Source: Squalus acanthias (lineage: Eukaryota). From it: DNA of 64,000 nt. The notes beneath the pieces were generated by a model. That model saw only the letters and a program-made list of their open reading frames with translations. It was not told the origin of the DNA and searched no databases. How positions within the stretch are numbered: the first letter of the stretch is position 1; every line of letters starts with the position of its first letter. The translations under genes were made by a program, and so were the position numbers. Location of the stretch: NCBI GenBank assembly GCA_030390025.1, contig CM059431.1:131752001-131816000 (forward strand), in the 5' to 3' direction. Positions 1 through 64,000 of the stretch are shown one piece after another.

Positions 1-1228
1 GTCATTAATATGTGAACAGTCGCAGCTGAGGAATGTTGTCATATGAAAGGGCCCTTGTCTGTGTGTGTCTTTGTTAACCATATCAATTATAGATGCAATT
101 ACACAAACACAATATCTTATCACCAGGGATGGAATTCAGCCAATTGTCAGGTGAATGCAAATGGTAAACTCACTATTTAAAAGGAGCTTTCTGCAGAGGT
201 TTTTGGACAGGCCCAGCTCATAGCATAGTCTACACCAGAAGCTCTCTTGCCAGATGGGTAGTGCTGTTAGCTTCAGGCTGTATTTGCTGCAGTATAAAAT
301 GTTTTAGTGCTTTTTATCCTATATATCATTCCCGAACCTTGTCAGTTCCTGTCCCAGTGGTGGTTCACTTTTCAGTTGTTAAAATGCCTCAGTCCACAGA
401 TGGGAAATTCAGATATTTAAAAAAAATCTCTTACCCACCTCTCCCCAAAAGCGCTAATTTTCATGTTTCAGGACTTTTTGACTATTGTTCCACAGAAAGG
501 ATTTGGAAAAAAGATTTAGATTTAAGAGGTGTGCTTTAAAGTAAAATGTATTCATGTAATTTTTTTTTAAAAGGCCCTGAGCGGAAGGTGCTTAAAATGC
601 TAATGAGCTAAGCATGGAATTCTTTCCCCAAAGACTGTAAACAATGAGCAATTCATTAGCCTGTCTTAGTAATCGATACACCTCACATTCATTGTGTTGA
701 AAGATCCCTGGTCCCAGGTATAGGGCCCTCCTTACAGGTTGTGATTAGAGAGAGATAAAAACAGAGGCAAAGATACAGGCAGTTAGTCAAGTTTGTAAAC
801 AGAAAGCTGCGAGGACAAGCTTTCACCAGGCTCAGAAGGTCAGAATGAAAGCTGATAGTTAAAAGTATTTTGTTTAAGTCAAGCAAGGTGACTAACTGAT
901 GTGGGGAAGCATGGCATTTTCATTATTTTGTATTATATGAAAACAAGTTGTGCTGATTGAATTAGGTGAATCTGGTTATAACTGTTGCTCTGTATGTTCA
1001 CTTGTTTTTTTTAAAGTAAGGAGTTTAATAATTCATACATGGCCTCACCTTTCCAAGTATTCTCTCGGTCTGCCTTGAAAAAGGTTGCAGAAGTGCTTGT
1101 GCAAAAGACATGAATATTCAGTTCAGTCCAAAAGGGACTGCTGTTGTTACATGCTTGGGCTGCCCTATTGTATAGTTAAACATTGTGCAGTATGGGCACA
1201 CCCCTAACTGTAAGGCGCTCAGACCACT

Positions 1229-1540
1229 TCACAGAATCCCCACAGTGCAGATAGAGGCCATTTCGCCCCATCGAGCCTGCACCGACACATATCCCACCCT
1301 ATCCCCGTAACCCCACATATTTAATCCCCCCTAACACTAAGTGTCAATTTATCATAGCCAAATCAACCTAACCCGCACATCTTTGGACTGTGGGAGGAAA
1401 CCGGAGCACCCGGAGGAAACCCACGCAGACACGGGAAGAATGTGCAAACTCCACACAGACAGTCACCCGAGGCCGGATTTGAACCTGGGTCTCTGGTGCT
1501 ATGAGGCAACAGTGCTAACCACTATGCCACCGTGTTGCCC
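1229..1540 (-). mobile_element. HE1-like tRNA-derived SINE, full length
   Basis: Minus strand starts GGGCAACACGGTGGCATAGTGGTTAGC (A box) ... GGTTCAAATCC (B box), then a V-SINE-like core and a CR1-type 3' tail (GATTCTGTGA). Possible short TSD CCACTT. Confidence 0.85.
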
Positions 1541-2490
1541 ACTTGTGGATGAGGCTAGTACCATTGTACCCAATATCTAAGGCAAGACCTGAACTTTTAG
1601 CAATAACTGAAAGTGATGCCTCAGTTCTAGCTCTCACCTGCACCCAGAGATTAACCCTGTAACATCTGTAATATTACCATCAGAAATATTATCATTTGAA
1701 CCATGTATGCTAAATTAAAGCTCCTTCACATTGTCGGAGCTCATCACCTACCACAACAAGTCAATCATCCTTTTCAACTGTTTTTAATGGGCCCTGATGC
1801 TCACCTACATTGATACGTGACTAAGATTGATCCTTTTTTATTGAAAAGTCGGATGAGCAGTGCATGTTCTAAATCTGTTAAAATGCAGCCAAGATGTAGC
1901 CTGCAGATCTGGCCCAAGCATTTGGCTGTAATGCCAATCACACCAGATGGGTGCTTCTTTGCACTACTCCTGATGGCTGTCTCAGGTAGATCCCATTTGA
2001 GACAGAAAACTGTGTCCTAATATGTAGATCTTTCCACATAGTACATAACAAAATTCAAGTTGCCCTTTTGTTGCAATTTTTTTGAAAATTATGTTCTGAG
2101 TAATTAAACTTCATATAATGTAAAGAATATGGAGGATTTGCTGGCCTACCGTTAATGCACGCCTAGAATCACTCAGCTACCAGGTGGAGAATAGCCAGGA
2201 GAGAATAATGGCACCAAAAGTAAAAAGGTTAATCTTGAAACAAGAAAAAAATTCACACTGTTATTTCTGTAATTGTAATGTGAAAGGAAAGATATACTCA
2301 GATTTATGAAGCAGTCTACTTTAATGGGTCTTAGTGCCAGTATAATCATCAATATTATCATCTTACCAACAATAGCCTGTCAAATGAAAATGCATGATTT
2401 TTTTTTTAAGAGTCCAAGGTGACTGATACCAGTATTCTCTTCCAGTGTCAGTGTTTTAAATATTCTTTTTTAACTTTGCAGACAATGTCG

Positions 2491-2613
2491 AGGGTTAAAC
2501 GTGTTGCTCTGAAGTTCAGGGTTAAAAGTGTTGCTCTGAAGTTCAGGTTTAAAAGTGTTGCTCTAAAGTTCAGCTCTAAGTTTTGCTCTAAGGTTTAGGG
2601 TTAAAAGTGTTGC
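2491..2613. repeat. 27-bp minisatellite, about 4.5 copies
   Basis: Unit AGGGTTAAAAGTGTTGCTCTGAAGTTC repeated, decaying to the right. Confidence 0.8.
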
Positions 2614-3424
2614 TGTGTGGCATGCCGTGGCAGCACGAGGGTGGGCATTGTTGCCAGCACAATCACTGTGATTCCAGCTTTACTGTCAGCACTCCATTGT
2701 GGAACAGAGTGCTAACAGAATGTTTGAAGGTGAAAGTATATTGGATTTCTGACATTGGGACCAAAGTACAGACAAGATTTATGGTGTGGGTCCCAAAGTA
2801 TACTATGTTATTTTATTTACAATGAATTACAGGAAAATCACTATCTTAATGTTATGATAAAATAGGAACAACTGTGATATTGATTTTTATTTTATATTTG
2901 AGAGAAAGCATAATTCTCAGGAACTTAATTCAGCAGTACTGTAATCACTTCCTTACAATCAGTGCAGGATGAGAGTTCACAATTATTGGCACCAGAGGAC
3001 CAGCATTTCCCCAGGCAGTATGGGCCATTTGCGTTACTACTTGGAACAACTGAGTCAGCCTGTTTCCAGTGGTGATGCATCCTTTTGACATTAGGTAGTA
3101 TGGATGCTCACAGGTGACAGGACTGTGCACATGCTCATTATATTCTTCTATTCTTTGGCAAGGAAGCAAAGAAAGGATGCAAGTGCTCTGAATGGAGAAT
3201 TGTTTTGTATTATGTATTTAGGATTTGGCTGCGAGCCATTCGTTTTTTTCCCCCACTGCCACTTGGTGCTAGTAGATGTTGTGTCCGGCACATTTTAATA
3301 TTTTTTACTTTCAAATGCAAATAGCAATGTGACAATATTTATTGGACTCAAGGTTCAAAATTCTGTTTGCTAAATGTCACCATATGATCAAAATTATGAA
3401 ATTGTAGAATGTTTTGGCAGAGAA

Positions 3425-3580
3425 ACAGGTATTTAATTTAATTTTGAAAGTGTTTAAGGACTCTGATTCAACAGCAATTTATGGCACAGAATTCCACACT
3501 CAAGCTACCCTCTCTGTAAAGAAGTGTTTTCTACCTTCCCCTTTTATTTCTTTTGTGATTAACTTAAACTTGTGCACTCT
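3425..3580 (-). mobile_element. old CR1 3' fragment
   Basis: Degenerate match to the CR1 ORF2 C-terminal FFTQRVV.xWN region seen in the younger copies of this window. Confidence 0.5.
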
Positions 3581-4010
3581 CAACGAGCAATGTTGGGCAA
3601 TCATGATGTACAGCCCATCATTTTCTGTCCATCATTTTCCAAAATGCGCCCCCTGTGACCCTGTTCCCTGTTGGGAGTGCCAGATTATGCAATCACCAAC
3701 TTGGATCATCACCATTATCTTGGGGATTGTTCAACTCATTTTTTTCACAGTAATAATGCCCCACCTGTAGAGGAATTTTCAACTTGTAAACTGACAAATC
3801 CTGATCTCTCGTACCACACACTAACTGTCATGAAAACTTAAAAGTGAGCCTCAAGTAGTGTTAGCTACTTTATGCTCATGTACTTTTTTGCAAAAGTTAG
3901 CAAATGGATGAAAACCAACACCTGTGGGGGCGATTTTCATGTTGCGACTGCCCCGTTTACACCTAAAAAATATATTGTAGCAAGGACAAAATCAATAACA
4001 TTACAGCAAA

Positions 4011-5106
4011 AACAGCGACAACTTGCACTTATGTGGCACTTAAACATAGAAAGAAAAACATTCTACATGCTACACAGAGGTGTAATCAGACAAAAATGGA
4101 TGTGGGATTCAGGGAGTAAATTCCAGAGTGTGGGGCCTAGACTGCTGAAGGCATTGACTGCCATTGGTGAGATGTACAAGAGGCTGAAGAAGGTTACAAA
4201 CATAGAGAACGTGTGAGGCCATGAAGCGATTTAAATACAAGGATGAGAATTTTTAATTGGAGTTGTCAATAAGGACACGGATGATGGGTGAGTGGAACGT
4301 GGTGTAGGATAGTATACAGGCAGCAGAGTTTTGGATGATCTCAAGTTTATGGAGGGTGGAAGATGGGAGGCCGGCTTGTAGAGCGTTGAAATAGTCAAAT
4401 CAGGAGGTGGCAAAGGCATAGATGAGCTTTTCAGCATAGATGGGCTGAGGTAGAGTGGAGGTGGGTAATATTATGGAGGTGGAAGTAAGCGGACTTTGTA
4501 ATGGAGAAGATTTGGAATTGGAAGCTCAGCTCAGGGTTGAATAGGACAGGAGATTCAGCTTGAAACAGTGGCTAGGGAGGACGATGGAATTGGTGGCAAG
4601 GGTAGGGACTTTGTGGTGGATGCCAAAGACGATGGTTTTGATCTTCCCAATGTTTAAATGGAGGAAATTGCGGCTCAGCCAATACTAGATCTGGGACAAG
4701 CAGTCAGACAACACAGAAGCAGTGGAGGGGTCAAGAGAGATGGTGGAGAGGTAGAGCTGGATGACGGCAACGTACATGTGGAACCTGACACCATGTCTGT
4801 GGATGATGTCATCAAGGGGCAGCATTTAGATGAGGAAGAGGAGGGGGCCAAGGATAGATCCTTCAGAAATTCCAGAACTAACGGTGTGGCAGTGGGAAGA
4901 GAAGCCATTACTGGAGATGCTCTGGATACAATTGGATAAATAAGAGTGGGAACAAGCCAGGGATATCCCACTGAGCTGGACAAAGGTGGAGAAGTGTTAA
5001 AGGAGGATAGTGTGGTCGAACTTGTCAGAAAGTCAAGAAGGATGAGGAGAGATAGTACATCACGGCCACTGTCACAGAGGACGCCAGTTGTGACTTTTAT
5101 TAGGTA
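4011..5106 (-). mobile_element. L2 LINE, 3' part (RT pseudogene)
   Basis: Minus frame reads SGISEGSILGPLLFLI*MLPLDDIIHRHGVRFHMYV (L2 RT motifs). L2-type 3' tail near 4011-4040. Confidence 0.85.
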
Positions 5107-5665
5107 GTGGCAGTGTGGATACAAAATTGGCTAAGGGACAGAAAGCAGAGAGTATTGGTGAACAGTTGTTTTCCAGACTGGAGGGTGGTATCCAGTGGTG
5201 TCCTCCAGGAGTCGGTATTAGGACAACTGCTCTTTTTGATATGTATTAATGACCTAGACTTGGGTATGCAGGGCATAATTTCAAAGTTTGCAGGTGACAC
5301 AAAACTTGGAAATGTAGTAAACAGTGAGAAGGATAGTAACAGACTTCGGGAGGAACTAGACAGACTTGAAATGCACAGACACATGGCAGATGGAATTTAA
5401 TGCAGAGAAATGTGAAGTATTGCATTTTGGAAGGAAGAATGAGGAGAGGCAATATAAACAAAATTGTACAATTTTAAAGGGGGTGCGGAAAGAGAAAGAC
5501 CTGGGGGTTTACGTATAAAACTCTTTGAAGATGGCAGGACAAGTTGATAAGGCTGTTAAAAAAGCATATGGGATCCTTAGCTTTATTAATAGAAGCATAG
5601 CATACAGAAGCAAGGAAGTTATGCTAAACCTTTATAAATCACTGGTTGGCCTCAGCTGGAGTATT

Positions 5666-7356
5666 GGGCTGGATTTTACCAACCTCGGCGGGTCCATGGC
5701 GGACGATGTCGGTGGCGGGTCCCAGCCTCGCTGCTGGCTCCAGCCCGCTGTCCAAAATGATTTTCCCCTAATTGGGCTTGTTAAACCCGCCCAGCGCATT
5801 TCCCGGCAATTGAAGGAAGCGGGTCTGATGACATCATTTGATGACTCGTCATCAGCCGGTTTCCTTAAAGGGACCATGCACAAATTTATTTTGACATTTG
5901 TGCTGTCAGTGTTCTACTGCATTGAGGTGCTGCAAACACTGACAAGCACTGCACAGAGGTGCACAGCTGCACCCAGGCTCATGGAGGGAGTCACAGTACG
6001 CAGGGAGGTTCTCTTCCCTTCCAATGGGCAGAAGAGACCTCCCCAGGAGACCAACGCAACCTGGTTGCACATTGCACAGGAGGGCACAAGCAGGGATGTC
6101 GTCAGGAGGACCAGGCTGCAGTGGCGCAAACCTTTCAATGATCTCAGTAGATCACGAAACGTTACTGCAAAGCCACACTCAACCTCATCCTGCTGTGCCA
6201 CTCATCACATCCTCATCACTCTGCCTTCCCTACCCTAATCCTACACATCTTTACTCACACCAACTTACCTTGCACCTCCACCAATCCCTCTCTATCGGCA
6301 TTATCACTTCCCCATCTCACTAGCCACCCCTCACACTCACCCTCATCCTAGTCCAATCATACCAACTAACAACACACAAGGGTAGCCACTTGGGTGTTTT
6401 ATGCAATGTTCATGTAAAGTTTCTGTTAATGTGGTGTCAAACATTGAAATCTTTATTTTCAACACTTTGCGTCCTTGGACAGATTTGTGAGCACCTTTGG
6501 AAGTGTCTTAGTGAGTTGCAGTGAATGGTGAGACATAACGGTACCTCCCGCAATGGTGATGAGTGTGAAAGGAATGGATGGGCATTGTAGGTATGCTTTA
6601 TGTTGTTGGTGTGGGGTGGTGCCAACCTGGCGCAACATGTGGCAGCCAGGGTGTACAGCATCAAGTGAAGTAAATCTGGCCATGGTGAGGCCATCCCTGG
6701 CCTCCTGGGCAGCAATGTGTTCGGGTGCTGATGCCCTGTATCCTGTGTAGCATCAGTTGATTGTAGAGAAGTTGGTGTTGTTGTTGTTGGTGCTGCTGGT
6801 ATGCCTGGTGCTGCTGGTGTTGGGGCTGATCGTGGTGGGATTCTGAGGACCAAGGTGAGAGAGTTTCAGGGGCGCCGATGCTGATGGAATAGATGGCAGG
6901 TGAAGTAGAGATGACAGAAACGATCTGTCAATGGTGGGAGAGGTAATGAGGTCAGACTGGATGGAGACTTGTGTAAAGACTTGTAGCATTCTGAATCAGT
7001 AGTGGAAATCTGTAGAGAAGCTAGTGGTTGAGGGAACATATCTCAATCAGCTGGGAACTTTGACTTGACATTTGAAGCTGTCAACTCATCAGGTCAAACA
7101 ATGGCAAGTCATCTCCCGCCTCAGCTTCACTGATGAGGTCTACACACAGCTGGAAACTGGTGGGCGACCTGTCAAAATCAAAAAGCTGGGAATAAAGCAT
7201 TGTTAAGTGGCTGTAAACAAGCCACTAATGATTTCAATTGCCTTCCCCGCCGCTGCGTGTCGGGTCTGCTCAGCCCAACCCGCTGTAAAAAAAAAACAGT
7301 TTTCCCACTCGTCACGCCATCGATCGCGTCCACTGACCCCCCGCAAATTTCCCCCC
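5666..7356 (+). mobile_element. non-autonomous PIF/Harbinger element (family A)
   Basis: Ends GGGCTGGATTTT / AAATTTCCCCCC with a perfect 3-bp TSD ATT; the host CR1 rejoins across it. Contains a Myb/SANT-like remnant (+) and a transposase C-terminal remnant (-, HIAAQEARDGLTMARF). Confidence 0.85.
5950..6160 (+). pseudogene. Harbinger Myb/SANT-like (trihelix) DNA-binding protein, exon 1 remnant
   Basis: AAPRL..MEGVTVRREVLFPSNGQKRPPQETNATWLHIAQEGTSRDVVRRTRLQWRKPFNDLSR resembles NAIF1/Harbinger Myb-like domains. No ATG. Confidence 0.75.
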
Positions 7357-7894
7357 ATTGTGTCCAATTCTGGGCACCACAAGTCCATAACAAGAAGAAT
7401 GTCAAGGCCTTGGAGCGGGTGCAGAGGAAATTTGCTAGAATGGTACTTGGGATGAGAGATTTCAGTTATGTGGAGAGACTAGAGAAGCCGGGATTGTTCT
7501 CTTTAGATCAGAGAAGGTTAAGAGGTGATTTAATAGAGGTGTTCAAAATGATTAGGGGTTTTGATAAAGTAAATAGGGAGAAACTGTTTCCCCTGGCAGG
7601 AGGGTCGGTAACCAGAGGTCACAGATTTAAGGTAATTGGCAAAAGAACCAGGGGGGAGATGAGGAGAATTTTTTTTAACGCAGTGAGTTGTTATGATCTG
7701 GAATGCACTGCCTGAAAGGATGGTGGGAGCAGATTGCCCAAATTTCAAAAAGTTTATAAATTTCAAAAGGGAATTGGATAAATACTTGAAAAGGAAAAAT
7801 TTGCAGGGACTAATTGGATAGCTCTTTCAAAGAGCCAGCACAGGCATGATTGTCCAAATGACCTCCTTCTGTAATGTACGATTTTGTGATTCTA

Positions 7895-8385
7895 GGAGAG
7901 AAACTAGAAAAGAATGCAGATTCAGGGCTGGGACTGGGGAGCCTCGGGGGAGGTTTAGCTTGGTGGGCATGGGGCAAGCAACAGAGGCAGCTGACTGATG
8001 GTCTCAAACTTGGTGACAAAGAAGTCCAAGAGTTCCTCACACTTGTTGGAGACAATGGCATCAAAGGTGGAGCTGAGGGATGGAGGGCAGCAGAGTTGGG
8101 CTAAGGTAGTGTAGAAAAGAGCTGGGGCTATCTTTGCACTCCAGGATGATCCTGCAGGAATGAGCAGTTTGGCAGAGGAGAGTGAGGCTCAATAGTGCTT
8201 GATGTGGTCCCGCTAGATATGGTGGATGACCAGATATGTACAAGCCTGAGCCCCTTGGACTTGAGGGAGCAAGGATGGCGACAATACTAAGGAAATGGCC
8301 GGGATGGGAGAGGGTAAAAGTTTTTCTGGGGATAATGGCATCAAAGGTGGAGCTGAGGGTGTGGTTGATAATGAAGTGAATCACT
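7895..8385 (-). mobile_element. L2 LINE, upstream continuation of 4011-5106
   Basis: Minus-strand peptides NKCEELLDFFVTKFETI and NHTLSSTFDAIIP are typical of the L2 ORF2 EN-RT linker. Confidence 0.75.
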
Positions 8386-9371
8386 CGCTTGCTGTTGGAG
8401 GTCTGCTGGATCCAAATTTTGGTGGTCAGGGCCAGAAAGAGGGGGGCGGGGTGGGCCTTTTTAATATATGCAAATCAGGATCAAATGATGTTGTAGGATC
8501 CTGATGCAATTTTTGTCTCCACCCATGTTGCTACCATCTGTTTCTGAACCCGCCCACCAACCATGGGTGGTACAAGTCAGGAGGTGGCCACTTTCAGTGG
8601 TATTTAAAAGGTTGCATTGCTGCAGTCAGAGAAAAGTGGAAGCAGCTCTGGCACTCATTTTTACTGGAGTTGCTTGCCCCTTGATGACATCATCCACAGA
8701 CATGGTGCTTGCCTGTTTTGATTGTTAAAGGCTTCCAATATTGCAACACCTTGCTGCTGTGGGTGCTGCAAAAGTTTCCCTGCTGCTCAAAACTGCGACT
8801 TCTTGCATCCACCTTCCCTTCAAGGTGCTGCTGCAGGTGCGTCATGATCAGCTGACTTGCTGGTTTCCCCCTCCCATTAGCTGAGCTGCCAAAAAGATAC
8901 AATTAGTGCTGGCAACTCACCTATTCAACAAAAGTGGGGCCCGACCATGAAAATTGATTGGGCCTTTTGTCAACCTCATCAGCTGGACAGAGTGGATGCC
9001 CCGCCACCCACTCAATATATGTTCCACACAACATCAACCCTAATAGTGTCTCTTTGAATGTCCATCAGTGAGCCTGTATGAGTAATGTTAGCTGCAGTAA
9101 ACTGTAAGAATTCAAATAAGTGGCAATGTACAAAAGTCCAGTCAGGCCTTGTATATGGATCTAAGTAAACAGGCCGTGCAGCATGCCTTGTTAATTAGAT
9201 CTGTGTACAAAATGCAAGCAGACCATTTTTTTCTTTATTGGTGCCATACTGTTAACTTTCTGCTTCTTTCTGCTCCACGTTGAATAAGAAGTCTGTCCTT
9301 TTTTTCTTTAAATGCGACAATGAAATGTGTTCACCTACTGCTAGGTAGCAGTCCATTCCATAAATTAACAA

Positions 9372-11278
9372 TTACTTGCATTTATACAGCATCTTTAACA
9401 TAGAAAATCTACCGAGGTGCTTCACAGAGGTGACATGGATGCCAAGCAGTACAATAACAGCATCAACAACTTGCATTTATATACCACGCTTATGTCAAAA
9501 TGAGTTCTTGGAGTGTGAAACAAATAGACCCTTATCAGGAGCGAAAGAGCATGGAAAATGGAGATGGGGCACACCAAAAGAGAGGTATAAGAGAATGATT
9601 TTGAGGAGGGTTTTGAAAGTGGGGAGAAGGTTAGCAAAGTGGAGGAATTTGAGTAGAAAATTTCAGAGGTTTGGACAAGGCATCTGAAGGGTGAAAGCAT
9701 GATCAGTGAGGGAGGAATGCATAAGAGGCCAGAAAGTAGATAGAAGGACAACGACTAGGATATAGGGCTTGAGGAGGTTGCAAATGTGAGGGGAATGGTC
9801 GGCGGGCAAGGCCTTGGAGGGTTTTGAATTAATTGTGTCGGGAGGAAGGGAGCCAGTGGGGGATTGAGGACAGAAATGACAAAGGACAGATTGCGGGTGA
9901 CAGAGTTTTGGATGAATTGGAACTCATGTAGGGTAGAGCTTGGTAGTCTGGTGAGTAGAGTGCTGGAGAAGTTGAACCTGTTGGTAACAAAAGTGGGAAT
10001 TAGTTTTCCACAGCAGTGGGGGTGAGCTAATGGTATAGGTTGGTCAGGTTGCAGAAATATAAGTAAGTGGTCTTGGTTATGGAAAGCGTAGGAAACTCAG
10101 TTCAGGGTTGAATAGGACACCAAGGTTGTGCATTGTTAGGTTCAGACTGCACAAGCAGCCAAAGAAGAAAATTTAGTACGTTTTTGGCCGGAGCTGAACA
10201 GGATGGCTTTGGATTTGCTGATGTTTAGGTGGAGAAAGTTCTGGCTCATCCATGGCTTGATGTCAGACAAGCAATCTGTGAACCAGTGGTTATGGTATCA
10301 AGGGTGGTGGTAGAGAGATGGAGGTGTCTGCTATCAGCATATTTGTGGAAGAATACCCCACACCTACGGAAAACATCGCCTAAGGATAAGATGCAACTGA
10401 GGGGAAAGGAAGAACTGTAAGATATTCTTGAAATGGCCAAGTGGAGGCAGGAGGTAAAACCGTTGCTAAAGATGTACTACCTATATTGGGTCAAAGTAGT
10501 GGATGCAAGTGAGAATATTTCCATGAATTTGGACAATGGACAAGAAAAATGGGGGATAGGGGATGGGGGCTATGCTGAACTCCATGGATAAGTTGAGGAG
10601 GGCATGGAGGTATAATGCAGCACAGTTGCAGTCACAGAGGATGTCATTGGTAGGGCAAAACTCAGATGAAAGGATTTGTGAGGAGGGCACAACTGGATGA
10701 CAATGAATTCAAGGAATTTTGGGAGCAAATGGAGGTTAGAGATGGAGTGGTAATTCAAGAGATGAATGGGTTGAGGGTGAGCCTTTTGAGGAGAGGGGTG
10801 ATGAAGGCAATTTTTAAGGGGAGGAGAACAATGTCTAAGCAAAGGGTGATGCTTGAGATGTTAGTGAGCACTGGGATAAGGAATGATAGTCGAGTGATCA
10901 GGAGATGGGTTGTGGGGGTCAGAAAATAGGAGGAAGGTCCCTTGGGTGAAATGAATCTGGTGACGGTAGAGGAAATGGGGAAAAGCTACCGAATAATACA
11001 TGGACAAAGTGGAGGAATGGGAGAGGATGGGAAGTCAAGGACAGGGGGTCGAGAAGGCTGATGCCACCAGACAGATGGTTTCAATCTCAGAGACAAAATA
11101 ATGCATGAGCTCCACACACTTGGCATTAGAGGTGAGCATGGAGGGGGCAGGTGTCAAAGGAGGCGGTTTGTCATTGAGAGGAGTCTGGGAATGTCCTTAC
11201 CCTCGAGAATAATCATTGAGTAGTCGGATTGTTTGGCTGTGGAGAGGGAGATGCGTTTGAGTCAGATCTGGCAGTAGA
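9372..11278 (-). mobile_element. old L2 LINE fragment
   Basis: L2 3' tail (AACTTGCATTTATA, twice) at the left; remnants NYHSISNLHLLPKFLE and NDILCDC; many stops and indels. Confidence 0.75.
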
Positions 11279-11654
11279 CATTTTTGTTTGGAGTTCCTTT
11301 GCCATTATAATTGTGTCTCCTAGTTCTCTTCTATTTCTCCCATGATTTTAAAATCTAGAACCATATTCCCTCTCTTGATCATTTTTCTTTCACTGAGAGC
11401 AGATTTAACATCTCATTATGGCTCAGTGATTTACGTTTTGCACTATGTTCAATCATTTTAAACAGCAGATAACTGCCACGGAGTTTATAATGCACTGATT
11501 TAGGCAGCATCAAGAGCAGAATCATGACTTCACGAAGATCCCATTTAAAAAATAAAACTTCAGTTATAAATATCATGGCTCTAATGCTTAAAGAAGTTTT
11601 GCTTTTAGGACCAACTACCTGTAGTCCTGAATGTTTGTTGTGATCAATTTTATT

Positions 11655-12579
11655 GGCCCTGAATTTGTGGTCGGCGGCGTAGCTAAGGAGTACGCTGCTG
11701 ACATCCGAACTAAATCCGCACTTACCTCATGGGAAGCCCCAGGCGAAAACTTGCTTTCAAATGCTGCGGAGTTGTGCGCAGCATCGTGGCCCACGGATCC
11801 CAGGGGTGCACCGTTGTGTGAATGCAAACCTGGGATCACGTGGGGCTCCTTTCACTTCCTGACTCTTAGCCAATCAGGAAACATAGAAGTCTCCAATGGG
11901 ACAGCATTGAGCTTTGCAGAAAGCCCAACTGAGCAGCTGACCTGGTTTTGTTTTTACTGTTCCCACTGCACTTTCCAACAGATTGCTGCAGCATCTTTCT
12001 TCGATTTGCATTAATTTTGCTACATTAAACGATTTGATGCCAGGCTTCGGCTTTTAAATTGCTGACTATTTAAAAAAAAACTCATTTAAAATAATTTAGC
12101 AGCCAGAAATGTTATTTTATTAATAAATTATGATCATTGCAATAGTATTTAATACACAAACCAAGATTTCAACATTAATAGAATTCGATCAAACACTGAA
12201 AAATCTTGAGATACGTTTTACTGACGGTGTCCTTAAAACCATAACACTCGATTAGGATGCATTTTATGGGCTGTAGCATAAACCTAGCTCAAAATTAATA
12301 CAATTTTCTCATCACCCCCCACCCCCCCTTACGCTGTGCAACAGGTTCCTGTGCCTGTTTGCAACAGCCGTAAACATTTTCAGGGTAATTAATGCGCAGT
12401 AGGTGGGCAATTCGCCCAACTTTTCGGCAGCATGTTGATTTCAATGGTAGGTGAAACGTGCAGCGAAGTCGATATGGACTCGGAACTTGACAGAATGCAA
12501 GTTCGGGATTTAGCGCATGTGGAAATCCCAAACTTGCGGTCAATTTCAAAGGCGTCATACCGACCGCAAATTCAGGGCC
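11655..12579. mobile_element. Harbinger-type MITE
   Basis: TIRs GGCCCTGAATTTGTGGTCGG / CCGACCGCAAATTCAGGGCC; flanks ATT / AAT; AT-rich centre. Confidence 0.8.
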
Positions 12580-13286
12580 AATGTATCCACAACACACACA
12601 GCAAAGAAAATCTTGGTGAGTTGTAGAGCCTCGCTTGTTTTCTCAAACTGCCTCATAACTCTGAAAGATTACATAACCTGAATTACAGAAAATAAAACAC
12701 TGTGTAGCTGACATCTGTTGCATCTTTTCAGTGATTTGTATTCTGTTTCTGACCTGCAGTCTGCACAGAATGTTTCTGAACCTCAAGTTTCCTCTGAGCA
12801 ATCTCTGTCTCTAAACAGCACGAGTCAATTGCATGTGAGCAGCTTTTGCTGTGCACAGTACTGACATCCCAGCTACATGTCTCCTGGATTGTGTCAACCT
12901 GTGGCTTTCTCTTATCCCAAGTGACAGCTATGACAGATACAGGGGTAGGCTATACGATCCTGTACAAGAACCAATTACACCAATAACGCTGAAGAATAAT
13001 TCAGAATATGGCTTGCTGTCACTCAGACTGCAGGTGCTTGTCAAGTAATAATCAGATGATTAGATCGGTACCGCAGTGTCAATGATCAATATGACAGCAA
13101 GAAATTGGCCTGTCCACAGCTTGATTTATTCAGTAATGACTAGTATTTTTTTACTTCTAATTTCTCCTTTGCCTCAACTCATCTACACTGTTTTCAGTGA
13201 AGAGCCACTCTGCTGCCGTATTCATACATGGTGTTTCTGGAATCATCCAGGGGGCATGCATGATTACTGAAGGAAGGGGAAAAATA

Positions 13287-14200
13287 GGGCTGAAATTCCT
13301 TGGGAGTTCTGCTGATCTCCTGCCGCAACTCTGGTGGGAGACTGGTGGAACCCCCGAGGAGAACACTGTTGTGCCAGGTCTCCGCCATTTCCGACTTGCA
13401 AATGTCATCATGAGGACGGATCCAGTGGTGGGGACTCCCTACGCTTGGAGATACTCATCCTTGGGCTGAGTCGGGATGTGGAGGCCGAGGGAAGTAAGGT
13501 GTGCTGGCTGCCCGAAAGGTGGCTGTCCCCACCCAGGAAATTGGCTTGGACAGCAAATAAAAGGATTCTTTCAGTTGATTTTTTTGGTTGTAAAGATCAG
13601 CCCTTTTGCACAGGGGCCATAGAAACCGTGGCTGGGGACCAGGGGAGGGGGGCCTGGGCAATTTCCCACAACCCCGTGGCATGCAGGTGTCTGAGTTTCC
13701 AGCCACTTTGAGAAGGTGGACACCAGAGATGTGCCCAATGTGGTGCTTGTGCCAGCCTGTCCCATGCCAATGCGTACCCTTCCATTGACCCACTCAAATT
13801 CCAGCACTGGTGCCCATGCCTCTGCAAAGCATGCTGCACTGCTGCAATACAAATGTGGTGGTACTATTACATGCAAACCTCATAAGCAAGGACTATCAAG
13901 TCATTTTAGAGTGTTCCAAACAGCCTGTTGAATAAGGGGGCTTCTGTGGCGCGTCCACAGCTTAACTACAGCAGTCATCTTGTCTGGATTTATGATGTTG
14001 GGGAATCAATTTGAGACAGCTGTAATTCAACAACCTCATCGCTGCCCAGCTCTTTAGTTCCACACATATTTCTGAGGGAATGCCCAACAGGGGAAGGACA
14101 GGACCTGGCATGGACGATGGAGATGTCTTTCAAGGCATTGTCACTTCTGGACCACCCAGCCATCTGGCTCAAATAATGCAAAATTGACATAATTGATATG
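13287..14200. mobile_element. old Harbinger-like remnant (right end not found)
   Basis: Left end GGGCTGAAATTCCTTGGGAGTTCTGCTGATC resembles the end of the MITE at 19819. The interior is degenerate and the right boundary is approximate. Confidence 0.4.
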
Positions 14201-14832
14201 AACAGCAACCAATCAAAAGAACCAAGGCATTTATAGAAAAAAGATAAATTTAAACTATTATCAGTTTGTTAATTTTAATTCAGAGAGACACCTAGAGATT
14301 TTGGGCTCGATTTTGCCAGGCCTGAGGAGGCGGAATTTGAGGCGTGTGAGGTGTTAAAGTCGCAAAAAATGGCGGGCGGCTCCGATTCCGCCTCCAGCCC
14401 ACCTCCGAGTAATTTTCCCAAAATCGGGGTTTCAGACCCCGTTTCCATCCCGCCTCCAAGAGGCGGGATAGGCCCTTAAGGCCATTAACAACCAGTTAAG
14501 TGCCTCTATAATCCTATTTTGAGAGGCCTTTCTGATTTTAACACATTTCCCCCGTCCTGCACGTCTCCTCTGGAACACGCCAGTTAATCCTGGCGGCCTC
14601 ACAAGTGGATTGCTTACTAACAGCTGCAGCTCCACCATTAAAAAGGAGTTTTCACCAATGATTATTTGCAGGTGGCAGAACTTTATTGTCTCAGGTCTGG
14701 GGGAACTTTTAGCAGGCATACTCATTGTTGTGGAAGTTTGGAGCCTGACACCCATTGCCAGTGTGACCTCCTGGGAAACCCCTCTCCCCACCTTGACTGA
14801 GAGCTTCCTCAACTGAGGCATATACCAAAAGC

Positions 14833-15059
14833 ATGAGAACCATTTTTTTCCTTTCCTCCTGGACATCAGATTCGGATGAAGACCAGCCGTGGCAGCAGCA
14901 GAACCATGAACAACAGCAGCACCAACAGCAGCAGCAACAACAGGAGCGCCAAGCTGCTGCTCACCCACCTGAAGCTGCACAGGCCAGAAGGCGCCAGCGC
15001 GTGACCACATTGCTGCCCGGGATGCAAGGGATGCACTCATGTTGGCCAGATTTGCTTAG
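14833..15059 (+). pseudogene. Harbinger transposase reduced to its N-terminal and C-terminal ends
   Basis: MRTIFFLSSWTSDSDEDQPWQQQ... is joined out of frame to DHIAARDARDALMLARFA*, homologous to HIAAQEARDGLTMARF in family A. No DDE core. Confidence 0.55.
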
Positions 15060-15319
15060 CCTGCACAATTAAAGACTTTTGCCTCGCACCTTCTTACCAG
15101 AGCATCGACAATGGACAAGAAGCTGCGGATTCCTATCACTCTGACCACCATACTGACAATTGCAAGTCGCTCTAAGCCCTCAATGTGGAAGTCCCATTTG
15201 CTAGATGACACAGGCCACAACTGCAACAGTTTGCCATCAAATCTGTTTATCATAACATTACAAGGATGGCTTGTCAAAAAACAATACAACAGAACACCCA
15301 AGTGACTACCCTTGTGACT

Positions 15320-18300
15320 ACTGTGCTTTATCTTCCTCTTACGCGTGCTCCTACGTGGTGCTTCCCCTGTGGCTTCCGCAGATGTGGAGGCCCCTTGCTC
15401 ACTTTCTTGCTGCTCCTGTCTCGACACCTTTGGTGGGCGTCCTCTGGGCTTGCGAGCCTGTGAGGGCTCGGCAACAGTCTGCTCCTCCTGCAGCTGTGCA
15501 GGGGCTGAGACGCCCATCTCAGTTGGGTGAGGACTCTGGTGGGGCTCTGACCGAGGGCTTTGCAGTGGCATGGTCATGTGAGCGCTTGGAGAGGAGCCCC
15601 CACTTCCTTGTTGTCTGCCACCAACATCCCTCTCATGGGTCAGCCCCACTTCAGAGCTAGCAAGTGGCTTGACAGCACCTTGCTGCACTTTGGGGGGGCC
15701 ATGAGGACCCGTTTCTGCACTGGAAGTCCTACTCCAGGGAACTTCCATGAAGGTCTGGTTTCTATGCTCAATAGCTGACCATCGCTCCTCAAGAGATGTC
15801 AGTCTATTCTGAACAATCACCATGTTTTCAACACTCTGGCGACTTAGCTCCTCCATGGCCATAGCCATCCTCTCCTCTACCATAGCCATCCTTTCCACGG
15901 AGGTTGCCATCCTTTCCGTGGTGATGCGTTCATGCGCCAATGCCTCCACAAAGGCTCTGCTCATGTTCGCGATGGACTCCTCCATTCGCTCCACACTCAC
16001 AGTGACCCTGGAGACAAAACCTGCCAGAGACTCCTGCACCTGTTCCTGGAGTTCCAGCACCGCTCTCCTTCTGGATGGACCTGGAGGCACAGGGTCAACA
16101 TGCAGCTGAGCCGAGCTGGCAGAGTCCTGCGCCCTCCGATGAGGACTCTCCACTGCTGTCCCTGTCTCCATCTGCTGATGCTCACTTGTGAGCTGTGATA
16201 CACCAGGTGACAACACTGCTGTATCTCGCGAAGGTCCCACTGAAGTGTGAGTGTCTGCGCTGGTGCTGGGTGCACTGAATTCTGCTGACGCTGCGTCCTC
16301 AGAGGTTGCAGCTTCCTCTGAGGAGTCTTGAGGCTCAGGCTGTTCCTCCTGGACACATAGAGATTGAGTTGACCTCCTGGGCCACTTGCATCCACACAGC
16401 TTTTGTCTGCTGGGGAGGCTTTTTCCTCCCTTAGAAATCAGCAAAGGGGGACCAAGAAATTGATAAAGAAAGGGAAAATGGAATATGAGCACAAACTAGC
16501 GAAAAATATAAAAACATATTGTAAAAACTTCTATAGGTATGTGAAAGGGAAAAGACTGGCAAAGGTAAAGGTAGGTCCTTTACAGTCAGAGACGGGAGAA
16601 TTTATAATGGGGAATGAGGAAATGGCAGAGAAATTAAATAAATACTTTGTTTCTGTTTTCATGGAGGAAGACACAAAAAACCTCCCAGAAATACGAGAAA
16701 ACCAACGGTGTGGCGAGAATGACGAACTTAAAGAAATTACTATTAGTAAAAAAACAGTACTCGCAAAATTAATGAGTCCAAAAGTTGATAAATCTCAAGG
16801 ACTGGATGACCTCCATCCTCGGGTTTTGAAAGAGGTGGCCATTGGGATAATGGATGCATTGGTTGTCATCTTCCAAAATTCGATAGATTCTGGAATGATT
16901 CCTGCAGATTGGAGGATAGCAAATGTAACCCCGCTATTTAAGAAAGGAGGGAGAGAGAAAACGGGGAACTATAGACCTGTTAGCCTCACATCAGTAGTTG
17001 GGAAAATGCTGGAATCTATTATAAAGGATGCAATAACTGGGCACTTACAAACTAATAGTAAAATAGGGCAGAGTCAACATGGATTTATGAAAGGGAAGTC
17101 CTGTTTGACAAATATATTGGAGTTCTTTGAGGATGTAACTAGTGGAGTAGACAAAGGGGAACCGGTAGATGTGGTGTATTTGGATTTTCAGAAGGCCTTC
17201 GATAAGGTCCCACACAAGAGGTTGGTGAACAAAATTAGGGCACATGGAATTGGGGGTAATATACTAGCATGGATTGAGAACTGGTTCACAGACAGAAAAC
17301 AAAGAGTCGGGATAAACGGGTCTTTTTCAGGATGGCAGGCTGTGACTAGTGGGGTACCGCAAGGATCGGTGCTTGGGCCCCAGCTATTCACAATCTATAT
17401 CAATGATTTGGATGAGGGGACTAAATGTAACATTTCCAAATTTGCTGATGACACAAAGCTAGGTGGCAGTGTCATTTGCGAAGAGGATGTGAAGAGGCTT
17501 CAAGGGGATCTCGACAGGCTCAGTGAGTAGGCGAGAACATGGCAGATAGATTATAATGTGGATAAATGTGAAGTTATCCACTTTGGATCGAAAAAACAGA
17601 AAGGCAGAGTATTTCCTAAATGGTGAAAGATTGGGGAATGCAGATGCTCAAAGGGACCTGGGTGTCCTTGTACATGAGTCACTGAAAGTGAATGTGCAGG
17701 TGCAGCAAGCCATTAGGAAGGCAAATGGTATGCTGGTCTTCATTGCAAGACCATTTGAGTACAGGAGTAAAGAAGTCTTACTCCAATTATATAGGGCCTT
17801 GGTGAGACCACACCTGGAGTACTGTATACAATTTTGGTCTCCTTCCCTAAGGAAGGATATACTTGCCATAGAGGGAGTGCAACGAAGGTTCACGAGATTG
17901 ATTCCTGGGATGGTGGGACTGTCGTATGAGAAGAGATTGAGTAAACTAGGCCTGTATTCTCTTGAATTCAGAAGAATGAGAGGGGATCTCATTGAAGCAT
18001 AAAAAATTATTACAGGGTTTGATAGGGTGGATGCTGGGAGAATGTTTCCCTTGGCTGGGGAGTCTAGAACCAGGGGCCACAGCCTCAGGATAAAGGCTAG
18101 ACCATTCAGGACTGAGATGAGAAGAAATTTCTTCACACAGAGGGTGGTGAATCTTTGGAATTCTCCACCCCAGAGGGCTGTGGAGGCTCAGTCATTGGGT
18201 ATATTCAAAACAGAAATCGATAGATTTCTGACTAGTAAGGGTATCAAGGGATATGGCGATAAGACTAGTGAGTGGAATTGAGGCAGAAGATCAGCCATGA

Positions 18301-18480
18301 TCTCATTGAATGACGGAGCAGGCTCGAAGGGCCGAATGGCCTACTCCTGCTCCTATTTCTTATGTTCTTATGTTCTTAGGAAGGGAAGAGCACCTCCTTA
18401 TTTGATCTTGCTCCCTCCGCCAGAGCTTGGAGGGAGGCCTCATCCAACCTTCGAGCACATTTTGGCCTACTGTTGGACAT
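15320..18480 (-). pseudogene. Harbinger Myb/SANT-like protein gene, split by CR1 and internally deleted
   Basis: ATG at 18480: MSNSRPKCARRLDEASLQALAEGARSNKEVLFPS | CR1 | [27 protein letters not shown], then a jump to a stop-free last exon of about 340 codons (VQEEQPE...RRSTRKRKIKH). Confidence 0.8.
16431..18378 (+). mobile_element. 5'-truncated CR1 LINE, RT region, fairly young
   Basis: ORF 16403-17530 with [36 protein letters not shown]; in-frame stop at 17528 and a frameshift; (TTCTTATG)n tail; TTAG at both junctions. Confidence 0.95.
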
Positions 18481-18573
18481 AGTTGCTGAATGAAGCGATC
18501 ACAACAATGGGCATAAAGTTTAAAGTCTCCAAAAGAAGCAAGGCTGCTTGCAGGCCTTAAATCCAGCAGCATT

Positions 18574-18585
18574 GATGACGTCATC
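18574..18585. promoter_or_regulatory. CRE palindrome in the putative promoter of the Harbinger Myb gene
   Basis: GATGACGTCATC about 95 bp upstream of the minus-strand ATG; decayed versions at equivalent positions near 5826, 48118 and 57975. Confidence 0.45.
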
Positions 18586-18780
18586 GGAGGCGACTTTCTG
18601 TATGAAAAGACTCATTGGGCCAGGGGTTTCCACACGCTGGAATTCAAGTGCACAATTAGGGCAAAATCGCACTTTTTTCCACTTCACATCGGAGTCGGGG
18701 TCTGACACGAAAACCACCTGACACGCCCCAGCCCGCCCCCAGTGGCAAAATCGAGCCCAAACAAATGGGTTAATAGTAGT

Positions 18781-19011
18781 ACGATAGCAAAATACTGCGG
18801 ATGCTGGAAATCTGAAATAACAACAGAAAACGCTGGAAAAACTCAGCAGGCCAGGCAGCATCCGTGGAGAGAGAAACAGAGTTAACGTTTCAGGTCGAAG
18901 ACCCTTCGTCTGAACTGGAAAAAAGCTGGAAATGAAACAGATTTAAAGCAAGTATAATGCTGGGAAAAGGGGGAGGGGATGAAAGAACAAAAGGGAGGGT
19001 CAGTGGTAGTG
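18781..19011 (-). mobile_element. Penelope-like element 3' end (family P1)
   Basis: Same sequence as the 3' UTR of the GIY-YIG-bearing copy at 53227-53785; flanked by an ATAGTAGT direct repeat. Confidence 0.75.
18880..18916 (-). ncRNA. minimal hammerhead ribozyme motif (core U4>A)
   Basis: AGUU CAGACGA AGGGUC UUC GACCU GAAAC GUU AACU. Confidence 0.65.
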
Positions 19012-19818
19012 ATAGTAGTTGTGCTTTCCTTGTTCTACAAAGAGTCCCTTTGTTTTTCTAAATTATTTGCAAACATGTTGGGGAATTAATTTTTTTGAGG
19101 TAAATTTAAATTAGTAATAACAGCTTAATTTTACTCCAGAGAGACATCCAGACAGAGATAGACAAACAGATTATCAGTAACCCTGTTTTCTATTATAAAT
19201 AGTTGGAAATCCCCATGAAATTTTATTTGAAAGATAAGTATTCTTGTGAAATATGTTTTTCTTAATATTATGTTACAAATCCCATTTCGGCCCTTCGTGA
19301 GAGAAAAATATCAAACAAAACATTTTCAAAAAATATCTCGAGCAATTCATGAATTTGCCTTTTTTCCTTCCTTTCCATTGGTAGCTGTTTCTCATTGCCA
19401 GTTTTTAATTTATATTTTTTGATCTTCACGATTGGTGGTTTCCTTTACTGTGTGCTGCTTGTCGGTTGGTATGGTACACAGCTGTTCAGTGTGATTTGCT
19501 GCAGTTTTATGAATATGAAATTTGAGCCAATTAGAAAAAAGTGGGACACAGATAGATAATATTGCATCTGAAGTGTGATGGACAGGACTCGTCTAATGGA
19601 CGGAAAATGTGTGCAGTCATTCAGTTTTTATAAGATTATATGGATGTATATTCCAAAAAAAGCTAGGCAGGAATACTGAACGCATACAGGGTGTAAAGAA
19701 ACCAGAACCTGGAGGTGAATATAATTTTAGCTTTTCTACACTTGAGATGACATCACTAGACCTGAGCCACAATGGAGCTTTACTGGGGGCTGACTTACAA
19801 GAAACATGAAGAAACTAT

Positions 19819-20131
19819 TGTCAGGAATTTCCTTGGAGTTCTCCTGATTGGCCACCATAAATTCGGCAGAAGATGGGCGGCAACCTCGAATAATCCACAT
19901 AAACAAAGTTTCTGCTGAACTTCCACCGAAGCAACAGCGGGAGGACCCCTGAGGAACTTTGTGATGAGAGTCTTCAAAGAATTGCAAGAAACAAGATTTT
20001 GGTTGAAAGATATGGGCCGAGAATTTTTTTGGAGCTGCCCCCACTCGACTGTAGCTTCACTGGAAGTGCGGCAAAAACCCTGGCGAAGTTACAGTGGCAA
20101 AGCGGGAGCAGCTCTAAGGAAATTTCTGGCC
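19819..20131. mobile_element. old Harbinger-type MITE
   Basis: Ends TGTCAGGAATTTCCTTGGAG / CTCTAAGGAAATTTCTGGCC; right end homologous to 33065-33127. Confidence 0.5.
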
Positions 20132-20989
20132 ATGGAAATGACAATGTAGTGATTATGCTAACAAACTGGTGTAGGGAGAAGTAGTCATCGGTCACTGCGC
20201 TTAATCTGCACTCAGTTTGGAAAAAAAATTAAATAAACCTCTAGAGAGGTAAAAAGTCATAGAGCTAAAAATAACATCTGATTCTGTAAGAAGATTCTGT
20301 GAAGACAGAACAAGTAATGGGTGGGAAGGGGAGATTGGTGAGAAAGCACTTTTCAGTTCCTGCAGAAAATGACATCATACCCTTGGAAATCTGGAAACTA
20401 TTTTGACTGGTTATTTATCATACTTACAATAAAATACATTATTACTGGGCATTAAACTTCTCTGTAATCAACTGCAGATTATTGCCTGATAAACATCCAG
20501 CAATAATGTCACTGGGCATTAGGTGAATGTAATCATGCATTACTGATATGAAGTGCACTGATATGTCCACAGATAGCTGGTGCTGCCACAGAAAATTACT
20601 AACAAGTAAAAAGAAACATACAAATGATTTTTAATATAATGTAAATAAACGTAAGGAGTTGCATTTACAGCTGGAATTTAATGCTAGGGTTCAGAAATTA
20701 GTTGTAAACCACAACATTTTGATCTTATGGCATCACCTCAACCCCTGCTTAGTTTTTAAGTATTAAAACTACACCAAAAATCTTCATAGATTTCACTGAT
20801 CCAAATAAACTCATGAACTAATTTTATATTGACAGATGTCAGTGTTTTTTTAAAGTATATTCATTTTAATATTCAATGGCTAACCACTGATTTTCCTCAG
20901 TGTAAATAGTCTACAGCAGAGTTCTATATGTATTTGCATTAATTAAACTATATCAGTGTCTTAGCTAGCAAGATTGGCAAATTCAGAAT

Positions 20990-21780
20990 TTGCTCCAGTC
21001 AGTAAACTCTGATGACCAGTCACAAGTCTGAAACCCGCTGATCTCAGCAGGGATGATGATAGGGCTACTAGAATTGGTCTAAGTACTTCTGGGCTAGGAA
21101 GGGAAAGATCAGTATGGTTTCCTTCTCCGGATCACAGTGCAGTGACCTCTACTAAAAAGTGTTCATGTTTAGACACCTGATGAAAGAAAGAAGAAAAACT
21201 TGAATTTATACAGCACCCTTTCACGACATCCCAAAGCGCTTTACAGACAATGAGTACTTTTTATAACTTGAAGTATAGTCATGTGTTATAATGTAGAAAA
21301 TGCGTCAGCCAATTTGTGCACAGCAAGGTCCTACAAACAGCAATATGATAATGAGCAGCTAATCTGTTTTAGTGATGTTGGTTGAGGGACAAATATTGAC
21401 CAGGACACCAGGGAGAACTCACCTGCTCATCTTTGAAAAGTGCCATGTGATCTTTTACGTCCACCTGAGAGAGTTTAACGTTTCATCCAAAAGACAGCAG
21501 CTCCAACAGTGCAACAGTCCCACACTTAAGTATCAGCCTAGTTTACATGATCAAGTCTCTGGAGTGGGGCTTGAACCCAGGCCCTTTTGACTCAGAGGGG
21601 AGAGTGCTACCACTGAGCCACAGCTGGTGAGGATAGGCTTGAGGTTGGTGGTGAAAGCCCCACTGTTGAAGAACCTGCTGCCACTCACTCTCAAAGCTCG
21701 TGAAGAATATGCGCCTGGGTAAGGGAAAGAAAGATTGCCAGAACCTATGGAGTTGTACCCCAGCCAGAGACAGTGTCTAC
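20990..21780 (+). mobile_element. old tRNA-derived SINE (unidentified family), split by a DeuSINE
   Basis: Homologous to 62440-62790 (which has B box GGTTCAATCCC) and to 63680-63960 (-). Confidence 0.55.
21184..21623 (-). mobile_element. SacSINE1/AmnSINE1-like DeuSINE
   Basis: Reverse copy of 34345-34800; tRNA head (TGGCTCAGTGG, GGTTCAAGCCC); TSD CTGATGA / CTGGTGA. Confidence 0.8.
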
Positions 21781-22514
21781 AGTAGAAGAGAGGAGAAAAT
21801 TAAGGGGAAAAAGTTATTAAAATTTGTTGACGAATTTTGGAAACTAGCCATTAAAGTTTTGTAGTAGAGAACAGTCAATAGCTTTGTGGCCTCATGTTTA
21901 TACTCAACATTGGAATATTCAAAATTTGTCAATATTTTAGGACAGTAAAAGATATGTCCCATGTGTATCGTCAAGTTCAAACTCGTTGACAAATTGATCT
22001 TATCAATATCATATAAATAGCTCCATTAATTATGTGCCTTCCAATCAGGGCCACATTCATGTAATGGGAATGAAAAATCAGATACTTTTCTTTTTGAACT
22101 TTCCATACAGGGGAAGACTTTGGATGGCACTGTCAGATGTTAAATTAATGTTATATTTGAAGATGCAGTATTTCTGGATGATAAATACCTTTTTCCATTT
22201 CTCTATCTATTTAGATCAAAATACTGTATATAGGCTTTGAAGTTACAATGGTTTGGTAAGGCATAAATCTGGCAGATCTATCTGGGAGAGGTCGGAATCT
22301 GAGGAGGAGAAGGATCTACCACATTTTATGCTGCATTTAAGTTCTACCTTAAATTACGATGGAATTGTAGCCTACTGTAGCCAAGGTGCAACCATCCAAA
22401 TGATGCGTTTGGGCCAGGATGACATCATCAGCTGTAGATGGCATAATTTCCACCAATCTAACTTGCACCACTATAAAGCAGGGGTAATTTAGAATAGAGC
22501 TGAGGAAGTCTATC

Positions 22515-22865
22515 TCTAACTCCCTATCTCTATAATCTCCTCCAGCCCCATAGCCATCTGAGATATCTGCGCTTCTCTAATTCTGGCCTCTTGAGCATCC
22601 CCGATTTTAACGATCCACCATTGCCAGCCATGCCTTCTGTTGCCTGGGCTCTAAGCTCTGGAATTCCTCCCTAAACCTCTCCGCCTCTCTACCTCTCTTT
22701 CCTCCTTTTAGACACTTCTTAAAACCTACCTCTTTGACCAAGCATCTGCCCTAATATCTCCTTATGTGGTTCGGGGTCAAATTTTGTTTTATAACACTCC
22801 TAGGAAGCACTTCGGGATGTTTTACTATGTTAAAGGTGCTATATAAATACAAGTTGTTGTTGTTT
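22515..22865 (+). mobile_element. L2 3' fragment
   Basis: KLWNSL...LKTYLFDQ remnant and tail GCTATATAAATACAAG(TTG)n. Confidence 0.8.
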
Positions 22866-23099
22866 TTGTCTGATGCTGGGATCTTAAAGGTGAATTGAAT
22901 TGCTGTGTTTCTTTCTGTTGTTAGACAGAGACATATCTTTACTTTGGATTAATCTGTTACCAATTTTATTTTGCTCTTCATTTTGGAGGCTCGAACTTCA
23001 TTTGGAAGTTTTCATCGGGGGATTCCCTTTGTGATTTATTTGTCGGAGGAGGAGGAACAGCAGGCAACCCAGGAAGCCAAGCTCATAAGGCAGGAGATC

Positions 23100-23445
23100 T
23101 AGACCTTCCTACAGATACCTAAACACCAGGGTGTATATCCCAAGAGATCATTTTTCAAAATATCCATGGGGCTATGTGTCAGGAGTCCTTTGTGTTCTGT
23201 AAACATGTGCAGAAGTGCCTGGAACGGCCATTTACTTCAGGTAGCTCTGCATTGTAGAGAAAACCTCTCTGATAGTGCTGCTAAGGGTGGCATTGGACTC
23301 TTCTGCCACCCTGCCATGTGCTACATATCTTCACAGAATTTTTGTGGTGCCTTCATATGGTTCTGCTGCCCCGCAAGCATTCTTCTTTTTATGGCAGGAT
23401 GCTCAAGATCATCAGCTGAATGCTAAATAGCCAGGATCTGACATC
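23100..23445 (+). pseudogene. highly degenerate Harbinger/HARBI1-like transposase remnant
   Basis: RYLNTRVYIPR/RSFFKISMGLCVRS resembles the RVYRPRxSFLxMSEEQCxRRL N-terminal motif; LNAK*PGS resembles VNARYPGS. Confidence 0.4.
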
Positions 23446-24399
23446 TCCTAAGACTCTGCTCAGGTACATCAAGCACCACTTCCAATACCTCATCCTCTGG
23501 CTTCCTTGTGAGTTGTGAATCACCATATGTCAATTCCACATCTAGATTATCTGCATGGTCCTAAATTAAACTATCAGGGCTGGTGAGTATGAGTGATAGG
23601 GTTCATGACAGAGTGGGCTGAATTCTGCTGGCAGTGCCAGATGTTTAAAGTTCTGGCATTGGTTCTCTCTTTCTTATCTGCAGCATCTGTTGTGCGTCCA
23701 GCTTCTGAGGAGATAAGAAGAATAAGAAATGTAATTAGTTTTCTGTTGTCCACTTTTCCCTTCCTGTTCGTAGGCTCCTGTAAGGATCTTCTTAGAGTAT
23801 GAGCCTCAAAAAGAGAAACTATTTCTGATCTTTGACCTTTAACATTTAGTCAGCACAAGCCATCTGCAGGTGCAGGCTCTCCCACATCTCCATCCCCTAC
23901 AGCATTAGCTGAGTGAATTCCAAAGATTTGTATTACCTTCTCCTCTTGCTGTTCATTCTCCTGTAGCCTGTCCTTCTCAGGAATTGTGCACAGTCTTTTC
24001 CTGCAAGACAAAAGAATACAGTGCACCAATTGCTAGATGGGACCTGAGCCTGTATCGCACCCAGAAACATTTTACTGAGCTGCCCCTGTGATTTCTGGCA
24101 GGGTCAGCACTGGGCTCATTGAGTGGATAAAACCCCACCTCACAACACTTCAGATGGAGATTCTTGGGGGAGGGGCAGTTAAAGATTTTGATTACAGCAC
24201 TCACCTGTAGTTATTAAACCTGCCTCTAGAACCCCTATTGGCGGGGATACGGGGGCAGGCCGCAGCACCATGTTCTTCAGGGGCTCTGCCCTGGGAAACC
24301 CAGGGCGATGAATGCACCAGAGAATGAGGGACGAAACCAGGATTGCCCCGCCCACCTCATCTATATTGCTGCATTCAGCCTCTTCCCTTCCTCCATGAA

Positions 24400-25413
24400 A
24401 GCCCTGGAAATTCCAGGGTAGGAACTGTTGAAATGGGTCTCTGCCCCTTTTTCCTGACCCTTTCGCACAGGGAACTCAGCGCTCCCTAGAGGCGAGGATC
24501 CATAAAACCAATGGCGCTCGCCGTTCACCACGCTGACAACTGCCCACAAAGATTTGACCAGCTTTAGAGCGGAGACTTCCTGTCATCAGGTGCCTTTTCC
24601 AGTGCGGCGCCCTCCACAGGGGATCTGTGTCGGCTGTGAGCAGACCAAGAAACAGTGTGGCACTTCAACCAATCAAATTGAAGAATCCTCACTGAGCCAC
24701 GCAGAGTCCAAACCAGGAAGTATAAAGCAGGAAATAAAAATTAGATTTAAATGATATACAAAAAGCGAAATAAAGATTGGGAATTGCAGATGAGATTAAG
24801 GGAGAGAGATAAAAGAGATAGAAAAAGTTAAAAAAAAAGTTATTTTAATTTTATTTTTTTAAATCTCCAACACTAATTTTCTTCTGAGGAAATGTAAAAT
24901 TAATTTTTCAGGGCCAGAGAGGTAGTTCAGCAGTAATTATCACATCACCAATGTTCCCTTTAAGCTGCATGGCCGCGCAGCTCTCGGGACCTCACGCGCA
25001 GTTGGCTCGCTGGCTTTTTAGTGCGAAAATCTGCGCATGCACGGTATTTTGAATGGGCCACGCTGCCCCTTAAAGGGACCGTGCACCCCCAAAAAATACA
25101 GGGAACATTGCTTATCACGCAGTTAAAAACTCACTCCTGAATGCACCAGCCCTAACCTTTTCAGCCATTTTTAGTGCGGAACTAGTGGGTAAGTACCCCA
25201 AGTTCACACCGTTGCAGTCATTTCAATGCCAAGTCTATCAGCGAGGACTGCAACAGCGCACCCTGTGGAGGTGCAGGATATCTCTGACAGCAACTTCTGG
25301 ATTTACGTGTTCAACTGCACATGTGCAGATGCCAGAAGTTGCTGTCCGATTTACCCCATAATAACAGTGAGCGCTGATAACCTCACCGTTATTATTACAG
25401 CAAAATCCGAGCT
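24400..25413. mobile_element. Harbinger-type MITE (same family as 48861-52547)
   Basis: Right end CAGCAAAATCCGAGCT; internal homology to 49030-49260 and 52400-52547. Left boundary approximate. Confidence 0.65.
24949..25110. mobile_element. hAT-like MITE (162 bp) nested in a Harbinger MITE
   Basis: TIR CAATGTTCCCT / AGGGAACATTG; 8-bp flanks CACATCAC / CTTATCAC (6 of 8 match). Confidence 0.7.
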
Positions 25414-26173
25414 ATTGTCTTTAAAATGCAGCACAACCCTGTTGCTGGGTAAAACAGCTTTATATCTCTGATTGAAAAGTTATTTTCTATCATATGGCAC
25501 ACAGACACTGCATCTGATGTATTTCAGTTAAAAATGAGTCATTTCTCTTCCAGTTGATAGGTAGGTAATGTCATCCAGTACTATATGATTGCCCTCAATT
25601 AACCTATGCAAAATAAGAATTAATTACTAGTATAGGTAGATCTTGCCTTTGTCTCCTCTTTCAAATACTTCAGTTTGATTGAATTTTACATGCATTAAAA
25701 ATAGAAATTGCAATAACAGGAATCGCTGGTGATGATGAATCTCATTACCTTATGACAATCGCATTGAGCAGATATGCTTGGAAAGAAGTGCAACATTTAC
25801 TATTTGTTTCCCATGAATTATACTGTTTTATTGCAGTGAATCACCTTCCAGCAATTAGCATTAATCTCACTGCTAAATTTGAGCCATTTGTTTAGCAATA
25901 AGGAAATGGCATTCCCTAGTACACTTAATGTAATATCATAAATCATCTTGATAGCTATTAAAAACATAGCAACATTAAAGCCACCTCAAATAACTTTCCT
26001 TGTAGTACAGTAAGATGTGGTCAACGTCCTTAGGCTCATGTTACCGCCATGAGATTGTTAAAGGGTTTTAACAAATTACACAGCAATACTGTGCTGCTTT
26101 AGGGATCCTGGTGGAATAGGATCTTTGTTACTTTTTGACAGCTTGTAAGAAGACATTTTAACTTGTTGAGTAC

Positions 26174-26298
26174 AAAAGCAAAACACTGCGGATGCTGGTA
26201 ATTTGAAATGAAAACAGAAAATGCTGGAAATACTCAGCAGGTTAGGCAACACCTGTGGAGAGAGAAACAGAGTTACCGTTCCAGGTCGATGATCTTTC
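26174..26298 (-). mobile_element. Penelope-like 3' end (family P1), truncated inside the ribozyme
   Basis: Homologous to 18786-18905; 14-bp TSD AACTTG(T/C)TGAGTAC. Confidence 0.75.
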
Positions 26299-27601
26299 AA
26301 CTTGCTGAGTACGTACTCAAGACTAATAAAACTCCACTAATGAAAGTAATTATTTCCAAGGTACTTACAGTTGTGCCTCTATCTGTTCCACTGAACTGGT
26401 CTCTTAACCAGAAGTGCATGGTGCATTTATGTTTTGTTTATACATCCTGTACTTAATAACCCCCTCTCCTTTATGAAATTTCATGTAGTTATCATTACAT
26501 TGTGTTGTTCTGCAAGATGACAATTCCAAATGCAGTCTTTTTAGAGCAGATATTCTATTTTCCAGGTGAATTTGAGATCCTTGAATGCATACAATTAGCA
26601 TCAACTCTGCACCATTGGTTCCTGGTGAATTATTAGTAGAAATTAACAGCACAATGATTGACGTCACGATGATTTGAAACTGGTGTGAATTAAGGGAATC
26701 TGGGTTGCACCCAGTGGAGGAGCTAGGCTTGGCTAACTTGGTTGGTCAAACTCAAGATTTGGCCGAATTGGTAGCAAGGATGGACTCGGAACTGGGGAAC
26801 GCAGACTTACCTAATATGAAGGCCAAGCCAGGAACCACACAGACTTGCAGGTCGAACCTGGAGGCCGGAGACGAGTGATAGAGGTTCCTGGGAGCGAAAT
26901 GGAGGCATTCTTCCAAAGCTGTACTGGCCGAACTCAAGATGATTGGGGGGACTATGACACCCTATACTGGCTCCGCCACTGGTTGTACCTGAGAAAACTT
27001 AAATTCCTAACAAGAATTGTGATTCAAATGGAGTAACTGTAAACTAGTTTGATTAACTTTCAGACTGGCAGGCAGGCCCATTTCATTTTACAGAGGCCTG
27101 TTAATAATTAGCATTAGGATTGCTACCCATCCAGTTTTCACCTCGGCAGTGTTTTTCAGCATTTATAAAACTGTACTCAAAGGTCTAATCTTCATGCATG
27201 TGGTCCAGTTTCCATACAGTTTTCTGGCCCATCCAGTATCTCTGTGTAGTCTTATTTTAGGAACAGGATGCTAGAGACATTCCCCACCTCTCTGGGCTTA
27301 CCCTGAATCTCCTGTGATGCTTCACAGTCTACAGCCTGTGACTAACTGCAAAAATTGGTCTCTGACAATCAGCGCTTCAGAAATATTACAAAAAACTGAA
27401 GGTGCTGGAATTCGAGCCATGAGCTGAGTGAGAGAGAGAGAGCCGCAGCTGCACCACTTGCTTTCAGAGGAGTCAGATAATGCCAAAACTGCTGCCCAGT
27501 GAGATTTAAAGAAAGAAAGAACAACACTGAAATGCGTTCACTTGGCTTATTTAAGGAACTGAAGATCAGGATATTTTAACTGAACTTTATTTTCTTCATA
27601 G

Positions 27602-27674
27602 TTTAGAAGATTATGTTGAGAGCTCTCTCCAGATACTTTTAGTTCTTGCTCAACACAAAAGTCAATTTGCGGAG
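27602..27674 (+). CDS. candidate internal coding exon of an unidentified host gene
   Basis: Acceptor TTTATTTTCTTCATAG, donor GAG|GTAAGC; 73 nt, open as x-LEDYVESSLQILLVLAQHKSQFAE; unique sequence. Confidence 0.55.
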
Positions 27675-27728
27675 GTAAGCATGTGTTTCCTATCAATCAA
27701 AACTTAACCTTGTGTGCAGAATATCTCA

Positions 27729-28452
27729 GGCCACGATTTTGCCGGCGCTCAGCGGACCCGATTGGTGGCGGGTCAGCTGTGAAATTTAAAATGATTGACA
27801 GTGGGTCAGGAACCCGCTGTCAAAACATGCACACCTGCAATTCCCGCTGTCGGGTCTGCCAGCGCTGAGCAGACCCGACAGGCAGCGGCGGGGGACCCAA
27901 TTCAAATCACTAGTGGCTTGTTTACAGCCACTTAACAATGCTTTTGTTCCCAGCTTTTGTAATTTGACAGGTCACCCACCAGTTTCCCGCTGTGCCTAGA
28001 CCTCGTCTGTGAAGCTGAGGCGGGAGGTCACTATCCATTGTTTCAGCTGATGAGTTGACAGCTTCAAATGTCAACTCAATGCTCCCAGCTGATTGAGAAA
28101 TGTTCCCTTAACCACAAGCTTCTCTAAACTGCATTTCCACTATAGATTCAGAATGCTGCAAGTCTTTACACTGACATCGCCCTCCTCGGACCCGCCACTG
28201 ACATCGCCCTCCTCGGACCCGGTACTGACCTCGCCAGCCTCGGACCCGGTACTGACCTCGTCCTCCTCGGACCCGCCATTGACCTCGCCCTCCTCGGACC
28301 CGCCACTGACCTCGCCCTCCTCGGACCCGGTACTGACCTCGCCCGCCTCGGACCCGCCATTGACCTCGCCCTCCTCAGACCCGGTACTGACCTCGCCCGC
28401 CTCGGACCCGCCACTGACCTCGCCCGCCTCGGACCCGCCACTGACCTCGTCC
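27729..28452 (-). mobile_element. family A Harbinger element, truncated, ending in a minisatellite
   Basis: End GGCCACGATTTTGCCGGCGCTCAGCGGACCC matches 47228; 27865-28170 is the reverse complement of about 6970-7275. Confidence 0.8.
28171..28452. repeat. 27-bp GC-rich minisatellite, 10.4 copies
   Basis: Unit CTGACCTCGCCCTCCTCGGACCCGCCA with GCCA/GGTA variants; 28171-28440 is exactly 10 x 27 bp. Confidence 0.95.
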
Positions 28453-28559
28453 AAGCTAGTGCAAAGAAAGATAAAAACAGCAGCTTCATAATTATCAAAA
28501 CATTCAACTAATGTAGATTTCAAAGGCACACAAAGCAACCTCTCTTATTCCTGATTCAA

Positions 28560-28815
28560 GCAACAGCAACAACAACAACTTGCATTTATATGGCGCCTTT
28601 AAAAAAGTAAAACATCTCAAGGTGCAACACAGGAGCTGATCCACATAAGCAGATATTAGGACAGATGAACAAAAGCTTGATCAAAGAGGTAGGTTTTTAG
28701 GAGCATCTTAAAGGAGGAGAGAGAGGTAGAGAGGCGGAGAGGTCTAGAGAGGGAATTCCAGAGCTTGGGGCCGAGACAGCTGAAGGTGCAGCCGGCAATG
28801 GTGGAGCGATGAAAA
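28560..28815 (-). mobile_element. L2 3' fragment
   Basis: (CAA)n CTTGCATTTATATGGCGCC tail; reverse of the 22515 and 33745 type. Confidence 0.8.
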
Positions 28816-29019
28816 GCAATTCACAAACCTTCAGGACAAAGTAAAACTGCAGACGTCTTACTTCCAGGGCCACTTAATGGAATAGCCATCACAGACCTAT
28901 TATAATTGTGAATACAATAGACTGTAGATAAGGAAATTGATAGTCTATCATTAATAATAAACGGTTCCATCACCTGGATGGGTTGTGGGTCTTCTAGCAA
29001 CCAGTTAACATTAACAAAG

Positions 29020-30440
29020 GTGAAACAAAAACAGAAAATGCCAGAAACAATCAGCAGGTCAGTCAGCATATGGGGAGAGAGATGAGTTAATGGCCCAAAA
29101 ATTCGGCCAAATACGGGAGAGTACGCACTGTGTACTCACCCGTATTCGGTCCCGAAGTGCCGGTTTCCTGCATGCACTGCGCATGCGCGGTAAACCGGCA
29201 CTTCCGGTATGGTGAAGGGGGCGGTTCCTAAGTGAACCGCGTGCGCACTACAGGCTGTGAGCACGCAGCGCACTTAGGTTTTTTTTCAGGTTTCAACGCG
29301 AGGGTAAGTATGGAAGATTTTACACATGAAAAAAGGAGGCGTAAGACCCCCTTTTAACAAGGTAAGTAGTTAATTAAGTATAATTTTAAATATTTTTCAA
29401 CAGGTTTATCTTTTTTAGAGACTTTAAAGAAAGGTAAGTTTATTTTTATAACTTAAAAAGAATTTAAATTTTTTCAAAAATTAAAATTTTTGTTTAAAGT
29501 GGTTAATTTATTTAACTATAGTTATTTTATTAATGTGATGGGGTTTTTTTTTAATTTATTTGAGGTTTAGCTGTTCTTTTGGGGGCAATTTGTATTCATA
29601 GATTTGACAGTTCTCCTGTCAAATCTATGAATGAAAGATGGTCTGCTGCCATTGGCTCTCCATGGCCCACGTGATCCCAGAGGTCGCATCGCACTAACTG
29701 CGCCTCTGGGACACGCACACACTGCGCTACGTCACCAGGGAGAGGCCCAGGACCAGAAGTTCGTGTGGGCCCGAAACACAATGGCAGGCGCGGTAGGTAA
29801 GATCGTGCGCGATCCTTACCCCCGCGGCAAGCCTCCGAGTCAAATTTCTGGGCCCATGTTTCAGGTGTGGCCCTTTGTCAGAACTGGAAGATATTTCTGA
29901 TGAACTACATTTAAAAAGGAACAGAACAAGAGGAAGAGGGAGGAGGGAAACTCACAAACACACAAGAGAAGAAATCAAGTGACTTGTAAAGTGTTTAAGT
30001 GAAAAGCAGGAGATGGTGGGGGTACAGAAGGAATCATGGAAAACTGGCAAAGCAGAGCAGGCTTTAAAGGTCCAGGAGTCTGGGATAGCAGGTCAATACT
30101 AAGGATGCACCCTACCAAAAGAGGGCCCCTACCCCAAACATCAACCACTTCTCCCCTCCCCCCTCCAAAAAATGTTGGAACACCCATCCCACACTGCCAG
30201 AACTTCTTACCAAAGAGAAAGTGGGAGGTATCGTTAAGGGCTGGAGTTACTAAAATCCAGAGGGATGCAAAGTGCCTAATAGAAAGATAAGATGCTGTTC
30301 CTCGAGCTTGCATTGGGGCTTCATTGGAACAGTGTAGAAGGAATGGGGGGGGGGGGGGGCGGGGGAAGTGTCAAATGACAGGGAGCTAAAGGTCGCACTT
30401 GCAGACAGAATGGGGATGCTGGTAAATAGGTCACCTAATC
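29020..30440 (-). mobile_element. Penelope-like 3' fragment (family P1), split by a MITE
   Basis: GIY-YIG C-terminus QCKLEEQHLIFLLGTLHPSG near 30255-30315; ribozyme region split at 29091/29855. Confidence 0.7.
29092..29854 (+). mobile_element. Harbinger-type MITE (family C)
   Basis: TIR GGCCCAAAAATT / AATTTCTGGGCC; TSD AAT / CAT; the host PLE rejoins across it. Confidence 0.85.
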
Positions 30441-32120
30441 CCATGTAATTTGAGTTTAGTTTCCCCCAACAGAAGTGAAGTGGACATCTACATCCACCAA
30501 CTTCATTGAGTACAGAGAAACAAAGGCAACAGAATATCTCTTGCGGAATCCAGTCATAGAAGCTATTTAAAAGTAGACACAATGAAATATATAGTATATA
30601 GATTCTTATAATCTGAAATAGGATGGGTCCTCAGGGTCCATCACAGTCAATTTCAACTATATAAAGGGCTGATGTGAAAAATGAGCAGATTATTCAACTT
30701 CTTTCATTCTGCGGTGCAGTCAAAATTTGTTAGAAGCTTGCTAGTAGAGAAACTAACTGGTGCTGTCTGATATACATCACTTAATATACCCACACAAAAT
30801 AACTGAATGGTTGTTGCTTTTGAAGGTCAAAAAGTCAGGATGTCATTTGTTGCAGAAAATAGTATTGGTCTAATGAGGTTTTTTAATAAACTGACCTTTG
30901 TGCTTGTTATACAAAATACACAATACACATTGGAATATTTTTGTAATTTCTGTAAGTTGTCAGTTTATAAATATTGTAGTGTCAAATGTTTAATTTCAAA
31001 CCTGTGGAGGAATAGCTGCTAAAAATTTAAAATGCTGAAATAAGGTGCTTCAACCAGCTCCATTGTTGACATCAATTGGGCTGTTCTGAAACCACGTTCC
31101 TATTACTGTCCCATTACCCCATCCATTGCCTTTCCCAATCTATTCTCCATCCAGGATTTGGCAAAAACTGGCAACTCTAAATCAAGTGTGGAGCTCTTCA
31201 GAACGTACTGTGCATCATTCTGCCTAACCTAGATCATGGACTGTCGTGTTTCAGTTGGTAAATGTACTGCCCGGTGTGCAAATATGCCATTCAGACCTGG
31301 AGATGTACGTGCCAACCATCAGCCTTTCAACCCCATGTGTCAGCTTGTTAGGATTTCAGAAGAAAAAAATATCAGCTTTTCCCCTCAGATTGGAGGTTCT
31401 ATCAAACAATTAGATCAATCTGAGATAGACTGGAGGCTGTCAGAACTAATCTGATAGGTTGGAGGGCAGAACTGGAAGTTGTCAGAATCAATCAATCACA
31501 CCTTATTTTCTCCCATTAATGGCTACATTTGAACTTGAAACAGAAATGTTTTAAGATGTTTCATGCTGGTTGCTGAGAGTCAAAGTTACAGATGTGGTTA
31601 TTTAGGGTTCCTTATCAAATAAGTTATCATACACCTTGACACTTTTGCAGAACTATACTGCAGTATGACCTCAGACCTGTCCAAGCAGCTGAAGCTCTGC
31701 TTCAGAATGCTAATTGTGTGTTCAGTGATGACGCGTGGTGCCATGGACCTCAGGATAACTGTTGTGACAGAAATGTTATGAAACATGTTTCCAGAGGGTA
31801 GCCTTGATTGCACAGGAGCCATTCTGACACTTTCATTTGTCTTCAAATATTTGTGGCATGGTGGGTCATGACAGCTGCCTGGGAAGTGAGCATTGACTTG
31901 TATAATCTGGTGCTGATAGTCACAAGTAAACTACACAATCACAGACTGAAATCCTTTCCTATTCATTTAAGTAATGGCAGTATGTCACGGCCAAATCAGT
32001 GCAATCTATGTCCAGGAATCCTACCACTTTGTGAAAATGCACATGATGTTGCTGGTTGTCCATGGGGAAAGCAATGAAATTATTTGCTTATGTAAACAAG
32101 GCATAAGTGACTTATTTAAT

Positions 32121-32865
32121 GGCCCAGAAATTAAAGACTGAGTGTTGACGCGGGGGTAAGGCTTCCCCGCGATATCTCACTCCGCGCCTTCCTTTTTCCT
32201 CCGGGCCCACACGAACTTTAGTTTCAAGGCTGCAGCTGTGCAGTGCTTGCGTGACCCAGAGACGGAGTTAGTTCGTGCGAGCTCTGGGATCACGTGATTT
32301 AGTTAGAGCCAATGGCAGCACACCATCTTTCATTCATAGTTTTGACAGGAAGACCTGTCAAAGCTATGAATAATATACCCCCCCAAAAGAACAGCTAAAC
32401 CTCAATTAAATTTTTTTAAAAAGCCATCACATTAATAAAATAAGTATAGTTAAATAAATTAACCACTTTAAACAAAAAATAAAATTTTTGAAAAAATTTA
32501 AAATCTTTTTAAAAGTTATAAAAATAAACTTACCTTTCTTTAAAGTCTCTAAAAAAGATAAACCTGTTGAAAAAAATTTAAAATAATACTTAATTAACTA
32601 CTTACCTTGTTAAAAGAGGGTCTTACGCCTCCTTTCTTTATGTGTAAAATCTTCCATGCTTACCTGCGCATTCAAAGCACGAAGTGCACTGCGTGCGCAC
32701 AGCCTGTAGCGCGCACGCGGTTCACTTAGGAACCGCCCCCTTTTGAATTCACGAAGTGCCGGTTTCCCGCGCATGCGCAGTGCATGCTGGAAACCGGCAA
32801 TTGGAGACCTAAAACGCGAGAGTACACAGTGCGTACTCTTGCGTATTAGGTCTAATTTTCGGGCC
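32121..32865 (-). mobile_element. Harbinger-type MITE (family C), inverted relative to 29092-29854
   Basis: TIR GGCCCAGAAATT / AATTTTCGGGCC; perfect TSD AAT; long reverse-complement identity with the 29-kb copy. Confidence 0.85.
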
Positions 32866-33744
32866 AATATATCTATGTAGAGCTGATTGGTTTATGTTGT
32901 TGATGTCCACTGTGCGGCTTAGCATGATCCCGAAACATTAAATGTTAAGGGCACATATGACCCTGACAGCAACTGACAGTGTCATTCCTGTGAGGAATTT
33001 GTCTGTGGTCACCTTGAAGCATGTGGCTCAACTTTGTAATGGTATTTCTTGTGAATCACAGCCTCCACAGCACTTCCAGTAAAGTAATGCCGGCAGAGCA
33101 GGAGCAGCTCCAAAGAATTTCCCGGCCTCTGAATAAATTGGAAATGGCCAAAATTATCCCAGTTTGGTTTTCTATTTGGTTAGGTGCCCTTCCGTAGGTG
33201 CAGACTTAATGTCTCCTTTGTGCCCAAGAGCAATTTTCTAATTAGCATGGAGTGGTATTTAAAGGTACTTTTTACAATGCATCAAGGAGAATTCTTCATG
33301 AGGAATGTTTGAATCAATCAGTGCACATACCTCCTGAACTCTTTTTCCTCACACAAATCTTTTTGCAGGCCATTGATCTTTAAAATTTAGATTTTTAACA
33401 ACTAGCACAAGAGCAATATCTTCCTCCTGAATTTCTGTACTGATGCTGCAGTGGATAAAACATTCAAATGAGGCCAAATAATTATATAAATGCAATTCTT
33501 AAGAAGCTATTATTTCCTATACCCATTTTAAATGGATAGAAACTTATCTGTGGTATAACAGGTTTCATTTTGTAAATCTTTATCTTATGCTACTGTTCTG
33601 TTTTATTGATTATTTGAGAATGGAGTGAATTTCCTCAAGGCTTGTCCCGTTCTGCTGCTGTCATTTTGCCAGAAAGCCCGTTTACACACAAGCCACGGAA
33701 CTGTCTCCAGTATGAGTAAGTGCCTTCGAGAGAAAAAGAGTTTA

Positions 33745-34135
33745 ACAACTGGTCCAGCAACGCCTCGATTTTAAAGTTCTTATCCTTGTTTTTAATTCCT
33801 CCATGGCCTCGCCCCTCCCTATCCGAGATCTCTGAGCTCCAATTCTGGCCTCTGGCGCATGCCGATTTTAATCGTCCACCATCGGTGGCCGTGCCTTCAG
33901 CTACCTAGGCCCTTAACTCTGGAATTCCCTCCTTAAACCTCTCCCCCTCTCTACCTCTCTCTCCTGCTTTAAGATGCTCCTTAAAATTGACCTCTATGGC
34001 CGAACTTTTGGTCATCTGCCCTAATATCTCCTTATGTGGCTCGGTGTCAAATTTTGATTGATAATCGCTCCTGTGAAGTGCCTTGGCACGTTTTACTACT
34101 TTGAAGGAGCTATATAAACGCAAGTTGTTGTTGTT
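33745..34135 (+). mobile_element. L2 3' fragment
   Basis: Same 3' end as 22515-22865; tail GCTATATAAACGCAAG(TTG)n. Confidence 0.8.
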
Positions 34136-34344
34136 TGTTGTTACTTGATTCCGCCATAGTAATCACCATATCACAGATTGCCATTATTGCTGTTAGTTCT
34201 TCTGGAAGTTTACATTTCTATCATCAGATTAGAGAAAATACTCAGGAGCTTCTCAACTGTTACGTATCCATTTGTTATTGTGGGAAAACAGATGTTACAC
34301 TGGGATACGTCCAGCTCAGTGCAATGTGCTTGTTACATCATGGC

Positions 34345-34800
34345 TCAACTGTGGCTCAGTGGGTAGCACTCTCACATCTGAGTCAAAAGGTTGTGGGTCT
34401 AAGACCCACTCCAGAGACTGAAGCATAAAAATCTAGGCTGACACTCCAGTGCAGTGCTGAGGGAGTGCTGCACTGTCAGAGGTGCCGTCTTTTGGATGAG
34501 ACGTTAAACCGAGGCCCCATCTGCTCTCTCAGGTGGACGTAAAAGATCCCATGGCACTATTTTGAAGAAGAGCAGGGGAGTTATCCCTGGTGTCCTGGCC
34601 AAAATTTATCCCTCAATCAACATCACTAAAACAGATTATCTGCTCATTATCACATTGCTGTTTGTGGGAGCTTGCTGTGCACAAATTAGCTGCCGCGTTT
34701 CCTACATTACAACAGTGACTACACTTCAAAAATACTTCATTGGCTGTAAAGCGCTTTGGGACGTCTTGAAGTCGTGAAAAGCGCAATATAAATGCAAACC
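34345..34800 (+). mobile_element. SacSINE1/AmnSINE1-like DeuSINE, full length
   Basis: A box TGGCTCAGTGG; Deu-domain GGATGAGACGTTAAACCGAGGCCCC...AAAGATCCCATGGCACTATT; L2-like tail. Confidence 0.85.
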
Positions 34801-36283
34801 TTTTTACATCGTACAGTGCATCACGCTGATCAAGCTGCTTACAACTCATCAGTAAATTCCAATTACAGTATTTGATAACTCAGGATTATCAACCATTTTT
34901 CTTATGTTTTGTTGCGGTTGGAGTCCTGCACAAAGAGGATGCTGATTTTATTCAAAAGTTTGGATCACTTTGAATATTTTTTATTAGCATGGCTCTGGAT
35001 ATCACAAGAAAATAAATGCATTGCATTTATGTCGTGCCTTTCAGCTCTTCAGGACAGTCGGAAGCACTTTTGACCATGATCTTGTCTGTTGATATTTATT
35101 AGTTTATTATTTATTTATGCTTTTTGCCACTAGTACAAAAGTTCTTGTTCATACATGTGCAAGTTGACCTTGCGTTACCTTGACATTTTCAGCTTCTTTA
35201 GAAGCCTTCCAACATAAGCTTTTCATCTTGGTGGATGGTGAAATGTTTACACCCTGCATCATAGAGGGAGAAAATGCTGCTTTTATTTCACTTAGTCTCC
35301 CCTCTGCCTAATTAAAATAAATGATTATATATTCACAAGTGACTAGTGAGCAGTATAACATGGAGAGGAGGACACGTTTGTGCTCTGGTGTATTGTGAAA
35401 TCTTTTTGAAATTTTTATTTTAAATTAAAATGCTTTTTATTTTGTCAAAGCTTACAGAGGCCAACATTTGTATTATGCCTTTATGTGGGGTTCAGATAAT
35501 TTTATTAGGAGTGAATTAGTTCTCACGAAAGCCCTTACTATTGGCTGAGGTCATTGACTCCTCTAGTGTCAAAATATTGTAAAGCAGTTTCTCTTCCTGT
35601 CATGTGACTTGCTTGAACCTCCTTCTCCCCTGAGAATTTTAAGTAAACTAAGCTGAATACTGTTAGTTAGAAGAAAGAAATTATGACTTTTGGAGTCTAT
35701 TGAATAATCTCGATAATGGTGTAAAGCTGCTCGTATTCATGTTAATAGTCATGATAGTTAATAATCATCCACTCTCCCTGAGAGTGCTACCCATGTTTAC
35801 TTTTTAATTATTGAATTAAAGATACAGCTAACATCTAAATAGATCAACTCTAACTGGGTTTGCATCCATTTCCTGCTTTTTGGAAGAAAACCGAAGTTTG
35901 ATCAAGAGATTTGCTGGACAGCCATTTTAGTGTTATTATGGTGCCCCTTCCCTGAGCCTAGGTAATCGAGAGAAAGGAAAATAACTGCAAACTTTGCAAC
36001 TTCACACGGAGTTAAATGGCAGATTTGTGAACTATTTCGTCCAGTAGCCTGGCGTTCCCTGGCATTATGTGCCGCCTTTTTCTGCAGAAGGAATGTATTG
36101 TGTTAATTGGCTGTTGCAGTCTCCAAATTCTGCAGCTGCAATCGGTCATGATGTGGGGAATGGATGGTACTAAAGGTAGGTATCGGGGATCAAGGTCCCA
36201 GGATGTGAGACATCAGTGTGTTAGCATACATTACAGGATGTAAGACAATTGACATGAGTGTTACCAAGTTACATTGCTTCTGG

Positions 36284-36616
36284 AATTGACCCTTAGTGTT
36301 AGGGGGGGATTAAATATGTGGGGTTACGGGGATAGGATGGGATATGTTAGGGGGAATTAAATACGTGGGGTTACGGGGATAGGATGGGATATGTTAGGGG
36401 GAATTAAATACGTGGGGTTACGGGGATAGGGTGGGATATGTGTCGGTGCAGGCTCGATGGGCCGAGATGGCCTCTATCTGTACTGTGGTGATTCTGTGTG
36501 AGAAAGCAGGGATAGGGTACTGGATTTGGATGATCAGCCATGATCGTATTGAATGGTGGAGCAGGCTCGACGGGCCGAATGGCCTACTCCTGCTCCTAGT
36601 TTCTATGTTTCTATGG
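36284..36616 (+). mobile_element. 3' part of an HE1-like SINE with an internal 47-bp triplication, abutting a CR1 3' tail
   Basis: Matches the reverse complement of 1229-1345; CR1 tail GGCCTACTCCTGCTCCTA(GTTTCTAT)2 at about 36500-36616. Confidence 0.8.
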
Positions 36617-39220
36617 AACAAGGTGCCATCAGATTGCTCATGGGTAATGATTGACTATTGTCTCAGGGAATACTCATTTGCTTTTCTGTATTTCAGGTAG
36701 CAGCCCTGTTATTCAGCTGAGAACACACTTACATTTGCTGACCATGCAGTCATTAAACTTCTTTCGAAACTGTTATGGAGCTCCCACTCTCAGCCACCTC
36801 TATCTCATGCTGCTGCATGTAATGGCTTCTTCCCAGGTATTAAACAATTGCCTCCCTCATTTCTCCAGTTTATCCCAGCAGCACTTGCAACATCCTCCTC
36901 TGAGATGTTAGCTGCTTGTCTTTTCCTTTCTGTCATTTCATTCCCGCTTACCCCTTTAATTGGATGCAGCCCTTTATATGATGATGTAGCACCTTTACTC
37001 ATTCTTTCCCGAATTTATCACTCTTCCACCCCCTCCCATTTGCTGGCAGAACTCCTGCCTTTGTCCCAACAGTATTGTGGAAATGAGGTGACCCCGGGAT
37101 TTCTGATGGGATGGGCATCCTAAGATTTCGGGAGGCTTAATTCCCACCCCGCTGCACTTACACCACTGCATCAGGAACACGGTGCATTCATTTTAGTGAC
37201 TGGCAAATTGGGAGCAGTTTGAGTGCTGATCTCTGTGCCCAATTCATAAATGTGTTTTTCCATTGAGCGGTGGGTGTGCAGTCTCTGATAACTTACCCTG
37301 TGATGCATAGTACTAACATAGTAAATTATTCTCCTATCCCAAATCAGTCCTGCCTTAGCGCAACAACCAATAACAGTGACATAAATGCTCATTTCATATT
37401 CTGTATTATTTATTTCTCCAATCTACTCCAGTTGATTAACTATTATAAGTAAATACAAATCTAAGATGCCTGAAGATTTTAATGCACCAATTACATCCTG
37501 TGGTTGCACCACATTTACAACATGTAAGAGAATTTCAACTGGTTAATTTTATTTGCACCAAAAAAGAGTAGTGAAGATCTAGGAAAGCAGCTGAAACTAC
37601 AAAAGATTACTTTAATGATTATTCAATGCATAAACATCAATAGCTTATTATCAAAAGAAATTCCATCATGTTTTATGAGAAACCTGGGAAATTGAAAGGA
37701 ATACTGCACCTAACAGTCCTTGGGCAAATTAAAAATGGAATTACCATTGATGCAAACTCATGTGATGCATTCAACATGAGGAATGAAATCTGGAATATTA
37801 CAGAGGGAGGATGGCAGTTCTGTAATGGCCTGCAAGTATGAAATATATTGGTGTAATAAACGGGCACATTAAACATTAATAAACTGTAGAAGCTCATCAG
37901 TCAGCAAACTCACATTGTAATGTGTCTCTAAATGCAAATGAAGCTGTAAAATTGTGACTTGGGGCTTGATCATCTCTAATGTGGAGACCTGATTTATCTT
38001 TGCAAATTTCCACCATCACTTCATAGTAATTAGTAATTAAAAACTGGTTGTTCATATTACTGTTAGATTTCCATATTTCCCCCTTTGTGATTTAACTGAG
38101 TTTATAATGTCCAGCCTGTGTTCATTACAAAGAAGACATTACTGGTTAAAGACATGCCAGATTGATTCACATCAATATATTAAAACACCTGCTTCAGAAA
38201 TTAGCCGTGCAGCATGAGTTCTGACTTTTTCTACTCAATTCTTTGTACACATGTCAAATATATAATACAGTGATAATGAAGTAAAGTTTTCTTTGTTGAT
38301 GTTGATGACTGGTATGTGTTCGTGAAACTACTTTTGTAGCCTAGTTAAAAATTATTTTCAAAAAATAATGAATTGTTCTGCTTAATGTGTCCTGAATAAA
38401 TTTCACATGGACTTGTCATGTGAATTAACCTGTGCTCTACTCAAATACAGGATTATCTTTCACACGATAAATATATTGCCTGCAGGTTAATTTTATTCCC
38501 AGTGCAAGCCATTTGTATCTGACAATCAATGCTTTCTGTAACAGGCTGGAAACTGAAGTACAATTGACTTGACCCTTTTTCTCTGGTTTGAGTCCCATGG
38601 CTGCATATCACACAAACTTATTCAATTCAATTCAATCAGACAGATTGGTCTGTTCTCAGCTGGGCTAGGTTCTGCATGATAAGGTGGACCATTCCACATT
38701 CAGAACGGGCATTGATACTGACACTTCCTGTACGAATCATACTTTCTGCTGGCTAATTGTGTTGTATTATATTGTAGTTCACACCAATAGATTCGATCTG
38801 GTGAACAGCTAATGACATTTTGCGTCCACATTATTTTGCATTCTGTATACACTGTACATGACAGCTGCAGTTGAATAAGCATTACTGACATTATATGCTC
38901 TGTACTAAATGCCACAAAAGCAGAATTCAAACATGATATTACAATGTCTATAAAATACTGTAGCAATAAATGTTTCATCTGATGGGACTAGTGGATGAAT
39001 TGCATATCTTCTGTCACTAGGTACAGATAAAGATTACAGATATAGAAAATAAGAGGGGCTAAGAGACGGTAAGAAAATAGATTGGCGGCTAATATAAAAG
39101 GGAATCCAAAGGTCTTCTATAGGCATAATAACAGTAAAAGAGTTGTCAGAGGAGCAGTGGGGCTGATTAGGGGAAAAATGGACATCTATTGGTGGAGGCA
39201 GAAGGCATAGCTAAGGTACT

Positions 39221-41093
39221 AAGAACATAGAACATAAGAAATAGGAGCAGGAATAGGCCACTTGGCCCCTCAAACCTGCTCCACCATTCAATAAGATCAT
39301 GGCTGATCTTGGGCTCAAAGCCACTTCCCTGCCCGCTCCCCATAACCCTTCACTCCCTTATCTTGCAAAAAGCTGTCGATCTCCAACTTAAATGTATTTA
39401 ATGACCCAGCCTTCACGGCTCTCTGGGGCAGAGAATTCCACAGATTTACGACCCTCTGAGAGAAGAAATTCCTCCTCATCTCAGTTCTAAAAGGGAGAAC
39501 CTTTATTCTGAAACTATGCCCCCGAGTTCTAGATTTCCCCACGAGGGGAAACATCCTCTCTGCATCTACCTTGTCGAGCCCCCTCAGTATCTTGTATGTT
39601 TCAATAAGATCACCTCTCATTCTTCTAAATTCCAATGAGTATAGGCCCAGCCTGCTCAACCTTTCTTCATAAGTCAACCCCTTCATCTCAGGAATCAACC
39701 GAGTGAATCGTCTCTGAACTGCCTCCAACGCAAGTATATCCTTCCCTAAATAAGGAGACCAAAACTGTACGCAGTACTCAAGGTGTAGTCTCACCAATAC
39801 CATGTACAGTTGTAGCAGGACTTCCCTGCTTTTATACTCCAACCCACTTGCAATAAAGGCCAACATTCCATTTGCCTTTTGATTACTTGCTGTACCTGCA
39901 TCGTAACTTTTTGTGTTTCATGCACAAGGACCCCAAGTCCCTCTGAACTGTAGCATTTTGTAATCTTTCTCCATTTAAATAATAATTTGCTTTTTTATTT
40001 TTCCTGCCAAAGTGGATAACCGCACTTTCCCACATTATACTCCATCTGCCAAATGTTTGCCCACTCACTTAGCCTGTCTATATCCCTTTGCAGATTCTTT
40101 GAGTCCTCTGCACAACTTGCTTTCCCACCCATCTTTGTATCATCCGCAAACTTGGCTACATTACACTCGGTCCCTTCATCCAGGTCATTAATGTAGATTG
40201 TAAATAGTTGAGACCCCAGCACCGATCCCTGTGGCTCCCCACTAGTTACCGTTTGCCAACCGGAAAATGGCCCATTTATCCCGACTCTCTGCTTTCTGTT
40301 AGTTAGCCAATTCTCTATCCATGCTAATATATTACCCCCAACTCCATGAGCTCTTATTTTATGCAGTAACCTTTTATTTGGCACCTTATCGAATGCCTTC
40401 TGGAAATCCAAAAACAGCACATCCACTGGCTCACCCTTATCCACCCTACTCGTTACATCCTCAAAGAACTCCAGCAAATTTGTTAAACATGATTTCCCTT
40501 TCATAAAACCATGCTGACTCTGCTTGACTGCATTATGATTTTCCAAATGCCCTGCTACTGCTTCCTTAATGAAGGACTCCAGCATTTTCCCAATGACAGA
40601 TGTTATGCTAACTGGTCTATAGTTTCCTGCTTTCTGTCTCCCTCCTTTCTTAAATAGGGGTGTTACATTTGCGGTTTTCCAATCCGCTGGGACCTCTCCA
40701 GAGTCCAGGGAATTTTGGTATATTGCAACCAATGCATCCACTATCTCTGCAGCCACTTCTTTTAAGACCCTGGGATGCAGGCCATCTGGTCCAGGGGACT
40801 TGTCATCTTTTAGTCCCATTATTTTACCAAGTACTTTTTCCTTAGTGATAGTGATTGTCTTTAGATCCCCCCCTCCCTGTGGCCCCTTGATTATCCATTA
40901 TTGGGATGTTGTTAGTGTCTTTTACCGTGAAAACAGATACAAAATATTTGTTTAGAGTCTCTGCCATTTTCCCGTTCCCCATTATTAATTCCCCATTCTC
41001 ATCCTCTAAGGGACCAACGTTTACTTTAGCTACTCTCTTCCTTTTTATATACCTGTAGAAGCTCTTACTATCTGTTTTAATATTTCTTACCAG
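39221..41093 (-). mobile_element. 5'-truncated CR1 LINE (RT pseudogene)
   Basis: ORFs 39995-40819 ([17 protein letters not shown]) and 39315-39866; frameshifts; TAA at both junctions. Confidence 0.95.
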
Positions 41094-41831
41094 TAAATGA
41101 CTACGTTGCATCGGTGTTCACCAAGGAAGAGGACTTTGCCAAAGCTAAGGTAAATGAGGATACTGGATGGGATGAAAATAGTTAAAGAGGAGGTACTAGA
41201 AAGGCTGGCAGTACTTAAAGTGGATAAGTCACCTGGTCCGGATGGGATGCATCCTAGGTTGCTGTGGAAGTAAGGGTAGAAATTGCAGAGGTGCTGGACA
41301 CAATCTTCCAATCCTCCTAAGATACAGAGGTGATGTCAAAGGACTGGAGGATTGCAAATGTTACACCCTTGTTCTAAAAGGAGAAGGATACACCTGGCAA
41401 TTACAGGCCAGTTAGTTTAACATTGGTGGTGGGGAAGTTTTTAGAAACAATAATCTGGGAGAAAATTAACAGCCACTTGGACAAGTATGGACCAATAAAG
41501 GAGAGCCAGCATGGATTTGTTAAGGGCAAATCATGTTTGACTAACTTGATTGAGTTTTTTGATGGAGTAACAGAGAGGGTGGATGAGGGTAGTGTAATTG
41601 ATGTGGTGTACATGGACTTTCAAAAGGCGTTTGATAAAGTACCATATAACAGGCTTGTTAGCAAAGTTGAAGCCCATGGGCTAAAAGGGGCAGTAGCAGC
41701 ATGGATACAAAATTGGCTAAGGGATAGAAAAAAGAGAGTTGTGGTGAATGGCTGTTTTCGGATTGGATGGAGATATACAGTGGTGTCCGCCAGGGCTCAG
41801 TACTAGGGCCACTGCTGTTTTTGATATAAAT

Positions 41832-42340
41832 GAGAAGTCGCACAACACCAGGTTATAGTCCAACAGTTTTATTTAAAATTATGAGCTTTCGGAGCTCTGC
41901 TCCTTCTTCAGGTACAGGTACAGTGAGGGGATACAAATCGATTACACATATATATAGAGAACAATGTGTCTGCAGAGATACAATCTGTTAGGGAGGCATT
42001 ACATCAAAGACACATCAGAGTACAGCTAAGACAATGAGGTGGGTCACAGGGGTCCAACGTGTCAAATGCTGCCGTCTGCAGTTAAGCTTTTAACTTTTTT
42101 TTTAAAACTGGAAAAACAGACAACGATGTCGAGTCACGTTCTGTAGTGTGACATGAACCCGAGATCCCTGTTGAGGCCGTCCTCATGGGTGCGGAACTTG
42201 GCTATCAGTTTCTGCTCAATGATTTTGCGTTGTCGTGTGTCTCGAAGGCCGCCTTGGAGAACGCTAACCTGCAGATCCGAGGCTGAATGTCCTTGACTGC
42301 TGAAGTGTTCCCCGACTGGGAGGTAACAATCCTGCCTGGC
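41832..42340 (-). mobile_element. Penelope-like 3' fragment (family P2)
   Basis: GIY-YIG C-terminus PVGEHFSSQGHS...RKIIEQKLIAKFRTHEDGLNRD; TSD GTTTTTGATATA (41817-41828 / 42341-42352). Confidence 0.9.
41878..41915 (-). ncRNA. minimal hammerhead ribozyme motif, core intact
   Basis: GUAC CUGAAGA A GGAGC AGA GCUCC GAAA GCUC AUA; 5-bp stem II, palindromic AGCU stem III. Confidence 0.75.
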
Positions 42341-43824
42341 GTTTTTGATATACATTAATGACTTGGACTTGGGGGTACAGGGCAGAATTTTAAAATTTAC
42401 GTTTGACTCTAATCTTGGAAGTGTAGTTAACAGTGAGGAAGATAGTAATAAACTTCAAGAGGACATAGACAGGCTGGTGGAAAGGGTGGACACATGGCAG
42501 ATGAAATTCAATGCAGAAAAGTGAGAGATGATACAATTTGGTAGGAAGAATGAGGAGAGACAATATATGCTAAATGGTACAATTTTAAAGGGGGTGCAAG
42601 AGAGAGGCCTGAGAGTGTTTGTGCACAAATCTTTGAAGGAGGCAGGACAAGTTAACAAAGCAGTTCATAAAGCATATGGGATCCTGGGCTTTCTAAATAG
42701 AGGCATAGACTACAAAATCCAGGAAGTTATGCTAAACCTATATAAAACACTAGTTTGGCCCTAGCTGGAGTGTTGTGTCCAATTCTGGGCACCACACTTT
42801 AAGAAGGATGTGAAGGCTTTGGAGAGGGTACAGAAGAGATTTATTAGAATGGTTCCAGGGATGAGGGATTACAGTTACGTGGATAGACTGGAGAAGCTGG
42901 GGTTGTTCTCCTTAGAGCAGAGAAGGCTAAGAGAAGATTTGATAGAGGTGTTTAAAATCATGAAGGGTTTAGATAGAGTAAATAAAGAGAAACTGTTTCC
43001 AATGGCTGAAGGGTCGATAACGAGAGGGCACAGATTTAAGGTGATTGGCAAAAGAACCAGAGGCAACATGAGGAAAAACTTTTTTTACGCAACGAGTGGT
43101 TAGGATTTGGAATGCCCTGCCTGATAGGGTGGTGGATACAGATTCAATAGTAGCCTTCAAAAGGAAATTGGATAAATATGTAAAGAAGAAAAAATTGCAG
43201 GATATGGGGAAAGAGTGGAGGAGTGGGAATAACTGGATTGCTCTTCGAAAGAGCTGGTGCAGACTTGATGGGCTGAATGGCCTCCTGTCCTGTACTATTC
43301 TATGATTCTATATAGATAATCAGGGATTGTTGCAATGAAATCATGTGTTGGAAACTCAGATTATACATGAGGTGAATAAACCTGTAAGATTTTCCTTAAA
43401 TATAGTGTGAACATAGACAAATTGTTCAGATGCACCATTACATAAGTAAAACTGTTGTGTAGGAAAACAAAAGCAGGCACATATTTGAACTCCAATACCT
43501 TGGAACACACTATGCTAGGATGCAAGTTTGTATCTGTGATTCCATATACTGTAAATCTCTAATCTCAGTTATGTTGTCATGTTGGGGAGGCTCCAAGTGC
43601 AGCACACATCCTTCTCCACAGAGAGCTGGAATATAAGCAGAGGGCAGGTCGCACTGAGCTGCATTCGTGTGTCTTCTAATGGTTGATAACAAAGCAGCAT
43701 TGGTAGATTTCTAAGAACAGATCTCCTGCATCATCCTCTCACCCAGAAGGTGCATTTACTGAGAAACCTCATAGACAAAAAATAAAATTTACGAAACAAA
43801 AATCACACTATTTTTTGTCTGGAT

Positions 43825-46190
43825 CATAGAATCATAGAATGACACAGCACAGAAGGAGGCCGTTCGGCCCATCGTGCCTGTACTGGCTCTTTGAAAGAGC
43901 TCTCCAATTAGTCCCACTCCCCTGCTCTTTCCCCATAGTGCTGCAAATTTTTCCCCTTCAAGTACAGTATTTATCCAATTCCCTTTTGAAAGTTATTATT
44001 GAATCTGCTTCCACCACCCTTTCAGGCAGTGCATTCCAGATCGTAACAACTCTCTGCGTAAAAAAAAATGTTTCCTCATGTAGCCTCTGGTTATTTTGCC
44101 AATTACTTTAAACCTGTGTTCTCTGGTAACCAACCCTTCTGCCACTGGAAACAAATTCTTCTTACTAACTTTATCAAAACCCCTCATGATTTTGAACATC
44201 TCTATTAAATCTCCCCTTAACCTTCTCTGCTCTAAGGAGAACAACACCAGTTTCTTTTGTCTTTTCATGTAACTGAAGTCTTTCATCTCTGGTACCTTTC
44301 TAGTAAATCTCCTCTGTGCCTTCTTAACTTGTCCTGCCACCATTAAAGACTTGTGTACGTACACCTCAGGTCTCTCTGTTCCTGCAAATCCTTTAAAAGT
44401 GTACCATTTATTTTATATTGCCTCTCCTCATTCTTCCGACCAAACTGAATCACTTCACACTTCTCCGCATTAAATTGTGTCTGCCCATTTCACCAGTCTG
44501 TCTATGACCTGCTGAAATCAGTTACTATCTTCCTCTCTATTTACGATATTTCCGAGTTTTGTGTCATCTGTAAACTTTGAAATGATGCCTTGTATACACA
44601 AATCCAGGTCATAAATATATCTCTAAAAGAGCAGTGGTCCCAGCACCGAAGCCTAGGGGACTCCATTGCATACTTCCCTCCTATCTGAAAAACAACCGTT
44701 CACCATTATGCTCTGCTTTTTGTCCCTTAGCCAATTTCATATCCACTCTGCCACTGTTCCTTTAATTCCATGGGTTTCAATTTTGCTAACAAGTCTATTA
44801 TGTGGTACTTTATCAAATGCCCTTTGAAAGTCTATATACACAACATCAACCTCACTACCCTCATCAACCCTCCCCGTTACTTCATCAAAGAACTCAATCA
44901 AGTTAGTCAAACACGATTATGCCGTTAAGAACAAATCCATGCTAGCTTTCATTTATTAACTCATATTTTTCCAAATGCTAATAATTTTTGTTCTGGTTTA
45001 GTGTCTTTCAGAGTTTCCCACCACCAATGCTGACTGGCCTGTAGTTGCCGGGTTTATCTCTCTCCCCTTTTTCAACAGGGGTGAAACATTTGCAATCCTC
45101 CAGTCCTCTGGCACCATTCCCATATCTAAGGAGGATTAGAAGATTGTGCCCAAAGCCTCCGCAATTTCCACCCTTATTTCCTCAGCAACCTAGATGCATC
45201 CCATCCGGACAGGGTGATTATTCTGCTTTAAGCGCTGCCAACCTTTTAAGTACCTCCCCTTTATCTATTTTTATCTTATCCAATGTTTCTATTACCCCTC
45301 CTTTACGGTGACATTGGCAGCATCCTCTTGCTTAGTGAAGACAAATGCAAAGTATTCATTTAGTACCTCAGCCATGCCCTCTGCCTCCACAAGAAGATCT
45401 CCTTTTTGGTCCCTAATCGGCCCCACCCTTCCTTTGACTACCCTTTTACTATTTATGTGTTTATAAAAGACATTTGGGTTCCTTTTTATGTTACCCACTA
45501 ATCTTTTCTCATTCACTCTCTTTGCCCCTCTTATTTCCTTTTTTGTTCTCTTAACTTTCTGTATTCAGCTTGGTCCTCTACTGAATTATGAACCTGACGT
45601 TCATCATAAACCTACTTTTTCTGTTTCATTTTAATCTCTATATCTTTTGTTATCCAGGGAACTCTGGCATTGGATGCCCTTCCTTTCTCCCTCGTGGGAA
45701 TGTGTCTAGTCTGTACCCGAACTATCTCCTCTTTGTAGGGCTTCCATTGTTCATTTACAGTATTACCTGCCAATCTTTGATTCTAATCCACCTGGCCCTT
45801 TTCAACTCCCTGAAATTAGCTCTCCTCCAGTTAAGTATTTGAATTTTCTTTGTCCTTTTCCATAATTACTCTAAACTTAATGATATTGTGATCACTGTTT
45901 CCCAAATGCGCCCCCCACTGAAACATACTCCATTTGTCCCACTTCATTCCCCCAAACTAGATCCAGCACTTCATCCTTCCTTGTTCAGCTCAGCTGGGAA
46001 CATACTGATCGAGAAAATTCTCTTGTGCACATTTCAGGAATTCCTCCCCCTCAACACTGCTATTTTTCCAGTCTATATTAGGAAAATTAAAGTCCCCCAT
46101 TATCACTGCGATAAAGTTCTTACACCTTTCTGCAATTTGCCTGCAAATTTGCTCCTCTAGCTCCTTCCCACTATTTGGTGGCCTATTATT
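43825..46190 (-). mobile_element. degraded CR1 LINE extending into the endonuclease domain
   Basis: RRLRGDLIEMFK, GNIKRNPNVFYKHIN, and GDFNF and RPPNSG remnants; (ATTCTATG)n tail at the left. Confidence 0.85.
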
Positions 46191-46774
46191 ACAAGTGGAA
46201 CATCACAAAATAAATTTAACGTCCAGTGTACACCATGACATCTTGGAGTTCAACCCCAATGCCTCCATAACAGCAGGGGGCAGTATTCATGAGCGATACT
46301 CTGTGTCTACTGCCTGGTAAGAGAAAGTTCTACTGCAGATGCCACTGGTATTGCTATGTGTTCAATGGCAGACTGCAGTGTAGTTAACTAGTGATCTTTT
46401 TTATATCACTTGTAGGACATGGCAGTGAGCCTCTGGGTGTTGGACTCCAGCACATTACCAGAGCACCTTCGAATGTACTATGAATGTTTGCAGTCTTCAG
46501 TTGAAAGCAGGTCTACTAGGGTTTGTATTTCCATACATCTCAGGAATGACATCTTCATGCTGTGCCTCAACCTTGTACCAGCTAGCCCCTCATCAACTGC
46601 CATCAACTTGACCCCTTCTTCACCAGTGCCCAGTACCTCAGTGTATACTTCCTTCTCAGTATCACTGTGTACAGTGTACTCTTGATAATTCAAAGTTGTT
46701 CTTTGTGCTAAAAAATGAATATCTAGTCATTTCAATTGAGCAAAATAAATAACATAGGAAAGTAGGAATTTAGT

Positions 46775-48637
46775 GGAAATAAGTATAAATAAGGAGGTTA
46801 CCTATTACTTAGAAAATAAGAATCTAAATGGGGTAGAGGAGTAAAGGGATCTAGGAGTACAATACACAAAGCACTAAAAGTTGTGACGCAGGTCAATAAG
46901 GCCATAACAAAAGCAAACTAAGCACCAGGGTTTATTTCTAGAGGGATAGAATTGAAAGTAGAGCAGTTATGCTAAACTTGTATTAACCTTGGTTAGACCA
47001 CACTTGGAGTACTGTGTACAGTTCTGGTCACTATATTATAAAAAGGATATAGAGGCACTGGAGAGGGTGCAGAGAAGATTTACAGGGATGATACCAGAAA
47101 TGCGAGGTTATACCTATCAGGAAAGGATGAACAGGCTGGGTCTCTTTTCTCTTGAAAAGAGAAGGCTGAGGGGTGACCGAATAGAAGTCTTTAAAATTAT
47201 GAAAGGTTTTGATAGAGTAGACATAGAGGCCGCGATTTTGCCGGCGCTCAGCGGACCCAATTGGTGGTGGGTCAGCTGTGAAGTTTAAAATGATTGACAG
47301 CAGGTCAGGAACTCGCTGTCAAAACGCGCACACCTGCATTTCCCGATGTCGAGTCTGTCAGTGCTGAGCAGACAGTGCCCAAGCCATTCCTTTCACACTC
47401 ATCACCATTGTTATGTCTCACCATTCACTGCAACTCAGTAATTCACTTCCAAATGTGCACACTAATCTGTCCAAGAATGCAAAGTGTTGAAAATAAAGCT
47501 TTCAATGTTTGACAGCACATTAACAGAAACTTCACATGAACATTGGCTAAAACACACAAGTGCCAACCCTTGTGTGTCGTTAGTTGGTATGATTGCGCTA
47601 GGATGAGGGTGAGTGTGAGGGGTGGCTAGTGAGATGGGGAAGTGATAATGTAGATAGAGGGATGGGTGGAGGTGCAAGGTAAGTTGGTGTGAGTAAGGAT
47701 GTGCAGGAGTAGGTTAGGGAAGGCAGAGTGATGGGGATGTGATGAGTGGCACAGCAGGATGAGGCTGAGTGTGGCTTTGCAGTAACGTTTCGTGATCTAC
47801 TGAGATCATTGAAAGGTTTGCGCCACTGCAGCCTGGTCCTCCTGATGACATCCCTGCTTGTGCCCTCCTGTGCAATGTGCAACCAGGCTGCGTTTGTCTC
47901 CTGTGGAGGTCTCTTCCGCCCCTTGGAAGGGAAGAGAACCTTCTTGCGTACTGTGACTCCCTCCATAAGCATATGGAGGGAGTCATGGGAGAGCCTGGGT
48001 GCAGCCGTGCACCTCTGTGCAGTGCTTGTCAAGTGTTTGCAGCACCTCAATGCTGTAGAACCCTGACTAGACAAATGTCAAAGTAAATTTGTGTGTGGTC
48101 CCTTTAAGGAAACTGGCTGATGACATAAATTACGTCATCAGATCCGCTTCCTTCAATTGGCCGGGAAACTTGCTGGGCGGGCTTAACAAGCCCAATCAGG
48201 GGAAAGTCATGTCGGAGGCCGGGATGGAGCCAGCAGCGAGATCTGGACCCGCCACTGACGTCGCCTGCCTTGGACTCGCCGAAGTAGGGAAATTCGCGGT
48301 CAGAGAGTGTTTCCACTTGTGGGAAGAGCAAAACTAGAGGCCATCAATATAAATAGTCACCAAGAAATCAAATAGAGAATTCAGAAGAAACTTCTTTATC
48401 CAAAGAGTGGTGAGAATGTGGAACTCGTTACCACAGGGAGTCGTTGAGGCGAATAATATAGATGCATTTAAAGGGAAGCTATATAAGCATATCAGGGAGA
48501 CAGGAAGAGAGGGTTATGCTGATAGAGTTAGATGAGGAAAGATGGGAGGAGACTCGAGTGGAGCATAAACGCCGTCATGGACTGGTTGGGCCAAATGGCC
48601 TGTTTCTGTGCCGTATACCCTATGTAATCCTATGTAA
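46775..48637 (+). mobile_element. CR1 3' fragment (different subfamily), split by a Harbinger element
   Basis: VRPHLEYCVQFWS...GFDRVDI | VFPLVG; tail CCTATGTAATCCTATGTAA. Confidence 0.85.
47228..48301 (-). mobile_element. family A non-autonomous Harbinger element
   Basis: TIR GGCCGCGATTTT / AAATTCGCGGTC; TSD AGA; Myb remnant nearly identical to 5950-6160. Confidence 0.9.
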
Positions 48638-49260
48638 GCAGATAATTTGAATCAAGTGAATTTAGAGGAACAGGCTGTATTTCTCCTGTTGTGTGTATCT
48701 TTGTTGGTGCCTGCTTGAGCTGGGATTGGTGATATTTGGTGTTGAGGAGAATGATGCTTTTTGGGTGAGCTTCCTCTGTGAAGAGAGCAGATGGTACATT
48801 ATTATTTCATAAGCATACTTAGCTATTTGAATACCGTGTTGTTATTACATCTACTATAAAGGGCCGAATTTTGCCCTGAGCAGTGAACAAGTGGTACCAG
48901 TCATTTTTTAGACTTGTACTTGCCCATAGAGTTTCTATGGGATTTTGCACGGCAAGTTGCTGTCAATCAACTATCCAAAAATTGCAGCACCCCGTAAATT
49001 CAATGTCAAATCAGGTACAGCAAGCAAAATAAAGAGAGGGAAAGAAAGATTGGATTACGAGAGAGAGATAAAAGAGACGGAAAGAAAAGAGTAAAAATCA
49101 TTAAAAAAAAGTCTCCAACAATTATTAAAAGCTGAAGGAATGAGACTCCACACTTGTAAAAGTTCATTTTAAGTGCCAGAGTGCTTGTTTGGCACTAATT
49201 ATTACCATGCCGTTAAAAGGGTACTTAAACTGGAATGGACAAGCCCCAACTTTCTGTGGT

Positions 49261-52200
49261 CATAGTCATAGAGTCATAGAGTTATACAGCACGGATAGAG
49301 GCCCTTCGGCCCATCGTGTCCGCGCCGGCCATCAAGCCCTGTCTAATCTAATCCCATATTCCAGCATTTGGTCCGTAGCCTTGTATGCTATGGCATTTCA
49401 AGTGCTCATCCAAATGCTTCTTGAATGTTGTGAGGGTTCCTGCCTCCACAACCCTTTCAGGCAGTGAGTTCCAGACTCCAACCACCCTCTGGGTGAAAAA
49501 GTTCTTTCTCAAATCCCTTCTAAACCTCCCGCCCTTTACCTTGAATCTATGCCCCCTTGTTATAGACCCCTCTACTAAGGGAAAAAGCTCCTTAGTATCC
49601 ATCCTATCTATGCCCCTCATAATTTTGTACACCTCAATCATGTCCCCCCTCAGCCTCCTCTGCTCCAAGGAAAACAAACCCAATCTGCCCAGTCTCTCTT
49701 CATAGCTGAAGCACTCCAGCCCGGGTAACATTCTGGTGAATCTCCTCTGCACCCTCTCCAAAGCGATCACATCCTTCCTGTAGTGTGGCGACCAGAACTG
49801 CACACAGTATTCCAGATGTGGCCTAACCAGTGTTTTATACAGCTCCATCATAACCGCCTTGCTCTTATATTCTATGCCTCGGCTAATGAATGCAAGTATC
49901 CCATATGCCTTTTTTACCACCTTATCCACCTGTTCCGCCGCCTTCAGGGATCTGTGTACTTGCACACCAAGATCCCTCTGACCCTCCGTCTTGCCTAGGG
50001 TCTTACCATTCATTGTGTATTCCCTTGCCTTGTTAGTCCCTCCAAAGTGTATCACCTCGCACTTTTCCGATTAAATTCCATTTGCCACTGTTCCGCCCAT
50101 CTGACCAACCCATCTATATCGTCCTGCAGACTGAGGCTACCCTCCTCGCTATTTACCACCCTACCAATTTTTGTATCATCCGCGAACTTACTGATCATAC
50201 CTTTTACATTCATATCCAAGTCGTTAATGTAGAGCACGAACAGCAAGGGACCCAGCACCGATCCCTGTGGTACCCCACTGGCCACAGGCTTCCAGTCACA
50301 AAAACAACCTTCGACCATCACCCTCTGCCTTCTGCCACTGAGCCAGTTTTGTATCCAATGTGCCAAGGCACCCTGGATTCCATGGGCTCTTACCTTCTTG
50401 ACCAGTCTCCTGTGCGGGACTTTATCGAAGGCCTTACTGAAATCCATGTATACCACATCCACTGCGTTACCCTCATCCACACACCTAGTCACCCCCTCAA
50501 AAAATTCAATCAAATTAGTCAGACATGATCTTCCCTTGACAAAGCCATGTTGGCTAACCCTGATTAATCCTTGCCTCTCCAAGTGGAGACTGATTTTGTC
50601 CCTCAGAATTTTTTCCAATAATTTTCCTACCACTGATGTTAGGCTCACTGGCCTGTAGTTCCCCGGTTTTTCCCTACTCCCTTTCTTGAATAATGGTACT
50701 ACATTAGCGGTTCTCCAGTCCTCTGGCACATCCCCTGTGGCCAGAGAGGTTCTGAATATATGTGTTAGAGCCCCCGCAATCTCCTCCTTTGCCTCACACA
50801 GCAGCCTGGGATACATTTCGTCCAGACCTGGGGATTTATCCATTTTTAGACCTGCTAAAACCGCCAATACCTCCTCCCTCTCGATGTTAAAATGTTCGAG
50901 TATATCACAGTCCCCCTGCCCTAATTTTATGTCTGCATCGTCCTTCTCCACAGTGAAAACAGATGCAAAAAATTCATTTAGAACCCCACCTACATCTTCC
51001 GGCTCCACACACAGATTGCCACTTTTGTCCCTAATGGGCCCTATTTTTTCCCTAGTTATCCTCTTACCCTTAATATACTTATAAAACATCTTAGGATTTT
51101 CCTTTATTTTGCTCGCCAGTGTTATTTCATGGCCCCTCTTTGATCTCCTAATTTCTTTTTTAAGTATCCCCTGCACTTTTTGTACTCCTCTAGTGCTTCC
51201 TCCGTCTTTAGCATTTTGTATCTGCCAAAAGCCCTCCTTTTTTTCCTGATCCATTCTCGTATATCCCCTGACATCCAAGGTTCCCTGCGGTTTTTGGAAC
51301 CACCCTTGACCTTTACGGGAACATGCTGCCATTGTATGATCTCAATCTCCCTTCTGAAAGAATCCCATTGCTCCGATGCGGATTTTCCTACAAGCAGCTG
51401 ATCCCAGTCCCTTTTGGCCAGATCCTGCCTTATCCTATTAAAATCGGCCTTCCCCCAATTTAGAACCTTTATTTCCGGCCCATCCCTGTCCTTTTCCATG
51501 ACCACCTTAAATCTCACCGTATTATGGTCACTGTCACCAAAGTGCTTACCTACTAGCACTTCTTCCACTTGGCTGGCCACATTCCCTAGAATTAGGTCCA
51601 GTACCGCCCCCTCTCTTGTAGGACTTTCTACATGCTGGCTCAAAAAGCTCTCCTGGATGCACTTTAAGAATTTTGAACCCTCTAAGCCTTTCACACTCTG
51701 ACTATCCCAGTTAATATTGGGGAAGTTGAAATCCCCCATTATTATTACCCTATTATTTGCACACTTCTCTGAGATTTGCCTACATATCTGTTCCTCTATC
51801 TCCCCCTGACTGTTTGGGGGCCTATAGTACGCTCCCAGCAAAGTGCTTGCCCCCTTTTTGTTTTTAAGCTCCACCCATATAGCCTCATTGGAGGAACCTG
51901 CTAATATATCATCCCTCCTTATGGCAGTAATTGATTCCTTAATTAATATTGCGACACCCCCTCCTCTTATACCTCCCCCTCTGTCTCGCCTGAGGATTCT
52001 GTACCCCGGAATATTGAGCTGCCAGTCTTGCCCCTCCCTCAACCATGTCTCCGTGATAGCAACAATATCATACTCCCATGTGTTTATCAACACCTTCAGT
52101 TCATCCACCTTATTCGCTAGACTCCTTGCATTAAAATAGATGCCTTCCAGCCGTGCTCTTACATGTTTGCCCTGTCTTCCAAGCTGACTTGTTTTTTTCT

Positions 52201-52310
52201 CTATATTTGACTGTACATCACCCCCTATTGTAGCTCCACTCTGTATCCCATCCCCCTGCCAAGTTAGTTTAAACCCCCCCCCCCAACAGTGCTAGCAAAC
52301 CTCCCCGTAA
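49261..52310 (-). mobile_element. young CR1 LINE with complete ORF2 and the last ORF1 codons
   Basis: ORF1 end LTGRFASTVGGGGLN*, full APE endonuclease and RT, (ACTCTATG)n tail, GGT duplicated at the junctions. Confidence 0.95.
49348..52273 (-). pseudogene. CR1 ORF2 (APE endonuclease-reverse transcriptase), two 1-bp frameshifts
   Basis: [42 protein letters not shown]; no premature stops once the frames are joined near 51170 and 50069. Confidence 0.9.
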
Positions 52311-53226
52311 GGTGACTTTAGTCTGTATCTACATCAGTACAGGAACTTCACGTCGTTCAATATATTTGAATAGGGAGTCAGATTGAGAGATGTCATTTTC
52401 GGGAAGCTTTTGTAGGAGCAGGACATCTCGGACAGCAACTTCCAGATTTCCACGTTTAACTGCGCATGTGCAGTCGCCAGAAGTTGATGTCCAATTTGCA
52501 GATAAATAACGATGCCTCACCCTTATTTATACAGTAAAATCCGGGCCATTACATTTGTGCAGTCAATGTGTCGCATAGATTGTGTAAACGATGATCAATG
52601 TGGCATACATCAGTAGTTTTACACGTCACTCCAATCTTCATACAGTCTGTCTTCCAGGCATTCTCTCCTAAATAATTCAATGACATCTTTTATATAGTAG
52701 CCTCGGCTTTCCAGACCCATCCTACTGCTTTTCCACACACCCCCTTTTACCAGAGTGTGGGCTTTGTAGCCTAAAATGAGCCTGCCCGTATTTGGGGGAG
52801 AAATACATGCTGATGAAATTAAAATGTTTCCTGCCACTTGCTCTGGTTGAATGTTGGATGCAGGAGCCACGTGTTGAGCCCTGATGTCCAGTGTTCTAAG
52901 ATCGACAAAGAGGGCCACAATCGTCCAAGCGTTCTCAGATCATAGCCAAGCACGGGCTCCTTCAGCTGCAGCAAAAAAAATTACATTAAAAAGAATACTT
53001 TCTTCAAGCAACTTTCCGGCTGTGGGCTGCTGTACCTCAAACTCCAATCTGGCTCTGCTGGGATGCTCGCCTCCTGGTTGCAAATGACCCCTGAAAGGTC
53101 AGGGAGGCATCTCTGGGGTGAACAGAAGTCCCACCCCACCCTGTCGGAAAGCGTAGGTCAGTGAGTTATTTATGTCTGGGGGTCCACCAGTGTTTCCAAT
53201 TTAAAATAGACATGCTCATGCCTGAA

Positions 53227-53785
53227 ATAAAAACAAAAAATGCTGGAAATACTCAGCGGGTCAGGCAGCATCTGTGGAGAGAGAAACAGAGTTAACGTTT
53301 CAGGTCGATGACCTTTTGTCAGAACTGAAAACAGTTAGAGATTTAACAGGTTTTAAGCAAGTGCAGCGGCAGGTAAAGGGGGGAGGGGAGGAAAGAACAA
53401 AAGGGAAGGTCTGTGATAGGGTAGAAAGCAGGAGAATTTAAAAGACAAGATGATGGTGCAAGACAAAAGGAGTTGGTAGTGTGACAAGTAAAGATCAAAA
53501 GATGGGTCTAGAAGAGGTGTAAATGGGTATAGCAGAATCATCAACAGCTGCCATCCGAAAAAATGGGCCAGAGGTTATGATCTGAAATTGTTGAACTCAA
53601 TGTTGAGTCCAGAAGGCTGTAAAGTGCCTAATTGAAAGATGAGGTTCTGTTCCTCGAGCTTATATTGAGCTTCATTGGAACAGTGTAGGAGGCCGAAGAC
53701 AGAGAGGCCAGAGTGGGAGTGGAGCAGAGAATTAAAGTGACAGGCGAGCGGAAGCTCAGGGTCACACTTGCGGACTGAACGGAGG
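53227..53785 (-). mobile_element. Penelope-like 3' fragment (family P1)
   Basis: EHLRSVRKCDPELPLACHFNS...KLEEQNLIFQLGTLQPSGLNIEFNNFRS*; 14-bp TSD TG(C/T)TCATGCCTGAA. Confidence 0.9.
53290..53326 (-). ncRNA. minimal hammerhead ribozyme motif (core G8>A)
   Basis: AGUU CUGACAA A AGGUC AUC GACCU GAAAC GUU AACU. Confidence 0.65.
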
Positions 53786-55579
53786 TGTTCATGCCTGAAT
53801 TAATAGATTGCAGAGTAGAATTTGATACAAGAACATTAAGCTTTTGTATAAGAATGGCACCAATTGTAATTCCTATCCTATACTGATTTAGCCCATGGAA
53901 GAATGAAAATCTGTCTTGTTTAATCTCATTGGAATCTTTACACGATATAGTCTTTTGATTGATCATTAAGGCTTGTGAGCATGTTACTTCAAACTTAATT
54001 TAGCTTCCCTCTATTAGAGAGAATCCACTTTCCTATGTTTGTCTTGAGGTTAAAGATATTTTCAGATGTTTCAGAAACGGAAACCTGTCTAGTTCCAACT
54101 AGACAAACAAATGACTCTGGAAGGTTAGGTATTAGACTTTGTAAGTATCATTACATGATATCAATGGCCTTTGACTCAAGCCAGGAATTTCCAATTGTTT
54201 CCGAACATACACAGACAAAGCTTATTGCGGACCCACCTGAAGAGGTGGGGACAGTGGTCGGAGTGAGTATGCTGTTACGTATTTTGGCCAACTGGTCATT
54301 GGGCTTTCACCCATGTCTGTGATTGACAGGCCTATTTAATTTGAGGGGTGTATGTGTGTGTGTTTTTGTGTGTAGATACATACACATACATATATAGACA
54401 CATATAGATAATTAACAATTATGAATTTCCTTCATGCCCACAATGGGACAAAATTGCTTCTTTACAGTAATATTCATACTTCACCTCTGTGCTGCTTTTC
54501 AAAGTATGCAATTTCTTCCAGATCTCCAGCTAAATCCTGTGAGTAGCTGAGACCATGTTGACTCTTTCTGTAACAACTGGCTATTTCTGGCACCATTTTT
54601 GCATATTCAGGGGTCATTCGCTTCCACCAGAAGCAAGATCACATTTCTCCATGACAGAGGTCACCCACATGTAAAGAGCCTCCTACGTAAGTCAGAATTT
54701 GCTGACTTGTGATTCAGCCATGCTCTGGAAAAACTATTCTCTTGAGAGATGGATTACCAAACTTTCTATTATTTATTCCATTTAAGTCGCTTAGTAGCTG
54801 CTTGAGAAGTGTTTATGGATCATTATTGCAAGTATACTGTGATTGGCTGTTTTTTTGTTAATGCTACTGAAATTACATTCTTAGGAAGCATACATTTCAG
54901 AGCCACTCAATTACATATTCACTTATGGTGAAGAGTGAGTATTTTCTACACTTTTTGACTCAAACCCTAATACTTAAATCTGAGTGTTTTAGAATCTACA
55001 AAGTATATTCAATCAGCAGCATTTCCTCCAGGATTTACCTGTGATGGTATCATCTGCATTTACTGTTTAAAGGAGAATATTGGGATCGATTTTTCACTCA
55101 CTTTGCCGAGTGTTAACTGGGCGGTAACAGCCTCAAAATGGGGTCGGTAGCCTCACCAGCCTATTAACACCTGCAATGTAGCGGACCCCTTGTTAAAAGG
55201 AGCCTACCTCTGGGTGTCAAAGCGCCCACCTCTTTCAGGCAGTAGGCCACTTTTAATAGGGAAATTGGAGTCCTATGACGTAAATAGGACCCCGATTGCC
55301 ATTTTAGGTAGGAACTGGTCAGATCCTGCACAGTTCAGGCTTCGAGCAGTTCCATGGGCGATGGAGGAGAAGACTCCCATCAAAAGTAAGTCTTGAATTA
55401 TTTTTGTGGGTCTCTGAAGAGCAGGAGAGCAACTCTGGGACCCACAAAAATAATCTGGGCCGCTGCTGCCGCGTTTTCCTTTGCCGAATTTGGCAAGCTG
55501 CATTGGGACACCTGTTTGGCTCCCTGCAGCTCACCTGATGAATGTAAATGAGACTGGAGCACAGGGGTCACTTTGTCAC

Positions 55580-56330
55580 CGGAATGGACAGACAATAAGC
55601 ACGCTCCATTGGAATGGGCGGGTGATCAACATGTTCCATCGGAATGGGCGGGTGATCAGTGCTCTGTCGGAATGGGTGGGTGATCAGTGCACTCTGTCGG
55701 AATGGGTGGGTGATCAGTGCTCTCTGTCGGAATGGGTGGGTGATCAGTGCTCTCTGTCGGAATGGGCGGGTGATCAGTGCTCTCTGTCGGAATGGGTGGG
55801 TGATCAGTGCACTCTGTCGGAATGGGTGGGTGATCAGTGCTCTGTCGGAATGGGTGGGTGATCAGTGCACTCTGTCGGAATGGGCGGGTGATCAGTGCTC
55901 TCTGTCGGAATGGGTGGGTGATCAGTGCACTCTGTCGGAATGGGTGGGTGATCAGTGCTCTGTCGGAATGGGTGGGTGATCAGTGCAGTCTGTCGGAATG
56001 GGCGGGTGATCAGTGCTCTCTGTCGGAATGGGTGGGTGATCAGTGCGTTCTGTCGGAATGGGCGGGTGATCAGTGCGTTCTGTCGGAATGGGCGGGTGAT
56101 CAGTGCGTTCTGTCGGAATGGGCGGGTGATCAGTGCGTTCTGTCGGAATGGGCGGGTGATCAGTGCGTTCTGTCGGAATGGGCGGGTGATCAGTGCGTTC
56201 TGTCGGAATGGGCGGGTGATCAGTGCTCTCTGTCGGAATGGGCGGGTGATCAGTGCGTTCTATCGGAATGGGCGGGTGATCAGTGCGTTCTATCGGAATG
56301 GGCGGGTGATCAGTGCGCTCCACCAGAATG
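55580..56330. repeat. 30-bp minisatellite, about 25 copies
   Basis: Unit GTCGGAATGGG(C/T)GGGTGATCAGTGCNNTCT; three 28-bp variants. Confidence 0.95.
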
Positions 56331-56889
56331 GCAGAACGTGCTGATAGAATTCAACAGGACATAGACAGGCTGGTTGAATGAGCAGACATGTGGCAGATGA
56401 AATTTAACGCAGAGAAATGCGAAGTGATACATTTTGGTAGGAAGAATGAGGAGAGTAAATATAAACTAAAGGGTACAATCCTAAAGCGGGTGCATGAACA
56501 GAGAGACCCGGGGGTAAATGTGCACAAATCGTTGAAGGTGGCAGGGCAGGTTGAGAAAGCAGTTAAAAAAGGTTACGGGATCCTGGGCTTCATGAATAGA
56601 GGTATAGAGTGCAAAAGCGTGGAAATTATGATGAATCTGTATTAAAAAACTGGTTCGGCCTCAAGTGGAGTATTGTGTCCAATTCTGGGCACCGCACTTT
56701 AGGAAGGATGTGAAGGCCTTAGAGAGGGTGCAGGAAAGATTTACGAGAATGATTCCAGAGATGAGGGACTTCAGTTACATTGATAGACTGGAGAAGCTGG
56801 GGTTGTTCTCCTTACAGCAGAGAAGATTGAGAGATTTGATAGAGGTGTTCAAAATCATGAGGGGTCTGGACAGAGTAAATAGAAAGAAA

Positions 56890-58445
56890 GAGCTGGATTT
56901 TCTCAGCCCCGAGGAGGTGGGTATGGCGGTGGGACTGCCGGTAAAGTTGCAGAATTTGGGGGCGGGTGGCAAACCCGCCCCCATCCCGCCTCCATGCCCT
57001 CTTGCCAGGAGGCGGGAAGCTGTCCTGCCCCGGGTCCCATCTCCTCGAGGCGGGAAAGGGATTAAAGCCTATTAACTGCCTGTTAACAGGTAGTTAACAG
57101 GCAGAAAATAGGATTATCCCCATTTTTAGCTCCGATGTGCAGGCTTCCTGACCTCGGGGAACCCCGCCAGGTTGGAGGAGATGAGTAGGAGGTCTGTGGA
57201 GGTTGGAGGGGTCTGAAAGTGCGATGTAGAGGTGAGTGATGGATGCAATTGTGGAGTGGTAAGTATGTAAGGTGAGTGTAAAGTGTTAGAAAATGTTCAC
57301 TTACCTTTGTTTCTGCCTACAGCCTTCAGCCGCTGTGGAGCCGGAGTCCCGACATCTCCATTGTAGATATCACAGACTGGCTGTTGGATCCTCCGAACCA
57401 ACAGCCAGGTGATTTCTGCAAAGTTGAAAAGTTTGATGAGTCCTGAACTCAAGGGGCAGAATTTTCATTGACCCGTGGAGGTGGGTTTGGAGGCGTGTGG
57501 AGAGTTAAAATTGCAAAAACTGGTGGGCGGGCACAAGCCCGCCTCCATCCCGCCTCCACACAATTTTTATCAAATTGTGTCTGCTGGTCCCGACTCCGTC
57601 CCACCTCTAAGAGGCGGGATAGGCTGTTAAGGCCCTTAACAAGCACTAAATTGCCACTATAATGCCATTTTGAAAGGTCTTTGTGGTTTTAACCCTTTTG
57701 CTACGTGAAGCACGCCTGTTCTGAACCACGAATGTGAAACCTGGCGGTAGCACATTTCGATAGCTGACTATCAGGTCCACTATTACAACGGAGATGTGTA
57801 GTAGGAGTAGAAGTAGTAGTAGTAGGAGGAGGAGGAGGAGAAATATCTGGGAGTGGTTGTGGTGGTAAAAAAATATCTGGGAGCAGACTTAGGGCTGCTG
57901 CTGCTCATTTTGCCTCCAGGCCCTCTCACAGCAAAGGCCAGGCAGTCTTTGCAGACCTGCAATGCAGCAGCAATGATGACATCATCAGAAGCGACTTTTA
58001 GACTGAAAACACTAATTGGGTCATGGGTTCCCACATGCTGGAACTCAATTGCCCAATTAGGTGAAAATCGCATCAATCTCCCACATCCAATTGCAGTCAG
58101 GTGGATAACACGAAAAGTGGATAACACGACCCGAGCCCGCCCCAGTATCAAAATCCAGCCCTCGGAATCATCAAACTACACAGAATGTCAGTGCTTGACA
58201 GCTTCACAGAGCTGTCAAACGCTGACATTTCTTCTTTCAAAAAATCTTGACAGATGGCACATCATACGTTGACGTGCTCTGTCACTGACTTTCCCCAAAT
58301 TGGCCTTCTGAGTCTGCTGGGCAGGCTTAACAAGGTCAATCAGGGGAAAATCCCGCTGGTTGGCCAGAAGCTGATGGAGGCGGGATTAAAAGCTGGCAAG
58401 CAGTAGTCCCGCCTCCAAAAGCTTCCCATTGACAAAATCCAGCCC
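56890..58445. mobile_element. Harbinger-type non-autonomous element
   Basis: TIR GAGCTGGATTTT / AAAATCCAGCCC; TSD AAA; the host CR1 rejoins in frame. Confidence 0.85.
57454..58161. mobile_element. family B Harbinger MITE
   Basis: Both ends are homologous to the ends of 14303-18758; TIR GGGCAGAATTTT / AAAATCCAGCCC. Confidence 0.75.
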
Positions 58446-60084
58446 AAACTGTTCCCATTGGCAGAGGGGTCGAGAACCAGAGGACACAGATTTAAGGTGA
58501 TTGGCAAAAGAACCAAAGGTAACATAAGAAAAAACTTTTTTATGCAGCGAGTGGTTCGGATCTAAGATGCACTACCTGAAAGGGTGGTGGAGGCAGACTC
58601 AATCACGGCTTTCAAAAGGGTGTTGGATAAGTACCTGAAAGAGAATTTTTTATAGGGCTATGGGGAAAGGGCGGGGGAGTGGGACTAGCTGAGGTGCTCT
58701 TGCAGAGAGCCAGCACGGGCTCGAGGGGCCGAATGGCCTTCTTCTGTGCTGTAAACATTCTATGATTCTATGATCAGTGCGCTCCGTCGGAATGAGCGGG
58801 TGATCTGTGCGCTCTGTTGGAATGGTGGGCAATCAACGCGCCCCGTCGGAATGGCAGGTGATCAACGCACTCATCAGAATGGGCGACCGATCACTGCGCT
58901 CCGCCATTCGGCCCCCCAATGTCAAAATAGGCCCCACAGTTTTCTTTAATCAATAGAAAGGGAGAAATAAACAAACCCTCAATTAAAACTAATGGTACTT
59001 CTTTGTAACTGCATGATTTTTCCTTCTAATAAGGTGGCACTGATGGTGACTTCATTTCTTTCATTTCTTTTTAAGCAAAATGATTACTCTGATAGCAACT
59101 CAGTCCAGTGAGAAGACAGGCTGCAGGGAAAAGTTTGTGTGACTGCTGTTGTATAAATCTCTTAACAGAAAGACCTTAAGAACTTAATCTAGTGCTATGT
59201 GCTGTGCTCCACTACCTGATATTTCAGGAATGCTGTGGTCAGGCAGTAAGTCACATTCACCATAAGAAGCAGTTCAAAGTAAATAGACACCAGCGAAGTA
59301 CTGGCAGGCTTATATAGTGTCGATTTCAACTAAGTTCTGTGATAAATCTTGGGAACAGGAAGTTTGCATGTCTTGAGTTATAGCCATTTTCAAAAGATAC
59401 TGCCTGCTGAAAGAGATCAGATCATGACAGTGTTGTCACTGGGATTTCAGTAAAGTATAATGGCGGGTGTGTGAAATCTTTGTACTCTGTCCACTTACAC
59501 TGAAAACATAGGGTAGTAGTACAATGATAAATTATGTTCTTCCAAACTAACTCTGTAGCTGAATTTCATGTTGCATTATGCTAGGGTGAAACAGTGATGG
59601 CTACAAGTCTGTCACTGGTGATAGTGGTTTAAGTTACTTGAGTGGGTGAATTAAGAGTATCTCACAAGAAAGCTATTGGCATAATGCTGAATCCTATTGC
59701 CTTAAGTGCAACTTTTTCAATAGTGTATTGGAACCGAATGTACTAAATAGTGACAACACTGCCTGCACACAGTTCTGTTTAGATCATAAGAACTATTGAA
59801 GCTGTTTCTCTATTCCAAAAGAATTGCTGACGTGGCCAGTTTATCCATTCTTGGTGAACTAAATGACTTCCAGATATTTGGACTGATACATTAAATAATT
59901 TCTTTTCATATCTATGTCTGTAATAAAAGTTTAAGACAATGACAATCCTGAAGAAATTTAAATTAGAACATTTCTTTGTTAAGCTTTTCAGAGACATGTT
60001 AAAATCCCAACTCGATGCTGTAGGTTTGCCTTTGCATGGTTTAGGTTAATGTTTGTAATACTAAACCATAGACAGCCCTGACCA

Positions 60085-60912
60085 TCAAATTTTCTCCAAT
60101 TGAATATTGGTAAGACTGATGCCACTGTCTTTCAACCCCCGCTACCGTTCCCTCACTGCCGACTCCATTCCCCTCTCTGGTCACTGTCTCAGGCTGAATC
60201 AGACTGTTCGCAACCTCTGCTTCCTATTTGACCCTGAGCTGAGCTTTTGACACTATATCCTATCCATTACAAAGACCGCTTACTTTCACCTCCTTAACAT
60301 CATCCGTCTCCACCCCTGCCTCATCAGTCCATCTGCTGCTGAAACCATTGTCCATGCTTTTGTCACATCCAGACTTGACTATTCCAATGCTCTCCTGGCC
60401 GGCCTCCCATCCTGCACCATCCATAAACTTGAGGTTATCCAAAACTCTGCTGCCCATATCCGAGCCAAGTCCCACTCACCCCTCATCCCTGTGCTTGCTG
60501 GCTTACATTGGTTCCCAGTCCACAAAAACTTCAGATTAAAATTTCTCACCTCATGTTCAAATCCCTTTATAGACTCGACCCTCCTTATCTGTGTGACCTT
60601 CTCCAACCCTCAGAGAACTTTGCACCTCCAACTCTGGCTTCTTGTGCATCCCACCATTGGCAGCTGTGCTTTCAGTCATCTGGGGCCTAAGCTCTGGAAT
60701 TCCCTCCCTAAACCTCTCCACCTCTCTCTCCTATTTTAGGACCCTCCTTAAACCTACCTTTGACCAAGCTTTTAATCACCTGATCTAATATCTCCTTCTT
60801 TGGCTCGGTGTCAATTTTTGTCTGATTACGCTTCTGTGAAGCACCTTGGGACATTTTCTTACATTAAAGACATTAAATGCAAGTTGTTGTTTAATAAATA
60901 TAAGTTGTTGTT
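60085..60912 (+). mobile_element. L2 3' fragment
   Basis: [27 protein letters not shown]; (TTG)n tail. Confidence 0.85.
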
Positions 60913-61660
60913 GAAAGCCCATGTGGTAAGACACTGGGCACCAAACCAAGAAACTGAAATCAAATAACTCTCTCGAATCCAGTGCTTGTCTGTCAATTGA
61001 ACTGTTGAATTTGATTAATTGTCAACTCACACCTCAGCTGTCTTTATGCTCAGGTGCCAAATAAGTGATAAAACTGGGTTGCTCTATTTGGAACCACTGG
61101 GTGGTTGCAGAGCTGCAGTAATGATGACTGTGGAGGAATCTGCAGCCTCGGACTCCCACAGAGCTTCTAACCTTTGAAAAAACATTATGTGGTGCAGTGG
61201 ATAAAAGACAGAGGACATTCTTCTGTTCAAAACAACTCACATTCATGGTGTCTACTGTTTAGTACTCAATCTGCATTACTCCACCTCACATTCTGAAAAC
61301 CTCTTATGTCAATCGATCAGCGGTACTATCTATCACAAAACATGGAGTGGATAAGACAACAAACATGGAATGCATGTGCCTAACTGCCTTACAAATGGCA
61401 GAGGGAGACAAAATCTCCATACAGGCTATTGAGGCTGTTAGACAAAATGCACCTGTCACACAGGATATGAGTGGCGCTGCAAAGTTTGATTTCATTCTTC
61501 TCATTGGAAGGGATTACATAGGATGCATGGTAATAGATAAAAGAAATAGATGAAAACAACTCTGTAGAAGAGAATTAGAGATTTTGTTTTAAATAGGAGC
61601 CTTAAGTTTCCTGCAGAGAACTCATTGTAGCTCAACAAACTATACTGAGGAAGACACATT

Positions 61661-62403
61661 GGCCCTGAATTTGCGGTCAGCGGCTTCCCACGAAGAAATG
61701 CCTCCAATCCGCAAATAAAATGCCCGCGTACCTGGTGGTCCGGGAGGTACAGAGACTCGCGGTCTCGGGCCTCTTCGGGTACCCGCGGGCAGAGGCCCAC
61801 ATATCCTGGGGCGCAGGCGGTTCGCGAGCACCCCGGGATCATGTGGGCCGGCCCAACCAATGAAAGAAGGGATTCCCCATTCATACTTATCAGGATTCCG
61901 TATGTATGGAAACCCCATAGGCATGAATGGGAATACTCCAAAAAATACACCTAGACATCAAATAAATAAAATTTAAAAAATCACATTTTTAAAATTAATT
62001 AAAATTGCATTTAATTAAATATTTAAAACAAAATTTAATTTTTTGAAGAATAAATTTACATGTTTTAAAGTGGTTAAATATAACCTTACCTTATTGCACA
62101 GGTTTTTAAATGTATAAATTATTGATAAAATTTTATTTTTCTGTTTTTTAAAACTCTTACATTGGTAAAAGCAGGACTTATGCCTGCTTTTACCAGGCAT
62201 AAGAATTTCACGGGCATTCGCTGGGCAGAAGTTGGGCCGCCCGCGGATGCCCTTTTCTCAGGGATTCGTACGAATTCTCTTGACAGATCACAAGTTCTGG
62301 GTTTTAGCGCATGCACAGCGCATGCCTGAACCCGGAACTTGCGCGCCCTTTACGGGCACGTGCACAACTCATAAGCACCCGTAGGGGCCGCAAATTACAG
62401 CCC
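61661..62403. mobile_element. Harbinger-type MITE
   Basis: TIR GGCCCTGAATTTGCGG / CCGCAAATTACAGCCC; perfect TSD ATT. Confidence 0.85.
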
Positions 62404-62439
62404 ATTATTTAATCTCTTTAAAAATACTGTTGTTACAAT

Positions 62440-62790
62440 CTGGTGCGGTACTGCGGCCTATTGACAATAAGGTCCCAGGTTCAATCCCTGGTTTGTGCTG
62501 CATTAGCTTATATCAGCTGGGTTAACAGTAGGGGCACTGCTAGGGAGGGGAATTACATAAAATTATATAAACATTACAACATGGAAAAAGGCCATTTGGC
62601 CCAATAAGTCCATGTTGGTGTTTATCCTCCAAACAAAAACATCAACCAGAGTTCCTGATTCTGATCGCTATCCGGTGACTTCTGCTGGAAAGACTGCACA
62701 TGTGGATGATTGGTGAGAACCATGAGGAATGGGCATTTGCATAAGGCTTTACTCAGCCTGAGTTACTGCCTTTGTGGGAAAAGTGGACAG
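62440..62790 (+). mobile_element. old tRNA-derived SINE with a short CR1 tail insert
   Basis: B box GGTTCAATCCC; homologous to 20990-21780. Confidence 0.55.
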
Positions 62791-63200
62791 GAACATAGAA
62801 ACAGGAATAGGCCATTCGGCCCCTCAAGCCTTTCTTGCCATTCAATTAGATCATACCGTTGCTCCATATCCCTTAATAGACTTGCCTAACAAAAACCTAT
62901 CAATCTCAGTTTCAAAATTTTCAATTGACCTAGCTTCAACAGCTTTTTGATGGAGAGAGTTCCAGATTTCCCCTACCCTTGTGTGAAGAAGTGTTTTCTG
63001 ACATCACCCTTGAACGGCCTAGCTCTAATGTTATGGCCCCTTGTTCTGGACTCTCCCACCAGAGGAAATAGTTTCTCTCTATCTACCCTATCAAATTCTT
63101 TAATCATCTTAAACACCTCAATTAGATTAAGGGAATACAAGCCTAGTCTATGCATCCTGTCCTCATAATTTAACTCTTTTAGCCCCGGTATCATTCTGGG
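62791..63200 (-). mobile_element. CR1 3' fragment
   Basis: RMIPGLKELNYEDR...DREKLFPLVGESRTRGH. Confidence 0.85.
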
Positions 63201-63679
63201 GAAAAAAAATATGGTGCAGTTGATTGCCATGTTGCATACTGTTGAGTAGCTGGTTTGCTTAGATTAGGAATATCTCCTATTCTTGATTAGATACCACTTT
63301 AATCACAATGAAAGCAAAGTTAATAAAGACTGAAAGGTTTTCCTTTTGATTTACTGTATGTTCCAATAAGTAATGGAAAAAGTAGGAACTCAAGAATCAA
63401 AGGATCTTGTTGCAATGGTGCAGCTGAAATTCTGCAGGACCACAACTGACATATCAGTTTTCAACCTAAAGCTAACTTGAAAATGTTGTCAACTGAACAT
63501 TAAAATAGCACAGAACACTGGACTAGATGCAATGGATGCAAAAAGACAGATTTTTTTGTTATTTATACAATGCTGAATAATTCAGAATTTCCCTGAAGCC
63601 TATTAGCAGTGTTCATCATCTATCACTTGCTTTTCACTGGCAATTTTCTTTCCTTGCCTTCTCAATGGAATTTGTTGAC

Positions 63680-63960
63680 TCCTTGCTAGCTCATGGTTCC
63701 AGTAATTCACCCAAATGACCATTATTCAATTTTAAGCCTTATCATTAAGTGGTGATAGACTGTTACGGGTAACATGTCAGCCAACACTGATTCTGTTCCA
63801 ACCCAACATCCACACGTGGAGTTCGAGCAGTGGGTCACCTGGATAGCAACACACTGGAAATTCTGGACATCTTTCTCCTTCTTAATCAGGGGTGCTGAGG
63901 CTCGCTCTAGCCCCTATCTTATTTCAGCATAAATTGAGGTTCTATCACTTCTCAAGTGAT
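63680..63960 (-). mobile_element. old SINE, same family as 20990 and 62440
   Basis: Degenerate reverse-complement similarity (GGGTCACCTGGATAGC, CATCCACAC). Confidence 0.4.
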
Positions 63961-64000
63961 TCACTGTACACCAAAGCTCTTGAGTTGTTTCTGAGAGACA

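Follow-up and report, generated by a model that had tools for sequence, protein, structure and literature searches.

The window analysed here, a stretch of 64,000 nucleotides of Squalus acanthias DNA, contains one copy of a CR1-type LINE in which the junction between ORF1 and ORF2 is preserved, and this junction raises the question of how the second reading frame of such an element is translated. On the minus strand the letters at 52275-52264, read directly, are GGT TTA AAC TAA, that is, a potential slippery heptamer followed at once by the ORF1 stop; the ORF1 and ORF2 frames overlap, with neither an inter-ORF spacer nor an AUG ahead of the endonuclease. An earlier note, made from the letters of this stretch, had proposed that ORF2 is reached by a programmed -1 frameshift. 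The parts of the copy, all on the minus strand, are these:

49260..52312, minus strand: the CR1-type LINE copy, 5'-truncated and broken, about 3.05 kb (contig loose ends and a drop in depth at 52312; repeat tail read directly)
52264..52311, minus strand: the last 15 ORF1 codons and stop, with an esterase-type end and an 11-G run (translation; matching end in named CR1 consensus rows)
52267..52273, minus strand: slippery heptamer T_TTA_AAC, a predicted -1 shift site, phased in the ORF1 frame
52264..52266, minus strand: ORF1 stop TAA, immediately 3' of the heptamer (read directly)
52247..52260, minus strand: G-rich tract, a candidate stimulator, 6 nt past the heptamer (common to subfamilies that diverge beyond 52246)
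52133..52266, minus strand: linker that lacks an AUG in the ORF2 (-1) frame and has one in-frame CTG, at 52150 (frame scan)
51122..52291, minus strand: ORF2 piece 1, the stop-free -1 frame, APE endonuclease (Pfam PF03372, E 7.8e-16; PF14529)
50052..51341, minus strand: ORF2 piece 2, in another frame, reverse transcriptase (Pfam PF00078, E 2e-30)
49348..50070, minus strand: ORF2 piece 3, in a third frame, C-terminal part (frame scan)
49260..49347, minus strand: short 3' UTR with short tandem repeats at its end and no poly(A) (read directly)

This copy cannot be active, because its ORF2 lies in three frames (it is broken twice); bearing in mind that its 5' end is also truncated, the question therefore concerns the family to which it belongs and not the dead copy itself. 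Family contigs leave the window sequence at 52312, where their summed depth falls from 140,496 to 5,314 (about 26-fold; run X1). The ORF1 that the earlier note saw ending at the junction is borne out as to its end, its stop and its phase; as a gene it is absent, only 15 codons being left. At their loose ends the contigs run on upstream in the ORF1 frame, with an H-L-N-R-N-G stretch of the esterase end, and this continuation in the same frame fixes the phase of ORF1. By eye, the 15-codon remnant and its contig extension resemble the esterase end of named CR1 consensus rows. Vertebrate CR1 elements are recognised by a 3' end made of short tandem repeats, not poly(A). The 3' tail of the window copy consists of ACTCTATG-type repeats at 49282-49260; within the CR1 group, a poly(A) tail is described as unique to Zenon (PMC13343379). 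The nearest named proteins are ray proteins (62% identity), and a tree of endonucleases joins the window copy with two of them (support 99/96).

The heptamer TTTAAAC is phased X_XXY_YYZ in the ORF1 frame and is followed by TAA, with both the phase and the coordinates (52273-52267 and 52266-52264) reproducing what had been reported. Its -1 frame leads into the YFNARS motif without a stop, again as claimed: it is open from 52291 to 51122 and passes both YFNARS (Asn codon at 52132-52130) and ETW. The first in-frame Met does lie at IIMGDFN, inside the endonuclease: of the 14 ATGs found from 52300 to about 51680, a single one is in the ORF2 frame. It is at 51739 and falls 131 codons beyond the YFNARS Asn (residue 179, with numbering from the heptamer), within the Pfam endonuclease match (residues 47-250). 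The junction carries no UAAUG, the context of the stop being TAA CT. A separate candidate for an ORF2 start, the AUG at 52251 inside the G tract, was rejected; it reads in the frame of ORF1, with 8 codons open. On its own, however, the heptamer is no evidence of a shift, because TTTAAAC is found 14 times in the 64-kb window (both strands counted).

The family to which the copy belongs was followed in contigs from related sequencing runs, seven of eight of which gave contigs (1991, 238 and 3; 23, 22, 15 and 3964). No alternative letter is listed at 52263-52272 at 1% or above in four of four runs, nor at 52244-52272 at 3% or above in three of a further four (those with contigs), an invariance of the heptamer that is a soft measure, since contigs tend to break at variable sites. 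The heptamer's first T, at a position that adjoins the G run, reads G in about 4% of the depth in runs X1 and X16. Subfamilies that cannot be aligned beyond 52246 nonetheless have 52246-52282 in common, and several distinct continuations start at 52246-52248; the common segment of about 36 nt comprises the end of ORF1, the heptamer, the stop and the G tract. None of the family variants listed in the contigs, read by hand, creates an in-frame ATG.

These contigs also bear on a change of frame at the RNA level, whether by polymerase slippage on the G run or on the T/A runs, or by editing. Such a change would draw on the 11-G run that precedes the heptamer in the window copy, the length of which varies in the family: the window copy has 3 nt more than part of the family, where the contigs show a 3-nt deletion. 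But the length changes listed are mostly of 3 nt and keep the frame, and relatives that have no G run still keep the heptamer. Moreover, three runs that are presumably RNA, and that cover the junction with neither strand nor level, list no inserted letters there, in contigs that drop rare variants. We give this explanation barely any weight.

The junction recurs in vertebrate CR1s. Supplementary Table 2 of PMC13343379 provides CR1-group consensus sequences, of which the first 400 nt each, in gappy form, were searched. The query TTTAAACTA gave 23 matches; the 22 listed include, by eye, 15 CR1-labelled junctions from 10 species (alligator, crocodile, bowfin, bullfrog, elephant shark, stingray, coelacanth, sawfish, catshark and dogfish) with TTTAAAC and TAA or TAG at the junction, a set of rows that is biased because it was selected by the motif itself. 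The remaining listed matches are one Crack-labelled, junction-like row and six that lie elsewhere. A search anchored on the endonuclease gave 7 rows (6 of them CR1); the end of ORF1 is visible in 4, and TTTAAAC is present in 4/4, in one case without the stop. Anchoring on ORF1 gave, among the matches listed, five relevant CR1 rows, all with the heptamer and all duplicates of rows from the TTTAAACTA search. In the set of 15, at least four G are found within about 15 nt past the stop in 13 rows (by eye), and the letters after the stop vary from row to row while the heptamer does not. The -1 frame of the catshark 1a row, followed by hand, is stop-free to the endonuclease motif; that of the alligator 1b row drops out of frame in the gappy consensus. 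Of the features that the earlier note suggested comparing across vertebrate junctions, TTTAAAC and its phase are seen again in these rows, and the absence of an AUG is incomplete: in 2 of the 15, the stop forms a UAAUG whose AUG is in the ORF2 frame.

We also assembled distant relatives by a route that is blind to the motif: an alignment of the endonuclease yielded 86 loci, 80 from metagenomes (29-43% identity; likely animal host DNA) and 6 from genomes. There is no vertebrate junction among the 86, and no relative was found in viral contigs. Of the 6 genome loci, L081 (61% identity) has its first letters in the endonuclease, and L086 is a weak match to bacterial DNA. Nine loci have no readable Asn codon, which leaves 77, and 22 more have no abutting ORF of 100 or more codons or no ORF2 of 150 or more codons, which leaves 55. 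Relative to the upstream ORF, ORF2 is in the -1 frame in 44 of these, in the +1 frame in 9 and in the same frame in 2; by 70% clusters the 37 lineages divide into 28, 8 and 1, although relatives share ancestry and lineage counts are not independent events. Upstream ORFs of 300 or more codons divide into 18, 1 and 0. A phased canonical heptamer falls within the overlap in 18 of the 28 -1 lineages, compared with an expectation of 1.7 or 4.3, depending on which of two background rates is used, and off-phase the counts are 0 and 1. Under a relaxed rule set for this analysis, in which GGA, GGT, GTT or GAA may stand as XXX, the figure is 24/28, compared with 5.0 or 7.7 expected; even this heptamer is missing from 4 of the 28, and 9 of the 37 lineages are not -1. 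Ahead of the heptamer the -1 frame is already open for a median of 9 codons (chance, about 10.5), and it then remains free of stops to the Asn, over a median of 69 codons, the open stretch being part of the definition of a site.

An esterase profile, built from five Pfam-positive loci, matches 10 of the 86, and all ten of these ORF1 ends have a heptamer: T_TTA_AAC in 7 (two of which are one lineage) and T_TTT_TTA in 3. The codon that precedes it encodes C, H, N, A, Y, S or R, and every one ends in T. In other relatives, whose ORF1s are PHD-bearing or related, slip sites occupy three additional positions: the first is A_AAA_AAC within an A/S-K-N-L motif, the second is A_AAA_AAC farther on, and the third, near the end of ORF1, is G_GAA_AAC, G_GGA_AAC, T_TTA_AAC or A_AAA_AAC. 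Some heptamers sit 16-84 codons upstream of the ORF1 stop, the -1 frame being open from there. U_UUA_AAC, A_AAA_AAC and G_GGA_AAC are among the shiftiest -1 heptamers, and U_UUU_UUA is the HIV site (PMC5009743). The types of slip site are scattered over deep branches of the endonuclease tree (from which L029 was left out as too short), so the arrangement is not peculiar to the CR1 lineage of the window copy and extends across deeply separated branches of CR1-type elements.

Could the heptamer be a by-product of conserved L-N, F-L or K-N residues at the C-terminus of ORF1 combined with A/T-rich codons, with ORF2 reached by internal entry or splicing? K-N-L does lie within a conserved ORF1 motif, TTTAAAC occurs 14 times in the window, and the window copy yielded no stimulator (see below). 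However, coding of the same dipeptides is slippery in 22/37 cases inside the overlaps and in 19/369 outside them (KN 7/110, LN 2/100, EN 6/77, FL 4/82). Where the -1 frame opens immediately ahead of K-N-L, the motif is coded xCA AAA AAC in 9/9 lineages; in L022 and L046, in which the -1 frame opens later and the slip site lies elsewhere, it is coded AAG AAC, which is not slippery. The constraint also extends to the third base of the preceding codon, which is itself variable, and the preference for the -1 phase (28 vs 8 vs 1) is likewise not what a by-product would give. We regard this explanation as very improbable. Nor does the heptamer appear free to vary at synonymous sites, the outcome that would have spoken against a shift: it is conserved in the family and in the vertebrate rows, and is either kept or exchanged for another slippery word among the relatives.

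The proteins themselves carry a further trace. A profile from five esterase ORF1s found 5996 proteins, of which the best 150 (50% clusters) were analysed. L-N (57 proteins) or F-L (54), the dipeptides read on U_UUA_AAC and U_UUU_UUA, occur within the last 4 residues of 111 of these best 150, compared with 1.9% of internal windows. At a slip site the preceding codon must end in U, and K, E, Q, M and W have no such codon; one of these five residues stands before the terminal L-N or F-L in 1/111, before an internal L-N or F-L in 57/260, and one residue earlier in 47/111. In proteins that are related, and known from protein sequence alone, this pattern would seem hard to get from protein constraint.

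Programmed -1 frameshift sites are characterised by a 3' stimulator some 5-9 nt downstream, and here the window copy and its relatives differ. That no obvious stem-loop follows the window heptamer is confirmed by folding (z +1.6; 60% of control positions are equally stable), as is the G-rich tract about 6 nt downstream: GGCAGGGGGATGGG begins at 52260, leaving 6 nt between it and the heptamer. For the G tract of the window copy no long-range partner exceeds shuffles, Rfam gives 0 matches, and ViennaRNA predicts only a two-tier G-quadruplex at the site (-8.8 vs -3.0 kcal/mol over 45 nt). Among the relatives, 7 of 10 ORF1-end sites (a set that includes L008, chosen by motif rather than profile) have a hairpin (-11 to -13 kcal/mol, in the top 3% of controls) that starts 4-12 nt past the heptamer, and the hairpin sequences are unrelated. 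Hairpins are found at 2/10 sites of the G_GAA_AAC type and 0/9 of the A_AAA_AAC type; over 32 sites, two of them misplaced (L042 and L048), the 3' fold is no better than in controls (Wilcoxon p 0.30 and 0.20). The G tract appears conserved in vertebrate CR1s and is a candidate stimulator; in synthetic constructs frameshifting is stimulated by G-quadruplexes, for which no natural example was known as of 2016 (PMC5009743). Part of the tract also encodes G-D-G in the ORF2 frame.

The alternative that deserves most discussion is that ORF2 is made separately, by termination-reinitiation or from a non-AUG start near the ORF1 stop (cf. the UAAUG of SART1, and L1), with the junction serving as a termination/reinitiation signal. 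The claim that ORF2 has no usable AUG holds for the window copy, in whose family no AUG-creating variant is listed, and fails for some other CR1 families: an in-frame AUG precedes the Asn in 13 of the 28 -1 lineages (none in 15), and the annotated ray proteins begin at a Met inside the linker. These AUGs and annotations, and the UAAUG of the two vertebrate rows, are what reinitiation would lead one to expect. A non-AUG start might use the in-frame CTG at 52150, which is 6 codons before the Asn and has an A at -3 (52153) in most family contigs; furthermore, SART1 requires structure 3' of its stop-start (PMC5972666), so reinitiation would fit the hairpins too. On the other hand, the window copy reads TAA CT, and it is the letters after the stop that vary, not the heptamer. 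AUGs before the Asn occur in 13 lineages where the Met rate would lead one to expect 20.2, and their positions are scattered. Reinitiation also leaves unexplained both the swaps among X_XXY_YYZ words and the heptamers that lie far upstream of the ORF1 stop. We consider it unlikely; UAAUG families may use both slip and reinitiation.

From comparison of sequences we think it very likely that in active members of the family ORF2 is translated as part of an ORF1-ORF2 fusion, through programmed -1 ribosomal frameshifting. The earlier note's central proposal thereby gains comparative support: heptamer, phase and -1 overlap are conserved beyond what protein constraint or chance would give. In such a mechanism most ribosomes would terminate at the UAA and release ORF1p; in a minority, the Leu and Asn tRNAs would move back by one base, from UUA and AAC to UUU and AAA, and the slipped ribosomes would then translate some 45 residues of variable linker before reaching the endonuclease and reverse transcriptase. 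The fusion would be made at a few percent, for a high ratio of ORF1p to ORF2p, as with Gag and Gag-Pol. More tentatively, a pause might be imposed by the adjacent stop together with a 3' element, for which the candidate in distant relatives of the esterase type would be the GC-rich hairpin, and in vertebrates the conserved G tract.

We further hypothesize, with the chances about evenly divided, that two-ORF CR1-type LINEs throughout the animals reach ORF2 by -1 frameshifting as their ancient and general route. This route would have survived the replacement of one ORF1 by another (esterase and PHD/RRM types), while the slip site changed its position in ORF1 (at least four positions) and its heptamer (five); the active enzyme would be a Gag-Pol-like ORF1-ORF2 fusion, and vertebrate CR1s would have traded the 3' hairpin for the G tract, a possible natural G-quadruplex stimulator.

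The initiation of ORF2 on LINE RNA has been called open, with UAAUG, reinitiation and internal entry as the options (PMC3894237); coupling in SART1 is treated in PMC5972666 and PMC10275272, and L1 in the former only, as far as the parts of these papers drawn on here extend. Frameshifting in non-LTR elements is not new in kind, because it has been reviewed for Dictyostelium TRE5-A and TRE3-A, both of which require a -1 frameshift for ORF2 (figure legend in PMC5911963). HeT-A is the non-LTR frameshifting case in PMC5009743, and the text drawn on from that paper mentions neither CR1 nor Dictyostelium. For CR1 we found no description: the words 'frameshift' and 'overlap' are absent from the main text of PMC13343379 and PMC4120745, where the slippery junction is not described, and CR1 frameshifting does not appear in the portions consulted of PMC5006619, PMC3708506, PMC4255032, PMC11835228 and PMC4120745. 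Titles and the starts of abstracts gave no report of -1 frameshifting in CR1 either, in a coverage that excludes the CR1, T1 and Q papers of the 1990s, which may remark on the overlap.

CR1 is the dominant retrotransposon of most vertebrates (PMC13343379). If the conserved -1 site holds, CR1 gains a retrovirus-like Gag-Pol logic, with a fusion protein predicted; the annotation of ORF2 starts and the counting of intact CR1 copies would change. It could also explain a possible failure of engineered constructs with separate ORFs, and it would supply many natural frameshift signals.

Among known systems, the closest are the canonical vertebrate CR1s with an esterase ORF1 (PMC13343379; subgroup 7, ORF1 type IVB in PMC4120745), which have the same APE and reverse transcriptase ORF2, a short tandem-repeat tail and an esterase-type ORF1 end that the 15-codon remnant resembles by eye; the window junction is nearly letter for letter that of the catshark and sawfish CR1 consensus rows. 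TRE5-A and TRE3-A, which we liken to CR1 by description only, are APE-type non-LTR elements as well, but of a different lineage and with a different ORF1 (PMC5911963). SART1 and L1 face the same problem, a second ORF on a bicistronic LINE RNA, and have a stop near the region where ORF2 starts; their routes yield a separate ORF2p, whereas the window CR1 has neither UAAUG nor spacer, and its endonuclease is not preceded by an AUG of its frame. The viral and LTR systems differ in that CR1 is a LINE and Pfam scans reveal no protease that would cut a fusion; a hairpin at a fitting distance is seen in the 7/10 esterase-type relatives, and the window copy has neither pseudoknot nor hairpin. What CR1 has in common with -1 frameshifting in these systems (U_UUA_AAC of coronaviruses, U_UUU_UUA of HIV, retroviral gag-pol) is the same heptamers, the same phase and the same gene logic of structural protein and polymerase. 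In Rous sarcoma virus the stop directly follows the slip site, as it does at the CR1 junction.

Six loci fetched by the endonuclease alignment (L064, L068, L073, L078, L084 and L070) combine a long upstream ORF, with ORF2 in the +1 or the same frame, and the lack of a phased heptamer; these may be either broken copies or lineages that reach ORF2 by another route. Three others (L057, L063 and L069) have a -1 overlap in which G GGG GAA stands where relatives carry G GAA AAC, and an AUG lies 3 codons ahead of the Asn of YFNARS; they may describe a switch from slipping to reinitiation.

An AUG is also found in the window's G tract:

52251-52225, minus strand: AUG within the G tract, with its 8-codon opening

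It has a good context and lies in the ORF1 frame, 12 nt past the ORF1 stop; it is absent from some vertebrate consensus rows.

The palindrome GTTTAAAC occupies window positions 52267-52274, so the heptamer is present on the plus strand too. GGTTTAAACTA has a second placement, upstream of ORF1, in two dogfish CR1 families:

SquAca_CR1-18 and SquAca_CR1-3 (PMC13343379, Table S2): GGTTTAAACTA in the apparent 5' UTR

Other features of the window were recorded as follows:

55611-56320: minisatellite, 30-bp unit, 24 copies
58771-58864: short array related to the 30-bp minisatellite
28169-28449: array, 27-bp unit, 10 copies
15056-16495, minus strand: stop-free frame of 479 codons

The last is low-complexity and coiled-coil-like in composition, and is adjoined by another CR1 piece.

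CR1-type endonucleases (L081-L085, P0027 and P0037) also turn up in bacterial and archaeal assemblies, on short contigs, with matches in Aeromonas cavernicola (61%) and Carnobacterium (66%); these are likely animal DNA contamination.

Among proteins P0085-P0240, from the esterase-ORF1 profile search, a terminal F-L (the dipeptide read on U_UUU_UUA) is followed by one of V, G, A, D and E in 43 of 50 cases, versus 38% overall. These residues have codons that start with G, and G likewise comes next at the HIV site.
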